64,000 nt of DNA from an uncultured Chloroflexia bacterium (lineage in GTDB: Bacteria > Chloroflexota > Dehalococcoidia > DSTF01 > JALHUB01). A model generated the notes under the pieces. The model searched no databases. It saw only the letters and a list, made by a program, of their open reading frames with translations, and was not told the DNA's origin. Position numbers and translations under genes: made by a program. Positions within the stretch are counted from its first letter, which is position 1; every line of letters starts with the position of its first letter. Below, piece by piece: positions 1 through 64,000 of the stretch. The stretch covers positions 96,001 to 160,000 of the forward strand of contig CAVSBT010000015.1 in NCBI GenBank assembly GCA_963726245.1, read 5' to 3'.

Positions 1-267
1 AACGCTAGCTTGAACCAGACGCTGGCGCGGTCCGTGAACACCTCGTTCACCGTGGTGCTGGTGCTGGTGGCCATGCTCCTGATGGGCGGCGTTACAATCC
101 GTGACTTCCTGCTCGTTCTCCTCATCGGCATTATCTCCGGTACATACAGCTCCATCTTCATCGCCAGCCAGTTGCTGGTCACCTGGGAGGAGAGGGACAT
201 CCAGCGGCTCTTCGGACGGTTCCTGCCCCGGCGTCGACGGGCGGCGCCGGTGGAGACAGAAGGGTAG
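1..267 (+). CDS. secF: Protein translocase subunit SecF, C-terminal part (truncated by window start)
   Basis: NQTLARSVNTS and GIISGTYSSIFIAS motifs with transmembrane segments, typical of the SecF C-terminus. Confidence 0.85.
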   Translation, partial: NASLNQTLARSVNTSFTVVLVLVAMLLMGGVTIRDFLLVLLIGIISGTYSSIFIASQLLVTWEERDIQRLFGRFLPRRRRAAPVETEG

Positions 268-297
268 ACCGCCGTCCGGCCCCTCGGAGAATGAAGC

Positions 298-664
298 ATG
301 CCTGGAGCGGGTTCTGAGCCTACCCGGTTTATGGACCGGGAGATCGAGAGTGGAGGCGACGGAGGACGCCCCGCGGCGGCCCGTAGCCTTCAAGGTCGGT
401 GGGCGCCGCTACGGCGTGGCCGAGGTGCTGAGCACCTGGGAGGACGAGGCGCCGGGCGCCACACGCGATTGGCGTCAGCGTCACGATCGCACCTTCTACC
501 GGCTACGGACCGACGAAGGCGACCTCTTCGACATCTACTACGATTGGAACGAGTCCCGCCGCCACCACCGCGACCGCTGGGTGCTGCACCGGCGCCTGTC
601 GACTGCCCCACCAGCAGCGTCTACGCCAGAGCCCCCGTCTGGAGAAGAGCCGCCCTCGGCCTAA
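298..664 (+). CDS. DUF6504-like small protein (one frameshift near 347)
   Basis: Joining ORF 298 (MPGAGSEPTRFMDREIE) to the 101..664 frame gives VEATEDAPRRPVAFKVGGRRYGVAEVLSTWED...FYRLRTDEGDLFDIYYD...WVL, a DUF6504-like pattern. Confidence 0.55.
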
Positions 665-683
665 GGGGCCATGAGCCTTCGCC

Positions 684-1523
684 CTACACCGCCCTCTCGA
701 TGACATCAGCGTAGAAGCCCCAGTACTCGCGGGGCAGCAGCCGCCCGATGGCCACCATTGTCTGCTCGCGCGCCAGGCGGTCGAGCTCCTCCTGCCCCCC
801 CGTGGCCGGCAGCTTCAGGCTGAAAGTGGGCCCAAACACGGCGGTGAGGGCGCCGTCGCGCTCCAGGAGACCGACGGGCAGGATCGGCAGGCCGCGGTCG
901 CTGATGATCTTCAGGAAGAGTCCCACGCCCGGTGTCGCCTCGACAAGCATGCCTTTGCCCCGGGCCTCCGGCATGAGGCCCAGGGGCTCGCCGGGGCGAC
1001 CGTCCCTGCCCTGGGCATAGGCGATGGCCTGGTGCAGGGCGGCGGCGCGCGCCATCACCTTCTCCGGCACACGGGGCATGACCACGAAACCGTACATGCG
1101 GGCGACGCGTCGGAAAGTCCAGCGCCAGAAGCCATCGGGCACGGGCAGGACGCCCAGTCGACGCCCGAACCACTCGCTGGTGATGATCCAGTGGATGTCC
1201 GGCGACTGCGGCCGCCGCTGCGCCACCACCTGGCTGACGTGCATGCCGGCGAAGTGGACATTCAGCCCCGGCCGCTCATAGTGGTTGGCGACCAGGACGA
1301 AGGGCCCCTGAGACGGGATGTTCTCCTCACCCTCCGCCTGCGGCCGCGGCCGGACGTCGCGCAGGGTCCAGCGGGAATCGCCGGCGAAGGAACGCCGCCG
1401 GCCGAGGAGCCAGTCAAGTGCCCAGAGGGCGAGGCCGATGCGCGGGAAGTGGTATACGTTGAGGGCGCCTCCGGCGGAGGCGGGGCCGTCGCTCACGGGT
1501 GGGCCGTCAGGAGCTTCCCTCAA
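684..1523 (-). CDS. Lysophospholipid/glycerol acyltransferase family protein (PlsC-like), start uncertain
   Basis: GEENIPSQGPFVLVANH, LMPEARG and LPILPVGL blocks match acyltransferase motifs. Confidence 0.7.
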   Translation of the reverse strand: MREAPDGPPVSDGPASAGGALNVYHFPRIGLALWALDWLLGRRRSFAGDSRWTLRDVRPRPQAEGEENIPSQGPFVLVANHYERPGLNVHFAGMHVSQVVAQRRPQSPDIHWIITSEWFGRRLGVLPVPDGFWRWTFRRVARMYGFVVMPRVPEKVMARAAALHQAIAYAQGRDGRPGEPLGLMPEARGKGMLVEATPGVGLFLKIISDRGLPILPVGLLERDGALTAVFGPTFSLKLPATGGQEELDRLAREQTMVAIGRLLPREYWGFYADVIERAV

Positions 1524-2082
1524 GGCGCAGGTAGAGGAAGAGGGCGGCTACGGACTTGGCGTCCTCCAACTCGCCGGTCTCGACCATGCGGAGGAGTTCC
1601 GCCAGCGGAAGCGCCAGCACCTGGATCTCCTCTTCGTCGCCGCCGCCGGCGGGGGCGGGCTCGAGGTCCGTGGCCAGGTAGGCATGAATGTACTCCGTGC
1701 TGTAGCCCGGCGAGACGAGAAACCGGCCTAGACGCCGGAGACGGCCGGGCCGGAAGCCGGTCTCCTCCTGCAGCTCGCGGGCGGCGCAGGCCTCCGGCTC
1801 CTCATCGCCGTCCAGAGTGCCGGCGGGCAGCTCCAGCAGAGGCCGGGCAATCGGATGGCGGTACTGGCGCACCAGCAGAATCTGACCCTCCGCGTCCACG
1901 GCGACGATGACGACGGCGCCGCTGTGCTCGACCACCTCTCGAACGGCCTCGCGGCCGCTGGGCATACGGACGCGGTCGACCCGCAACCTCACCACGGCGC
2001 CCTCATAGAGGCGGCGGCTGGACACGGTTTCCTCCGCGGTCAGGGGCGTGGGCTCAGGAGGCTGTTCGGAGGGAGCGTCCAT
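1507..2082 (-). CDS. NUDIX hydrolase (ADP-ribose pyrophosphatase-like)
   Basis: REVVEHSGAV, VRQYRHPI, ELPAG...ARELQEETG Nudix box and DAKS. Confidence 0.9.
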   Translation of the reverse strand: MDAPSEQPPEPTPLTAEETVSSRRLYEGAVVRLRVDRVRMPSGREAVREVVEHSGAVVIVAVDAEGQILLVRQYRHPIARPLLELPAGTLDGDEEPEACAARELQEETGFRPGRLRRLGRFLVSPGYSTEYIHAYLATDLEPAPAGGGDEEEIQVLALPLAELLRMVETGELEDAKSVAALFLYLRLEGSS

Positions 2083-2651
2083 CAGGAAACGGAATCGGCC
2101 GGATGGGCCCGGGCGGGCTGCTGTCCGCGGTCGGCCGCGTGGCCGCCTTCCAGATCGAGGACCATCGCTATCTCGTTGCAGCCGGGGAACTTGGGGCAGC
2201 GATAGCACTCGTTCCACACCTTACGAGGCAGGGTCATGACGTCCGCCTGGCGGAAGCCCAGCTTCTCGAAGAACGGGGGGCGGTAGGTCAGGGCGAAGAC
2301 GGTCTTCACACCGAGCGTCCGCGCCTCCTCCACGCACGCCTGCACCAGGACGACACCCAGGCCCTGAGCCTGACTCTCCTCGCGTACGGACAGGGATCTT
2401 ACCTCCGCCAGATCCTCCCACATGACATGCAGTGCCACGCAGGCCAGTATCTGCTGATCGTCGCGAATCACGAAGAAGTCACGCAGGTTCTCGTAGACCT
2501 CGGCCAGGCTGCGGGGCAGCATCTCGCCGCGCTGGGCGAAGTAGTTCACCAGGCTGAGGATCGAGGAGGCATCGCCGACGGTCGCCTTCTCGACCCGCAG
2601 GCGCGGCGCGACGGCGCCGCCTTTGCGTCGGGTCTCCGCCCGCGTGCTCAT
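2082..2651 (-). CDS. Short GNAT-type amino-acid N-acetyltransferase (ArgA-like)
   Basis: MLPRSLAEVYENLRDF, WEDLAEVRSL and LPRKVWNECYRCPKFPGCNEIAM. Confidence 0.85.
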   Translation of the reverse strand: MSTRAETRRKGGAVAPRLRVEKATVGDASSILSLVNYFAQRGEMLPRSLAEVYENLRDFFVIRDDQQILACVALHVMWEDLAEVRSLSVREESQAQGLGVVLVQACVEEARTLGVKTVFALTYRPPFFEKLGFRQADVMTLPRKVWNECYRCPKFPGCNEIAMVLDLEGGHAADRGQQPARAHPADSVS

Positions 2652-3574
2652 GGGCGCCCCCTGTCCTGGCGCGCCGGATCGGCCTGTCCGCCTGCCGGGC
2701 GGGCAGACGGCGACTCCTCGGGCTGCCGCACCCAGTTCAGGCGACGGGCCACGCGGGCGTAGAAGTCTGAGGGCGGGCTCAAGCGCAGAAAGCGGGCTAC
2801 GTGCGGGCTCAGCCGCACGTGCAGCGTCTGCGAGAGGGTGAGCTCGGGGCCGGGCTCTCCGTCGACGCTGACCATGGCCCGCTGGTCGGCTGCCATCGCC
2901 ACCTCCACCAGCGCCGTCGAAGGCAGGACCACAGAGTGCCGCTCTGCCAGGTGAGGCGCCACGGGAGTGACGACGATCTCCCTGCACTCCGGGTAGAGGA
3001 TGGGTCCGCCCAGGGCCAGGGAGTAGGCCGTGCTCCCCGTGGCTGTGGCCACGATGACGCCATCGGCGCGGTAGTCCGCGACCTTGATGCCGTCCGCCAG
3101 GACGGCGAGTTGGAGCAGGCGGGCGGCGCCGCCGCGGCTCACGACGACATCGTTGAGGGCGTTGTGACAGGACTCTTCCTCGCCCCAGACGACGCGGCCG
3201 CTGTCGACGGAGACGACGGCGGCCTGGAGCATGGTTCGCTCCTCGATCCGCCCCTGGCCACTCAGGACCTCGGTCAGACGGCCCATGACGGCGCCCTCGT
3301 CCATCTCGGTCAGGAAGCCGACACGCCCCATGTTCAACCCGAGGAGCAGAGTGCGGTGAGGACCCACGCAGCGGGCGGCGCGCAGCACGGTGCCATCGCC
3401 GCCTATGGACATCAGCAGGTCGGTGCCGGGGATCTGCGCCCTCATGAGCTCCTCGTCCCAAGCGGAGCTCACCCAGACGGCCTCGACCTCCCGTTCGAGC
3501 CGCAGACGCAGCTCGTCGGCCAGGGCGCGGCCCGCAGCCAGCTTCGGGTGGTAGCAGATGCCGATCTTCTTCAC
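2648..3574 (-). CDS. nadK: NAD kinase
   Basis: GGDGTVL, NMGRVGFL, ALND and DGVIVATATGSTAYSLALGGP motifs; GTG start at 3574. Confidence 0.95.
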   Translation of the reverse strand: MKKIGICYHPKLAAGRALADELRLRLEREVEAVWVSSAWDEELMRAQIPGTDLLMSIGGDGTVLRAARCVGPHRTLLLGLNMGRVGFLTEMDEGAVMGRLTEVLSGQGRIEERTMLQAAVVSVDSGRVVWGEEESCHNALNDVVVSRGGAARLLQLAVLADGIKVADYRADGVIVATATGSTAYSLALGGPILYPECREIVVTPVAPHLAERHSVVLPSTALVEVAMAADQRAMVSVDGEPGPELTLSQTLHVRLSPHVARFLRLSPPSDFYARVARRLNWVRQPEESPSARPAGGQADPARQDRGRP

Positions 3575-4335
3575 GACAGAACCTCGGCGGGGACGCCCAG
3601 CAGAAGGAAGAACTCCTTGTTGCCGGCCGGCCCCAGCAGTGGAGAGGTGGTCAGGCCGAGCAGGCGCAGACGGCGCCCAACGCACCAGGCGATGAGCCGG
3701 CCCAAGACGGCCGCATGCACCTGAGGGTCGCGCACCACGCCGCCCTTCCGCACCTCCTCTCGCCGCGCCTGGAACTGGGGCTTCACCAGCGCCACAATGC
3801 GCGCGCTGCCTCTCAGGACACTCACGATGGGCGGGACCACCTTCTCCAGCGAGATGAAGGACACGTCAACAGTCGCCAGGTCTACCTCTTGAGGCAGACC
3901 CGCCTGCCGGACGGGCAGGGCTTCCAGGTAGCGAACGTTCATCCCCTCCATCACCACTACCCGCGGGTCATTGCGCAGACGCCAGTCCAACTGGCCGCGC
4001 CCAACGTCGACCGCATAGACCCGCGCCGCGCCTCGCTGCAGGAGGCAGTCGGTGAAGCCGCCCGTCGACGCCCCCACGTCTATGACCGTTAGGCCGCCCA
4101 CGTCGAGCGCGAAGACATCCAGCGCGTGAGCCAGCTTCTCGCCGCCGCGGCTCACGTACTGAGGGCCGGCCAGCACCCGGATGTCGGCATCGAGCGCAAC
4201 GAGGGTTCCGGGCTTCAGGGCCGGTCTCTCGTCCACCACGACGGAGCCAGCCATGATGATGGCGCGCGCCTTCTCGCGGCTTTCGGCCAGGCCGCGCTGG
4301 AGAAGGAGGACATCCAGGCGGCTCCTGTCCGCCAT
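3571..4335 (-). CDS. tlyA: TlyA family rRNA 2'-O-methyltransferase
   Basis: S4-like N-terminus RLDVLL, YVSRGGEKL, DVGASTGGFTD, DVSFISL, LVKPQF and GNKEF. Confidence 0.95.
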   Translation of the reverse strand: MADRSRLDVLLLQRGLAESREKARAIIMAGSVVVDERPALKPGTLVALDADIRVLAGPQYVSRGGEKLAHALDVFALDVGGLTVIDVGASTGGFTDCLLQRGAARVYAVDVGRGQLDWRLRNDPRVVVMEGMNVRYLEALPVRQAGLPQEVDLATVDVSFISLEKVVPPIVSVLRGSARIVALVKPQFQARREEVRKGGVVRDPQVHAAVLGRLIAWCVGRRLRLLGLTTSPLLGPAGNKEFFLLLGVPAEVLS

Positions 4336-4385
4336 AGCTTCAGTATAGGAACGGCCCCTGCAAATGGCAAGGAAGCCGGGCTCGG

Positions 4386-4414
4386 TTGACGGGCCCAGGG
4401 GCGGCCCTTATCAT
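4386..4414 (+). promoter_or_regulatory. Sigma70-type promoter for the UbiA-family gene
   Basis: TTGACG-17 nt-TATCAT, ending 10 nt before ATG 4425. Confidence 0.5.
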
Positions 4415-4424
4415 CGGGGCAACG

Positions 4425-5438
4425 ATGGCGAACCAACGGCAGCGCTTCTCCGGCGCTCCCGCCCGCGTGGGCGCGTCCCCCGAGGCGGCGCCTCTCCGCT
4501 TGCCGGCCAGTCCAGGCGGGCCTTTGCTGGGAGCCGCCGGTTACCTGCGGTCCCTTGTCATCTCCATGCGACCCCGCCAGTGGACGAAGAACCTCATCGT
4601 CTACATGGCGCTCATCTTCTCCGTCGGCAGCGCCTGGCACGTCCGCCAGCCGGATACGTGGCTTCCGCTGCTGGGCAAGGCGAGTCTCGCCTTTGCCCTC
4701 TTCTGCCTCGTGTCGAGCGCCGACTACCTGGTGAACGACGTCCGCGACCGCGAGCAGGACCGCCTGCATCCCACCAAGAGTCGCCGGCCCGTGGCCGCGG
4801 GCGCCTTTCCGGCACGAGCGGCGCTGGCCTGCGCTCTTGTCCTTTCGCTGGTAGGACTGGGCGGCATGTTCGCCCTCGACCTGCGGGCCGGTGGGGTCGT
4901 GGCGGGCTACATCGCGCTTATGCTGGCCTACTCGTTCCACCTGAAGCACACGGTACTGCTCGACATCATGACTATTGCCGCGGGCTTCGTGCTGCGCGCC
5001 ATGGCCGGCGGCCTTGTCATCGAGGTGCCTATTTCGCCCTGGCTCTACGTGGTCACGGCCCTCGGCGCTCTCTTCCTGGCGATCAACAAGCGTCGCGCCG
5101 AGCTGGTTCTCTTGGAGGACCAGGCCAACCAGCACCGCGCCACTCTGGAGGAGTACACGCCCGACCTGCTGAACCAGCTCGCCGCCACGGTCACGGCCTC
5201 CACCCTCATCGCCTACGGCCTCTACACCTTCACCGCCGACAACCTGCCGAAGAATCACTCGATGATGCTGACCATCCCCTTTGTCCTCTACGGCATCTTC
5301 CGCTATCTCTTCTTGGTCCACGCCAAGAACCAGGGTGGCAGCCCGGAGGAGGTGCTGCTCAAAGACTGGCCCTTGCTCCTCGACATCCTGCTCTGGGTGG
5401 TGACTTCGCTGGTGATCCTCACCGTCTTCCGCGAGTAG
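4425..5438 (+). CDS. UbiA family prenyltransferase (decaprenyl-phosphate phosphoribosyltransferase-like)
   Basis: MRPRQWTKN, YLVNDVRDREQDRLHPTKSRRP, KRRAEL and GSPEEVLLKD; multi-TM. Confidence 0.9.
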   Translation: MANQRQRFSGAPARVGASPEAAPLRLPASPGGPLLGAAGYLRSLVISMRPRQWTKNLIVYMALIFSVGSAWHVRQPDTWLPLLGKASLAFALFCLVSSADYLVNDVRDREQDRLHPTKSRRPVAAGAFPARAALACALVLSLVGLGGMFALDLRAGGVVAGYIALMLAYSFHLKHTVLLDIMTIAAGFVLRAMAGGLVIEVPISPWLYVVTALGALFLAINKRRAELVLLEDQANQHRATLEEYTPDLLNQLAATVTASTLIAYGLYTFTADNLPKNHSMMLTIPFVLYGIFRYLFLVHAKNQGGSPEEVLLKDWPLLLDILLWVVTSLVILTVFRE

Positions 5439-6013
5439 CCAAGCAAAGTAGGGACGGAGGAAAAGAACGAGACGACGCTCAAGGGCACCAACGAGGCTGA
5501 CGAGACATGCGATGGCGGCAAGCCACGCGGCCACCGCGAGCGCCGCTGCGCCACGAAGAACAAGAGAGAGCGGATAACCGCAGCGAGGGCGAACAAGACA
5601 CCAGTGTGCGGCAAAAGGGAGCGCGGCGGCCGCGAGAGAGAGCGCGACAAGCCGAAGGTATCGCAGCGAGAGATCGAGTGCACGATGTTCCACAACAACG
5701 ACCGGCGAGCCTCCCGCCTCAACGCAGACGAGCGCGCGACTCAATGCACATAGGGAAGATGCTCCCGCACGACGTCAACCGCCACAACAGCGAATACGTG
5801 CGTGGCGAAATCCACACACAGGGCATCGAGCCTGGGCGACAGAAGCGCGGTCTGATCGGGACGACCACCGCGAGACGCGGGCTACCCGCGCAGACGCGCG
5901 GAGACGAGGCCGCCACAACACGCGGCACATAACCGATGTGGAGCGGGCTTCAGCTCCGTCCTTACGGCTTCGCTATTAGTGCCGGTCTGTCTCAATCTGT
6001 GGCAGGCAAGGGG

Positions 6014-6033
6014 AAGGCCCCTTTCGGGGCCTT
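6014..6033. terminator. Stem-loop downstream of clpX
   Basis: AAGGCCCC-TTTC-GGGGCCTT perfect hairpin ~30 nt past the clpX stop. Confidence 0.6.
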
Positions 6034-6063
6034 GCTTATCGAAGCGGGTTGGCGGGCGCGTCG

Positions 6064-7365
6064 TTAGGCCGATTCGTCTCTGATCTCGTCATCGCCGCCG
6101 GTCTCCACCACCTGGCCGGAGCGCGTCAGCATAATGGGCCGCGCCCGCCCCAGGATGGTGTCGGCGCTGACCACGCACTTCTTGACGTCTCCCCGCGAGG
6201 GGATCTCGTACATCACGTCCAGAAGCGTGTCCTCGAGCACGGTGCGCAGGCCGCGGGCCCCCGTCCTGTGGCGGATGGCTTCCTCGGCGCAGGACTCCAG
6301 CGCCTCCGGTGTCATGACCAGCTCCACGTTGTCGAGGGCGAAGAAGCGCTGGAACTGCTTGATCAGCGCGTTCTTGGGCTCGGTGAGGATGCGGACCAGG
6401 TCGCCCTTCTGTAGCGACTCCAGGCTCACCACCAGCGGCAGCCGCCCGACGAACTCAGGGATGAGGCCATACTGGAGGAGGTCATCATGGGTGACGTACT
6501 TCAGCAGCTCGTCGGAGAGCTCCTGGCCCGTCTTGTTGGCGAAGTCGGCGCGGAACCCCATGGACTTCCGGCTCTTGCTCAGGCGCCGGTCGACCACCTT
6601 GTCCAGCCCCTCGAAGGCGCCGCCGCAAATGAAGAGGATGTTGCAGGTGTTGATCTGAATGAAGTCCTGGTGGGGATGCTTGCGGCCCCCCTGAGGCGGC
6701 ACGTTAGCCACCGTGCCCTCGATGATCTTGAGGAGAGCCTGCTGGACGCCCTCGCCGGATACGTCTCGGGTGATGGAAGGGTTGTCGCTCTTGCGGGAGA
6801 TCTTGTCGATCTCGTCGATGTAGACGATGCCACGCTCTGAGCGCGAGATGTCGAAATCGGCAGCCTGAATGAGGTGAAGGAGGATATTCTCCACGTCCTC
6901 GCCGACATAGCCGGCCTCGGTAAGGGCCGTGGCATCGGCGATCGTGAAGGGAACGTCCAGGATGCGGGCCAGGGTACGGGCCAGTAGGGTCTTGCCGCAG
7001 CCGGTGGGCCCCAGGAGGAGGATGTTGCTCTTCTCCAGCTCGACTTCCCCACACCCGCTGCCGGCAGAGATGCGCTTGTAATGGTTGTAAACGGCGACGG
7101 AGAGGACTTTCTTCGCCTGCTCCTGGCCGATGACGTACTCGCCTAGCTGCTGGTAGATGGTTTTGGGGGGAGGTGTGCGCTCCGCGCCGGCCTTCGGCTT
7201 GCCGACGCCCGCCGCCTCCTCGTCGATGATCTCGCGGCAGAGCTCGACGCACTCATCACATATGTAGACGGCGCCGGGACCGGCAATGAGCCGCTTTACC
7301 TGGTCCTGGTTCTTGCCGCAAAAGGAGCAGTGGTAGAGGACGCGGCTACTGCGGCTGTTGGCCAT
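6064..7365 (-). CDS. clpX: ATP-dependent Clp protease ATP-binding subunit ClpX
   Basis: CSFCGK...ICDEC zinc finger, [29 protein letters not shown] and TGARGLR. Confidence 0.98.
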
Positions 7366-7407
7366 CTCTAGCTACCCTCTCGGCCATCCTTCCCAGCCCG
7401 ACGGTGC

Positions 7408-8010
7408 CTATTGTGTGGGCGTGGATAGGATCTCGTCAACGATGCCGTACTCCTTGGCCTGCTGGGCATCCATGTAAAAGTCGCGGTCGGTGTCGCGGGC
7501 TATGCGTTCAGTCGACTGACCGGTGTGCTTGGCCAGGATGTCTCGGATGATCTGCTGCTCGCGCAGGATCTCCTTGGCAGCAATGGCGATGTCGGACGCC
7601 TGGCCGGTGGCGCCGCCCCTCGCCTGGTGCATGTGGACCGTGGCGTTGGGCATGGCGAAGCGCTTGCTCGGCGTGCCCGAGCACAATATCACAGTGGCGA
7701 AGCTGGCCGTCATGCCCACGCAATACGTGGCTATGTCGGGCCGCACCAACTGCATGGTATCGTAGATGGCCAGCCCGGCAGGGACGATGCCCCCCGGCGA
7801 ATGTATGTACATGTTGATGTCTTTTTCGGGGTCTTCCCGCTCCAGGTAGAGGAGCTGGGCGATGATCAAGTTCGCAATCTGGTCGTCGATGGGCGTGCCC
7901 AGGAAGATGATGCGTTCCCGCAACAGCAGAGAGTAGATGTCGAAGGCGCGCTCGCCCCGGGCGCCCGTCTCGATGACCATCGGGATGATGTTCTCGGTCC
8001 TCAAGTCCAT
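7408..8010 (-). CDS. clpP: Clp protease proteolytic subunit
   Basis: [28 protein letters not shown] (catalytic Ser), MHQ and DRDF. Confidence 0.97.
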
Positions 8011-8104
8011 GAGTTTACACCTCTGGGCTCCGCTCCCATAATACTAACGCTGACGACACCAGGACGTATCATGTCACGCCCGCTTCCCACGGCAGGAGGC
8101 CGTC

Positions 8105-9463
8105 TCAGGAAGGCTCACCCTCCTCTTCTGATTCTGAAGGGGCCGGGCTCTCTTCCCCCTCGCCGTCCGCAGCGCTCTCGCCCGAGGCGATGCTCTCCAG
8201 ACGGTCCAGCGTCGTGCGGGTCAGCAGCCGGCGCTTCAGGGCGTTGCGACCATCGGCTTCGGCAAAGAAACGGCGCACCCCTTCGCTCTGGGGGCCCGCC
8301 GACGAGACCAGCCTCTCGACCTCCTGGTCGATCTCAGCATCGCTCACATCTATATTCTCGGCTTCCGCCACCTGAGTCAATATAAGGGAGCGCCGCACTC
8401 TCTCCAAGGCCAGAGGCCTTAGCTCCTGTCGCAGTTCTTCCTCGGACTTGCCCTGCGACTTCAGGTAGCGATCCACGTCAGCCGCATTGCCGGCCCGACC
8501 GCCCGCGGCCATCTGCTCGTCGCGCAGGAGCCGCTCCACCTCCCGATCGACGAGAACCGGCGGGAACTCGAGTGTGGCCCTCTCCTCCAGGGCGGACAGA
8601 ACCTGATCGTGATAGGTGTGGCGGGCCTCCTCCTCCTCGAACTGGCGGATGTCCGCCTCTACGCGCTCGCGGAGGGCCGCCAGGGATGTGAATCCTTCAC
8701 CTACCTGGCGGGCGAAGCTGTCGTCCAGAGCGGGAAGCTTCTCCTCTTTGATCTCGTGGATGATGACGCGGTAGCGCACCGTCTTGCCGGCCACCCTCTG
8801 GTCGGCGAAATCAGCCGGCACGGGAACCTCCACCTCAGTCTCTGCTCCCTTGGCAAGCCCGAGGAGCCGCTCTGCGAAGCCAGGCAGGGAGACCGTCTGC
8901 CCCTCACGGAGCTGGAATTCCGCGTCCTTCTGGTCGACGATGCTGATATCATCGGCAGCGCCCGCGATGTCGGCGCGTAGCACGTCGCCCCACTTCACGG
9001 GCCGGTCGACGGGCTCCCACGTGGCGTAGCGATGACGCAGGTCCTCGAGCGTCTGCTCCACCCGCTCCTCCGGGACTTCCACGGGCTCGCGGGGAACGCG
9101 CACCTGGCGGTAGTCGTCGAGCTCGACGGTGGGGCGCACGGGAACGGTGGCCTTCACCACCAGGGGCTCCGTGGTCACCACCTCCAGCTCCGGCAGATCG
9201 ATGGGCTCCACGTCTTCCTGGCGCGCCGCCTCCTGATAGACCTCGGGCACGAGGCGGTCCAGGGCCTGGCGCATGAGGGCGTCGCGGCCGAGGTAGCGCT
9301 CGAGCATGGTGCGAGGCGCCTTGCCGGGGCGGAAGCCCGGCACGCGCGTCCTGTTCACCAGTTGGCGATAGGCGCGATCGAGTGCCTTCTCCACCCTCTC
9401 GGGCTCGACCTCAATCTCCAGGACGACTTGGCTGTCGGGGATCTTCTGGGCGGAAACCTTCAC
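8105..9463 (-). CDS. tig: Trigger factor
   Basis: VPGFRPGKAP signature; GTG start 9463 with TGTATAAT upstream; tig-clpP-clpX order. Confidence 0.95.
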   Translation of the reverse strand: MKVSAQKIPDSQVVLEIEVEPERVEKALDRAYRQLVNRTRVPGFRPGKAPRTMLERYLGRDALMRQALDRLVPEVYQEAARQEDVEPIDLPELEVVTTEPLVVKATVPVRPTVELDDYRQVRVPREPVEVPEERVEQTLEDLRHRYATWEPVDRPVKWGDVLRADIAGAADDISIVDQKDAEFQLREGQTVSLPGFAERLLGLAKGAETEVEVPVPADFADQRVAGKTVRYRVIIHEIKEEKLPALDDSFARQVGEGFTSLAALRERVEADIRQFEEEEARHTYHDQVLSALEERATLEFPPVLVDREVERLLRDEQMAAGGRAGNAADVDRYLKSQGKSEEELRQELRPLALERVRRSLILTQVAEAENIDVSDAEIDQEVERLVSSAGPQSEGVRRFFAEADGRNALKRRLLTRTTLDRLESIASGESAADGEGEESPAPSESEEEGEPS

Positions 9464-9531
9464 TCCGAGCGCCTCTAAGTCTGAATTATACACGAGCCCT
9501 GGATTCGGCGATAGGCGCTGGCGGAGGCCGC

Positions 9532-10499
9532 CTATCGCGCCCGAGGCGTCAGGACGTCGGTGAGGGCATCGCCCAGGAGGTTGAAGGCGAAGATGAGCGC
9601 GGCTACCACGCCCCCAGGGACCAGCAGCAGTTGCGGGTGAGCCTGGAGGGTGCGGATGGACCCTCCCTCGAACAGCATGGCGCCGAAGCTGGGCGTGGGG
9701 GGATGGATGCCGACCCCGAACCAGGTGAGGGCGATCTCGGTGCCGGCGATGGCCCCCAGGCCGGCGGAGAGGCTGACGATGATGATGTTGCTCACGTTGG
9801 GCAGAAGGTGCCGGAAGATGATCCTCCAGGTGGAGGCGCCCATGGCCCGCGCTGCCTCCACGTACTCTGTCTCGCGCAGGGCCAGGATCTGAGAGCGGAT
9901 GACGCGCGCGCCGCCCACCCAGGCGAAAAGGGAGAGGGCGCCAAAGATGAGGATGTAGTCCGCTAGGCCGTCCACCCGCAGCCAGTCCTGCAGGTCCTTG
10001 ATCCACGCCTGATCCGCCACGCGCGGCTTGAGGGCTGGCGTTGATCAGGATGAGCATGGGCAGGCCGGGGAGGGCGAAGAACACGTCGCCCACGCGCATG
10101 ATCGACCGTGTCCACCTTGCCGCCCATGTAGCCCGCCAGGAGCCCCAGCGAGACCGAGAGCACGAGCCCTCCGGTCACCAGCGTGGCGATGGTCACGATC
10201 ACAGTGGTGCGCGAGGCCCAGATGACGCGGCTCAGCACGTCGCGCCCCAGGCTGTCGGTGCCCAGGGGATGAGCCAGGCTGGGGCCCTGGAAAACGCTGT
10301 CCAGGTTCTGATCGGTGTAGCTGTGCGGGGCCACCAGCGGGGCGAAGAGCCCGCAGAAGTAGAAGACGGCGATGAAGATCAGCGCCAGGACGGCGATCTT
10401 CTTGCGCAGCAGACGGCGGAACGCCAGCCCCAGAGGGCTGTGCCTGGCGCCGAGCGCCCGCTCGTCCGGCGTGTCGATGGCCGCCTGCGCTTCCGTCAT
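9532..10499 (-). CDS. Oligopeptide/dipeptide ABC permease (OppC-like), frameshifted
   Basis: HPLGTDSLGRDVLSR, EYVEAARAMGAS, HLLPN and FNLLGDAL spread over three frames. Confidence 0.85.
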
Positions 10500-10500
10500 G

Positions 10501-11457
10501 TCAGGACGCCGCGCCCCCTTGGAGGCGCACCCGCGGGTCGATGAAGGTGTAGGCGATGTCGATGACGATGTTGCCCAGGATGAAGGCCGTCGCCAGCACC
10601 AGGGTCAATGCCAGGATCACGTCGTAGTCGCGGCTGGTCACGGAGGCGAACGCCTCCGCCCCGATGCCCGGTATGCCCAGGAGCAACCTCCGCGAAGAAG
10701 GCCCCCTCCAGGAGCGTGACCAGGGAGAGGCCGATGACGGTGGTCATGGGCAGCAGGGCATTGCGGGCCACGTGCCGGCTGATCGACCGTGAACTCCGGC
10801 AGGCCCTTGGCCCGCGCCGTGCGCACGTAGTCCTCCTTCAGGACGTCGAGGGTAGTGGCCCGCATCAGGCGCGCCACGCCGGCGATGCCCGGGCAAGGAG
10901 AGGGCCAGCACCGGCATGACAATATGTTTGTCGAAGCCGCCTCCCCAGCCGGTGGCGGGAAACCAGTGCAGCTTGAGGGTGAACACGAGCAGCATGACCG
11001 GCACGGTAATCAGCACCGGCACGGACCGGAAGAAGAGAAGGGTGCCGATTGCGGCCGGGTCCATCCAGCGTGCCTTGCCGAGGGCAGCCAGGATCCCAAT
11101 CGGTATCCCCAGGCCGAAGATGATGATCAGGGCCACGAGTCCCAACCGGGCGGAGACCCACATCTTGGGGAAGATGATCTCGGAGACGGGGCGACCACCG
11201 AAGCGATAGCTCTCGCCCAGGTCCCCGTGCAGGACGTTCCAGACGTAGATCCGGTACTGGTCGAGGAGGGGCTTGTCCAGCCCCTTCTCGTGGCGGACGC
11301 GGGCCAGCACGTCAGGATCGCGATACTGGCCCATGGCCACGCTGATCGGGTCGCCGGGACCGAAGCGGGCAATCGTGAAGGCGATAAAGGAGACCGCGAG
11401 AAGGATGAGCGGCACCCAGAGGAGGCGCCGCAGGACGTAGGGCAGTATTCCTTGCAT
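10501..11457 (-). CDS. Oligopeptide/dipeptide ABC permease (OppB-like), frameshifted
   Basis: YVLRRLLW, GDLGESY, EDYVRTARAKGL, RNALLP and DPRVR over several frames. Confidence 0.85.
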
Positions 11458-11489
11458 GAACGCCCCGCCGCCCGAAGGCTGGCCCCTGG

Positions 11490-13184
11490 CTAATTCTCGA
11501 GTGTGACGTAGCGCAGGTTCGGGATCATCATGGGCGAAAACTCAAAGCCTTTGACGTAGGGCTTCACCACGGCATGGTCCCTACCGTTGTAGAGCGGCAC
11601 CCAAACGGCGTCGTCGATGACGATCTTCTCTGCCTGCTGGTAGAGGGACAGCCGCCGGTTCACATCCTGTTCGGTCCGCGCCTGCTGCAGCAGGGCATCC
11701 AGCGCCGGGTTGCTGTAACGGCCCTGGTTCAGCCGGCTCTGGCTGTAGAAGTGAACGTCAAGGACGTCCTCGGGGTCAGGGTAGTCCATGATCCAGCCCG
11801 TCTCCCACATTTGAAGGCGGCCCGCGTCAACGTCCTCGAAGAAAGTGGCCGCCTCGGTCTGCTCGATCTGGACGTCAACCCCCAGGTTCTGCTTCCACAT
11901 CTCCACCATCGCCTGGGTGTCATCGCCAACGTTGGCGCCGCCCCCCACGAGGGTGATGGTCACGGTGGGCAGACTGCTGGCGCCGCCGTACTTTGACTCG
12001 CTCAGAAGTTGCTTGGCGAGGTCCGGGTCGAACGAGAGGCCTTTGCTATCAGGGTTATAGCCGGGCAGGCCGGGCATCATAATACCCTGGGCGACGGGCA
12101 GCGTATCCTTCAGGACCACGTGAGCGATCTTGTCGCGGTCTATGGCATGGGCGAAGGCCTGGCGCACCTTGGGGTCATCGAACGGCGCCACGTTGGTGTT
12201 GAAGCCAATATAGGAGATGGACATGTTGTCACTACTCATGTACTCCGGGTTCAGGTTCGAGGTGGGATCCTGCACGCGGTCGATGTCGGCGATTCCTACG
12301 CCGGCGACGTCTATCTCATTGTTCTCATACATAGTGAGCACATTGCCCCCGGCCAGCAGGAAGGTCACTGTCTTCACCGAAGGCTTTCCCAAGTGGTAGC
12401 GGTCATTGGCCTCCAGGGTGATCTTTTCGCCCAGGCTCCACTCCTGCATCTTGTAGGGGCCGGTGCCGTTGGGCTTGCGCGACCAGTTGCGGGCGTTGGA
12501 CTCGATCTGCTGCCGGTCGACAACGAAGGCCGTGGGGTAGGTGAGCTTGGCCAGGAAGTAGGGCTTGGGGGCGTCGATGGTCAGCTTCAGGGTGGTGTCA
12601 TCTACCGCCTGGATGCCCTTGACCTCGGTGGCCCGACCACGGACCATGTCCCTTGCTCCAACGATGTCTCCCAGGTAGGACTCGGCTACCGTCGAAGCGG
12701 TGTGCGGGTCGAGGGCGCGCTCCATCGAGTACTTGAAGTCGGCCGCTGTGACCACGCGGTCGGTGTTGTGGAAGACGACGTCGTTGCGCAGGTGGAAGGT
12801 ATATGTGACCGTGCCGTCCGGGTTGTTCACGATGCCGCCGTTCTCTCGAGTCGGCAGCTCCGTCGCGATGTCGGGGATGATGTTGAGCTTCGGGTCAATG
12901 GTGACCAGGCCGCCGAAGATCTCGACGACGTATCTGGCCGAGACGGAATCGCTGACCAGGGCAGGGTCAAGAGTGATGGGGTCGCTGCCGGGCAGCCGGA
13001 GCTCGCCGGAGACTCCGCCGGATTGCTGGCCCCCGCCCTGCGCCGTGGCCGCCGGCGTGGATTTGGTCTGCTGGTTCCCATCTCCCCCACCGCCTCCACG
13101 AACGATGACAATCGCTGAGATGGCACCGATGGCCAGGACCAGCACCACCACCACCGCAAGAACGGAGCCGATCAGCCGGTTCAT
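11490..13184 (-). CDS. Peptide ABC transporter substrate-binding protein (family 5)
   Basis: N-terminal TM anchor, TLDP, YTFHLR, GTGPY, PFDDPKVRQAF and GWIMDYPDP. Confidence 0.92.
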   Translation of the reverse strand: MNRLIGSVLAVVVVLVLAIGAISAIVIVRGGGGGDGNQQTKSTPAATAQGGGQQSGGVSGELRLPGSDPITLDPALVSDSVSARYVVEIFGGLVTIDPKLNIIPDIATELPTRENGGIVNNPDGTVTYTFHLRNDVVFHNTDRVVTAADFKYSMERALDPHTASTVAESYLGDIVGARDMVRGRATEVKGIQAVDDTTLKLTIDAPKPYFLAKLTYPTAFVVDRQQIESNARNWSRKPNGTGPYKMQEWSLGEKITLEANDRYHLGKPSVKTVTFLLAGGNVLTMYENNEIDVAGVGIADIDRVQDPTSNLNPEYMSSDNMSISYIGFNTNVAPFDDPKVRQAFAHAIDRDKIAHVVLKDTLPVAQGIMMPGLPGYNPDSKGLSFDPDLAKQLLSESKYGGASSLPTVTITLVGGGANVGDDTQAMVEMWKQNLGVDVQIEQTEAATFFEDVDAGRLQMWETGWIMDYPDPEDVLDVHFYSQSRLNQGRYSNPALDALLQQARTEQDVNRRLSLYQQAEKIVIDDAVWVPLYNGRDHAVVKPYVKGFEFSPMMIPNLRYVTLEN

Positions 13185-13301
13185 GCTCCTGCCGCCTCCT
13201 CCCCTTCTATGAACTGAATCTCTCGTTGCTCATCGTTATCCTCGACCTCGGGGCTGATAAGGATAATAGCAGAGGGGCAGGCGAGCCTCAACGAGCCGGC
13301 C

Positions 13302-15116
13302 CTACTGGGGTTCCGTCCCGGCCAGCCCCGGCTTCAGGGCGAGGCCCAACTCGTCGAGCGCTTCCTTCTTCACCGGGGAGGGAGCGCCGGTCATGGGATC
13401 GGAGGCGGTCTTGGTCTTGGGGAAGGGGATGACCTCTCGAATGTCGTCCATCCCCACGAGCAGGGCCACGTTGCGCTCCAGGCCGGCGGCGATGCCACCG
13501 TGCGGAGGCGCCCCATACTCGAAAGCCTCCAGCATGTGGCCGAAACGCGCCTGCGCCTCCTCCGGCGCGATGCCCAGCATGGCGAACATCCGCTGCTGAA
13601 CGTCACGCTGGTGGATTCGGACGCTGCCGCCGGCCATCTCCCAGCCGTTGCAGACAAGGTCGTAGGCCTGGGCACGCACGCGCCCCGGGTCCGACTCCAG
13701 GAGTGGCAGGTCCTCCACCCTGGGCGAAGTGAAGGGGTGATGGACGGCGTACCAGCGGTTGTCCTCCTCGTTCCACTCCAGGAGGGGGAAGTCGGTGACG
13801 CGGCACCAGGCCAGCAGGTTCGGGTCGGCCAGGTTGAGGCGGCGAGCCACCTCTCGACGGAGGGCATCGAGGGCGGCGCTGGCCACCGACTCCTGGTCGG
13901 CCACCATCAGGATGAGGTCGCCGCGCCGAGCGCCGGTGCGCTGGGCCATGCCTTTCACCACTTCAGCGCTGAGGAAGCGGGCCACGGGTGAGCGGACCTC
14001 CTCATCGGTCAGCGTCTCCAGGGAGCCCTGCCCCAGCAGGCCGGCGGAGATGAGGCCGCGGCCGCCGGCGCTCTGGACGAAGGTCGTGAGGTCGTCGATC
14101 TGTTTGCGGGACAGGGCCTCGACGCCGCCGGGCACGGCGAAGCCCCGCACCTGGCCACCGGCCTCTATCGCCTGCCGGAAGACGGCGAATTCCGAGCCGG
14201 CCACCAGCTCCGTCAGGTCCGCCAGCTCCATGCCGTAGCGCATGTCCGGCTTGTCGGTCCCGAAGCGGCGCATCGCCTCGTCGTAGGTCAGGCGGGCGAA
14301 AGGCACGGTCGCCTTCACGTCCGGCCGGATCGTCTTGCAGAGGGCCGTGTACAGCTCCTCCATGAGGTCGAGGACGTCTCCGGCGGTGACGAAGCTCATC
14401 TCCAGATCGAGCTGCGTGAACTCCGGCTGGCGGTCGGCGCGCACGTCCTCGTCGCGGAAGCAGCGGGCGATCTGGAAGTAGCGCTCGTAGCCGGCGACCA
14501 TCAGCAACTGCTTGAACTGCTGCGGCGACTGGGGCAGGGCATAGAAGGAGCCTTTGCTCGGGCGGCTCGGCACCAGGTAGTCGCGGGCGCCCTCCGGCGT
14601 GGGGTTGGCCAGGATAGGCGTCTCAATCTCGATGAACCCCTTCGCGTGCAGGAAGTCGCGCATGAACTTGATGACCTGGTAGCGCGTCCAGAGGTGGTGC
14701 TGCATGCGCGGCCGCCGCAAGTCCAGGTAGCGGTAGCGGAGGCGCAGGAGGTCCTCTACCTCGCTCTCCTCGCTGATGTAGAAGGGCGGCGTCTTGGAGG
14801 GATTGAGAATGACGGCCTCGTTCGCCTGCACCTCGACCTCGCCCGTGGGCAGGGAGTGGTTCTCCGTGCCCGGCCGCCGGGCGCTGACGCTCCCCTTTAC
14901 CTGGATCACGTACTCGGGGCGGACCTCGCTGGCGATGCCGTGGGCCTCGAGCGCCTGAGCCGGGTTGAACACGACCTGGACCAGGCCGCGGCTATCGCGC
15001 AGGTCGATGAAGATGAGGTTGCCGTGGTCGCGACGGCGGTTGACCCAGCCGGCCAGCTCAACCTCCTGGCCGACATGCTCTTTTCGCAGCTCGCCGCAGA
15101 AGTGGGATTTCAGCAC
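13302..15116 (-). CDS. aspS: Aspartate-tRNA ligase (RDHG suggests the non-discriminating Asp/Asn type)
   Basis: [45 protein letters not shown] and GAPPHGG. Confidence 0.97.
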
Positions 15117-15216
15117 GGAGAAACCTCCAGAAGCGACGTTACCACGGGGGAATCCACGGCGCGGGAGCGACTCCCGCGTGGGTCCGCGGAGAGTGTCGCA
15201 CGGCGCCGAGGCCCGG

Positions 15217-15459
15217 TCAACGAGAGCCCGTTCCCTCCGACACTCCGAGCACCGGGAAGCCCAGGTAGTCGAGCCGCGAGGTCACCTCTTCCTCGGAAGT
15301 GTGCTCGAGGTCCAAGCGGACCTCCACCTGGCGGGTCTTACGGTCGGCTTTGACGGAGCGAACTCCGGTCAACTGCAAGAGCGCGGCCTTTATGCGGTCC
15401 TGGCAGGCCTCGCAATGAATGTCCTTTAGCCTGAAGATTCGCAGCGCAAGCTGGGGCAT
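15217..15459 (-). CDS. Heavy-metal-associated (CopZ-like) chaperone
   Basis: 80 aa with DIHCEAC metal-binding motif and C-terminal LGF; ATG 15459 after GGGAG. Confidence 0.8.
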
Positions 15460-15543
15460 GGCTCTCCCTGTTAGGACAGCTTGCCACGGCCGGGAACGGA
15501 GGGCAAGCCCACCCGCGGCCGCCGGCAGCGCGGGGCTCAATGC

Positions 15544-15605
15544 CTGCGGGTTGAAACCCGCAGCTTCACGCGTGAAGGTCACAAGCTGGGGGATTCATCC
15601 CGCAG
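15544..15605. repeat. REPIN/PATE-like doublet of inverted palindromes
   Basis: CTGCGGGTTGAAACCCGCAGCTT (15544-15566) and AAGCTGGGGGATTCATCCCGCAG (15583-15605) are inverted copies (20/23); each is itself a hairpin. Confidence 0.65.
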
Positions 15606-15656
15606 AAAGAGAGTCTCGTTGTCCGGCCGGCGCGAGCGATGCTACGATGGTCATCG

Positions 15657-16903
15657 ATGGAGCGCGAACGCCGCCTCAGCCTGTATGTCCACATCCCGTT
15701 CTGCGCCGCCAAGTGCGGCTACTGCGATTTCAACTCCTACGCCGGCCAGGAGTCCCTGATCCCCGCCTACACTGACGCCCTGCTGCGCGAGGCGGAGATG
15801 TGGTCGGCGGCCTACCGAGACTGGCGGGCCGAGACGCTCTTCTTCGGGGGCGGCACGCCCAGCCTCATGCCCCTGCCGGAGATGGAACGCATCCTGGATG
15901 GCCTGCGGCGGCAGCTTCGGGCTCACCCCCGAAGCCGAGGTATCGCTGGAGGCCAACCCCGGCACGGTGGACGAGCCGTACCTCTCGCGGCTGCGAGAGC
16001 TGGGCGTGAACCGGCTCAGCCTGGGTGTGCAGAGCTTCCGCGACGATGAGCTGGCCTTCCTGGGACGCATCCACTCGGCCGAAGAGGCCCGGTCGGCCTA
16101 TCGCGCGGCCCGCAGCGCCGGCTTCGACAACGTGAGCCTGGACCTCATCTTCGGACTGCCCGGCCAGACGGCGGACCGCTGGCTGGGGAGCCTGGAGGAG
16201 GCGATAGGCCTGGGGCCGGAGCACCTGTCCCTCTATCCCCTGACGGTGGAGGAAGGGACGCCCCTGGCCCACGAGGTGGCCCGCGGCCGCACGCCGGCGC
16301 CCGATCCCGACCTGCCAGGCGGAGCTGTACGAGCGCGCTACCGAGCGCCTGGCATCCGCCGGCTACGAGCAGTACGAGATCTCCAACTGGTCCCGCCCGG
16401 ACTACCGCTGCCGCCACAACCTGACCTACTGGCGCAACGGCTGGTGGCTGGGACTGGGGGCCGGCGCCCACTCGCACCTGCCTGGGAACTGGGAACCGGC
16501 AATCGGGAACCAGGAACCAGGGATTGGGGACCGGTGTTGCAGATTTGCCGCGGAGGCCTTACCCAGGCGATACGTTGAGCTGGTGAACGAGACGTGGGAG
16601 CAGTGGTCGCAAGGGGGCGCCTTAACAATTGACGACATGCGGCAGGTAACGTTCCGAGAGGAGGCCGGCCTGTCGCGGGAGCTCTCGGACACGCTGGTGC
16701 TGGGGCTGCGCCTGTGCGATGGGGTGAGCGTGGAGGAGATCCGGCGCCGCTTCGGGCAGGCTGCCCTGGAGAGCCACGCCGCCGCTTGCGAGGAGGCGAT
16801 CTCCCTGGGGCTACTGGAGCCTGTCGATGGCCGCCTGCGCCTGACCCCTCGCGGCCGCCTGCTGGCCAACGAGGTCTTCGTCCGCCTGCTGCCCCCGACC
16901 TAG
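15657..16903 (+). CDS. hemW: Radical SAM heme chaperone HemW (HemN-like), frameshifted near 15910 and 16315
   Basis: LYVHIPFCAAKCGYCDFNS, FFGGGTPS, EANPG, SLGVQSF, YEISN, HNLTYW and LTPRGRLLANEVF. Confidence 0.9.
16482..16530 (+). repeat. Tandem degenerate heptamer repeat (CCAGGAA-like, x7) inside hemW
   Basis: ctgggaa ctgggaa ccggcaa tcgggaa ccaggaa ccaggga ttgggga. Confidence 0.75.
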
Positions 16904-17943
16904 ACCTTGTCCAAGCCGTGCGTCTTGCCTATCACCGTCAGCAGGTCGTCGATACCGACCGGCGGCGGAGAGTCGCGCCTGCCCAGGGGGTCGGGTGTCG
17001 GTTGCTCGTCCAGCAGCACCTCCAGTGAGTTGCCGATGGACCAGGCGAGGGCGGTGAAGTCGTAGCCCCCCTCCAGCGTCAGCACCAGTCGTCCGCCGCA
17101 CAGCTCGCGGGCCAGGTCTCGCAGGCCGGCCACCTGCTCGGCAAAGCCGGCGCAGCTGAGCGCCATGCCGGCCAGGGGATCGGCGAAGTGGCCGTCGTAC
17201 CCGGCCGAGGCCAGCACCATCTGAGGCTCGAAGCGCCTCAGGGCCGGCGTCAGGAGGTCTTTCCAGATGCGGGCGAAGATGGGGTCGCCGGTGCCGGCGG
17301 GCAGGGGCACGTTGATGGTGGTCCCCAGGCCCGCTCCCTGGCCCATCTCGCGCCAGTGGCCGGTGCCGGGGTAGAACGGGTACTCGTGCGTCGAGAAGTA
17401 GAGGACGTCAGGGTCGGCGTAGAAGGCTGCCTGAGTGCCGTTGCCGTGGTGGACGTCGAAGTCGACGACGGCGACATGGCGGAGGCCGTGGTGCCGCCGC
17501 GCGTGCTCGACCGCGACGGCGATGTTGTTGAAGAGGCAGAAGCCCATGGCCCGCGAAGGCATCGCATGGTGGCCGGGCGGCCTCACCAGGCAGAAGGCCG
17601 ACTCCACCTCGCCGGCCAGGACGGCATCGACGGCAGCCAGACCGCCGCCGGCGGCGCGCAGGGCGGCGTCGTAGGACCGAGGCGAGACGAAGGTATCGGC
17701 GTCCAGCCAGACGCCGCCGCGCCCGGCGGCCCACCGCACCGAATCTATGTAATCGCTCTCGTGGATGTAGGCCAGCTCGTCAACGGTGGCGTCGCGGGCG
17801 GCCACGGGGCGCAGCCGGGCCATCAGACCGCTCTCCTCGAGGTGGCCGGTGACGGCCTGGAGGCGGATAGCGTTCTCCGGGTGGTGTCCGGTATCGTGCT
17901 CCAGGTAGAGGGGGTCGTAGACCAGGCCTACCGCTGCCAACAC
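16900..17943 (-). CDS. Histone deacetylase family (class II-like) protein
   Basis: HPENAIRL, RPPGHHA, GFCLFNN, DFDVHHGNGTQ, SAGYD and LEGGY. Confidence 0.95.
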   Translation of the reverse strand: MLAAVGLVYDPLYLEHDTGHHPENAIRLQAVTGHLEESGLMARLRPVAARDATVDELAYIHESDYIDSVRWAAGRGGVWLDADTFVSPRSYDAALRAAGGGLAAVDAVLAGEVESAFCLVRPPGHHAMPSRAMGFCLFNNIAVAVEHARRHHGLRHVAVVDFDVHHGNGTQAAFYADPDVLYFSTHEYPFYPGTGHWREMGQGAGLGTTINVPLPAGTGDPIFARIWKDLLTPALRRFEPQMVLASAGYDGHFADPLAGMALSCAGFAEQVAGLRDLARELCGGRLVLTLEGGYDFTALAWSIGNSLEVLLDEQPTPDPLGRRDSPPPVGIDDLLTVIGKTHGLDKV

Positions 17944-17996
17944 GCCTCCTGAGCGTTAGGGATCAACTCATTATAATGGACGCCGACGGAGTCGCC

Positions 17997-18437
17997 ATGC
18001 CCCTCTACTTTGCCTACGCCTCCAACATGGAGCCGCGACGCTTCCGGCGCCTCTGCTCGCGCAGTAGCGTCGTCGGGCCGGCGCGCCTGCCCGGCCGCCG
18101 ACTCGCCTTCTCCCGTTACTCCCGCCAGCGCCGCGGCGGCTCGGCCAACGTCCTGCCCGACGACGGGGCCGAGGTGTGGGGCGTCCTGTACGAGGTGAGC
18201 GACGCCGATCTGGACACCATCGACCGCAGCGAAGACGTGCCGGCGGCCTACCGTCGGGAGGCGGTGGTCGTTGAGGACGCGGAGGGCCACGAGCGTCAGG
18301 CCGTCACCTACGTCGCCAACCGGACGGGCGACTTCCTGCCGCACCCGGACTATCTGCGGCTCATCGTGGAGGGCGCAGAGGCCCGCGGCCTGCCGTCGCA
18401 CTACGTGGCCGCCCTCCGCCAGATTCGCACCTTGTAG
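17997..18437 (+). CDS. Gamma-glutamylcyclotransferase (AIG2/GGCT) family protein
   Basis: [18 protein letters not shown] and PHPDYL...YVAAL. Confidence 0.85.
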
Positions 18438-18441
18438 CGCC

Positions 18442-20347
18442 ATGTACGTCATCGGCACCGCCGGCCACGTCGACCACGGGAAGTCGGCCCTCATCCGGGC
18501 CCTGACCGGCATCGACCCCGACCGCCTCCAGGAGGAGAAGGAGCGGGGCCTCACCATCGACCTGGGCTTCGCCTGGCTGACGCTGCCCTCGGGCCGTGAG
18601 GTCAGCATCGTCGACGTGCCGGGCCACGAGCGCTTCGTGCGCAACATGCTGGCCGGCGCCGGCGGCATGGACCTCGCCCTGTTGGTGGTCGCCGCCGATG
18701 AGGGGGTCATGCCCCAGACCCGCGAGCACCTGGCCATCCTCGATCTCCTCCAGGTGCGCAGCGGCGTCCTGGTGCTCACCAAGAAGGACCTGGCCGACCC
18801 CGACTGGCTGGAGATGGTGGCCGTCGACATCCAGGAGACGGTCAAGGGCACCACCCTCGAGGGCTCGCCGCTGGTGGCCTGCTCCGCCGTCAGCGGCGAG
18901 GGCCTGGACGACCTCCTGGCGGCCATCGAGGAGCGCTTGCAGTCGACCCCCGCCCGCCGCGACATCGGCCGCCCGCGCCTGCCCATCGACCGCGCCTTCA
19001 CCATCGCGGGCTTCGGCACCGTGGCCACCGGCACCCTCATCGACGGCCCGCTGCGCGTGGGCCAGGAGGTGGAGGTGGTGCCGGCCCGTCCGACAGGCGC
19101 ACCCGACGCGCTGCGCTCCCGCGTCCGGGGGCTCCAGACCCATCGCAAGAAGCTGGAGGAGGCCCGGCCCGGCAGCCGCACGGCCGTCAACCTCGCCGGC
19201 CTCGGCCGCCGCCGACCTCTACCGCGGGCAGGTGGTGACCACGCCCGGCTGGCTGGCCCCCACCGCCGTGCTCGACGTTAAGCTGAGGGCCCTTCGCTCC
19301 ATACGACACGCCATTCGCCACAACCAGACCCTCTCTCTCCACACCGGCTCCGGCGAGACCAGGGCGCGGGTGCGGCTGCTCGACCGCGAGGAGGTGCCGC
19401 CCGGCGAGGAGGGCTGGGCGCAGCTCCGGCTGACGACGCTCGCGGCCGTGGTGAAGGGCGACCTCTTCGTCGTGCGCACCGCCAGCGAGACCGTCGGCGG
19501 CGGGCAGGTCGTGGACGCCCATCCGCCGCGGCACCGTCGCTTCCACGCCGCAACGGTGGAGGCGCTCTCGGTGGCGCAGGGCGGCTCGCCGGAGGAGGCG
19601 CTTCTCGGCCTGCTGGCCCGCGCCGAGCCCTGCGAGCTCTCGGCCCTGGTGCGCCGGACGGACCTGGGCGCCGACCAGGCGCGCGCCGCCGCCGAGGCCC
19701 TGGTCGCTGACGGCCGGGCCGTGGCTTTGGGACCCGGGCCGCTGACAGATACCACCGTCCTCTACAGCGCCTCCGGGTTCGCCGCCCTGGGCGAGCGAGC
19801 ACGCCACGCTATCGAGGCCTATTACCGCCAGCACCCTTTGCGGCGCGGCATGCCGCGCGAGGAGTTGAAGAGCCGCCTTCGCCTGTCGCCCCGCGTTTTC
19901 GACCTCGCGCTGGAGCGCTGGACCGCATCGGGCGAGCTTGAGGAGATGAGGTTGCTGACCGGGCAGGCGGGTACAGCAATAGGTTTGCCCGGCCACGAGG
20001 TGCGCCTGACTGCCGCCCAGGAATCGGAGATGAAGGCGCTCCTGGCGGCCCTGGAATCGAACCCCTACTCGCCGCCCACAGACCGGCGTCCATCGCCGGA
20101 GCTGGTCGTCTACCTGGAGGAGCGCGGGAAACTGGTGGACGTGGGCGACGGCGTCGTCTTCGGCGCCGTCGCCTACTGCGACATGGTGGAGCGCATCGTC
20201 GAACACCTGAAGCGGGAGGGCACCATCACCCTGGCGCAGGTGCGGGACATGTTCGGCACCAGCCGGAAGTACGCTCAGGCTCTGCTGGAGCACCTGGACC
20301 TCCGTCACGTCACCCGTCGCGTCGGGGACGAGCGGGTGCTGCGGTAG
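18442..20347 (+). CDS. selB: Selenocysteine-specific elongation factor SelB, frameshift near 19205
   Basis: [30 protein letters not shown] and C-terminal winged helix [15 protein letters not shown]...RRVGDER. Confidence 0.95.
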
Positions 20348-20354
20348 ACATGAG

Positions 20355-20384
20355 TTGAACGTGCCTGGAGGCATCTGCTAGAAT
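20355..20384 (+). promoter_or_regulatory. Putative promoter of the sdh operon
   Basis: TTGAAC-18 nt-TAGAAT with TG extended -10. Confidence 0.45.
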
Positions 20385-20508
20385 CTCAGGTGCCGTGCGG
20401 AGGCCGGCCGCCATTGGAGGACGGCCCGCCGGCATGCTCGGGCTCCGGCCCTGTCTCAACCTCATTGAGCTCCTTCGCCATTGTCTCTCTCAGAAGGGTT
20501 GGTGGGTG

Positions 20509-22185
20509 ATGTCCAGCCATGATGTCCTGGTGGTCGGGGCTGGCCTGGCAGGCATGAGGGCAGCCCTGGCGGCTTCCCGCCAGGGAGTCGACGTGGCGTT
20601 GCTGTCCAAGGTACAGCCGCTCCGCAGCCACTCGGCGGCGGCCCAGGGCGGCATCAACGCCGCCGTGGGTATGGACGACTCCTCGGAGAAGCACGCCTTC
20701 GACACCGTCAAGGGCAGCGACTACCTGGCGGACCAGGACGCGGTCGAGGTCTTGTGCAAGGAAGCGCCGGGCGACATCGTCGAGCTGGAGCGCATGGGCA
20801 CCACCTTCAGCCGCCGCGACGACGGTCGCCTCGCTACCCGCGCTTTCGGGGGCGCCGGCTTCCCCAGGACATGCTTCGTCGCCGACATAACCGGCCAGGC
20901 CATCCTGCACGTCGTCTGGGAGCAACTCCAGAAGGGGGGCGTCCACCCGTACGAGGAGTGGTTCTGCACCTCCCTCATCGTCGATGACGGCGTCTGCCGC
21001 GGCGTCGTGGCCATGGACATGATGACGGGCCGGTTCCAGCCCATCCTGGCCAAGGCCGTCGTCCTCGCCACCGGCGGCCTGGGGCGCATCTACCAGCCGA
21101 CCACGAACTCCATCATCAGCACCGGCGATGGCACCGCCATGGCCTACAGGGCCGGCGCGACCCTCGCCGACATGGAGATGGTCCAGTACCACCCGACGAC
21201 CCTCAAGGAGAGCGGCGTCCTCATCACCGAGGGCGCCCGCGGCGAGGGCGCCTACCTCCTCAACTCCCTCGGCGAGAGGTTCATGAGCAAGTACGCTCCG
21301 GAGAAGCTGGAGCTCGGCCCCCGCGACCTCATCTCCCGCTCCGAGCGGACCGAGATCGAGGAGGGTCGCGGCGTTGACGGCTGCGTCCTCCTGGACCTGC
21401 GCCACGTGGGCGAAGCCACCATCAAAGAGCGCTTGAGCCAGATCCGTGAGCTGGCCCACGACCTCGCCAACACCGACATCGTGCGCGAGCCGCTGCCGGT
21501 GCGGCCCGGCATGCACTACCACATGGGCGGCATCAAGACCGACATTGACGGCGCGACGACCATCCAAGGGCTGTTCGCCGCCGGCGAGTGCGCCTGCGTT
21601 AGCGTCCACGGCGCCAACCGCCTGGGCGGCAACTCGCTCCTGGAGACGGTGGTCTTCGGGCGAAGGGCCGGGCGCGCCGCCGTCGAGTACGCCCGCGATC
21701 ATTCATCGCCAGCCGACGTCTCGGAGGCCGTGGTGCAGAAGGATGTCGAGAGCATCCAGGAGCTGCTCGCCCGGCCGGAGAACGGCGACAGACCGGCCCA
21801 CATTCGCCGCGAGATGGGCGAGACCATGAACTCCAACGTCGGCGTCTTCCGCCGGGAGGAGGAGTTGAAGGCGGCTCTGGGCAAGGTCCGCGAGCTCAAG
21901 GATCGCTATCGCCGGGTGCCGGTCCAGAACAAAGGGAAGGTCTACAACACGGACCTGTTCCAGGCCCTGGAGCTGGGCTTCATGCTCGACCTGGCCGAGG
22001 CAATCGCGCTCGGCGCCGTGGAGCGCAAGGAGAGCCGCGGCGCCCACGCCCGGCGGGATTTCCCGGAGCGCGACGACGCGAACTTCCTCAAGCACACGCT
22101 GGCCCGCTACACGCCGGACGGGCCGCGGCTGGAGTATGCCCCCGTGACCATCACCCGCTGGCAGCCGGAGAGGAGGGCCTACTAG
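20509..22185 (+). CDS. sdhA: Succinate dehydrogenase/fumarate reductase flavoprotein subunit
   Basis: [47 protein letters not shown] and ESRGAH. Confidence 0.95.
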
Positions 22186-22908
22186 ATGCGAGTCAACCTC
22201 AAGGTCCGCCGCCTCGACCCGGAGGCCGGCGGCGAGCCGCACTTCCAGTCGTACTCCATCGATGCGCCCCAGTCCGCCACCGTCCTCGACAGCCTCTTGC
22301 AGGTGAGGGAGGACGTGGACGGTACTCTGGCCTTCCGGTGCTCGTGCCGGAGCGCCATCTGCGGCTCCTGCGGCATGCGCATCAACGGCGTGTCGCGCCT
22401 CGCCTGCAAGACCAACGTGGTAGATGTCGCCCCCGGCGGGCAGGAGATAAGCTTAGAGCCTCTGGCCAACCTGTCGGTCTTGAAGGACCTGGTAGCGGAC
22501 ATGGAGCCGTTCTACAACAAGCTCCGCGAGCTGACCCCCTGGCTGGTGCCGGACGAGGAGCATCCTCCCGAGCGCGAGTACCTAATGGAGAACAAGCGCG
22601 CCCTGTACCTCTCGCAGTTCGCGGCCTGCATCCAGTGCGCCGTCTGCTACTCGGCCTGTCCTATCGAGGCCATGGACAAAGACTACTTGGGGCCCGCCGC
22701 CCTCGCCAAGGCCTTCCGCTACTGCTACGACCCCCGCGACCACGGCAAGTCGCAGCGCCTGGCGAGGATAGCCAAGGAGCAGGGGCTGTGGCGCTGTCAC
22801 ACCGTGTTCAGTTGCTCGGAGCAGTGTCCGAAGGGCGTGGACCCCACGCAGGCCATCCAGCAGCTCAAGAAGATGGTCATCCTGAGGCGGCTGGGCCTGT
22901 CCCGCTAG
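22186..22908 (+). CDS. sdhB: Succinate dehydrogenase iron-sulfur subunit
   Basis: SCRSAICGSC, CIQCAVCYSACP and CHTVFSCSEQCP. Confidence 0.95.
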   Translation: MRVNLKVRRLDPEAGGEPHFQSYSIDAPQSATVLDSLLQVREDVDGTLAFRCSCRSAICGSCGMRINGVSRLACKTNVVDVAPGGQEISLEPLANLSVLKDLVADMEPFYNKLRELTPWLVPDEEHPPEREYLMENKRALYLSQFAACIQCAVCYSACPIEAMDKDYLGPAALAKAFRYCYDPRDHGKSQRLARIAKEQGLWRCHTVFSCSEQCPKGVDPTQAIQQLKKMVILRRLGLSR

Positions 22909-22935
22909 GCCGGCAAGTCGCTGGAAGGAGGCGAG

Positions 22936-23307
22936 ATGTACAAACCGGTGGATGCCCAATTTCAGGCGCGAGCCATGAGGACGGGCACGGCGGCCTGGAT
23001 CCTCCAGCGGCTCACCGGCGTCTTCCTCACCCTCTACCTCATCACCCACATCATCGTCATCGGCAACTCGGTGCGCGGCGAGGGCTCGTTCGACGATCTC
23101 CTGAGCACCTTCGAGAAGCCTGTGTTCCTGGTGCTCGACGCCGGGCTGCTGGGGATCGTGGCTTTCCACGCCATGAATGGCCTGCGGCTCATCCTGCTCG
23201 ACTTCACCATCGGCCTTCGCTACCAGAAGGCGCTCTTCTGGCTGGCGTTCGTCGTGGCGGTGGGGATGTTCGTCGGCTCATTGATAGCGGTGCGCAACCT
23301 GTTCTGA
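22936..23307 (+). CDS. sdhC: Succinate dehydrogenase cytochrome b556 subunit
   Basis: QRLTG, HIIV and FHAMNGLR; three TM segments; operon position. Confidence 0.88.
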   Translation: MYKPVDAQFQARAMRTGTAAWILQRLTGVFLTLYLITHIIVIGNSVRGEGSFDDLLSTFEKPVFLVLDAGLLGIVAFHAMNGLRLILLDFTIGLRYQKALFWLAFVVAVGMFVGSLIAVRNLF

Positions 23308-23323
23308 GAGCGGGGAGACGGTC

Positions 23324-23737
23324 ATGGCACAGATAGCGTCGAAAGAGAGGCTCCCCCAGGCGCCGGCCGAGCCCATGGGCATCACCTTCTGGCCCTGGTT
23401 CCTGCAGAGGGTGACCGGCGCCGGGCTTATCGTCCTGCTCCTCATCCACGTCATCGTCAACCACTACCTGAACATCACCGAGGCGGAGAAGGGCATCCTG
23501 CCCGGCCTGGTGGTCTTCTCCAACGTCGCCGAGCGCTTCGAGTCGGCCGGCTACTGGACCATCGACATCCTCTTGCTCTCGTTCGTCCTCTACCACGGGC
23601 TGAACGGCATCCGCAACATCGCCCTCGACTACGGCGCGCGTGGCGCCGTCGAGCGGGCGGTGACGGCGGTGCTGCTGGCCATCGGCGCCGCGGCCTTCGT
23701 CTTCGGCGTCATCGCCCTCGCCGCCTTCATCGACTAG
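23324..23737 (+). CDS. sdhD: Succinate dehydrogenase hydrophobic anchor subunit
   Basis: WFLQRVTG and YHGLNGIRNIALDY; three TM segments. Confidence 0.85.
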   Translation: MAQIASKERLPQAPAEPMGITFWPWFLQRVTGAGLIVLLLIHVIVNHYLNITEAEKGILPGLVVFSNVAERFESAGYWTIDILLLSFVLYHGLNGIRNIALDYGARGAVERAVTAVLLAIGAAAFVFGVIALAAFID

Positions 23738-23782
23738 CCGCTAGGGCGGAGATGGAGACAGAGGAACGGATCTCGGAGAGGC

Positions 23783-24478
23783 TTGGGCACGAAACTAGTC
23801 GTGGCTTGGAGCGGGGGCAAGGACAGTGCCTTAGCCCTGCACCGGCTCCAGCAGTCCGGCGCCTGGGAAGTGGGGGCGCTGCTCACCACGGTAACGGAGG
23901 ATTACGACCGGGTGAGCATGCACGGCGTGCCGAGGGCGCTCCTGGAAGCACAGGCGGCGTCGCTGGGTCTGGCCCTCATACAGGTCAACATCCCGGCCGA
24001 CTGTTCCAACGAACTCTACGATGAGCGAATGCTCCTGGCCCTGACGGAGTGCAAGGCCAGGGGAATAGAGCACGTCGCCTTCGGCGATCTCTTCCTTCAG
24101 GACGTGCGCCGCTACAGGGAGGAGAGGCTCGCGCAGGTTAGCATGCAGGCGGTCTTCCCCCTCTGGGGCCTGGACACGCCGCGTCTGGCGCGCGATTTCG
24201 TGCGCCTGGGTTTCAAGGCTATCACTACCTGTGTGGATCTACGCGTCCTGGACGCCTCGTTCGCCGGAAGGGAGTTCGACGAACGGTTTCTGGCCGACCT
24301 GCCCCCGGGTGTGGACCCTTGCGGCGAGAACGGCGAGTTCCACTCCTTCGTGTACGACGGCCCGAACCTCTGCTTCCCTTTGACGCTGGAGGTCGGCCAG
24401 CTTGTCGAGAGGGCCGGCTTCCTTTTCGCTGACCTGAAGCTGATGGACGGGGCGACAACAATCGAAGGCCAGGCTTAA
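23783..24478 (+). CDS. PP-loop ATP-binding protein (diphthamide synthase/MJ0570-like)
   Basis: WSGGKDS, RVSMHGV, FGDLFL and DPCGENGEFHSFVYDGP. Confidence 0.9.
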   Translation: MGTKLVVAWSGGKDSALALHRLQQSGAWEVGALLTTVTEDYDRVSMHGVPRALLEAQAASLGLALIQVNIPADCSNELYDERMLLALTECKARGIEHVAFGDLFLQDVRRYREERLAQVSMQAVFPLWGLDTPRLARDFVRLGFKAITTCVDLRVLDASFAGREFDERFLADLPPGVDPCGENGEFHSFVYDGPNLCFPLTLEVGQLVERAGFLFADLKLMDGATTIEGQA

Positions 24479-24490
24479 GCCTGGCCTTCG
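24463..24490. repeat. Perfect 28-bp palindrome (REP-like) overlapping the stop codon
   Basis: CGAAGGCCAGGCTTAAGCCTGGCCTTCG equals its own reverse complement. Confidence 0.75.
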
Positions 24491-24581
24491 TCGTAACCGT
24501 GATCGCGGGGGTTAGTTTGCCCTAGGCACCTCTCGCGGCGTAGCTGCCCAGGCGCTCGAGTTGGCGGTACTTGCGACTGGT

Positions 24582-25030
24582 CTAGCCCTCCTTGGGCTCC
24601 GGCTTGCGGCGGCGGCGCAGGGCGCGGCTGGCCAGCAGGGCGATGACGGGCGGCAGAACTCGGACGGCGATCCGCAGCCAGGCCCGCGAGATAGGCACCC
24701 AGCGGGCGCCCTTCGCCGTGATCTCGATGAAGCCGATGGGCCGCACCACACCGCCTCCCCCGCCGCCGGTGCCGCCGGTCCTGCCTCCTCCACCGCCGGC
24801 GCCGAACCCGACAAAGGTCTGCGCCACCGGGATCACTGTCACGCCCTTCGACTCGACAGGGTCGCCGTAGACGGTGCGCACGGTGAACGTGTCGCGCACG
24901 CCGTCTATGAAGCGCCGGATGACGTCGTGGACGCCGGGGGTGGTCACCTCGCGGCCTCGCCAGGGGCCGCCGCCGGCTCGGATGCTGCCAACTCTGTGGG
25001 GATGGGGCTTTCTTCGGGGCTTTCTTCCAT
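24582..25030 (-). CDS. GerW/YtfJ family protein, frameshift near 24950
   Basis: TVYGDPVESKGVTVIPVA...GFGAGGG...GGGGGGVVRPIGFIEI. Confidence 0.75.
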
Positions 25031-25061
25031 CGCATCCCTCCTCCGCTGCTTCACGCGCCAC

Positions 25062-25268
25062 CTATGCCTCGACCAGTTCGGTCCAGGTTGCGGCTTCGGG
25101 GATGGGCTCGCCTTCCTTACGCATCCCCTCCAAATGAAGGTCGATGGCCTGACGAATGTTCCTCTCCACCTCCCCTCGAGTGGCCCCAGTAGCCACACAC
25201 CCAGGCAGATCAGGCACGTAGGCCGAGTAGTTGTTAGCCGTCTTTTCGTACACTACTGCGTATCTCAT
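25062..25268 (-). CDS. hicB: HicB family antitoxin (short form)
   Basis: YSAYVPDLPGCVATGATRGEVERNIRQAIDLHLEG...PIP. Confidence 0.9.
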   Translation of the reverse strand: MRYAVVYEKTANNYSAYVPDLPGCVATGATRGEVERNIRQAIDLHLEGMRKEGEPIPEAATWTELVEA

Positions 25269-25465
25269 TCTTGGGCTCCTTTGAGTCCGGCCTGTTTCAG
25301 GATGCTGTTGTACGTGCCGGGGGCCAAGTCATCGTTTGGGTGGCCGGCGATAGTGACCAGGCCTGGCTTGTCTGGATGTTTGTACTGTCGGTGGCCCCCT
25401 CGCGTCCTTATGAGGACCCAGCCTTCCCTTTCAAGTTCGCGGACGACGTCTCGAACCTTCGGCAT
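25265..25465 (-). CDS. hicA: HicA family toxin
   Basis: LEREGW...RTRGGHRQYKHP...VTIAGH...GTYNSILKQAGL; overlaps hicB start. Confidence 0.92.
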   Translation of the reverse strand: MPKVRDVVRELEREGWVLIRTRGGHRQYKHPDKPGLVTIAGHPNDDLAPGTYNSILKQAGLKGAQE

Positions 25466-25486
25466 GTCCTAGCCTTACTATAGCCC

Positions 25487-27974
25487 CTATCCCGCCAGCA
25501 CGGCGACGGTCACGCCCTCGCCGCCCTCTTGCTGCGGGGCCGTCTCGACGGCGCGAACCAGCGGGTGGCGGGACAGCATGTCGCGCACCGCCTTCCGCAG
25601 CACGCCGGTGCCCCGCCCATGCACGATGCGCACCGAGCTCAGACCGGCGCGGTAGGCGTCGTCCAGGTACTTGTCGAGGGCCGGCAGCGCCTCGTCGATG
25701 GTCTGGCCTCGTATCTCGATCTCCGGATCGACGGCCGGCGCGGGCGGCATGGCGGGGATGGGCTGCGGCGCGCCCTCCTTGTGGTGCGGGCGCTGCACCC
25801 GCTCCACCTGCTCCAGGGAGACGCGGCTGCGCAGCGGGCCCAGGCGCACCTCGAACTCGCCGTGTTGGTCGGGCGCGCCGACCGCCTCGCCGTAGCGCTC
25901 CAGGCCGCGCAGCCACACAAGGTCGCCGGCCTGGACGGACTCGGGGGCGACGGTGGGCTCCGGACGGCGTGGCCGGCGGCGACGGCTCATGACTCTGGAG
26001 GCGCCGGATGGCCTCATCGGCGGCGGCGAGCTTCTCCTGAGTCGCCTCCAGCCCAGCGGTGTCGGGCGGCTTCGGCGGCCGCACCCTGGGCCGGAGGGCG
26101 GCCGCGGCCTTGCGTGCCAGCTCGGCGGCCTGCTCGGCGGCGGCGCGCTCGTGCTCGATGCGGCGGCGCGCCTCCTCCAGCAGCTCGCGGGTGGCCGACA
26201 CTTCCTGCTCGATGGCGTCGCGGGTGGACGACAGCAGCTCCTCGCGCTCCTCGTCCAACGCCTCCAGTCGCGCCTCCAGCCGCCCGCGGATCTCCTCCGC
26301 CTCGCGACGGGCGACCTCCTCAGACCGCCGCTCGAACGCCGCTTCCTGTCGCTGGCGCTGGATGTCGGCCAGGAGGCTTTCGACCTGCACCTGGTCGGGC
26401 GTCAGCGAGGCCTGGGCGGCTTCGATGACCTCCGGCGCCAGGCCCAGGCGGGCGGCGATGGCCAGGGCGTTGCTGCGGCCGGGCAGCCCGATGCTCAGGC
26501 GGTAGGTGGGGGCCAGCGTCTCCGGGTCGAACTCGACGGAGGCGTTCATGACGCCGGGCGTGGCGTGGGCGAAGACCTTCAGCTCGCCGTGGTGGGTGGT
26601 GGCAACCGTCACGCAGCCGATGGCCAGCAGGTGCTGGAGGATGGCGCGCGCCAGCGCCGAGCCCTCGTCGGGGTCGGTGCCGGCGCCCAGCTCGTCGAGC
26701 AGCACCAGGCTGCGTGGCTCGGCGTCTTTCAGGATGGCGATGATGTTCGTCATGTGGCTGCTGAAGGTGGAGAGCGACTGCTCGATGCTCTGCTCGTCGC
26801 CGATGTCGGCGTGGACGGAGGCGAAGACGGGCACCTGGCTGCTGGCGTCGGCGGGAACAGGCAGGCCGGCGAGCGCCATCAGCGCGAGCAGCCCCGTCGT
26901 CTTGAGGGCGACGGTCTTGCCGCCGGTGTTCGGCCCGGTGATGAGGAGGGCTGAGTAGCCGGTACCCACGGAGAGCGAGATGGGCACGACGTCCCTGGTG
27001 AGCAGGGGGTGACGGGCGTTGACCAGGTTAAGGGGCGCCGGCGCGGCCACCAGCCACGACTGCGACGCGTCCTCGTGGGGCAGCTCGTGGGCGCCCATGT
27101 CGTCGGCCAGGCGCGCCTTGGCCAGGGCGAGGTCGATCTCGGCGAGGCCCTCCACGTCGCCGGTGATGGCGTCGGCGGCGGCGCCGACGGCGGCGCTCAG
27201 GCGTCGCAGCACCCGTTCGACCTCGCGCTCCTCCTCTAGTTGCAGCTCGCGCCAGGTGTTCCCCAGGTCGACGATGGCCAGGGGCTCGAGGAAGATGGTG
27301 GCGCCGCTGGAGGACACGTCGTGGACGATGCCCTGCATCTGGCCCCGGAAGTCGGCCTTGACGGGGATGACATAACGGCCGTCGCGCAGCGTGACGATGG
27401 GCTCCTGGGCGACCTGCCGGCCCTGGGCCGAGTTCAGGATCTCCTGGAGCTTGGCGTTGAGGCGGTCGTGGGCGATGCGCACGTCGCGGCGGAGGGTGCC
27501 GAGGACGGGGCTGGCGGCGTCGGTGACCTCGGCGCGAGGGTTGATGCAGCGGGCGATGTCCGCCACGAGGTCGGGCGCCTCCGGCAGGTCCTCGGCCAGC
27601 TCCGCAAGCAGGGGCAGGCTCGCCTGTCCGGCGGAGCCGCCGCCTGAGAGCCGGGTGATGGTGGCGCGCATCTCCGCGGCGGCCCGCAAGGTAGAGGCGA
27701 GGTCGAGGAGCTCCGTGGGCTCCAGGATGCCGCCCAGGGCAGCCTTGTGGGCCAGGGGGCGCGCGTCGTGGGCGCCGCGCAGCGAGACGCTGGGCTTCAT
27801 GGCCCGCAGGCGCCGCGCCTCAGCCGTCAGGCGGTGGCGGCGCACGACCTCGGCGTGGTTGGTGGATGGCCGCAGGGCGAGGGCCAGCTCGCGGCCGGCC
27901 GAGAAGGAGGCGTGGCGGGCCAGCCGCGCCAGTACCTTCTCGAACTCCAGTGTGGCGAGAGTCTTCTCTTGCAT
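25487..27974 (-). CDS. mutS2: MutS2 (endonuclease/ribosome-collision ATPase) with Smr domain, frameshift near 25990
   Basis: ITGPNTGGKT, DIGDEQSIEQSLSTFSSHM, LDELGAGTDP and TTHH; Smr IVHGRGTGVLR...EGGEGVT in the second frame. Confidence 0.93.
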
Positions 27975-28009
27975 CTGCCCGAATTGTAGCAGACCTGCCT
28001 GACCGCGGT

Positions 28010-28207
28010 TTACCTCTTGGGCCTCGCTCCTCTTGACCTGATGCCCAGAAGCGTCGCTCCGGAACCCAGGAGGAAGCCGAAGGCGTACCAGCTACCGTCC
28101 CTCGCGCCGTTGTAGATCGGCCAATCTCCGCCGAAGACGTGGATGACCAGCACGATCCAGGCGGTCATGCCGTTCCAGAACCCCCACAAGAGGTCGGACC
28201 ACCACAT
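28010..28207 (-). CDS. Small Trp/Gly-rich membrane protein of unknown function
   Basis: 65 aa with GFWNG...PIYNGARDGSWYAFGFLLG; AGGAG upstream of the ATG. Confidence 0.65.
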   Translation of the reverse strand: MWWSDLLWGFWNGMTAWIVLVIHVFGGDWPIYNGARDGSWYAFGFLLGSGATLLGIRSRGARPKR

Positions 28208-28263
28208 GTCAGCACACTCCTTTGTGTGTAGACGTTCGGACCATCTACCGTATCACGACAAGA

Positions 28264-28752
28264 CTACAGGTCGCGGCCGAGGACCACCGAGACCTCCCGC
28301 TGGCGGTCGGGGATGTGCCAGTAGGTGCGCAACAGGAGGTCGCCGTCGGGCAGGAGGCGGAAGCCGTGCCTCTGGTAGAAATCGATAGCCCAGGAGGCAT
28401 CGGCCCAGGTGCCGACCAGTAGTCGCGGCGTCGTCGTCAGGCCGATCAAGTGCCGGAGGAGGGCGCTGCCCACACCCCGGCGCTGGCGGTCGGTGAGCAC
28501 GTAGGCGTGGCGTATGAGCGTGACCGCGGGCGGCGGGCGCATGATGGGCTGGTAGCCCATGACCCCCGTCAGCTCGCCCGACTCCTCCCAGCCGAAGAAG
28601 GTCATCTCCGCGCTCTCGGCGATGAGCTCCTCCAGGGGCATGTAGGGCTCGTGGTAGCAGTCGTCAGGGATGACGCCTCGATAGGCGGTGGCGGCGTCGT
28701 TGATCATGCGGAAGATGCGTGAGAGGTCGGCTTCCGTGCAGGGGCGGATCAC
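28264..28752 (-). CDS. GNAT family N-acetyltransferase
   Basis: QRRGVGSALL and LVGTWADASWAIDFYQRHGF. Confidence 0.9.
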   Translation of the reverse strand: MIRPCTEADLSRIFRMINDAATAYRGVIPDDCYHEPYMPLEELIAESAEMTFFGWEESGELTGVMGYQPIMRPPPAVTLIRHAYVLTDRQRRGVGSALLRHLIGLTTTPRLLVGTWADASWAIDFYQRHGFRLLPDGDLLLRTYWHIPDRQREVSVVLGRDL

Positions 28753-28758
28753 GCGTCG

Positions 28759-30180
28759 CTATCCGTACCGCTCGACCTGGAAGCGGTAGAGAGTGGCTGG
28801 CTCGCCGGGAAGGATGCCCCCCTTGGCGCGGGCGATGGCCACCTGCTCTTCTACGGAGTCGACGCCCGGCAGGCTGGGCAGGAGAAGGCCGCGGCGGCGG
28901 CCGCTCTGGACGATGACCCCGTAGCGGCGTGGGTCCAGCGCCTCCGGCCCGTCGACGCGCTCCGGCGGGCTGAGGACGTCGACGCTGTAGGTAAGGAGGG
29001 GCAGCTCGCTCTCCGTCACGGGGTCGAACCGGGGGTCTCGCGTGGCGGCGGCGATGGCGTTCTGAATGATCTCGTGCGCCAGGTCAGCGTAGGCCGGCTC
29101 GACGGTGCCGATGCAGCCCCGCAGCCCGCCGTGCTTCTTGATGGACACGAAGGCGGCGGCCCGCCGGCTCATCTCAGGCGGCAGGTCGAAGGGTTCAACC
29201 ACCTTGTGGTAGCGCGCATGGTTCTCCACCGCCTCCCGCGCCAGCCGAACGAAGGGGTGGACTGCCTCCGCCGTCTCCGCCCCGGAAGGCCGGCTTCTCC
29301 TGCGGGCGCGCCCTCCTCTGCGCTGCGCAGGTACGCCGCTGGCGCTGGCGGTCTGCGCTTCGCCGTCCTCCCGCGGGCCCAGGACGTCGATGGCCGCCAC
29401 CAGATAGCCGACGCCGAAGGGCCCTTCGTAGGAGAGCACGCGGGGGCGCACCGTGAGACCACTGAGGGCGCCCATGAGGAGGCTCGTCTGGGGCACGGCG
29501 TCCTCAGCGGCGTTGTGGCGGAAGGCGAGGTCGACGTGGAGCATCCAGTCTACGTCCCACTCCTCCAGCGCGCGGCGGTAACGCTCGTCGAATTCGTGAC
29601 CGGCGGGATCGTAGCCATTGGGGGCGCCGGGAAGCAGTGCATGGGAGAGGTCGGCGCTGCAGACGATGGCCGCTCTGCGTCCGAGCCGCGTCAGGGAGTG
29701 GCTCACGGCCTTGCCCAGAGCGTAGTGGGCCTCTGGTGGGAGGAAGGAGATCGCTACGGTCACCAGGCGGGCGCCGCGCATCCCCGAGCGGAGATGGTAG
29801 AGGGGCACGGTGCAGCCCCAGTCCAGATTCAGACCCCAGTCCTCCAGCGCGGTCAGGGGCAAGCCTGCCGCCGAAGCCTCTTGCTGAAGGACTGACACGG
29901 CCTCCAGGTCGTTGTCGAACGCGAAGCTCACGCCGGGCGCACCCCACTGGAGGAAGCCGCCGACAGCGCGCGGGGCCGTCGAGATGCCCATGGACTCGGG
30001 CTGGAGGGGACCGTGAGGACTTATGACGACGACGGTCTCGGGCTGCTGCTCGCCCAGTTCCTCGGCCACCTGGCGAAGCGCCTCGATGGTGTGGGCCGTC
30101 TCGCGTTCACGGCCCCGGCCTATCTCGGGCACGATGACGGGCGGATGAGGCGAGATGCAGGCGAAATTGATGGCGCTCAT
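28759..30180 (-). CDS. AmmeMemoRadiSam system fusion: LigB/MEMO-like domain plus AMMECR1 domain
   Basis: SPHPP, ISPH, SADLSH and YEGPFGVGY; then LRGCIGT, DPRF, SVDVLS and GLLLP. Confidence 0.88.
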
Positions 30181-30274
30181 GGCCGGCTCCCCGTGAGGTA
30201 TTATAACTCTGTGGAGAGCAGGCGATCTTGTCTGCTTTCCCTCTGTCTTGGGGATGCCACAGGTCTAGCACCGC

Positions 30275-30397
30275 AGGGCTCGCTGAGAAAGCAGCCGCCC
30301 GCCCTTCGACAAGCTCAGGGTGCGCGGTTTTCGGATTCCGCTCGTGGTGAGCCTGTCGAACCACGAGCGGCCCGCTTGGGCTTGTCAACAGACCTCA
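30275..30397. mobile_element. MITE/REP-like insertion at the selA 3' end
   Basis: Internal inverted TTCGACAAGCTCA / TGAGCCTGTCGAA; flanked by CTAGC(A/G)CCGC direct repeats at 30265-30274 and 30398-30407. Confidence 0.55.
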
Positions 30398-31767
30398 CTA
30401 GCGCCGCCTTCAGCGCTTGTAGCAGCAGGCGGTCCTGCCGTCGGGTCCACCGTGCGGGGGTCGAGGAGCAGAGCGTCGCGCTCGATGCGGGCGACCACGG
30501 GCGGCTCTCCCTCCCGCAAGCGCCTGGCGAGGCCTTCCACGTCCAGCGAGCCGTCGCCGCCCAGGGCCAGCAGGCGGGTGGGCAGGCTCTCCTCCGGCAG
30601 GCTGCCGCCTCCCACCATCGAGCGGCCCTCCACCACGCGGGCCGGCAGTCCGGCCCGGCGGCAGGCCCTCCCCCAGCGCTGGGAGCGCCGCTCCAGGTCA
30701 GGCAGGGGCGCGGCGATCATGCGCCAGACGGGAACCTTGCTGACAGCCTCGCCGCGCAGGTAGTGGAGCAGGGTCGCGGCCAGGCCGGCGATGCTCGTCT
30801 TGTCGAGGCGAACGGCGCGGGCCATCGGGTGGCGCTGGAGAAGAGACACCAGGTGCTGGCTTCCCACGACTATGCCCGCCTGAGGCCCGCCCAGGAGCTT
30901 GTCGGCGGAGAAGAAGACGAGGTCGGCGCCGGCGGCCAGCCTCTCCTGGGGCGTGGGCTCCGCCGCCAGCCCGAAAGGCCGGGTGTCCAGGAGGCAGCCG
31001 CTCCCCAGGTCGTCGAAGAGGAGGAGCGAGCGCTGATGGGCGAGAGTCGCCAGCTCAGTCAGAGGCGGCGAATGGGTGAAGCCGCTGAGGCGGAAGTTGC
31101 TGGCGTGCACATGCATGATGGCGGCGGTCTGTTCGCCGATGGCGGCCTCGTAGTCGTGGAGGTAGGTGCGGTTGGTGGTGCCCACCTCTACCAGGCGGGC
31201 GCCGCTCTGGCCCATCACGTCGGGGATACGAAAGCCGCCGCCGATCTCCACCAATTCTCCGCGTGAGATGATCACCTCGCGCCCCTGGGCGAGGGCAGTG
31301 AGGGCCAGGAGCAGGGCGGAGGCATTGTTGTTGACGGCTATCGCGGCCTCGGCGCCGGTCAGGCGGCAGAGGGACGCTTCCAGGTGAACGAATCGAGACC
31401 CCCTCTCGCCCTGCGCGAGGTCGAACTCCAGGTTGCTGTAGCCGCCGCCGACGGCGGCCATAGCGGCCAGCGCCTCGTCCGAGAGGGGAGCGCGGCCCAG
31501 GTTGGTGTGGATGATGACCCCCGTGGCGTTGATGACGGGCCGCAGGGTGGGGGCGAGGCTGGAGGCGGCGCGCTCCACCAGAGAAGACGCGATCTCGTCG
31601 AACGGAGGGCACGGGCGACCGGCGGCGATGGCCTGTCGCAGGTCGTCCAGGTGCCGGCGCGCCAGCTCCGTGACCGTGGGCGTCCCGTACTCAGCGGTCA
31701 GGGCGCCGACGCGGCTGTCGGCCAGTAGCCGGTCGACGCTGGGAAGGCTTCGATAGGCGCTGGTCAA
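30385..31767 (-). CDS. selA: L-seryl-tRNA(Sec) selenium transferase (C-terminal frameshift likely)
   Basis: VINATGVIIHTNLGRAPL, YSNLEFDL, VNNNA, EIGGGFRIPDVM, EVGTTNRT and DKLLGGPQAG. Confidence 0.96.
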   Translation of the reverse strand: MTSAYRSLPSVDRLLADSRVGALTAEYGTPTVTELARRHLDDLRQAIAAGRPCPPFDEIASSLVERAASSLAPTLRPVINATGVIIHTNLGRAPLSDEALAAMAAVGGGYSNLEFDLAQGERGSRFVHLEASLCRLTGAEAAIAVNNNASALLLALTALAQGREVIISRGELVEIGGGFRIPDVMGQSGARLVEVGTTNRTYLHDYEAAIGEQTAAIMHVHASNFRLSGFTHSPPLTELATLAHQRSLLLFDDLGSGCLLDTRPFGLAAEPTPQERLAAGADLVFFSADKLLGGPQAGIVVGSQHLVSLLQRHPMARAVRLDKTSIAGLAATLLHYLRGEAVSKVPVWRMIAAPLPDLERRSQRWGRACRRAGLPARVVEGRSMVGGGSLPEESLPTRLLALGGDGSLDVEGLARRLREGEPPVVARIERDALLLDPRTVDPTAGPPAATSAEGGASEVC

Positions 31768-31909
31768 GGTACGCTCCTCGACCGTATTCTAGCATGCTGA
31801 GGGCGGGTGCCTCGGCCGGCGTTCTGAATTGCACCTTTTTTCACGATAACCTTGACCATCGACAAGGGGCTCCCTTATGATGGCCGCAGAGTTCGAAGGG
31901 AGGCCTCCA

Positions 31910-33016
31910 ATGAACCTGCGCATCCCCGGCCCGACGCCCTGCCCACCGGAAGTGCTGCAAGCGGTCGGGCGCCAGATGATCAACCACCGCGGACCGGAGT
32001 TCGCGGCCATGCTGGCGCGTATCGAGGATCGCGTCAAGCAGGTATATCAGACCAAGAACGAAGTCGCGCTCCTCACGTCGGGCGGTACCGGCGCCATGGA
32101 GGCCATCGTCGTCAACACCCTCTCGCCCGGCGACCACGTCCTCGGCGTCTCCATCGGGTCCTTCGGCGACCGCCTGGCGTCTATCGCTGAGACGTACGGC
32201 GCCGACGTGGTGCGCATGAAGGTCGACTGGGGCAAGGCTGCCGACGCCGCGGAGATCGACAAGGCCCTGGCCGCCGACCCGAAGGTCAAGGCCGTACTGG
32301 TGACGCACAACGAGACCTCCACCGGCGTCACCAACGACTTGGAGAGCATCGCCCGCGCCGTCCGCAAGCACGGCGACATCCTGATCCTGGTGGACGCCGT
32401 CAGCAGCCTGAGCTCAATCCCGCTGCCCGTGGACGAGTGGGACCTGGACGCGGTGGCCAGCGGCTCGCAGAAGGGGTGGATGGTGCCGCCCGGCGTTACC
32501 ATGGTCTCCATGAGCGACCGCGCGTGGGCGGCCTACAAGCAGGCGAAGATGCCGCGCTTCTACTTCGACGTTGGCAAGTCGCTGGACTACTCCAAGAATG
32601 GCCAGACACCCTGGACGCCGGCCGTTTCCATCTTCTTCGGCCTGGACGTGGCGCTGGACATGCTCCTGAAGGAAGGCATGGAGAAGGTCTTTGCCCGGCA
32701 CAAGAGGTGCGCCGACCTGGCCAGGGAAGGGTCGAAGAGCCTCGGGCTCCAGCTCTTCGCCGACGAGCGCTACGCCTCGAACACCGTCACCGCCGTGAAG
32801 GTGCCGGAGGGCGTCGATGGGAAAGCGCTCAACAAGATGCTGCGCGAAGAGTACGATACCGTGATCGGCGGCGGCCAGCAGCACCTGGCCGGAAAGATCT
32901 TCCGCATCGGCCACCTGGGTTGGGTGCACGAAGCGGACATCGAGAAGACGATAGAGGTCATCGCCAAGGCGCTGCCGAGGCTGGGGTACAGCCCCTCGCG
33001 GGCAGCCGCCTCTTAG
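31910..33016 (+). CDS. Class V PLP aminotransferase (alanine-glyoxylate/serine-pyruvate type; probably SerC role)
   Basis: IPGPT, HNETSTGV, VDAVSS, GSQKG, TPWTP and FRIGHLG; directly upstream of serA. Confidence 0.9.
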   Translation: MNLRIPGPTPCPPEVLQAVGRQMINHRGPEFAAMLARIEDRVKQVYQTKNEVALLTSGGTGAMEAIVVNTLSPGDHVLGVSIGSFGDRLASIAETYGADVVRMKVDWGKAADAAEIDKALAADPKVKAVLVTHNETSTGVTNDLESIARAVRKHGDILILVDAVSSLSSIPLPVDEWDLDAVASGSQKGWMVPPGVTMVSMSDRAWAAYKQAKMPRFYFDVGKSLDYSKNGQTPWTPAVSIFFGLDVALDMLLKEGMEKVFARHKRCADLAREGSKSLGLQLFADERYASNTVTAVKVPEGVDGKALNKMLREEYDTVIGGGQQHLAGKIFRIGHLGWVHEADIEKTIEVIAKALPRLGYSPSRAAAS

Positions 33017-33102
33017 TAACGAGGCCCGGCAGCGAACGACGAGAACAGCACCCGCCAGCCCCGAACCTACGGGAGGGGCTGGCGGGCCTTTAAGGGGGCG
33101 CC

Positions 33103-34683
33103 ATGCCAAAGGTACTCGTCAGCGACCCCATCGCACAGGACGGAATCGATGCCCTGGTCCCCCACGCCCAGGTGGACGTGCGGACGGGGCTCCCGCCGGA
33201 GGAGCTAATCGCCATCATCGGCGAGTACGACGCGCTCGTCGTGCGCAGCGAGACCAAGGTGACCGCGGAGGTCATCGAGGCGGGCAAGAAGCTCCAGGTC
33301 ATCGGCCGGGCGGGCGTGGGAGTGGACAACATCGATATCCAGGCCGCTACCCGCCGCGGCGTCATCGTCGTCAACGCCCCTTTGGGGAACACCGTCTCCG
33401 CCGCCGAGCACACCATTGGCCTCATGCTGGCCCTGGCACGCCACATCCCCGCCGCCAGCGCCTCGCTCAAGGAGGGCCGCTGGGAGCGCAAGCGCTTCCT
33501 GGGCATCGAGGTGCGGGGCAAGACGATGGGCATCATCGGTCTCGGTCAGGTGGGCTCCGAGGTGGCCCGTCGCGCCCGGGGGCTGGAGATGCTGGTCCTG
33601 GGCTACGACCCCTTCGTCTCCGAGGAGCGGGGTCATGTCCTGGGTGTGGAGATAGTCTCCTTCGAAGACCTCCTGAAGCGGGCCGATTTCATCAGCCTTC
33701 ACACGACACTCACGGCGGACACTCGCTCCCTAATCGGCGAGGAGCAGCTCAAGCTGGTCAAGCCTTCGGCGCGCATCATCAACACGGCCCGCGGCCCGCT
33801 CATCGACGAGGAAGCCCTCTGCCGGGCCATCGACGAGGGGCGGCTGGCCGGCGCAGCCATCGACGTCTTCGCCCAGGAGCCGCCGCCCCCCGACAGCCCC
33901 CTCCTCAAGAACGACCGTATCCTGGTGACGCCGCACCTGGGTGCCTCCACCACCGAGGCCCAGGAGCGCGTGGCGGTTGACGTGGCCGAGCAGATCGTCG
34001 CGATCTTCAAGGGCGAGCCCGCGCTCTACGCCGTGAACGCTCCGCTCATCGCGGCGGAGACCATGTCGGTGATCGCGCCCTACCTGGAGGTGGCGGTGAA
34101 GACGGCCTCGCTGGCGACCCAGCTTAGCGAGGGGCAGCTAGGGAAGATCGAGATCGAGTACCTGGGGGAGATCGCCAACCTCGACGTGACGCCCTTGAAG
34201 GCGGCTGTCATCCGCGGCCTCCTGTCGCCCGTCAGCGAAGAGAACGTCACCATCGTCAACGCCAACCTGGTGGCGGAGCACCGCGGGCTCCGCATCACTG
34301 AGCGCAAAGGCCCCTACGAGGGCATATACGCCAACCTCATCAGCGTCCGCCTCACCACCACGGCGGGGACGACGACGGTGGCCGGGACGATGGCTCACGA
34401 CGGCCCCCACGTGGTGTCCCTCAACGACTACTGGGTCGATATCCCACCGGACGACGTCTACCTGCTGATCTGCGAGAACGAGGACCGGCCCGGCATCATC
34501 GGGTTCATCGGTTCCTACCTGGGCCAGCACGACGTGAACATCAGCTTCATGCGCGTCGGCCGGGAGAAGGTCAGGGGCCGCGCCGTCATGGTCCTGGGCC
34601 TGGACGACTCGGTAACGGCAGCCCAACTCGAGGAGATCCAGCGCCTTCCCCACATCTTCTCTGCCCGCCTGGCGAGGATATAG
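33103..34683 (+). CDS. serA: D-3-phosphoglycerate dehydrogenase (with ASB and ACT domains)
   Basis: GRAGVGVDNID, GLGQVG, INTARG, TPHLGAST and DRPGIIG. Confidence 0.96.
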   Translation: MPKVLVSDPIAQDGIDALVPHAQVDVRTGLPPEELIAIIGEYDALVVRSETKVTAEVIEAGKKLQVIGRAGVGVDNIDIQAATRRGVIVVNAPLGNTVSAAEHTIGLMLALARHIPAASASLKEGRWERKRFLGIEVRGKTMGIIGLGQVGSEVARRARGLEMLVLGYDPFVSEERGHVLGVEIVSFEDLLKRADFISLHTTLTADTRSLIGEEQLKLVKPSARIINTARGPLIDEEALCRAIDEGRLAGAAIDVFAQEPPPPDSPLLKNDRILVTPHLGASTTEAQERVAVDVAEQIVAIFKGEPALYAVNAPLIAAETMSVIAPYLEVAVKTASLATQLSEGQLGKIEIEYLGEIANLDVTPLKAAVIRGLLSPVSEENVTIVNANLVAEHRGLRITERKGPYEGIYANLISVRLTTTAGTTTVAGTMAHDGPHVVSLNDYWVDIPPDDVYLLICENEDRPGIIGFIGSYLGQHDVNISFMRVGREKVRGRAVMVLGLDDSVTAAQLEEIQRLPHIFSARLARI

Positions 34684-34702
34684 CCCCACCCCCCGCCGCG
34701 CC

Positions 34703-34773
34703 CCAGGAACCAGGAACAAGGAACCAGGAACCAGAGAAAGTGGACGTTCCCTGGTTCCCGGTTCCAGGTTCCT
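34703..34773. repeat. Head-to-head heptamer arrays between convergent serA and DUF1015
   Basis: ccaggaa ccaggaa caaggaa ccaggaa followed by inverted gttccctggttcccggttccaggttcct. Confidence 0.75.
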
Positions 34774-36085
34774 ATTCCAGCGGGTACATCACGAGGCCGG
34801 TGGCCAGCTTGGGGTAGAAGAAGGTGGACTTCTGGGGCATGCGCTCGCCGGCGTCGGCGACGGCAAGAATCTGTTCGACCGGCGTGGGGTTGACCAGAAA
34901 GGCCAGCGGCGCCCGGCCGGAAGCGACGGTCTCCAGTGCCTCGACGGCGTCCTCCGTGTATTCCAAAGCGTCGCCGCGGGCGAGGCGGGCGGCGTCGATG
35001 CCCAACAGCCCCTCGAGCACCGCGTACTGGAGGAGGGCCACGTCCAGGGCGCGCCAGGCGGGCGGCGCGCCGGGCGGCAGGGAGGCGCGCAGGGCCTCGA
35101 CGTCGCGGGGCCGCAGCAGGCGCAGGCCGCTGGGGCCGGGCCCCACAGCGACGTAGGCCGGCCCCCGGTGAGCGGCCTCGGCGAGGCGGGCCAGCGCGTC
35201 GCGCAAGGGGGCCCCGCTGCCAAGGGGGCCGAGGTCCTCCACCAGGAAGAGCGCTTCGAAGCGGGCCGGAAGATCGTCGGGGACGGCGGTCAGGAGGACC
35301 ACGCGGTGAATGGGTAGCACCACCAGTCCGGCGTCCTCGGCGGCGGTGAGCGCCATGAAGGCGAAGTTCTCCGGCTCCTCGCCGCTCCAGTCAGGCGTGC
35401 GCCTCTCGTCCCGATAGGCGAGGGCCGTCTCGTAGCGATGGTGGCCGTCGGCGACGTACAGCGTGCGGTCACGGAAGAGGTCGCGGATGGCCTCCACGGA
35501 CGCCCCGTCGGCGACGCCGTAGAGGGTGTGCGTCTCGCCGCCGGGCTCGCTGGCCTGGGCCAGGGGCGCCTTTCCGACAGCCTCGCTGATGGCTGTCAAG
35601 CGGCGGCGGTCGGCGTCTCGGTAGAGGGCGAAGACGGGGCTGAAGCTCGTGCGGCAGTGACGGAGGAGCTGCAGGCGGTCCTCCTTGGGCGCCGTCAGGG
35701 TGTGCTCGTGAGGGCGCACCACGCCCTTCTCCCAGGGCTCCAGCCTGACCCCCGCCAGCAGCGAGCGACGGCGCAGGAGACGGCCTTCGCGGAAGAACTC
35801 CTGGTCGTAGACGTAGAAGGCGGGCTTCGGGTCGATGGCCAGGACGCCATCCGCCAGCCAGCGGCCGAGCGTGGCGGCGGCGCGAGTGTAGCGGTTGTCC
35901 TGGGGGGAATCGCCGGGTCGTTCGTCGGCCAGCTCCAGGCGGATGACGTTAGCCGGGTGGCGTCGCAGCAGGAAGCGCTGCGCCTCGGGCGAGACGACGT
36001 CGAAGGGGGGAGCGAGCAGGTCGGCGGGGTTGGCCGCGACCCCCGGTCGGTAGCGCAGGCCTCGGAAGGGGCGGACGTCAGCCAC
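34772..36085 (-). CDS. DUF1015 family protein
   Basis: [37 protein letters not shown] and [12 protein letters not shown]. Confidence 0.92.
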
Positions 36086-36134
36086 GGGGTCGCCTCCCGT
36101 CCGCGCGCTGGTCTCTCCCGCCCTTCGGCCCGCG

Positions 36135-36163
36135 TTGACGCAACGTCGGGGCCTCCCTAGAAT
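36135..36163 (+). promoter_or_regulatory. Sigma70-type promoter for the HIT gene
   Basis: TTGACG-17 nt-TAGAAT. Confidence 0.55.
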
Positions 36164-36218
36164 GACCGCGATTCGCCGTCGTAAGGAGGCCGGGGCCTCC
36201 GCGCCTGAATGCCTGCCT

Positions 36219-36542
36219 GTGACCCGCTACTGCACCTTCTGCCAGATCGTCGCCCATCAGGAGCCCGCCGACATCCTCTACGAGGACGAAGAGGTGGTGG
36301 TCTTCCGCAACCGCCTGCGCTGGGTGCCGGTGATGCTCGTCGTGGTCCCGCGCAGGCACGTGACTCAGGAGGAGCTCTGGCGCGACGTGGGACGCGTGGG
36401 CGAGGTCGCTGTGCAGATGGGGCTCACTCACTGCCCGAAGGGCTTCCGGCTCGTTTCCAACCTGGGTCCCGATGCCATGCAGAGCCAGCAGCACGGGCAC
36501 GTCCACGTCCTTGGGGGCACGTTCCTCGGCGAGTACGCGTAG
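36219..36542 (+). CDS. HIT family protein (start uncertain)
   Basis: CTFCQIV...ILYEDE...VPRRH...[13 protein letters not shown] histidine triad. Confidence 0.85.
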
Positions 36543-36547
36543 AGCCC

Positions 36548-37305
36548 TCACCCTTCCGCAGGGATGCCGATCTTGGCCGAGGGCCCGCTTCTGTGCCTTG
36601 AACAGGCCCTGTATGCCCTCCCGAGCCAGGGCGAGCAACTCATCCATCATCTCTCTTGAGAAGGGGTTGCCCTCGGCGGCGCCCTGGACCTCCACGAAGC
36701 GCCCGTCGTCGGTCATGACCACGTTAAAGTCGACCTCGGCCTGGGAATCCTCCTCGTAGCAGAGGTCGAGCAAGGCAACGTCCCCTACCAGCCCCACGCT
36801 TGCGGCGGCGACGGCTCCCTTCACCGGCAGCGACGACACGTGTCCCTTTGCCACCAGCGTCTGCAGGGCCTGACAGAGCGCCACGTAGGAGCCGGTGATG
36901 GCCGCCGTCCGGGTGCCGCCGTCGGCCTGGATCACGTCGCAGTCCACGACGAAGGTGCGCTCGCCGAGGAGGTCGAGGTTGGCGACGGCGCGCAGCGAGC
37001 GGCCGATGAGACGCTGGATCTCCTGACTGCGCCCCGCCTGGCGGCCGGTAACGGCCTCGCGAGGGCGTGCGCGTGGCGGTGGAACGGGGCAGCATGCCGT
37101 ACTCGGCGGTGATCCAGCCGCTGCCCGTGCCGCGCAGGAACTGGGGGAGCCGGTCCTCGATGCTGACGGCGCAGAGCACCATCGTGGTCCCCAGCTCGAT
37201 AAGGGCCGAGCCCTCGGCGTGCGCCAGGTACCCGCCGGTGATGCGTACCGGCCGCATCTCGTTGCGACGGCGTCCGTCCTTGCGCTGAAAGGGGCTAGCG
37301 GCCAT
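36548..37305 (-). CDS. rph: Ribonuclease PH, frameshifts near 37065 and 36580
   Basis: [58 protein letters not shown] and EVQG. Confidence 0.93.
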
Positions 37306-37359
37306 GAGACCTCTTCGAACCTGAGGGCGGTGACGCGGTGAGGGGAGTATAGCACCCCC

Positions 37360-39814
37360 TCAGGGGGGCGGGGAAGCGGTGGGGGAGGGGGTCGCCGCCC
37401 TGTCCACCTCCACCCACAGGTGCTCGCCGTCCGTCGATAGCTTGACGCGGCCGTTCAGGTCCGTGCGGTAGACCTGGCTGTCCGCCAGCCGCGCCAGCAC
37501 CTGCGGCGAGGGCTGACCGTAGGTGTTGTCCGCGCCCACGGAGATGACGGCGACGGCCGGATCGACGGCGGCCAGCAGTGAGGCGCTGGTGGCGTTGGCG
37601 GCGCCGTGGTGGGGCACCTTGAGCACCGTGGACCGCAGATCCTCGCCCTCGTTGAGCAGGGCCTCCTCGCCCGCCTTCTCCAGGTCGCCGGGGAGGAGGA
37701 AGCTCACGCCGCCCCACGTCAGGCGGAGGACGACCGAGTTGTTGTTCAGCCTGTCGTCGCGGCCCTGAACGGGCTCCGCCGGCGGGCCCAGCACCTCCAG
37801 GCGGGCGCCGTCGCCGAGGTCGAACCACTCGCCGGGGGCGGCCTCGTCGTAAGGGGCGCCTTCGCGCTCCGACGGCCTGACGCCAGGCGTCGTACTCCGC
37901 CGAGTCGCTCTGAACCGGGCCGGCGAGGACGCGCCTCACGTCGTAGCGTTCCAGGACCGTCACGAGCCCGTTGAGGTGGTCCGCCTCCGGGTGGGTGAGC
38001 ACAACCAGGTCGAAGCCCTTGTCCCAGAAGGGCGTCTCGCGGCCGAGGGCCTCGGTGATGGCGCGACTGCTGGGCCCGCCGTCGACCAGGATGCGGTGCC
38101 CGGCCGGGTCCTCGATGAGGATGGCGTCTCCCTGACCCACGTCCATGACGGTCACGGTGAGGTGGTCGCTGGAGGGGGTCAGGGCCGCCCACCAGAGCAG
38201 GCCTCCGGCCAGGGCCAGGCCTCCCGCGAGCCAGGGCGTCGGCACCAGTCGCAGGGGCGTCGCCGCGCGGCGCGCCGGACTCGCCGTAACAGAGAACGCG
38301 CGGCCCAGCAACGCCTGGCCAGGCCTGTCGGGCAGCATCCACCAGACCAGGAGGCCGATGGCGGCGTAGAGGATGACAGCGTGCCCCATGCCGAAGCTGG
38401 GCACTGCGAGCGAGGCCAGCGGCAGGTCGGCCAGGCGGCTCGCCACGGCCACCAGATAGGCCAGGAACGGCCAGGCGGCCCAGGCCCCAATACCTCCCAG
38501 AGGGCCCCAAACGGCGCCCGCCGCCGCGTCGAGGCCGCTCAGGAGGAGCATCAGCGGGAACGCCGGCAGCACCAGCAGGTTGGCCAGAGGCGCTACCAGG
38601 GAGATTCGCTGGAAGTTGAAGGCGATGATGGGCAGGGTCGCGGCTATGGCCGCCAGGGTGACGGACAGGTTCTCCACTGTCATGCCGGCGATGCCTCCCT
38701 GAAGCCGTTCCGACGTGCCGACCAGCGGAGACAGGGCTTGCTGCAGACGAAGTCGAATGGCGGGCGACAGGTACACCAGGCCCACGGTGGCCGCGAAGCT
38801 GAGCTGGAAGGAGACGTCGCGCACGATCAGCGGCTGATGGGCGGTCATGAGGGCCGCCGCCAGGACGATGGCCGTGAGGGCGCTGCCCGGGCGTCCCACC
38901 AGGGTCGCTACCAGGAAGAGGCCGCCCATGATGGCCGCCCTCACCACCGACGGCGTGGCGCCAGTCAGTACGGTATAGGCGGCGATGGCGAGAAGGGCGG
39001 CCAGGGCGGCGTTTCGCCGGCCCAGCAGCCAGCCCAGCGAGCCCAGGACGAGGCCGGCCACCACCGTCACGTTGTAGCCGGAGATAGCGATGAGATGGGA
39101 GAGGCTGGTGCTGTTTAGGGCGTCGGTTAGGGACGGCCCAAGGGCGGAGCGGCTGCCCAGGAGGATGCCCTGAGCCAGCGACGCCTCCGGATCAGGCAGG
39201 GATGCTGCCAGGGCGTCGCTGAGGCGCTGGCGGATGCCGTGGACGACCTCCAGCAGGGGGTTGCCCTGGCCGGACGCCAGCGGGCGGACGTCGGGGTAGT
39301 CCGTCAGGGAGCCGATGCCCTGTCGAGCCAGGTAGTCGCGGTAGTTGAAGTCCTCGAGGACGGGCGGCGTCTCGAGCTTGCCCTCCACCTCCAGCAGGTC
39401 GCCGTAGCGATAGCGGGGCAGCGGGCTGCTGCGCAGGAGGACGCCGCCGGACGTCTCCTCCCAGGCGCCGTCGACCCACACCTCACGCGCCGACAGCCGT
39501 ATGCGGGCCGACGTGCCGCGCTGATCCGGCTCGTCGCTGACCAGAGCGCGAAAGCGCACGGCTGGGCCGTCGTTGTAGGCGGCGATGCCGCCGGGCTCGC
39601 TAGGTGGGCGGGCCTGCTCGTAGCGCCACATGCCTCCGAGGATGAGGAGGCCGGCGGCGAGACCGAGGGCCAGGGGTGCCAGACGGCGCGTCGAGAGGGC
39701 AGCGGCGATGCCCAGACCCGGCCCGAGCAGAGCGAGGGGCCAGGGCGTGCCGGCGGCCAGGGAGGCCGTTACCAGGCCGAGGAGCCAGGCGCCGCCGAGG
39801 TAGACCAGCGTCAA
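37360..39814 (-). CDS. comEC: ComEC/Rec2 competence protein with metallo-beta-lactamase domain, frameshift near 37865
   Basis: [50 protein letters not shown] and YRTDLNG. Confidence 0.92.
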
Positions 39815-40386
39815 GGCGAGACCGTGATCAAGAGCTTGATCTTCTCGTAGGTGGCGCGAGGGATGAGCTTGCGGGTCACCAGTTCCTCGGTGCTCTGGAA
39901 GAGGCCGCCGGCGGCGCGGGCGTCGACGATGCGGTTGGAGTAGGCCTCGCCGATGCCGGGCAGGGAGTCGAGGTCGGCCGCTGAGGCGGTGTTGATGTCG
40001 ATGGGAGCGTCACTGGCGGAGGCGGGAGTCGCCTGGCCGGCGGCCGGCTGATCTCCGGCTCTCGGCACCACCACCTGATCCTCGTCGTGGACGCGGCGGG
40101 CCAGGTTGAGGGTCACCAGGTCGGCGTCTGGCGACGGCCCGCCGGCCGCCTCCACGGCGTCGACCACGCGGTCGCCGTCGTGCAGGGCATAGACGCCGGG
40201 TGTGGCGACGGCGCCGGTGACGTGCACCATGATCTCGGCATTGGAGGCTGGCGCGTCGCCGACCTGCAGCTCGAGAGGCGGCGGCCCTTCACGATGGCGG
40301 ATGACGAAGAAGATCAGGCCGAGGACGGCGACGACGGCCAGGACAGAGAGTAGAGGGGTTCGGTAGCGTTCGAGCCACGCCGGCAT
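39811..40386 (-). CDS. comEA: ComEA DNA-binding protein (SLBB plus HhH)
   Basis: TM anchor, VHVTGAVATPGVY, RVVDAVEAAGG and IDINTAS...LPGIG. Confidence 0.9.
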   Translation of the reverse strand: MPAWLERYRTPLLSVLAVVAVLGLIFFVIRHREGPPPLELQVGDAPASNAEIMVHVTGAVATPGVYALHDGDRVVDAVEAAGGPSPDADLVTLNLARRVHDEDQVVVPRAGDQPAAGQATPASASDAPIDINTASAADLDSLPGIGEAYSNRIVDARAAGGLFQSTEELVTRKLIPRATYEKIKLLITVSP

Positions 40387-40573
40387 GGGCCTCCCCGCCT
40401 TCGCTACCTGGCCCGCCCCCGGCAGGCACAGCGTCCACCGTCGGCCCGAAGGCCGCCAATACTTAATACTGCTGCGGCGGCTTCGTCAAGAGGTGAGGGG
40501 GACAAGGGCCAGGCGTCGCTGCCCATGGCTTGGATGACCTGTCAGTCGATGACACGCATCCGATAATAGACAC

Positions 40574-42118
40574 GTGAGTACGACGGCAGTGCGACCCGCC
40601 TCGGTGCTGAGATCATCAGTGGCCACCAGGGCTCTTGTGTATGCCCCCGTCCTGCTCGCGGTGGTGCTGGTCGTGCTGTTCCAGTTGCCGTTCATCCACG
40701 AGCCGATGGAGGACGACGAAGGGGTCTACTTCACGGTGGCGGCTTCCGGTGATCTCCCGTACGTCAGCGCCTTCGATCACAAGCCTCCCGTTATCTATGG
40801 CTGGTACCGGCTGGCTCTGCTCCTGAATCGCGGCGTCGCCTCGGCAGCGCTGGTGCACGGGATGGCTGCCGCGCTGCTGGCGTTGACGGCGCTGGCCGCG
40901 TACGCGACAGGTCGGGCTATCGCCAACCATCGCCTTGGGGTGCTCGCAGCCCTTGCGTTTAGCCTCTTCACGGCGGACCAGTATTTGCAGTTCAACGCCA
41001 ACACTGAGGCGTTCGGACTGCTGCCGCTGTCGCTCTCCTTGCTGATGTTCGTCGTCGGCTGGCGGCGGGGCGGCGCTGGCTGGTTTGCGCTGGCCGGCGT
41101 CTTCGGCGCCCTGGCCGCTCTCACCAAGACAAGCATGGCCTTCAACATACTGGCGCTGCTTGCCTTTCTCGCCTGGATGGGGTTGGAGCGCGAGCGGCCC
41201 TGGCGGGCCATTTCGATTGCCTCAACGGCAGTGGTCGCTGGCGCGGGCGCTGTTGCGGGCTTGGCCGTGTTGCCTTGGGTCGTGGCGGGTCACTTCAGCG
41301 ACTTCTGGTTCGCCAACGTCACCTACAACCTGAAGTATGGGGCGATGTTGGGGTCCGCCCGCGTATTGAACGTAGCACAGGTGCAACAGGCGGCGATAAC
41401 AGGTGGCCTGATCCTGTGGCTGCTGGCGGTCATAGGCGGCGTGGCAGGGCGATTGCCGCGGAACATGAAGCTATTGACGCTACTCTGGCTGGCTGGGTCC
41501 TTCGTGGGCGTCTCCTGGACGGGGGAACAGTTCGGACACTACTACGTCCAGCTCATTCCCGGCGCCGACCTGCTCGTCGCGGTTGCTCTTATGTGGTTCG
41601 CCTCGCGGTGGTCGGAGTTTCGCTTTCGACTGCGCACGTACGTGGTGATGGTGCCCGTGGTGAGCGTCACGCTGCTCTCGCTTTCGTTGGTGTACCTGGC
41701 CTCGGACGTGGGCACCGCTCACGTCATCAAGTACGGAGACGCAGTGTACGCAAGGCGCAACGCCGCGGCGGACGTAGTAGCGGAACGCGTGGTCGCCCTG
41801 ACCAGAGATGGAGACACCATCTACAACCTGGGCTGGGAGTCTGAGCTCTATGCGCTGACGGGCCGCGCTCCTGCGGCACGCGTGTTCCGCATATCGAATG
41901 TCGGTGTCGCTCCTGAGCTTCTTGATGAGGTTCTTGCCGACCTGGAAGCGGCGCCGCCTGCTCTGATCGCCGACTCTTCGTTTGAAGTCGGTCCAGGCGG
42001 CGATCGGTACAGCAGGCTACCAAGGTCGGTCAAGGAAGCGTTCGGCTCGTTCATCAGCACACACTACGAGTTCGTCGAGACCGTCGAGTTCGCCGATATC
42101 TATCGCCTTCGTGACTGA
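40574..42118 (+). CDS. GT-C fold glycosyltransferase (family 39/ArnT-like)
   Basis: DDEGVYF, PY...DHKPP, NTE and HYYVQL; many TM segments; codon usage less GC3-biased than neighbours. Confidence 0.75.
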   Translation: MSTTAVRPASVLRSSVATRALVYAPVLLAVVLVVLFQLPFIHEPMEDDEGVYFTVAASGDLPYVSAFDHKPPVIYGWYRLALLLNRGVASAALVHGMAAALLALTALAAYATGRAIANHRLGVLAALAFSLFTADQYLQFNANTEAFGLLPLSLSLLMFVVGWRRGGAGWFALAGVFGALAALTKTSMAFNILALLAFLAWMGLERERPWRAISIASTAVVAGAGAVAGLAVLPWVVAGHFSDFWFANVTYNLKYGAMLGSARVLNVAQVQQAAITGGLILWLLAVIGGVAGRLPRNMKLLTLLWLAGSFVGVSWTGEQFGHYYVQLIPGADLLVAVALMWFASRWSEFRFRLRTYVVMVPVVSVTLLSLSLVYLASDVGTAHVIKYGDAVYARRNAAADVVAERVVALTRDGDTIYNLGWESELYALTGRAPAARVFRISNVGVAPELLDEVLADLEAAPPALIADSSFEVGPGGDRYSRLPRSVKEAFGSFISTHYEFVETVEFADIYRLRD

Positions 42119-42165
42119 GGCCGCACGCGTCGGACGGCCGCCATCATGAAGCCTCTCCCTATCCG

Positions 42166-42193
42166 TTGAGACTCCGATCACCTGTGCTATACT
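42166..42193 (+). promoter_or_regulatory. Promoter of the argF-cdaA-cdaR-der-plsY run
   Basis: TTGAGA-16 nt-TATACT with TGTG extended -10. Confidence 0.5.
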
Positions 42194-42223
42194 AGCGGCA
42201 CCAAACGGGGAAGGCGTCCGTCC

Positions 42224-43147
42224 GTGAGAGGGAGAGACCTCCTTTCCATTGTCGATCTAACGCCGGAAGAGCTGCTCGGGGTGCTGGAGATGGCGCTGCG
42301 CACGAAGCGGGACGGCTGCGCACCGCTGCTCCAGGGCAAGACACTGGCGCTGCTCTTCGAGAAGGCATCCCTACGCACGCGCGTCAGCTTCGACGTGGCG
42401 ATGCAGCAATTGGGCGGCCACGCCGTCTACCTTTCACAGGCCGAGGTGGGGTTGGGGCAGCGGGAGTCGGTGGCCGACATCGCGCGGGTGTTGAGCCGCT
42501 ACGTGGACGCCATCGCGGCGCGGACCTTCGCTCAGTCCACCCTGGAGACCCTGGCGAAGTACGCCACGGTGCCGGTCATCAACGCCCTCTCGGATGACGA
42601 GCATCCTTGCCAGGCGGCGGCCGACCTGCTGACCATCTACGAGAAGAAGGGGCGCTGCGCGGGGCTGTCGCTGGCCTTTGTGGGCGATGGCAACAACGTC
42701 GCGGCGTCGCTGGCCCAGGGTTCGGCCATGGTGGGCATGAACTTCACCATCAGCTCGCCGGACGGCTACGGTCTGCCGGCGCCGATCATGAGCCAGGCGG
42801 AGCGGGTGGCCTCCCTGACCGGGGCTTCGATAAGGGTCACGGCCCTTCCCGAGGAGGCCGTGCGCGGCGCCGACGTCATCTACACCGACGTGTGGACGAG
42901 CATGGGCCAGGAGGACCAGCACCTGGAGCGCCTGCGGGCCTTCGAGGGATACCAGGTGAACCAGCGACTGCTCTCCCTGGCCGCCCCCGGCGCCATCTTC
43001 ATGCACGACCTGCCCGCCCATCGAGGGGAGGAGACCGTGGATGAAGTAATCGATGGCCCCCAGTCCGTTGTCTTTGACCAGGCGGAGAACCGCCTTCACG
43101 CTCAGAGAGCCATTCTAGCCCTGCTGATGGGGGAGGAGGCGGGCTAA
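42224..43147 (+). CDS. argF: Ornithine carbamoyltransferase
   Basis: FEKASLRTRVSF, HPCQ, GDGNNV, YTDVWTSMG, HDLPAHRG and QAENRLH. Confidence 0.95.
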   Translation: MRGRDLLSIVDLTPEELLGVLEMALRTKRDGCAPLLQGKTLALLFEKASLRTRVSFDVAMQQLGGHAVYLSQAEVGLGQRESVADIARVLSRYVDAIAARTFAQSTLETLAKYATVPVINALSDDEHPCQAAADLLTIYEKKGRCAGLSLAFVGDGNNVAASLAQGSAMVGMNFTISSPDGYGLPAPIMSQAERVASLTGASIRVTALPEEAVRGADVIYTDVWTSMGQEDQHLERLRAFEGYQVNQRLLSLAAPGAIFMHDLPAHRGEETVDEVIDGPQSVVFDQAENRLHAQRAILALLMGEEAG

Positions 43148-43274
43148 CCGGGGCTCCGGCGGGAAAGCGCGCCTCGACGCGCATCGAAGCCCTGGGGCGC
43201 CCGAAGAGGTCCGCCTAGGCGGACCCGCGACACCTGTCCCCCTGCCGTCGAGCGGGCTGCTGACGGTCAGGCCC

Positions 43275-44078
43275 ATGTCAGACTTATTGGGAGGCATCAA
43301 GGACACGCTGGGGGAACTGGACGCCCGCAGCGTCTTCGATATCCTCCTCATCGCCGCCATCTTCTACTGGCTGCTGCTCCTGCTGAGGGGCACGACGGCC
43401 ATGAGCCTGTTGCGGGGCTTCGCCATCCTTCTCATCGCCGCTGTCATCCTCGCTCGGCTGCTCGATCTGCGCGTCCTCAACTTCCTGCTGCGCAACTCGG
43501 TCATCGGCCTGGCCGTGGCCATTCCCATAGTCTTCCAGCCGGAGCTCCGCCGCGCCCTGGAGCGGGTGGGAAGGGCCGGCGTCCGGGCCTGGCTGGGCCG
43601 GCCCGGCTATGACGTCCTCATCGGTGTCGTGGCCGATGCCGCACTGGGCCTCGCCGAGCGCCGCCATGGCGCCCTCATGGTCCTTGAGCGTGACACGGGG
43701 CTGCAGGACTACATTGACACCGGCATAAGGGTGGATGCCGCTCCTTCGGCGGAGCTGCTGGAGGGCATCTTCTTCCCCAGGTCGCCCCTGCACGACGGCG
43801 CCGTTATCCTCAGGGCGAACAGAGTGGTGGCGGCTGCCTGCACGCTGCCGCTGTCGGAGGACTCCTCTGGAGGCCGGATGGGCCTCCGCCATCGAGCCGC
43901 CCTGGGCATCACGGAGCGCACCGACGCCATCACGGTGGTGGTCTCTGAGGAGACGGGCGAGATAGCGCTGGCCGCCAACGGCCGGCTGGTGCCACGACTA
44001 GACGAGACGCGCCTTCGCGCTACCCTTTCCAGCCTGCTGAGCCAGCCGGAACCGGCTGCCGTGGACGGTCGAGGGTAG
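43275..44078 (+). CDS. cdaA: Membrane diadenylate cyclase CdaA
   Basis: Three TM segments, FQPELRRALE, SPLHDGA, GLRHRAALG and VVSEETG. Confidence 0.95.
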   Translation: MSDLLGGIKDTLGELDARSVFDILLIAAIFYWLLLLLRGTTAMSLLRGFAILLIAAVILARLLDLRVLNFLLRNSVIGLAVAIPIVFQPELRRALERVGRAGVRAWLGRPGYDVLIGVVADAALGLAERRHGALMVLERDTGLQDYIDTGIRVDAAPSAELLEGIFFPRSPLHDGAVILRANRVVAAACTLPLSEDSSGGRMGLRHRAALGITERTDAITVVVSEETGEIALAANGRLVPRLDETRLRATLSSLLSQPEPAAVDGRG

Positions 44079-44102
44079 CGTCGGTGGCGAGGGAGTAGGG
44101 TC

Positions 44103-45359
44103 GTGCTGCGTTCTCTGTCGGCATTCGGCAGGCTGGTCGCCCTGGTCTTCGGGAGGGGCTTCGGTACGCTGAGGGCCAACATAGGCCTCGGGCTCCTCTC
44201 GCTGGCCCTCGCCGTCAGCGTGTGGGCGTTCGTCACCGGAGAGGAGAACCCAACGCGCACGGACTGCTTCCCCGGCGACATCCCGGTGGAGACAGTGAAC
44301 GTGCCGGAAGGGCTGGCTATAGCCGGTCTATCGGACGCAGCGGTCAGCGTCCGTGCTTCGGCGCCCCAAGACATCTGCGATCAACTTACCGCGGGAGACT
44401 TCCGGGCCGTCGTTGACCTCTCCATAGCGAGAGCCCGCGAGAACACGGTGACGCTGCGCGTCTCCAGCACACGAAACCGGGTAGATGTGGCCGAGACGAA
44501 TCCGCCACAGGTCAACGTCACGCTGGAGCCTCTGACCACCAAGGTGGTGCCGGTGACGGTGAAGCTGATCGGCTCGCCGCCTTTGGGCTACGCCACGGTG
44601 CCGGGAAAGACCACACCCGAGCAGGTGGAGGTGACGGGTGCGGAGAGTCTGGTGGCCTTGGTGGAAGAAGCCGTGGCTGACGTGAACGTGCAGGGGGCGC
44701 AGGTGCCCCTGGAGGAAACGATTCCGCTCGTGCCTCGGGATAGCCGCGGCGGCGACATAGAGGGCGTGACCCTCAACCCGAGCACGGCGGACGTGGTTGT
44801 TCCCATCGTGCAGCGGGAGATCACGCAGGCTTACGTCGTGACGCCGCAGGTGCGCGGCACCCCCGCTGACGGGTTCGACGTCACGTCGGTGGGCGTGGAG
44901 CCGGCCTTCGCCGTGCTCACGGGGACAATCGAGGCCCTCCAGTCGCTGACGCTGGTGACCACCGATGAGGTGGACGTGGACGGGGCCGCCTCGGACGTGG
45001 TGCGGGCGGCGAAGCTGCAACTGCCGCCGGGCCTGACCGCGGCGGGCGGCGACACCGTCACGGTGCGCGTTTCCATCTCGGCTGCCCGAGGGGAGATCAC
45101 CCTTGGGCTCACCCCCACCATCAATGGCGTGGGGCCAGGCCTGCGGGCGGAGCTAGCTACCGCCCTGGTGGAGGTGCGCGTCGCAGGCGAGATACCGGTG
45201 CTACGCGCACTCTCGCCGGCCAGCCTGACGGCGGTCGTGGACGCCTCGGGACTGCAAGCCGGACAGCATGACTTGTCGGTACAGGTGACGGCGCCGCCGG
45301 GCGTCCAGGTGGTGGGCGTGGAGCCGGCCACCGTGACCGTCACGTTGAGCGCATCATGA
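44103..45359 (+). CDS. cdaR: CdaR/YbbR regulator
   Basis: SLALAVSVW TM anchor, repeated beta-rich YbbR domains (GY...PEQVEVTG), directly after cdaA. Confidence 0.85.
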   Translation: MLRSLSAFGRLVALVFGRGFGTLRANIGLGLLSLALAVSVWAFVTGEENPTRTDCFPGDIPVETVNVPEGLAIAGLSDAAVSVRASAPQDICDQLTAGDFRAVVDLSIARARENTVTLRVSSTRNRVDVAETNPPQVNVTLEPLTTKVVPVTVKLIGSPPLGYATVPGKTTPEQVEVTGAESLVALVEEAVADVNVQGAQVPLEETIPLVPRDSRGGDIEGVTLNPSTADVVVPIVQREITQAYVVTPQVRGTPADGFDVTSVGVEPAFAVLTGTIEALQSLTLVTTDEVDVDGAASDVVRAAKLQLPPGLTAAGGDTVTVRVSISAARGEITLGLTPTINGVGPGLRAELATALVEVRVAGEIPVLRALSPASLTAVVDASGLQAGQHDLSVQVTAPPGVQVVGVEPATVTVTLSAS

Positions 45360-46714
45360 CCGGTGTCGCTTCCCAGGGCGGCCCGCCGGCTCAGACGGCG
45401 GCAGCGCCGGTGGTGGCCATCGTCGGCCGCCCCAACGTCGGCAAGTCCGCCCTCTTCAACCGCATGGTCCGGGGGCGGGTGGCGCTGGTCGAAGACATCC
45501 CCGGCACCACGCGCGATCGCCTGTACGGAAACGTCGAGTGGCGGGGGCACGTCTTTCGCCTGGTAGACACCGGCGGCCTGGATGTGGAGGCGCGCACCTC
45601 CCTCTCGACCCAGGTGCGGCAGCAGGTGCAGGCCGCCGTCGACGAAGCCCAGGTAATCTTGTTCGTGGTCGACTCGAGCGAGGGCGTCACGGCTGCTGAC
45701 CTGGAGGTGGCCGATATCCTCCGTCGCACGGCGAAGCCGGTCCTGATGCTGGCCAACAAGGCGGAGAGCAAGGCGCGCCGGGATGGCGCGGTCGAGTTCT
45801 ACGAGCTGGGCCTGGGCGAACCCCTTGCGGTCAGCGCTCAGCACGGCATGGGCGTGGCCGATGTCATGGACCTCCTCATCGACATCCTGCCGCCGGGGGC
45901 GGCCGGCGAAGAGGCCAGAGCCCTGCGAATCGCCATCGTTGGGCGGCCTAACGTAGGCAAGTCGATGCTCCTGAACGCTGTCCTGGGCGAGGAGCGGGTG
46001 ATAGTGAGCGAGGTGCCGGGCACCACCCGCGACAGCATAGACACGCCGTTCGAGTACGCCGGCCAGCGTCTTGTACTGATCGACACGGCAGGCATCCGGC
46101 GACGAGGACACGTCGAGAGGGGGCTGGAGAAGCACTCTGTCCTCCACGCCGAGCGCGCCGTCGAACGGGCGGACGTGGCCCTGCTTGTGCTGGAGGGACC
46201 AGAGGGTGTGATGGCCCAGGACGCGCACATCGCCGGCTACGTGTCGGAGGCCTTCTGTGGCCTGGTGCTGGTCGCCAACAAGTGGGACCTGGTAAGCGGC
46301 AACGGCTCGAACCGCAAGGAGTTCGAACGCGTCACCCGCCAGCGGCTGCGCTTCGCCGCCTGGGCGCCCCTCTGTTTCGTCTCCGCCAAGGAGCGCACCG
46401 GCCTCCCGGCTCTGCTGGAGCAGACCCTCCGTGCCGGCCAGGAGCGGCGCCGTCGCATCCCGACGGCGGAGCTGAACGCCCTCGTGCAACGGGCGACAGC
46501 AGAGAAGCCGCCCCCGACGTCGGGCAGCAGGCGGCTCAAGCTCCTCTACGTCACGCAGGCGGAGGCGGCGCCGCCCACCTTCGTCTTCTTCGTGAACGAC
46601 GCCACGCTGATGCACTTCTCCTACCGCCGTCACCTGGAGCGTGTCCTGAGAATGGCCTATGGGTTCCAGGGCACTCCACTGCGCCTGGTCTTCCGCAGCA
46701 GGGGAGGGCATTAG
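45356..46714 (+). CDS. der: Ribosome biogenesis GTPase Der
   Basis: Two GRPNVGKS/GTTRD/DTxG domains and C-terminal PPTF...GFQGTP. Confidence 0.97.
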   Translation: MTGVASQGGPPAQTAAAPVVAIVGRPNVGKSALFNRMVRGRVALVEDIPGTTRDRLYGNVEWRGHVFRLVDTGGLDVEARTSLSTQVRQQVQAAVDEAQVILFVVDSSEGVTAADLEVADILRRTAKPVLMLANKAESKARRDGAVEFYELGLGEPLAVSAQHGMGVADVMDLLIDILPPGAAGEEARALRIAIVGRPNVGKSMLLNAVLGEERVIVSEVPGTTRDSIDTPFEYAGQRLVLIDTAGIRRRGHVERGLEKHSVLHAERAVERADVALLVLEGPEGVMAQDAHIAGYVSEAFCGLVLVANKWDLVSGNGSNRKEFERVTRQRLRFAAWAPLCFVSAKERTGLPALLEQTLRAGQERRRRIPTAELNALVQRATAEKPPPTSGSRRLKLLYVTQAEAAPPTFVFFVNDATLMHFSYRRHLERVLRMAYGFQGTPLRLVFRSRGGH

Positions 46715-46715
46715 C

Positions 46716-47357
46716 ATGTGGTGGGCCTTCCTCGTCACAGCGGTTATCGGCTACTTGCTGGGGTCGCTGCCCCTGGGCCTCGTGGCCGGCCGGCTGGCGC
46801 GGGGGATCGACATTCGGGACTTCGGGAGCGGGAAGACTGGCTTCACCAACGCCCTCCGCACCATAGGCTTCCGAGCTTCCCTGCCGGTCCTGGTGGGCGA
46901 CTTGGCCAAGGGTGCGCTGCCGGTGGTCATCGCCCGACTCCTCTCCGATAACGCCTACGTTCAGACCGTGGGCGGGCTGGCAGCCATCGCCGGCCACGAC
47001 TGGCCAGTCTTCGCCGGGTTCCGTGGTGGACGCGGCGTCACGACGTCGTTCGGGGTGTTGCTGGGCATGAACCCGCTGGTGGCGATGGCCCTGCTGCCCA
47101 TCGGCGTTGCCATCGCGCTGATCACCCGCTACATGTCCGTGATGTCTATCTCCGGCGCCGTGCTGGCTGCCGGCGTGCTCGTCGGCCTGGCGGCGGCGGG
47201 AGTGCTACCGGTGGCGTATGCCGTGTACGCCGGTCTGGCCGGAGCCCTTATCGTGGTCCTCCACCGAGAGAACATCCGGCGTCTCCTGGCGGGCACGGAG
47301 CCCAAGATTGGACGGGGCGGGGGAAGGCGGGCCGAGCAGGTGAGGGGGAGTCTGTGA
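46716..47357 (+). CDS. plsY: Glycerol-3-phosphate acyltransferase PlsY
   Basis: GYLLGS, DIRDFGSGKTGFTNALR, GHDWPVF..FRGGRGV and HRENIRRL..GTE. Confidence 0.95.
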   Translation: MWWAFLVTAVIGYLLGSLPLGLVAGRLARGIDIRDFGSGKTGFTNALRTIGFRASLPVLVGDLAKGALPVVIARLLSDNAYVQTVGGLAAIAGHDWPVFAGFRGGRGVTTSFGVLLGMNPLVAMALLPIGVAIALITRYMSVMSISGAVLAAGVLVGLAAAGVLPVAYAVYAGLAGALIVVLHRENIRRLLAGTEPKIGRGGGRRAEQVRGSL

Positions 47358-47470
47358 CAGGGGCGGGGCAGGACGTGGGACAGGGCGTGGCAGCGCTCGA
47401 TGCGCCGGCAACCCAGGCAGGAGCAAGCTGCCATTTCAAGGTGACGGGGCTCCTTCCCTCTCGCTGTAAA

Positions 47471-47500
47471 TTGACATCCCATTTTGCGCCTCGCTAGACT
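47471..47500 (+). promoter_or_regulatory. Promoter of the HEAT-Nudix-GNAT genes
   Basis: TTGACA-18 nt-TAGACT. Confidence 0.45.
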
Positions 47501-47521
47501 GGATAGAGAAGGCAAGAGGCC

Positions 47522-48445
47522 GTGCCCGTCGAAGAATATCTACCAGAGCTTGTCGACTCCTCTGCTCCCCTGGCGGTGGCCAGGCTCGTCAACCTCTCCA
47601 GCCTGACCCCGGAGGAAGTCCCTGCCTTCGAGGACGCCTGGCGCAGCGTTGATGTTCGCCGCCGCCGCCGGGTGGTGCGAGAGCTCATCGAACTGGCCGA
47701 AGATAACGTTGAGCTCGACTTCGATGCCGTATTCCGGGTCGGCCTCTCCGATTCCGACGCCGAGGTTCGTCGCTTCGGTATTCGCGGGCTCTGGGAGTAC
47801 GAGGGGAGGGACCTCATACCGATGCTGGCGGCTCTTCTCCTCAGAGATATGGACGAGACCGTGCGAGCAGAGGCAGCCCTGGCTCTGGGCCGCTACGCCC
47901 TGAAGGCTGAGTTCGATAAGATCAAGGCCTCGGATGCGGGCATCGTCGACGACGCGCTGCGCGAGGCGATCGCCGATCCCGAGCAAGCAACGGAGGTCAG
48001 GGCCCGCGCCGTGGAGGCGGTTGGAGCCCGCTGCCAGCCGTGGGTTCCTCCAATCATCGAGGACGCCTATCACAGCGGCCAGCATCGCCTGCGGGTGGGT
48101 GCCCTTCACGCCATGGGTCGCAACTGCGATAGCCGGTGGCTCTCCACCCTGCTGCAGGAGCTGAAAAGCGAAGATGCCGAGATGCGATACGAGGCCGCCA
48201 CAGCCTGTGGCTCGCTGGGCGATGAGGCGGCGGTGCCACACCTGCTGCCCCTGCTCAAGGACGATGATGCGGAGGTCCAGGAGGCGGCCATACAAGCCTT
48301 GGGTCAGATCGGTGGACAGGAGGCGAAGAGGGCCCTGGACGACTGCCTCGCCAGCCCACAGGGGCATGTCCGCGATGCAGCTCTGGACGCCCTCGCCGTT
48401 TTGGACTTCGGAGAGGATCCGCTGGCTTTCAAGCTGCGTGGATAG
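47522..48445 (+). CDS. HEAT-repeat protein
   Basis: Repeated DxDxEVRxxAxxALG units. Confidence 0.85.
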   Translation: MPVEEYLPELVDSSAPLAVARLVNLSSLTPEEVPAFEDAWRSVDVRRRRRVVRELIELAEDNVELDFDAVFRVGLSDSDAEVRRFGIRGLWEYEGRDLIPMLAALLLRDMDETVRAEAALALGRYALKAEFDKIKASDAGIVDDALREAIADPEQATEVRARAVEAVGARCQPWVPPIIEDAYHSGQHRLRVGALHAMGRNCDSRWLSTLLQELKSEDAEMRYEAATACGSLGDEAAVPHLLPLLKDDDAEVQEAAIQALGQIGGQEAKRALDDCLASPQGHVRDAALDALAVLDFGEDPLAFKLRG

Positions 48446-48453
48446 ACGCTCAC

Positions 48454-48930
48454 TTGGCTAGACGCGTTTCCCAAAAGCTCAAGACAGAGCAGGCCACTTC
48501 AGCGGGCGGCGTCGTCTACCGGCGCGGTCCCTCCGGGATCGAGGTGGTCCTTTGCGGCAGGGACCAGGACGGCCTCTGGAGCCTGCCCAAGGGTGGGCCG
48601 GAGCCGGGCGAGGACCTGCCGGCGGCCGCCGTCCGCGAGGTGGCGGAGGAGACGGGCCTCTTGGTGGCCATCGAACGGGAGTTGGGCAGCATCAGCTACT
48701 GGTTCGTGGGTGAGGGCGTCCGCTATCACAAGACGGTGCACTTCTATCTAATGTCGGCGAGCGGTGGCAGCACCGACCAGCACGATCGGGAGTTTGATCG
48801 CGTGCAGTGGTTCCCGGCGGACGAAGCGCTGGATATCATGACCTACCCCGGCGAACGCGGTATGGTCGAAAAGGCGCTGGAGCTGCTGGCTGCCTCGCCG
48901 CCGGCGGCCGCCGGAAGCGGAGGACCTTGA
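48454..48930 (+). CDS. NUDIX hydrolase (Ap4A hydrolase-like)
   Basis: SAGGVV, WSLPKG..EPGE...AAVREVAEETG and HKTVHFYLM. Confidence 0.9.
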   Translation: MARRVSQKLKTEQATSAGGVVYRRGPSGIEVVLCGRDQDGLWSLPKGGPEPGEDLPAAAVREVAEETGLLVAIERELGSISYWFVGEGVRYHKTVHFYLMSASGGSTDQHDREFDRVQWFPADEALDIMTYPGERGMVEKALELLAASPPAAAGSGGP

Positions 48931-48934
48931 GGCT

Positions 48935-49681
48935 ATGACTTCCGTCGTCCGCGGCGAGGTCGTTCGCGGCGCCAAGGTGGTGCTCCGCGAGAAGCGGGCC
49001 TCGGACGCTGCCGCCGACTACGCCTGGCGCAGCGACCCGGAGATGGCCCGCTTCGACGCCGCCCGCCCATTCAGCGCGTCCTTCGACGACTTTCGTGCTC
49101 TCTATGAGGAAGAGCTGGCCTACTCCACCCCATTCCGCCGCACCCTCGCCATCGAGGATCAGGAGGGGCGGCACATCGGCAACGTCATGTACTACAACAT
49201 CGACCATGCCCGCGGCGAGGCTGAGCTGGGCATCACCATCGGCGTCCGCGAGTACTGGGGCCAGGGCTACGGCACCGACGCCGTGCGCACCTTCGTGCGC
49301 CACCTCTTCACGAACACGACGCTAAGGCGGGTCTACTTGAAGACCCTGGACTGGAACCAGCGGGCCCGTCGTTGCTTCGAGAAGGCTGGTTTCGTGGTCT
49401 ACAGCACCACGCGTCGCGGCGGAAACGACTTCACCCTCATGGAGGTGCGCCGGGAGTGGCTGACGGCGGGTGATGAAGGGGCCGCCGGAGAGAAGACACC
49501 GAAGCCTAAGGCTGCGGTGGGAGCGCCGGAGCATGGTCATGAACAGAATGGGCCGTGCATGCCCCTAGGGGCTGCAGGAGCTGCGCCTCAAGCATCTGTC
49601 CCACGGGTGGCCGACACAGGGGTCGGCCCCTACGAGCTTCATCACCGCCTTCGGGTGCGGGGCGAGTGGCTACTTCCGTGA
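48935..49681 (+). CDS. RimJ/RimL-type GNAT with a ~70 aa repeat-derived tail
   Basis: HIGN, AELGITIG..EYWGQGYGTDA and NQRARRCFEKAGF; domain ends ~49460. Confidence 0.85.
   Translation: MTSVVRGEVVRGAKVVLREKRASDAAADYAWRSDPEMARFDAARPFSASFDDFRALYEEELAYSTPFRRTLAIEDQEGRHIGNVMYYNIDHARGEAELGITIGVREYWGQGYGTDAVRTFVRHLFTNTTLRRVYLKTLDWNQRARRCFEKAGFVVYSTTRRGGNDFTLMEVRREWLTAGDEGAAGEKTPKPKAAVGAPEHGHEQNGPCMPLGAAGAAPQASVPRVADTGVGPYELHHRLRVRGEWLLP
49462..49653. mobile_element. MITE-like insertion containing a GTAG-type REP
   Basis: Flanking 18-bp direct repeats (15/18), inner GGTGATGAAG/CTTCATCACC inverted repeat, and REP GTAGGGGCCGACCCCTGTGTCGGCC on the minus strand (49609-49633). Confidence 0.55.
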
Positions 49682-50101
49682 AGGCAGCGCCACTGTCGCC
49701 GTGCCCGGCGAAGTCTTCTGCCCCTCGGGGTTCTCCGTCCAGATCTCCAGCTCGACGAGGTTCTCGCCGCCCTGCTGCCGTCGTGCCGTCACGACTCCAC
49801 GGCAGGTGATGTCCTGCTTTGGGACGTCCATGCCGCGGTACTGGCAGCCGAACTTCTTGACGCGACCCTTCGCGCCCGCCCAGTCGTGGAGCATCTGGCC
49901 CAGGAAGGCGTGCTTCAGGGCGCCGTGGACGATGAGCCCCTTCAGACCGTTGGCTTGGGCGAAGTCCCTATCGTAGTGGATCTGGTAGAAATCGCCTGAG
50001 CCGGCAGCCCACATCACGAGCTGCTGGGTGCTGCAGTTCTTGACGAGCTTCGTTATCTTGTCGCCATCCTTGACGTCTTCGAAGTAGACTTGCTCGGCCA
50101 T
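49670..50101 (-). CDS. MaoC-family (hotdog) dehydratase subunit
   Basis: SGDFYQIHYD..FA..GL..LIVHG hydratase-2 motif. Confidence 0.9.
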   Translation of the reverse strand: MAEQVYFEDVKDGDKITKLVKNCSTQQLVMWAAGSGDFYQIHYDRDFAQANGLKGLIVHGALKHAFLGQMLHDWAGAKGRVKKFGCQYRGMDVPKQDITCRGVVTARRQQGGENLVELEIWTENPEGQKTSPGTATVALPSRK

Positions 50102-50147
50102 GGTAACTCCCCTTCGTGATTCGAAATGCGCGACGCTGGTCGGTCAG

Positions 50148-50621
50148 CTAGTACTGAATGCCCGTGCCTCGTAGGATAGCGACGACCTTGCCCTTCTGGT
50201 TCCGGTATGTGGTCTCGATGCGGATCAGGAGCATGGGACCCATGCCTCCCTGGCGCTCCGAAAGGTCGGCGATCTTGTGGGTCGAAGTCAGCACATCGCC
50301 GGCGCAGATGTCCTCGTCGAAGTACTCCACCTCATTCCCGCCGTTGAGGACTCGTGTGAAGGGGGACTTGAAGCTGAAGTAAGGGTTGTCGGGCGGTAGC
50401 TCGGGGTTGAAGACCGGCGTGCCCAGGTAGCCCGGTGGGCAGGGCAGGTCGCGGTAGCCCCGGCGACGGGCCTCCTCAACGTCATAGTAGACGGGGTCGG
50501 TGTGGCCGACAGCGCGGGCGAACATGCGGATGGCGGTGCGGTCGACCTCCGCCGTCTGGGGCTTGGACTCCTTGCCGATGACGGCCCGCATCTCGTCCGT
50601 GATGACAGAGGATTGGGTCAT
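50148..50621 (-). CDS. MaoC N-terminal/FAS1-like hotdog partner subunit
   Basis: VDRTAIRMFARAVG..DPVY, LNGGNEVEY, ICAGD and YRNQKG. Confidence 0.85.
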   Translation of the reverse strand: MTQSSVITDEMRAVIGKESKPQTAEVDRTAIRMFARAVGHTDPVYYDVEEARRRGYRDLPCPPGYLGTPVFNPELPPDNPYFSFKSPFTRVLNGGNEVEYFDEDICAGDVLTSTHKIADLSERQGGMGPMLLIRIETTYRNQKGKVVAILRGTGIQY

Positions 50622-50773
50622 GGTGCACCTCCTTGGTTGTCAGAGGGGTGGCTTGGGTGAACGTATCCGGGAGGCGGACGCGCGGTGACGAGAATACATC
50701 GGGCCCTCGGCAGTGTCAACGAACCTGCCGCCCGTCTCGCGCTCTCAAGCGTGGGGTCGAGCAAGCTCGACCC

Positions 50774-51451
50774 CTACGTGGCTGTTAGGGTGTCCTCGGC
50801 TTCGCGAGCCGGCCGTGCGGCCAGGTCCACGGCGTGGAAGCGGCCCGCCTTCAGCTCCTCGATGAGACCGCGGATGTCCTCTATTTGGCGCTCGAAGTAG
50901 GTGGCGCAGCGTCCGATGTGGCCGCTGGCGTGGGAGTCGGTGCCGGCGGTGCCCGCCATGCCCATGAGCTCGCAGAGGCGGGCCGCGAAGGCGTTCTGCT
51001 CGACTTTGCCGCGGCCGTTGATCTTCTCGACGGCGACGCAGTAGCGGTACGCGGGGTTGTGACTGGCCCGCGCCAGCGCCTCCTCGTACTCGCGCTCGTC
51101 GTCGACGTGCCAGGGCATCTGGCGCCGGTAGGGGTGAGCGGCCACCATCACGCCGCCCGCTTGCTCGACGACTTCCGCCAGCTTGTGGCAGCGGTGCATG
51201 CCGTAGACGTAGCTATCGATGCCGTAGGCCAGGATATGGCCGCCCTCGGTGTTGACCTCGATGCCGTGTAGCACGAGGAAGCTGTGGCGCCGGCCCAGTT
51301 CGCGCACCTCCTCCGGCTCCCAGCAGAAGTCATGTTCACTGAGGACGATGCCGTCCAGCCCGGCGGCGCGCGAGCGCTCGATGAGCTCGTCGGGGGTGAG
51401 GCTGGCGTCCCAGGAGCGAGGCCGCGTGTGGGTGTGCAGGTCGATGAGCAT
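50774..51451 (-). CDS. PHP domain phosphoesterase
   Basis: IDLHTHT, SEHD, GIEV, GHIL, AAHPYR and GTDSH. Confidence 0.9.
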   Translation of the reverse strand: MLIDLHTHTRPRSWDASLTPDELIERSRAAGLDGIVLSEHDFCWEPEEVRELGRRHSFLVLHGIEVNTEGGHILAYGIDSYVYGMHRCHKLAEVVEQAGGVMVAAHPYRRQMPWHVDDEREYEEALARASHNPAYRYCVAVEKINGRGKVEQNAFAARLCELMGMAGTAGTDSHASGHIGRCATYFERQIEDIRGLIEELKAGRFHAVDLAARPAREAEDTLTAT

Positions 51452-51654
51452 AGGCGGTGGCAGTGAGCAGGCCGGCCAGCAGGCCGGCCCGCGGCTTGTT
51501 TTCGGTTGTCCTATCTTACTATCACGTGAGGGTGAGATTCTGTCAACCGCTGTCGGCTGCCGAACGCCCGGTAGTTCTTGGAGGAGCCATCGGGCCTTTG
51601 CGGCGTGCCCACTGCTTGACCCCTCAGGTGCGCGGTCGCTATTCTGGCGAGGCC

Positions 51655-52981
51655 ATGCCCTCTCAGTCCGCAGATCGACCCAGCGCCCGCAAGGGCCCGC
51701 TCTACCAGGCGCCGCGCGGCACCTCCGACGTGCTCCCCGCCGAGCAGCCCTACTGGCGGCTGGTGCGGGACACGGCGGAGCGCGTCTGCCGCGCCTTCGG
51801 CTATCAGCGCATCGACACGCCCACCTTCGAGGACGCGCGCGTCTTCCTGCGCGGCGTCGGCGAGGGCACGGACATCGTCGAGAAGGAGGTGTACCTCTTC
51901 GAGGACCGGGGCGGCGAGAGGATGGCCCTCCGGCCGGAGGGCACCGCCAACACCTGCCGCGCCTACCTCCAGCACGGCATGCACGTGCTGCCGCAGCCCG
52001 TCCGCCTCTACTACGTCTCGCCCATCTTCCGCTACGACCGCCCCCAGGCCGGCCGCTACCGCGAGCACACCCAGCTCGGCGCCGAGGTCATCGGCGACGG
52101 CGACCCGCTGGTCGACGCCGAGAACATCGACCTCCTCTGGACCTTCTACAGCGCCCTGGGGCTGCGCGGCCTCACCCTGCACCTGAACAGCATCGGCGAC
52201 CGGCGCTGCCGGCCCGGCTACCTGCGCACCCTGCGCGCCTACTACGTCGACAAGCTGGACCGCGTCTGCTCCGACTGTCGCGTCCGCTACGAGAAGAACC
52301 CGCTGCGCCTCCTCGACTGCAAGCAGAAGGGGTGCCAGCCGGTCATCGCCGGGGCGCCGCCCATCACCGATTCGCTCTGCGACGACTGCGCCGCCCACTT
52401 CGAGGGGTTGCGCGACTACCTGGACGGGCTGGGCATCGCCCACAAGCTCAACCCGCGCCTGGTGCGGGGCATGGACTACTACACGCGCACCGTCTTCGAG
52501 TTCCAGCCCGCGCACGGCGGCGCCCAGAGCACCGTCGGCGGCGGCGGCCGCTACGACGGCCTCATCGAGCTGCTGGGAGGCCCGCCGACGCCCGGCACCG
52601 GCTTCGGCACCGGCTTCGAACGCATCATCCTCAACCTGAAGCGCCAGGGCCTGGAGCCGCCGGACGACACCCGGCCCCTCGTCTACGTGGCCCACCAGTC
52701 GGAGGGGGCGCGCCGCGAGGCGCTGCGTGTCGCGAGCCTCCTGCGGCGGCAGGGCGTGCCCGCCATCGTGGCCGTCGGCGAGCGCAGCCTGAAGTCGCAG
52801 ATGCGCCAGGCGGACGGCCTCGGCGTCGCCTACACGGCCATCCTGGGCGAGCGGGAGACGGCCGCGCGGGACCGTCCTTCTCAAGTCGATGGCCGACGGC
52901 AGCCAGCGGGAGCTGCCCCACCAGGTGGCGCTGGACTTCCTGCGCCGGGCCGCCGAGCAAGAGACGCCGCCCAAAGCGTGA
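51655..52981 (+). CDS. hisS: Histidine-tRNA ligase, frameshift near 52865
   Basis: PRGT.D, TPTFE, LRPEGTA, FRYDRPQAGRYR, VRGMDYY and GGGRYDGL. Confidence 0.96.
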
Positions 52982-52991
52982 CATTCCCCCC

Positions 52992-53019
52992 TTGACAATC
53001 GCTGCTGCTGGCGTATACT
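52992..53019 (+). promoter_or_regulatory. Near-consensus sigma70 promoter
   Basis: TTGACA-16 nt-TATACT. Confidence 0.6.
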
Positions 53020-53063
53020 CCTGATGGTTCGGGCGCGCGGTCGCATCCTGATGGGGGTGGCAA

Positions 53064-54527
53064 GTGCCTCGCTATATCGGACTGGTCGTCCACGGTATAG
53101 GCGAGCAGGAGTGTGGCAGCCAGCTCAAGGATGTGGGCGCGGCCCTGGCCGAGCTGATCCAGCGCAGCGGCCTGGATCCCAAGGTTAAGCTTCAAGTCGC
53201 CCCCGCGCAGGAGCCCGGCCCGGCCTGGGCGGAGATAACGCTCCATGATGGCCAGGCCATCGATGGCCAGACCATCCGGTTGGAAGAGGTGTGGTGGGCC
53301 CGCTCGTTCCAGCCTCCCTCCGTCCAGCGTGCCCTCCACTTCTGGATCTGCGCCTTTTTGCGGAATCCATTGGGACTCGTGCGCGGCACCTTCGGGCCGC
53401 TCCGGCAATCGCGGGACGTCATCTTCGTCCAGCGCCTCATCGCCGAAGTGGTGGCCTACGCGGCCCTCGTCCTCTTCCTTCCCCTGGCCGCTGTCCTCTG
53501 GTTCCTGAGCGTTAACCCGCTGCGGCGCTACCTGCCCGAATACGTCCAGACAGCCTACCAGCTTGTCGCGAACATCCTTACCCGCCAGGTGGGTGACCTT
53601 AGCGTGTACTTGGACGACCCGTGGGAAGCGGCGCGCATCCAGGAGGTGTTCGCGGACCGGCTGAAGGCGATGGCAGCGCAGAATGCGGACGTGCGCTTCG
53701 TCATCGCCCACTCGATGGGCGCCGTGGTCACGTACGAGGGCCTCCTGCGGGCGGCGTGGGACAAAACGGAACATGCCCCCGTCCGCTTCATAGCCGTGGG
53801 GGCCGCCCTCAACCGCGCGCGGCGGCTGGTTGCGCCCGAGGAGGCCTACCGCCTGGGCGGGCCGCTGCCGGGCTGGGTGAGGTTGACGTACGTCGCCGCT
53901 CGTCACGACCCCGTTACCCTGGGCGACCTGGAGCCTTCATGGGACAAGTGGGCGGTCAACCCACCTGAGTCACTGGAGGTGGTCAACCAGCAGGACATCT
54001 TCTCTGACCACACCACCTACTGGAGCAACGCAGAGGAGGTCATGGCGCCCATCCTCCAGATCATCAGCGGTGGGCGTCTCAGCATGCAGCTCCGGAAGAG
54101 CTATCGTCGACTGCGGGTGACGGTGCTCGCCGCGCTGAAGGGCGTCGCCTGGCTTCTGCCGGCCGCCGTCTTCGTCTGGATGGCCACGACGGGATGGAGC
54201 TCCGCCTTCGCAGCCTGGGCCTATGGCAAGCCGTTGCTGCAGACTCCTGTGCGCCTTGTCACGGCGGCGCCAGCCGCCGACCAGACCTCGCTTCAGCCCT
54301 GGGACCAGCCCAATGACTTCCTTGACGTCTTCGGCGGCCGCTGGACGCTGGCGCACCTGGCGCTCCCTCTTCTCGCATCGGCCTACGTGGCCATAGCCGT
54401 CGGCCTTGTCTACAACCTGCTGGTGAAGACGGCGTGGGACATCTGGGACCGGCGCACCAAGTTCAGGCCGGCCGCGCCCGGCGGCTCCACGCTGGGTGGC
54501 GACGGCGAGCCAGGGGGACAGTCTTAG
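53064..54527 (+). CDS. Membrane-associated alpha/beta-hydrolase-like protein
   Basis: VVHGIGEQ, IAHSMG nucleophile elbow, DPV and DHTTYW, plus hydrophobic segments. Confidence 0.65.
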   Translation: MPRYIGLVVHGIGEQECGSQLKDVGAALAELIQRSGLDPKVKLQVAPAQEPGPAWAEITLHDGQAIDGQTIRLEEVWWARSFQPPSVQRALHFWICAFLRNPLGLVRGTFGPLRQSRDVIFVQRLIAEVVAYAALVLFLPLAAVLWFLSVNPLRRYLPEYVQTAYQLVANILTRQVGDLSVYLDDPWEAARIQEVFADRLKAMAAQNADVRFVIAHSMGAVVTYEGLLRAAWDKTEHAPVRFIAVGAALNRARRLVAPEEAYRLGGPLPGWVRLTYVAARHDPVTLGDLEPSWDKWAVNPPESLEVVNQQDIFSDHTTYWSNAEEVMAPILQIISGGRLSMQLRKSYRRLRVTVLAALKGVAWLLPAAVFVWMATTGWSSAFAAWAYGKPLLQTPVRLVTAAPAADQTSLQPWDQPNDFLDVFGGRWTLAHLALPLLASAYVAIAVGLVYNLLVKTAWDIWDRRTKFRPAAPGGSTLGGDGEPGGQS

Positions 54528-54565
54528 CAGGCTGCCTGCTGTGGTATAATCCTGTCGGCGAGGCG

Positions 54566-54598
54566 AGCCGAAAACCCCCAAGCCGGGGGTTTTGGTTT
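54566..54598 (+). terminator. Terminator-like hairpin directly upstream of prfA
   Basis: AGCCGAAAACCCCC-AAGCC-GGGGGTTTTGGTTT. Confidence 0.5.
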
Positions 54599-54613
54599 GT
54601 ATTGATGAGTGCC

Positions 54614-55759
54614 ATGTGGGAACGACTGAACGACATCGAGCAGCGCTACGAGAGCTTGACGGCGGACATGGCCCGCCCCGAAGTGACCTTGGACTACGAA
54701 AAGCTCCAGGCACTGGCCAAGGAGCGCGCATCGATGGAGGAGATCGTCTCGCTCTACCGTCGGTACCGCGAGGCCGACCGCCTGGCGTCAGAGGCGCAGA
54801 CTCTCCTCGACGAGAGCGAGGATGCCGGCCTGACTGCGCTTGCCCGCGAGGAGCTGGAGTCGCAGAGCGGCCGCCGCGACCAGCTCGAGGACGAGCTGAG
54901 GCACGCCCTTCTGCCCAGGGACCCTCGCGACGCGAAGAACGTCATCGTCGAGGTCAGAGCGGGCACCGGAGGCGACGAGGCAGGCCTCTTCGCCGCCGAC
55001 ATCTACCGGATGTACTCGCGCTACGCCGACCGCAAGGGCTGGGCGGTGGAAGTGCTCAGCCGCCATGAGAGCGGCGTCGGCGGCTTCAAGGAGATCATCT
55101 TCGAGGTGCGCGGCAAGGGTGCCTACTCCCGCCTCAAGTACGAAAGCGGCGTCCATCGTGTCCAGCGCGTGCCGGCGACCGAGGCGCAGGGCCGCATTCA
55201 CACATCCACGGCTACCGTTGCTGTCCTGCCCGAGGCCGAGGAGGTCGAAATCGACATCCGCGAGGATGAGCTGAAGATGGACATCTTCCATTCCAGCGGA
55301 GCCGGTGGCCAGAACGTCCAGAAGGTGGCCACCGCCGTCCGCCTCACGCACCTGCCGACGGGCATGGTGGTCACCTGCCAGGATGAGCGCTCCCAGCTCA
55401 AGAACCGCGTCAGGGCGCTGGCCGTGCTCCGTGCGAGGCTTCTCGATCAGCGGCAGCGTGAGCAGATGGACGAGATCACGGAGACCCGCCGCTCTCAGGT
55501 CGGCAGCGGGGAGCGCGCCGAGAAGATCCGCACCTACAACTTTCCCCAGGACCGCGTGACCGACCACCGCATCGGGCTCACCGTCCACAACCTGCCCGCG
55601 GTGCTGGACGGCGACGGGGTGGACGAGATCATCGACGCCGTCGCCACCAGCGAGGAGGCCCGGATGCTCTCGGCGGTGGCGGCCCGCCCCTCGCTGCGCG
55701 CGGCCCGCCTGCCGGACAGGCAGGCCCGCCCGCCGGATGGGCGGGAGCAGGGCGTGTGA
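54614..55759 (+). CDS. prfA: Peptide chain release factor 1
   Basis: RAGTGGDEA, ESGVHRVQRVPAT, GGQ, CQDERSQ and IRTYNFPQ.RVTDHR. Confidence 0.96.
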   Translation: MWERLNDIEQRYESLTADMARPEVTLDYEKLQALAKERASMEEIVSLYRRYREADRLASEAQTLLDESEDAGLTALAREELESQSGRRDQLEDELRHALLPRDPRDAKNVIVEVRAGTGGDEAGLFAADIYRMYSRYADRKGWAVEVLSRHESGVGGFKEIIFEVRGKGAYSRLKYESGVHRVQRVPATEAQGRIHTSTATVAVLPEAEEVEIDIREDELKMDIFHSSGAGGQNVQKVATAVRLTHLPTGMVVTCQDERSQLKNRVRALAVLRARLLDQRQREQMDEITETRRSQVGSGERAEKIRTYNFPQDRVTDHRIGLTVHNLPAVLDGDGVDEIIDAVATSEEARMLSAVAARPSLRAARLPDRQARPPDGREQGV

Positions 55760-56603
55760 GGCTGGCCCAGGCCCTGCACGAGGCCGCGGAGGCCCTGCGG
55801 GCCGCAGGCATCGAGGACGCCCGGCTGGAGGCCGAGGTCCTCCTCCGCCACACCATTCGGCCTGGACCGCGCCCACCTCTACGCTCGCCTCCAGGAAGAG
55901 TTGGGCAGCGACATGAGAAGGCTCCTGCGTTCCCTCCTGGAACGACGCCTCGCCCACGAGCCGACGGCCTACATCGTCGGGCGGCGGGAGTTCTACGGTC
56001 TCGACTTGGAGACGACGCCGGCGGCGCTCATCCCCCGGCCCGAGACGGAGCTCCTGGTGCGGGAGGCCATCGCCCGCCGCCGCGAGCCGCTCCTGATAGT
56101 CGACGTGGGGACGGGCAACGGCGCCATCGCGGTTGCCCTGGCCGTCCACCTGCCTCAGGCGGCACTCGTGGCCATTGACCTGTCGCGGGGGGCGCTGGCC
56201 CTGGCCGTCCGCAACGCCCGGCGCCACGGCGTCGAGAGCCGAGTCTCCTTCCTCCAGGCGGATCTGCTGGCGCCCCTGGCCCAGCCGGCCGACATCATCG
56301 TCGCCAACCTGCCGTACGTGTGCACCGCCGACTGGGAGGCGCTGCCGCCCGAGATCCGGGAGCACGAGCCCCGGTGCGCCCTGGACGGCGGCCCGGACGG
56401 CCTGCGTGAGATCGGACGCGCTGCTCGAGCAGGCGCCTGCCTGTCTCCGGCCCGGCGGCGCACTCCTGATAGAGCTGGGTCCGCCTCAGGCGGCGCCCGC
56501 CCTGGAGCTGGCCCGCCGCTGCTTCCCCGGCGCCGCCGTCCGCGTTCTGCCGGACGCCGCCGGCCTGGACCGCATGCTCGCAATCGACGCGCCCTCCGCC
56601 TAG
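55756..56603 (+). CDS. prmC: Release factor glutamine methyltransferase, frameshifts near 55860 and 56415
   Basis: HEP.AYIVG.REFYG, LIPRPETE, DVGTGNG, NLPY and ALDGGPDGL; follows prfA. Confidence 0.92.
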
Positions 56604-56783
56604 ACGAGCCGAGCGCCTGCGCCGCTCGCAGGCTCCGGCCCCCAGCAATCAGTACGTCCCCTACTGCCGGATCTCGTTCGTCCTGCCGAAGATATTTGTA
56701 GCATCGGGCTGGAATCGCATTCGCGCCGCTGCTTGGCTTCCCTGGTGGCTGGCTCGAAGGCTGCTGTGGGAAAGGAGAGGACC

Positions 56784-58487
56784 ATGGCTAAGACGATGAT
56801 GAAGGGAGTCAAGTTCTGGGCGCTCCTCGCCCTTCTTGCTCTCACGATCCTGGGGACGGCCGCCTGCGGCGGCGATGGCAAGGCAGAGGGCGATGCCGTG
56901 CCCCAGGTCTACCACGTCCGTATCGCCGGCGACCCGGAGACACTTGACCCGCAGAAGGGCGGCTTCGGGACCGACATCAGCATCATGCGACAGCTCTTTC
57001 GCGGCCTCGTCTCCTTCGACGAGAACCTAAACGTGGTACCCGCCGCCGCCGAGGAGCTGCCAACCGTCGAGAACGGCGGCATTTCGAAGGACGGCCTAAC
57101 CTACACGTTCAAGCTCCGCAACGACCTGAAGTGGAGCGACGGTTCGCCGCTGACCGCCCAAGACTGGGAGTACTCCTTCAAACGCTTCTTCGACCCCAAT
57201 CTGGGCGGGAATCAGTACTACCAGAGCTTCTACTACGTCATCCAGGGCGCCCAGGAGTACCACACAGCTCTGGGCACGCCCGATGCGCCGCTTACTCCCA
57301 GCGTCAGCGAGCTGGCAAGCCTGCGCGAGGGCGTCGGCGTGGACACCGTCGACGACCACACGCTCCAGATCAAGCTCACGAACGCCAGCAACACATTCCT
57401 CTACCTGATGGCCCTCTGGCCCGCCTACCCCGTGAAGCATGAGACCGTCGACAGCTTCGGCGACGCCTGGACGGAGGCCGGCAACCTGGTCAGCGACGGT
57501 CCGTTCATGCTCACGGAGTGGGGTCACAACCAGCGGCTGGTGCTGCAACGCAACGCCAACTACTGGGGCCCTGCGCCGGACCTGGAGCGGCTGGAGATCA
57601 CGGTCATACCGGACGAGACCGCGGCCTTCCAGGCCTACCAAAACGGCGAGATCGATTTCACGGTGGCGCCACCTGCCCAGATCCAGTCTCTGAAGTCGAA
57701 CTCTGAGTTTCACACCGAGGCTCAGCTCTCGACCTTCGCCCTCCAGTTCAACGACGCCCGGAAGCCTTTCGACGACCCGACGGTGCGCAAGGCCTTCGCA
57801 CGCGCCATCGACCGCCAGTCCTACATCGACCTGGTGGGTCAGGGCCTCGGCATCCCGACCACAGGCTGGATCCCGCCCGGCATGCCCGGCTACGACGCCG
57901 AGGCCGGCCAGAGCCTCGCCTTCGACTCCAACGCGGCCCGGAACCTGCTGGCTCAGGCCGGCTACCCAGGCGGGCAGGGCCTCCCTGACATCGTGCTCAC
58001 CACAGTCAGCGAGGACATAGGCCGCCTCTCGGCGGAGTTCGTGCAGGAGCAGCTCAAGCAGAACCTGGGGGTCAACATCCAGATCGAAACGCTGGACCCG
58101 CCGTCCTACCAGACGCGCTACGGTTCAGGGGACTTCCAGTTGACCTTCGGAGGCTGGAATGCCGACTATCCACACCCCGAGAACTGGATCCGCGACCTGT
58201 TCCACACGGGGGCGTCCGGCAACATTGCCGGCTACAGCAATCCCAAGGTTGACGAGCTCATCGACCAGGCGTCGGCGGATGCGGACCCGGCGGCAGCCAT
58301 CGACCTCTACACGCAGGCGCAGCGCATCATTCTGGACGAGGACGCCGCCCTGGCGCCCATCTATCACGGCGTCAGCGTCTTCCTTGTCAAGCCCTACGTG
58401 CACGGGCTGGTCTTCACACCTACGGACGGCGAGATCGCGGGCGATGTCCTTCTGGCCTCCCCGGCGATCTCTATCGTCGCTCATTGA
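56784..58487 (+). CDS. Peptide ABC transporter substrate-binding lipoprotein
   Basis: Lipobox TAAC, PETLDP, YTFKLR..KWSDG, GPF, PFDD..VRKAF and GWNADYP. Confidence 0.92.
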   Translation: MAKTMMKGVKFWALLALLALTILGTAACGGDGKAEGDAVPQVYHVRIAGDPETLDPQKGGFGTDISIMRQLFRGLVSFDENLNVVPAAAEELPTVENGGISKDGLTYTFKLRNDLKWSDGSPLTAQDWEYSFKRFFDPNLGGNQYYQSFYYVIQGAQEYHTALGTPDAPLTPSVSELASLREGVGVDTVDDHTLQIKLTNASNTFLYLMALWPAYPVKHETVDSFGDAWTEAGNLVSDGPFMLTEWGHNQRLVLQRNANYWGPAPDLERLEITVIPDETAAFQAYQNGEIDFTVAPPAQIQSLKSNSEFHTEAQLSTFALQFNDARKPFDDPTVRKAFARAIDRQSYIDLVGQGLGIPTTGWIPPGMPGYDAEAGQSLAFDSNAARNLLAQAGYPGGQGLPDIVLTTVSEDIGRLSAEFVQEQLKQNLGVNIQIETLDPPSYQTRYGSGDFQLTFGGWNADYPHPENWIRDLFHTGASGNIAGYSNPKVDELIDQASADADPAAAIDLYTQAQRIILDEDAALAPIYHGVSVFLVKPYVHGLVFTPTDGEIAGDVLLASPAISIVAH

Positions 58488-58494
58488 TGATCGT

Positions 58495-58528
58495 GGGTGG
58501 GCCTCGGTGACACCACCGAGGCCCGCCC
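58495..58528 (+). promoter_or_regulatory. Intercistronic stem-loop after the substrate-binding protein gene
   Basis: GGGTGGGCCTCGGTG-ACAC-CACCGAGGCCCGCCC. Confidence 0.5.
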
Positions 58529-58553
58529 GCCACGACTCGTTGCGCGCGCCCCC

Positions 58554-59471
58554 ATGACCGCCTACTTCATCCGACGCCTCTTCTGGCTGGTGCCGGTCCT
58601 TCTCTTCGTGGCCGCCATCACGTTCGTGCTCATGCACAGCGTGCCGGGAGGGCCCTGGGACCGTGACAAGCCGCTGCCGCCCCAGGCCGTCGAGCAGCTC
58701 AACCGCAAGTACGGCCTCGACCAGCCGCTTTGGGAGCAGTTCGGGCACTATGTCCTGGGTCTCTTCCACGGGGACCTGGGCGTCTCCTACCGGCAGAGCG
58801 ACCGTTCGGTCGCGGAGGTGATCGGTGGTGGCATCAAGATCAGCGCCACGCTCGGTGGGCTGGCCATGCTCCTTTCGGTAGTTGTCGGCGTGCCGCTGGG
58901 CATTGTCGCCGCCCTGCGTCGCAATCGCGCGCTGGACTACGTCAGCGTTTCGCTGGCAACGCTGGGGGCAAGCGTGCCCAACTTCGTCCTGGGCATCATC
59001 CTTATCGTTATCTTCGCCTCGACGTTTCACCTGCTTCCGACGATAGGCTGGGGGTCATGGAAGCAGGCAGTCATGCCCGTCCTGGCGCTCAGCGCGCTGC
59101 CGATAGCCTTCCTGGCCCGCATCACCCGCGCCAGCACCCTGGAGGTGCTACAGCAGGACTACGTGCGCACGGCCTGGGCGAAGGGTCTGGCACCGCGGAC
59201 CGTGATCATCCGGCACGTAGCGCGCAACGCCCTCATCCCCGTGCTCACCCTGGCCGGGCCGCTGGCGGCTGCCCTCGTCACCGGCTCCTTCATTATCGAG
59301 AGCCAGTTCGCGATCCCGGGTGTCGGCCGCGCCTTCGTGACGGCCATCTTCCAGCGCGACTACGGCGTCATCATGGGTATCACCCTCTTCTACGGCCTTG
59401 TAGTGGCTATGGCGAACCTGGCCGTCGACATGGCCTACGCCGTCGCCGACCCCAGGATCCGCTACCGGTGA
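58554..59471 (+). CDS. Oligopeptide ABC permease OppB-like
   Basis: YFIRRL, PGGP, GDLGVSY, QDYVRTAWAKGL, RNALIP and DPRIR. Confidence 0.92.
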   Translation: MTAYFIRRLFWLVPVLLFVAAITFVLMHSVPGGPWDRDKPLPPQAVEQLNRKYGLDQPLWEQFGHYVLGLFHGDLGVSYRQSDRSVAEVIGGGIKISATLGGLAMLLSVVVGVPLGIVAALRRNRALDYVSVSLATLGASVPNFVLGIILIVIFASTFHLLPTIGWGSWKQAVMPVLALSALPIAFLARITRASTLEVLQQDYVRTAWAKGLAPRTVIIRHVARNALIPVLTLAGPLAAALVTGSFIIESQFAIPGVGRAFVTAIFQRDYGVIMGITLFYGLVVAMANLAVDMAYAVADPRIRYR

Positions 59472-59481
59472 GGAGGCCGTA

Positions 59482-60468
59482 GTGAGGGAAGCGAATTTGG
59501 GCCGCGTCACGCCGTTCCCCGACGTCGCTATAGAGGCGAGGTCGCGGGGGCTCTGGAGTGACGCCCTGCGCAGGCTGGCGGGGAACCGCCTGGCTATGGC
59601 CGGCGTGGTAATCGTGCTGCTCACGGCCGCAGTGGCCACCTTCGCCCCTCTCATCGAACGCTATCCGCCCAGCCAGCAGGATGCCACCGCCTCTTTCGAG
59701 GGGCCGAGCGCCCGCCACTGGCTCGGCACCGACCAGTTGGGCCGCGACCAGTACAGCCGTCTGGTCAACGGCGCCCGCGTGTCGCTGGCCGTGGGCATTC
59801 TCACCCAGATTGTGGCGGTGAGCCTGGGACTGGCGGTTGGGCTGGCCGCAGGGTTGGGCTTCCGGACCCTGGACAACCTCCTGATGCGCTTCACCGACGT
59901 CATCTACGCCTTCCCGGACCTGCTCTTCGTCATCCTGCTGGTGAGCGTCTTCCGGGAGGGCGTGGCCGGCAGCGCCACACGCACGCTGATCGTGACCTTC
60001 GTGGCTATCGGCCTGGTGAACTGGCCCGACATAGCACGTCTGGTGCGGGGCCAGATCCTCTCGCTGCGACACCAGGAGTTCGTGGGGGCCGCCGAGGCGC
60101 TGGGCGCCAGCCGCCTGCGCGTCGCTCTGGTGCACCTGCTGCCCAACACGCTGGGGCCGGTGATCGTGATGGCCAGCTTCGGGATACCGGCCGCCATCTT
60201 CGCCGAGGCCGCCCTGTCTTTCATCGGCCTCGGCCTGCCGCCGCCGACGCCCAGTTGGGGGCGTCTGGTGGCCGACGGCTACGACGCCATAGCCACCCAT
60301 CCCAACCTGGTGCTTGCGCCGGGGCTGGCCATCGCCGCCCTGATGATGGCCTTCACCTTCCTGGGCGACGGCCTGCGCGACGCGCTGGACCCCCGTCTGG
60401 CGACCCGCGAGCGTCGGGTGCGCGCGCTGCCCGTCCGGGTGCCGCGCCGATTGCGGAAAGCAGCCTAA
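59482..60468 (+). CDS. Oligopeptide ABC permease OppC-like
   Basis: HWLGTDQLGRD, EFVGAAEALGAS, HLLPN, PSWG and GDGLRDALDP. Confidence 0.92.
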   Translation: MREANLGRVTPFPDVAIEARSRGLWSDALRRLAGNRLAMAGVVIVLLTAAVATFAPLIERYPPSQQDATASFEGPSARHWLGTDQLGRDQYSRLVNGARVSLAVGILTQIVAVSLGLAVGLAAGLGFRTLDNLLMRFTDVIYAFPDLLFVILLVSVFREGVAGSATRTLIVTFVAIGLVNWPDIARLVRGQILSLRHQEFVGAAEALGASRLRVALVHLLPNTLGPVIVMASFGIPAAIFAEAALSFIGLGLPPPTPSWGRLVADGYDAIATHPNLVLAPGLAIAALMMAFTFLGDGLRDALDPRLATRERRVRALPVRVPRRLRKAA

Positions 60469-60508
60469 CAGGCTCCCGCCGGCTAACTCTCCCCCGGCGG
60501 GAGAAATG

Positions 60509-60540
60509 GAGGGCCCGGGTTTGGCGGAACCCGGGCCCTC
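60509..60540. terminator. GC-rich hairpin; probable original guaB3 or bidirectional terminator
   Basis: GAGGGCCCGGGTT-TGGCGG-AACCCGGGCCCTC, 13-bp perfect stem. Confidence 0.7.
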
Positions 60541-60561
60541 GTGTTCTGCTGACGGATGCGG

Positions 60562-60602
60562 TCAGGCGTCGTTGCGCTGGTAGACCTTGCCCTCGTCTTG
60601 AT
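60562..60602 (-). pseudogene. Displaced 3' fragment of guaB3 (att junction)
   Basis: Minus strand reads ATCAAGAC GAG GGC AAG GTC TAC CAG CGC AAC GAC GCC TGA (EGKVYQRNDA*) versus the present guaB3 end [12 protein letters not shown]. Confidence 0.7.
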
Positions 60603-60912
60603 TCGAGGGGATACAGAATTGGCATACGTGCGTTCGGCTAGCGGCCCTGACTCTCCACGAAGACTCCTTCGCAAAGCGCGCTGCCGCCTGACATCTCGTA
60701 GACCCCCGCATCACGAAGTAGACCAGTCGTTCTCTCGCGCTGGTCCGCTATGATAGCCACCTCCGAAGACACGATTGCCAATATGCGTTGCGGTCTTCGC
60801 GCGGCCCTTGGGCCGGCCTCTAACAGTGCAGGTTCTTGACCCGCTAAGAAAGGGATGGAATACTCCACGTTTAGGCGACCAATGGAGAACCAGGTCTTGA
60901 GGAGGTGCGAAA

Positions 60913-62060
60913 ATGGGCATTCGCTACTGGCCTTTCGCAGTGGAGGAGAAGCATGCGCCCCTAGATCCCAGTGAAGCTGGGGACGAGCGCAAGCGCGACT
61001 GGGTGATTCCGCTGATCATACTGCTGTCGACCGCGCTCGTCTTAGCTGTTGTGATTCTCTTGATGGTCTACCCGCCGTGGGAAAACGAGCCCCTGCCCCA
61101 GCTACAGACAAGGCTGCGGGGCATGGACGGGCCCAGCTTGGGAGTGGAGCAGCTGCGCCAGGAGATCGTCAAGCTTGAACTGGAGAATAGGACGAACGGT
61201 AGTCTCTGGGGTGCCTTCCTCTACTACGTTCCCTTTCTGAAAGCAGTTGTTGCTGGTGCAGGTGCATTTGCGGCGATTTGGAGGCAGATCGCAGAGGGAG
61301 CTAGACAACGTGATTTGGATAGGACACAGAGAGAGGCTGACGGCCAGCGTCGCTTTAACGACAAAGAACAACACGACCATCGTACAGAACCTGGGCTCAG
61401 ACAGTGCGGCGCTGCAGGCTAGCGCTGCAGTCTCTCTCGCCACCTTTATTAGAGCCACGTTACGCAGCTTTCAGTAATCAGGTGTTTCTGGTAACGTCGC
61501 TAGCTAATCTGAAGATTAGGCGTGATGAAGTTGTGAGCAGCTTTCTCGTTCATACCTTCGAACTGGCGATACGCAAGCGGCTCGCGTAGGCAGGACAGAA
61601 GGACGGCAGTCTGTTGAATATATCTAAGAACAGCGCTCAACAGGGTGGATCTCTCAGGCCTAGACCTCAGTGAGGCAGACATTGCCTATGCCAGCATGCG
61701 GAACGCGAATCTGACGAACACCAACCTAAAGACGAGTCAGTGGTATCGAGGTAAATATCTGGAGGGATCTCGCCTGTCAGGCGCGGATTTGTCAGAGGGT
61801 CGCCTGAGAAAGGCGCACTGCCGGGATGCGCAGTTCCACGAGGCAAACTTAGTCTCTGCGCGGTTAGAGGAGGCGGAACTCCAGAGGGCGCAGTTCCAGA
61901 GGGCACAACTGCAGTCCGCGCATCTGAACGGTGCCCTGCTCCCAGGCTCGAATTCGAGGATGCTAATCTGAACGATGCATACTTCAACGGTGCCGCCTTC
62001 GATGCACCGGCTCTTGCCAGCATCGCAAGAGCATTGAATTGGCGGAAGGCACACTTCTGA
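60913..62060 (+). pseudogene. Membrane-anchored pentapeptide-repeat protein with multiple frameshifts and an in-frame stop (decayed or poorly polished)
   Basis: GGAGG RBS, two N-terminal hydrophobic segments, then DLSGLDLSEADIAYASMRNANL...ADLSEGRLRKA...ANLVSARLEEAELQRAQF...ANLNDAYF across frames. Confidence 0.7.
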
Positions 62061-62737
62061 ATCCGGAGGTGAGAGTGCGGAGCTCAATAGAATCTCAGGA
62101 GTACTGCACTAGGCCGCAGAAGGAAGCGTGGGGCGCAACACTCGCGCGGAAGCAAGCGCGAACGAAGCGTTACACACGCAAGGCGAAGCGTAGCACGCGT
62201 ATCCACAAAGGTCAAAAGGATCAGTAGTAGTACTTGGCATACAAGCACTGCATGGGAATTCACAGTGGCTTTGAGCTCTGCAATTGGCGATGCGACTGGG
62301 GGATCAACAACAGGCTATGAACTCGGCTCGGACGTGAGGTGGCTTTGCGCGCAGGGCTAGGTCACATTCGGCAGGGGTGTGACATATGACTCGGTAGAAC
62401 GGACGCATTTGGGTCTTGTTGCTCGGGTCTTCATAGACACACCAGCCGGGAAAGAAACGATCTCGGGCAGCCAAGACTTCGCTGCTTTCATGTGTGAAGC
62501 TTGAGTCCATGTGCAGTGACCACTAAAGTCTGGAAATTGTTCATTGATGTCTTGAGATCATATGAAACGTTTGATTGTGCCATCTATTGCCCATTTCCCT
62601 AACAAGCGAATCTCAAGACAACTAACGCTTGCCCTTCTTGTAGTCATCCGCTTCTCGTTCAGAGAGTTGCCTCACCGAATTCCCGTCTAATGAATAGGAT
62701 GCCGCGGATATAGATAGTCAAGGCGAACGGAGAAACA

Positions 62738-62770
62738 GAGAGCCCGGGCTTGTTGACGACCCGGGCCTCT
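62738..62770 (-). terminator. Hairpin resembling the 60509-60540 terminator, inside the element
   Basis: AGAGCCCGGG...CCCGGGCCTCT preceded by GGAGAAA, giving a U-rich tail on the minus strand. Confidence 0.55.
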
Positions 62771-62792
62771 GACATCTGAGCCTAGTATCAAG

Positions 62793-62894
62793 TTGTTGTG
62801 CGTGGTGCAGCGTGTCTGGGTAGAGGACGACGGCCGGCTCACGATTGAGGGGACTCTCAGCGGGAGAGTTGATACTGTTTCCCCTCGGTCTTGA
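62793..62894 (+). pseudogene. Putative C-terminal stub of a large serine recombinase
   Basis: [33 protein letters not shown], with the TGA inside the GTCTTGAT core; resemblance judged by eye. Confidence 0.45.
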
Positions 62895-63969
62895 TGGACG
62901 GGGCGACGACGAGCTCTACCTTCTGGAAGTCGCGGATGGTGCGGGCGCCGCAGACCCCCATGGCGGTGCGCAATGCCCCCACCAGGTTCTCGGTGCCGTC
63001 GGTGCGGGAGGTCGGGCCGAAGAGCGCTCGCTGGAGCGTGGTGGTGACGCCCACCGTGACCCGCGTCCCTCGCGGCAGCTCCGCATGCGGCGTGGCCATG
63101 CCCCAGTGGTGGCCGTGACCAGGCGCCTCCACCGTGCCGGCCAGTATGGAGCCCAGCATCACGGCGTCGGCGCCGGAGGCGAAGGCCTTGCACATGTCGC
63201 CCGTCGTCACGATACCGCCGTCGGTGATGATCGGCACGTAGCGGCCGCGCTCCTGGTAGTACTGGTCGCGGGCGGCGGCGCAGTCGATAGTGGCAGTGAC
63301 CTGAGGCACGCCGATGCCGAGCACCTCGCGCGTCGTGCAGGCGGCGCCCGGCCCCACGCCGACCAGGACGGCGGCCACGCCCGCCTCCATGAGCTCCTTG
63401 CAGACCCCGTAGCTGACCGTGTTGCCTACCACCACCGGCACCGGCATCACCCGCACAAGGTTCTCGAAGTTGAGCCCGGTGGGGCTTCGGGAGACGTGGC
63501 GCGGCGAGGTCACTGTCGACTGGACGACGAAAACGTCGACCCCCGCTTCAACGGCCAGCGGCGCGAACCGCTTGGTGTTGGCGGGGGTGCAGGACACGGC
63601 GCACAGGCCCCCCCGGGCCTTGATATCCCTTACCCGCGCCCCGATCAGCTCTTGCCGTATGGGCTCGGAGTAGACCTTCTGGAGGAGGGCGGTGACCTGG
63701 CTCTTGGGCGCCGCCGCGATCTCCTCTAGAATGGCCGCGGGGTCGTCGTAGCGCGTCTGGACGCCCTCCAGGTTGAGGACCGCCAGCCCTCCCAGCTTCT
63801 GGAAGTCGACGGCGAAGCGGGTGTCCACCACACCGTCCATAGCCGCGGCCAGGAAGGGGAGCGGGAGCTGCAGGTCGCCAATGGAGAACGAGACGTCGGT
63901 CAGTTCAGGGTTGAGAGTCGTGGCGCCGGGGACGATGGCCACCTCGTCGAAGCCGTAGGCGCGGCGCAT
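62857..63969 (-). CDS. GuaB3-family IMP dehydrogenase-related protein (true start may lie further upstream)
   Basis: [49 protein letters not shown] and WGMATP..ELPRGTR; no CBS domains. Confidence 0.92.
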
Positions 63970-64000
63970 GACCTTGGCGCCGGGGGGCGCCTCGACCGGT

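Follow-up and report, generated by a model that had tools for sequence, protein, structure and literature searches.

Probable remains of a large serine recombinase element in the last codons of guaB3 in an uncultured Dehalococcoidia bacterium

Genomic islands that tyrosine integrases place in the 3′ ends of tRNA, tmRNA or guaA genes carry a replacement 3′ end for their target. Large serine recombinases (LSRs) may also act at gene ends. For example, the Ccr enzymes, which work either as a CcrA/CcrB pair or as CcrC, are LSRs that insert the SCCmec island at the 3′ end of staphylococcal rlmH (orfX) without inactivating that gene. Among phage LSRs that have been characterised, the majority break up the gene they target and supply no selected replacement tail. 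For the class Dehalococcoidia, our literature search for island systems gave only the ssrA system of Dehalococcoides, whose islands carry the LSR DsiB (McMurdie et al. 2011, PMC3146451, in the accessible part of that paper).

Here we describe a locus of related design at the 3′ end of guaB3. The window, meaning the whole stretch of DNA that was analysed, is 64,000 nt of contig CAVSBT010000015.1 (C15) from an uncultured Chloroflexia bacterium (MAG GCA_963726245.1; genome 2.68 Mb, 83% complete, 6.3% contamination). Close to its right-hand end lies a low-GC segment that very probably represents what is left after an LSR element integrated site-specifically into the final codons of guaB3. As a genomic island this decayed locus is clear but of an ordinary kind, and the general picture of serine-integrase islands is unchanged by it. 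As far as the accessible text on the ssrA islands goes, the likenesses are extensive: the bacterial class is the same, an LSR of about 500 aa lies beside the target gene at the edge of the island, entry is into the 3′ end of a conserved single-copy gene whose function is kept, a direct repeat of the target end closes the island on the far side, and the GC content of the cargo is low. The occurrence of ssrA islands in tandem, some without an integration module, is a further resemblance. According to the same text the two systems differ in that the target here is the protein-coding guaB3 rather than the tmRNA gene, the direct repeat is 8 bp rather than 20 bp, and the replacement gene end is encoded on the opposite strand of the integrase gene, unlike in the ssrA islands; these also carry a small second serine recombinase, DsiA, whereas none was present among the tested ORFs of the incomplete contig (C11) that bears our full-length integrase. 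Similarly, the locus resembles SCCmec in its insertion into the last codons of a conserved gene and in the way composite, decayed islands pile up at the site, but the NCBIfam Ccr models fall far under their cut-offs here, and hosts and cargo are unrelated. With the tyrosine-integrase islands it shares an element-borne end that keeps the target intact and a displaced end at the far border, whereas the recombinase family and att architecture differ and no tyrosine integrase lies at the junction. We did not find guaB3 described as an LSR target in the literature searched, including the main text of the catalogue of Durrant et al., whose supplementary target lists may include IMPDH-family genes.

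Over approximately 60550-62950 the GC content is 0.47-0.60, as compared to 0.67-0.72 in the flanks, and the low-GC segment (60603-62887) is flanked on both sides by GTCTTGAT. Copy 1 of this core (60595-60602) forms an attR-like left junction, and copy 2 (62888-62895) forms an attL-like right junction that is conserved in a sister species of the same genus (G001) and in the metagenome loci L046, L048, L049 and L050. An earlier note on this DNA, made from the letters alone, had placed the repeat at both borders, and it is indeed found at both. By itself the 8-mer is weak evidence, because the window contains three matches against 0.82 expected and at least three were reached in 4 of 100 shuffles. 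The third match (21532, minus strand) is a coincidence within coding sequence, as are 14-nt matches in two kinase genes on contig C13.

The left flank carries an oppC-like ABC transporter permease gene of the oligopeptide/nickel type (59482-60468, plus strand; NCBIfam Opp4C 3.7e-87, under the family cut-off), which is convergent with guaB3 and whose synteny is kept in G001 and in a genome from a sister genus (G007). Between oppC and the original guaB3 end stands the native terminator hairpin T1 (60494-60555, inverted repeat I1), which is 96% identical to its counterpart in G001 and 93% to that in G007. Next to it lies the displaced native guaB3 tail, EGKVYQRNDA-stop (60562-60594, minus strand), now non-coding and the putative B arm of the old attB. 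On the right, the target gene guaB3 (62857-63999, minus strand, continuing past the window end) encodes a GuaB3-family IMP dehydrogenase-related protein, which scores 428.5 bits against the equivalog model TIGR01304 (above its cut-off of 342.1), 156 bits against the IMP dehydrogenase model TIGR01302 (cut-off 481.5) and 2.2e-53 against PF00478. This gene now ends in EGKQYQLSR-stop (62857-62886, minus strand), an element-supplied tail that is antisense to the integrase C-terminus and would form the P arm of attP. The translations therefore confirm the prior reading of one tail displaced beyond the left border and another now attached to guaB3.

At its right end the segment consists of the 3′ portion of an LSR gene, here called int. 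Its last 30 codons and TGA occupy 62802-62894 on the plus strand, the stop codon (62892-62894) falls within core copy 2, and the antisense strand of this stub encodes the new guaB3 tail. Window positions 62801-62852 are 100% identical to the 52-nt end of C11, an incomplete 7.3-kb contig of the same MAG, which encodes a 500-aa ORF that is continued in the window for 13 codons to the TGA at 62892-62894. This ORF carries a Resolvase catalytic domain (PF00239, 1.3e-32, residues 21-165) with a serine that we take to be the nucleophile, the motif YARVSSEDQ, a Recombinase domain (PF07508, 9.7e-19, residues 190-284) and a zinc ribbon (Zn_ribbon_recom, PF13408, 4.1e-09, residues 297-357), followed, as the only candidate for the coiled-coil motif that governs directionality from within the zinc-ribbon domain of LSRs, by a weak, under-cut-off match to TRIM_CC (0.0048, residues 371-442). 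It matches the phrog_95 integrase family at 2.9e-104, and its sequence relatives include the catalytic domain of the TP901-1 integrase (3bvp, 5.6e-15) and a 500-aa integrase (9iu2, 1.7e-14). Scores against the NCBIfam models for XisF (112.7 bits, cut-off 375), CcrB (81.4 bits, cut-off 900) and CcrA (58.8 bits, cut-off 700) are all below threshold. The order of resolvase catalytic, recombinase and zinc ribbon domains is that of phage LSRs such as Bxb1, phiC31, TP901-1 and A118, whose att sites are short, with imperfect dyad symmetry around a central dinucleotide and little identity beyond it; the C11 integrase shares only 25-31% identity with the phage integrases in our collection, and neither C11 nor L046, a locus on a 27-kb metagenome contig, showed any phage structural gene. 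A scan of viral contigs with the integrase gave no relative, a scan of genome contigs gave only G001, and a second resolvase-domain gene was absent from the 10 other ORFs tested on the incomplete 7.3-kb C11. The serine-type integrase that had been proposed for the segment is thus borne out by its right end and by the full-length copy on C11. Likewise, the description of the copy as deleted holds, C15 retaining only the 3′ stub of the element's integrase gene, and "integrase-less" was nearly right, short of the 30 codons and stop at 62802-62894. C11 is one of 10 contig ends of the MAG that repeat sequence inside other contigs, and judging by the contigs we infer two paths into 62801, either from the C15 interior or from C11.

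The two ends of the element form inverted repeats, with 60604-60619 and 62872-62887 being 88% complementary over 16 nt (I10). When the ends are joined the dyad reaches 15/26, a value equalled by 26 of 2000 arm shuffles and by 119 of 2000 random pairs of window 40-mers, so that the reconstructed attP exceeds chance in its dyad symmetry by a modest margin only. The att site reconstructed previously as an inverted repeat has complementary arms and a symmetry of modest significance. The earlier note had centred the dyad on TT, a candidate crossover dinucleotide; in a symmetry scan the attP dyad was centred on the second T of the core, and the best attB centre lay elsewhere. The shared repeat is 8 bp long, or 13/14 with the arm included. 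Both G001 and G007 carry a T between CCCTC and GTCTTGAT, whereas the left junction of the window, between 60594 and 60595, is one base shorter. Of the two base changes suggested earlier for this junction, the missing base is supported, because G001 and G007 carry the T and an empty-site contig described below skips 2292 rather than 2293 nt; the supposed extra base is not, since G001 has the same T after the core. Neither a circle junction (attP) nor an intact far end of a C11-type element was found.

Comparison with relatives revealed both occupied and empty sites. In G001, guaB3 has the same new tail and is abutted by an int remnant (aa 384-513), while another contig of that genome holds oppC, the terminator, a displaced tail EGKVYQHNNG-stop and the same end of the island over about 75 nt. 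This island end, which comprises the P′ arm and adjacent sequence, lies at 60603-60678 in the window and is 90% identical to G001 contig C122 over 71 nt. Similarly, the metagenome loci that reach the int 3′ end (four of six) all abut guaB3 via the same arm and core. Their int genes are truncated at aa 237, 367 and 414 in three loci, and the fourth meets its contig end at aa 357. Empty sites were represented by G007, in which the site is uninterrupted, synteny is conserved and guaB3 ends in EGKIHQRNESGG-stop, and by a 776-nt soil-metagenome contig that joins 60585 to 62878 with 2292 nt skipped. The latter is 93.0% and 95.5% identical to the two flanks, and the run that contains it, the only one found, has 0.05 of the sampled words and comes from a relative rather than from this strain. 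The native tails, intact in G007 and displaced in G001, are both related to EGKVYQRNDA-stop. Indeed, the occupied junctions in G001 and four metagenome contigs, together with the empty sites in G007 and soil, agree with the earlier proposals that integration into the guaB3 3′ end was site-specific and that relatives without the island end guaB3 in a related native tail.

Among the six occupied loci, the supplied tail EGKQYQL contains five variable codons, all of which are synonymous in the guaB3 frame, and the same variable bases alter 9 of 13 residues when read in the int frame. Over the whole supplied tail the differences among the six copies are also almost all synonymous for guaB3. The six loci are interrelated and therefore do not represent six independent events. 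The six copies show constraint on the new tail in the guaB3 frame.

The interior of the segment (60679-62726, GC 0.47-0.59) is foreign. It contains a 169-aa ORF (ORF169; 60913-61422, plus strand) and a pentapeptide-repeat gene broken by frameshifts (61645 to about 62060, plus strand; PF00805, 2.4e-26), and no integrase gene. The interior was found in 0 of the 92 other genomes of the order and is therefore not core DNA. A search of ORF169 against proteins of near length returned only the query itself; tblastx of the interior gave no match to any of the loci compared and three weak matches in its own genome; no Rfam family was matched within it, and promoter and terminator scans remained at background level. 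No second copy of the segment is present in the genome.

Between this interior and the int stub we found a composite feature. The native terminator hairpin recurs at 62727-62769 as a diverged second copy (T2); the local score of 33 for T2 against T1 was reached by none of 1000 shuffles and none of 3000 random genome pieces, and T1 and T2 are two of only four hairpins of their type in the 2.68-Mb genome. It is followed at 62781-62805 (minus strand) by the stub of a G001-like native guaB3 tail, consisting of the stop and about five codons with a 2-nt gap, fused to int. On its own the tail stub scores 32 against the native region of G001, which none of 2000 shuffles and none of 3000 random 61-mers reached, and jointly T2 and the stub score 64 against a null maximum of 29. 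These homologies are from Smith-Waterman tests; blastn-short of the region against all loci gave no match. The old-tail stub is joined to int via a short microhomology, beside the terminator copy. From these comparisons, 62727-62806 is read as a second, diverged copy of the native terminator and tail end fused to int, which is a new finding. Further tail or terminator copies above the null were absent from the G001 island, L045, L046, L049, L050 and C11. The segment, previously described as one discrete element of about 2.3 kb, is instead a composite remnant in which an island end, foreign DNA containing pseudogenes, another stub of the native 3′ end and an int stub lie together. No single simple event accounts for the second terminator and tail stub. 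It is quite conceivable, although we put it forward tentatively, that two islands once stood in tandem and that a deletion then ran from the intermediate old tail into int.

The history that we favor, integration of an LSR element followed by decay, would proceed as follows. The attB would correspond roughly to the ...IKTEGK codons of guaB3, with GTCTTGAT as the shared core. In the intact element int would extend as far as the attachment site, with its stop codon inside the core and its last 10 codons encoding a GuaB3-like tail on the opposite strand. LSRs recombine attP with attB without the aid of host factors, and the chemistry would presumably entail synapsis of attP and attB, staggered cuts at the central dinucleotide, subunit rotation and religation. 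Because the antisense strand of int encodes a GuaB3-like tail at the core, integration would both sever the native tail and terminator (now 60494-60594) and provide guaB3 with a working substitute tail. C15 would later have lost nearly the whole element, keeping about 75 nt from its far end and the final 30 codons of int, together with 2 kb of low-GC foreign DNA that carries pseudogenes and the tail and terminator stub. The copy in the window has probably ceased to be mobile, because it is without an integrase and has a 1-nt deletion beside the attR core.

The presence of both junctions, the inverted repeat formed by the end arms and the full-length integrase with an identical 3′ end in the same bin would also be compatible with a live, non-autonomous mini-element (a satellite or cis-mobilisable element) that retains its two att sites and depends on the C11 integrase for movement in trans. 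Possible mobilisation by a neighbour is discussed for integrase-less Dehalococcoides ssrA islands in the accessible part of PMC3146451. We consider such a mini-element unlikely, however, given that its cargo is frameshifted pseudogenes, that the base beside the attR core is deleted relative to G001, G007 and the empty-site contig, that neither a second copy in the genome nor a circle junction was seen, and that the interior occurs in none of the 92 other genomes of the order.

It is more improbable still that C15, through a false join at 62801 or 60603 between DNA from two strains or organisms, depicts an arrangement present in no single genome. The completeness and contamination of the MAG (83% and 6.3%), the 10 contig ends repeated inside other contigs and the alternative path from C11 into 62801 would be in keeping with such an artefact of assembly or binning. 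Yet the signature at 62801, in which an old-tail stub is fused to int through microhomology with a terminator copy adjacent, is beyond what an assembler would invent; both junction types recur in independent assemblies (G001 and four metagenome contigs), and an alternative path is a sign of heterogeneity rather than of a chimera. We attach a similarly slight probability to an origin without any site-specific recombinase, whereby foreign DNA arrived with the guaB3 3′ region of a relative through homologous or illegitimate recombination and the repeat is mere microhomology. Homologous exchange among relatives probably did contribute to the structure, because the guaB3 tail end and its downstream terminator recur in the segment as a xenologous copy. 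Nevertheless, the right border is formed by the end of an LSR gene whose stop falls inside the repeat and is shared by six loci, at the left border the same 8-bp core is followed by an arm complementary to the one on the right, and integration of the Campbell type would duplicate the guaB3 body, of which there is none at the left junction.

Building on integration by an LSR, one may speculate, with considerable doubt, that in this genus the guaB3 3′ end is a still-active accretion site for serine-integrase elements that carry attP in the last codons of their own int. With attP so placed, the antisense of the int C-terminus would become a selected part of the host protein, and the int stub of a dead element may stay as the permanent 3′ end of guaB3. 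In that case the second old-tail stub would record two successive integrations, and the junction of the first island could act again as attB; such reuse is not expected for phage-type LSRs. The C11 integrase and its inferred sites would then constitute a new working LSR-attP-attB set. More generally, the locus provides a concrete candidate attB/attP pair with an integrase for an uncultured, high-GC Dehalococcoidia lineage, and one stretch of DNA appears to serve in three roles, as recombination site, integrase C-terminus and host-protein tail. Once the element has decayed, selection would move to the host reading frame, and the int truncations, which all retain the 3′ stub, would illustrate how the scars of islands turn into lasting parts of host genes.

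The earlier note had also proposed testing the guaB3 flanks of relatives for adjacent LSRs. In a survey of 93 genomes from the order, the two members of this genus were the only ones with an LSR directly beside guaB3, which is therefore a narrow target rather than a general hotspot. These order-level tallies include an unpublished genome, G060, with an LSR on contig C42 and guaB3 on C76, which are not adjacent. The nearest full-length homologues of the LSR within the order are from G037 (45% identity) and G021 (41%), neither of which adjoins guaB3. In G002 and G014, guaB3 has an LSR at a distance of 10.6 and 11.7 kb; these LSRs are unrelated (31-32% identity), and in both genomes guaB3 retains the genus-typical tail. 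Separately, the metagenome locus L046 carries a tyrosine integrase as a nested insertion, the only one seen.

The guaB3 gene of the source MAG (2.68 Mb in 46 contigs, 83% completeness, 6.3% contamination) is on the minus strand, extends from 62857 past the window end and encodes a GuaB3-family protein (TIGR01304, 428.5 bits against a cut-off of 342.1). At its 3′ end, flanks with a GC content of 0.67-0.72 enclose a segment (60603-62887) of GC 0.47-0.60 that carries the 8-mer core GTCTTGAT at both its left and right borders. The minus strand immediately outside the left border encodes EGKVYQRNDA-stop (the displaced tail), the present guaB3 C-terminus is EGKQYQLSR-stop (the supplied tail), and the inner ends of the segment are mutually complementary (16 nt, 88%). 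These signs of an insertion, reported in an earlier note, are all present in the sequence. The 8-mer repeat and the dyad are each weak signals when taken alone: three matches to the 8-mer were reached in 4 of 100 shuffles, and the reconstructed dyad was equalled by 26 shuffles and by 119 random pairs, out of 2000 each. The case is built on integrase and comparative evidence. The crossover cannot be placed more finely than the 8-bp core.

One further match to the segment was found in the whole MAG: the first 52 bases of contig C11 (7.3 kb, GC 0.637) are identical to window positions 62801-62852. Read toward this shared end, C11 contains an open frame of 500 residues that runs off the contig and extends 13 codons in the window to a TGA at 62892-62894, within the core. 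The predicted protein carries Resolvase, Recombinase and Zn_ribbon_recom domains, matches phage integrase family phrog_95 (2.9e-104), is 25-31% identical to phage integrases and has as its closest solved relatives the TP901-1 integrase catalytic domain and a 500-aa integrase. By frame continuity, positions 62802-62894 (plus strand) are the last 30 codons of this large serine recombinase (LSR) gene, int. The segment, previously called integrase-less, indeed lacks a full integrase but is thus not quite integrase-less, and a more fitting name for it is a decayed serine-integrase island that keeps an integrase stub. The nine substitute codons of guaB3 are antisense to the integrase C-terminus.

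Leftward of 62801, C11 and the window's contig C15 share no sequence; two versions of the locus are thus present in the bin. In the MAG as a whole, 30-623 nt at ten contig ends recur within other contigs, a pattern that suggests strain variants or unresolved assembly branches. Beside the full-length int, C11 encodes a PLP-dependent decarboxylase (1955-3568; PF00282, 4.1e-100; diaminobutyrate-decarboxylase-like, below cut-off) and an O-methyltransferase (4895-5962; PF00891), which may be metabolic cargo of an intact island. In the segment itself, a pentapeptide-repeat gene (PF00805) is disrupted by frame changes and a 169-aa cargo ORF had no relatives in a protein search. Neither a second copy of the segment in the MAG nor a circle junction was found.

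We compared guaB3 tails at 31 loci, from the best 30 of 40 related genomes searched and the MAG itself. The sister species G001 has the same supplied tail; the next relative, sister genus G007, ends in EGKIHQRNESGG and a stop, and the remaining tails follow the pattern EGK-x-[YI]-Q. The G007 ending is similar to the displaced tail, contrary to the possibility that empty sites end unrelated to EGKVYQRNDA. The G007 site is empty: oppC, a terminator, a small ORF, a hairpin and guaB3 follow in order, with the core sequence uninterrupted. The 125-aa membrane ORF and the second hairpin between guaB3 and the oppC terminator (L035 3670-4047) are extra to this site, so the spacer downstream of guaB3 is variable even without islands. 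In a soil run, a 776-nt contig passes directly from 60585 to 62878 and leaves out 2292 nt. It differs from the window flanks at 20 of 285 nt on one side and 19 of 423 nt on the other, and G001 is 85.6% and 90.5% identical to the window over these intervals; the contig is an empty site in an organism nearer to the source MAG than G001. Relative to G001, G007 and this contig, the left junction of the window is one base short between CCCTC and the core; in G001 a base is missing within the core instead.

Occupied sites were found in G001 and in metagenomes. In G001, guaB3 on contig C56 directly adjoins a remnant of int (aa 384-513; 87% nucleotide identity to C11), and contig C122, whose end overlaps the start of C56 by 55 nt, carries oppC, the terminator, a displaced tail (read as EGKVYQHNNG-stop) and about 75 nt homologous to window 60603-60678. 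The same integrase is encoded in six metagenome loci, and in all four that include the int 3′ end (L046, L048, L049, L050) it abuts guaB3 through the same arm and core. There int starts at aa 237 (L046), at least aa 357 (L048, at a contig end), aa 367 (L049) and aa 414 (L050); with truncation at aa 384 in G001 and at aa 484 in the window, int has been cut internally at five different points, each time with the 3′ stub kept.

If the contig overlap in G001 reflects true adjacency, its island (L036 2405-2452, L034 1-6950) spans about 8.5 kb. It encodes an FGGY kinase, a RuBisCO-like protein, a saccharopine dehydrogenase, a class II aldolase and an RNase H-like gene, and holds a 48-nt fragment, 96% identical to C17:5628-5675 of the source MAG, that resembles a tRNA 3′ half and in which ARAGORN found no tRNA. 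On G001 contig C56, 22 nt upstream of the truncated int, is a third copy of the core extended by one base, GTCTTGATT (L034 6951-6959); our own estimate of chance matches of this kind in 9 kb is about 0.07. On L046, from a 27-kb metagenome contig, positions 1135-6834 hold a broken int, with a piece of about aa 1-55, a tyrosine integrase, RadC, DUF1638 and then aa 237-513, in what look like nested mobile elements; a Phage_rep_O-like ORF lies upstream.

Across six occupied loci, five of the codons for E-G-K-Q-Y-Q-L are variable and all changes are synonymous in the guaB3 frame; the same base changes alter 9 of 13 residues in the int frame. The final two guaB3 codons are variable, and L049 lacks the stop and reads on for seven codons. 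Although the sample is small and the loci are mutually related, the direction of these substitutions is clear and argues that selection now acts on guaB3 rather than on the dead integrase.

Both junctions, the retained int stub and the pattern among relatives bear out a serine-integrase island in the guaB3 3′ end. By general knowledge of the family, the integrase would bind two sites, attP on the circular form of the element and attB within guaB3; both would be cut at a central dinucleotide and religated after subunit rotation, and excision would require a directionality factor.

The native gene end is present a second time within the segment. Positions 62727-62769 match the native terminator in diverged form, with a local score of 33 that none of 1000 shuffles or 3000 random genome pieces reached, and only four such hairpins occur in the genome. 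Homology continues through a spacer, a stop codon and about five codons of a tail that is closer to the native tail of G001 than to that of the MAG itself. For the block in full the score is 64, where 7-kb genome pieces gave at most 29 as a null. The block stops where int homology starts (62801-62805), at a few shared bases, and no such copy was seen in the other islands examined. From its sequence, this fusion seems to have arisen by a deletion that ran from a displaced tail into int. As the native copy is still in place at 60494-60594, two displaced gene ends were once present at the locus. Tandem accretion followed by deletion is a tentative explanation, to which we give somewhat less than an even chance: an older island (60603 to about 62806) would have given guaB3 a tail and terminator, a C11-type element would have integrated at the same core, and a later deletion would have taken out all DNA from the intermediate tail to int codon 484. 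In Dehalococcoides, serine-recombinase islands are described as forming tandem arrays at the end of ssrA (PMC3146451). It is also possible that a deletion-scar allele was imported from a relative by homologous recombination.

The Dehalococcoides ssrA islands and the SCC elements at rlmH have a similar mode of working. However, the guaB3 system belongs to neither group, because its target is a different gene, the C11 ORFs tested include no DsiA-type partner, and the scores of the Ccr and XisF models fall far short of their cut-offs. We found no literature report of a serine integrase targeting an IMPDH-family gene: among the matches listed, the guaB3 literature held nothing on integration and searches for serine integrase with guaB gave only unrelated work, and neither guaB nor dehydrogenase is named in the main text of a large LSR catalogue. 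Four details stand out: a tail encoded antisense to the integrase, a stop codon placed within the core, the repeated truncation of int, and the accretion that may have taken place.

In a survey of 93 genomes of the order (LSR matches at E<=1e-20), 25 encode an LSR and 87 guaB3, and an LSR abuts guaB3 only in the source MAG (through the C11 link) and G001. The interior (60690-62800) had a match in 0 of the 92 other genomes and is therefore not conserved core sequence. None of the three findings that the earlier note listed as counter-evidence was encountered. In this order-level search guaB3 appeared as two partial matches on separate contigs in several MAGs (G006, G050, G067 and G070), which may be due to a break in the assembly at this locus or to a genuine interruption. 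In another genus of the family, G002 (C24) and G014 (C7) carry an unrelated, convergent LSR (31-32% identity) 10.6 and 11.7 kb downstream of a guaB3 that retains its genus-typical tail. Finally, two Ser/Thr protein kinase paralogues of the source MAG (C13:24040 and C13:29127; L055) share 14 nt with the junction sequence CCCTCGGTCTTGAT; these matches could act as a pseudo-site but are probably a coincidence, because the sequence codes for IKTEG.
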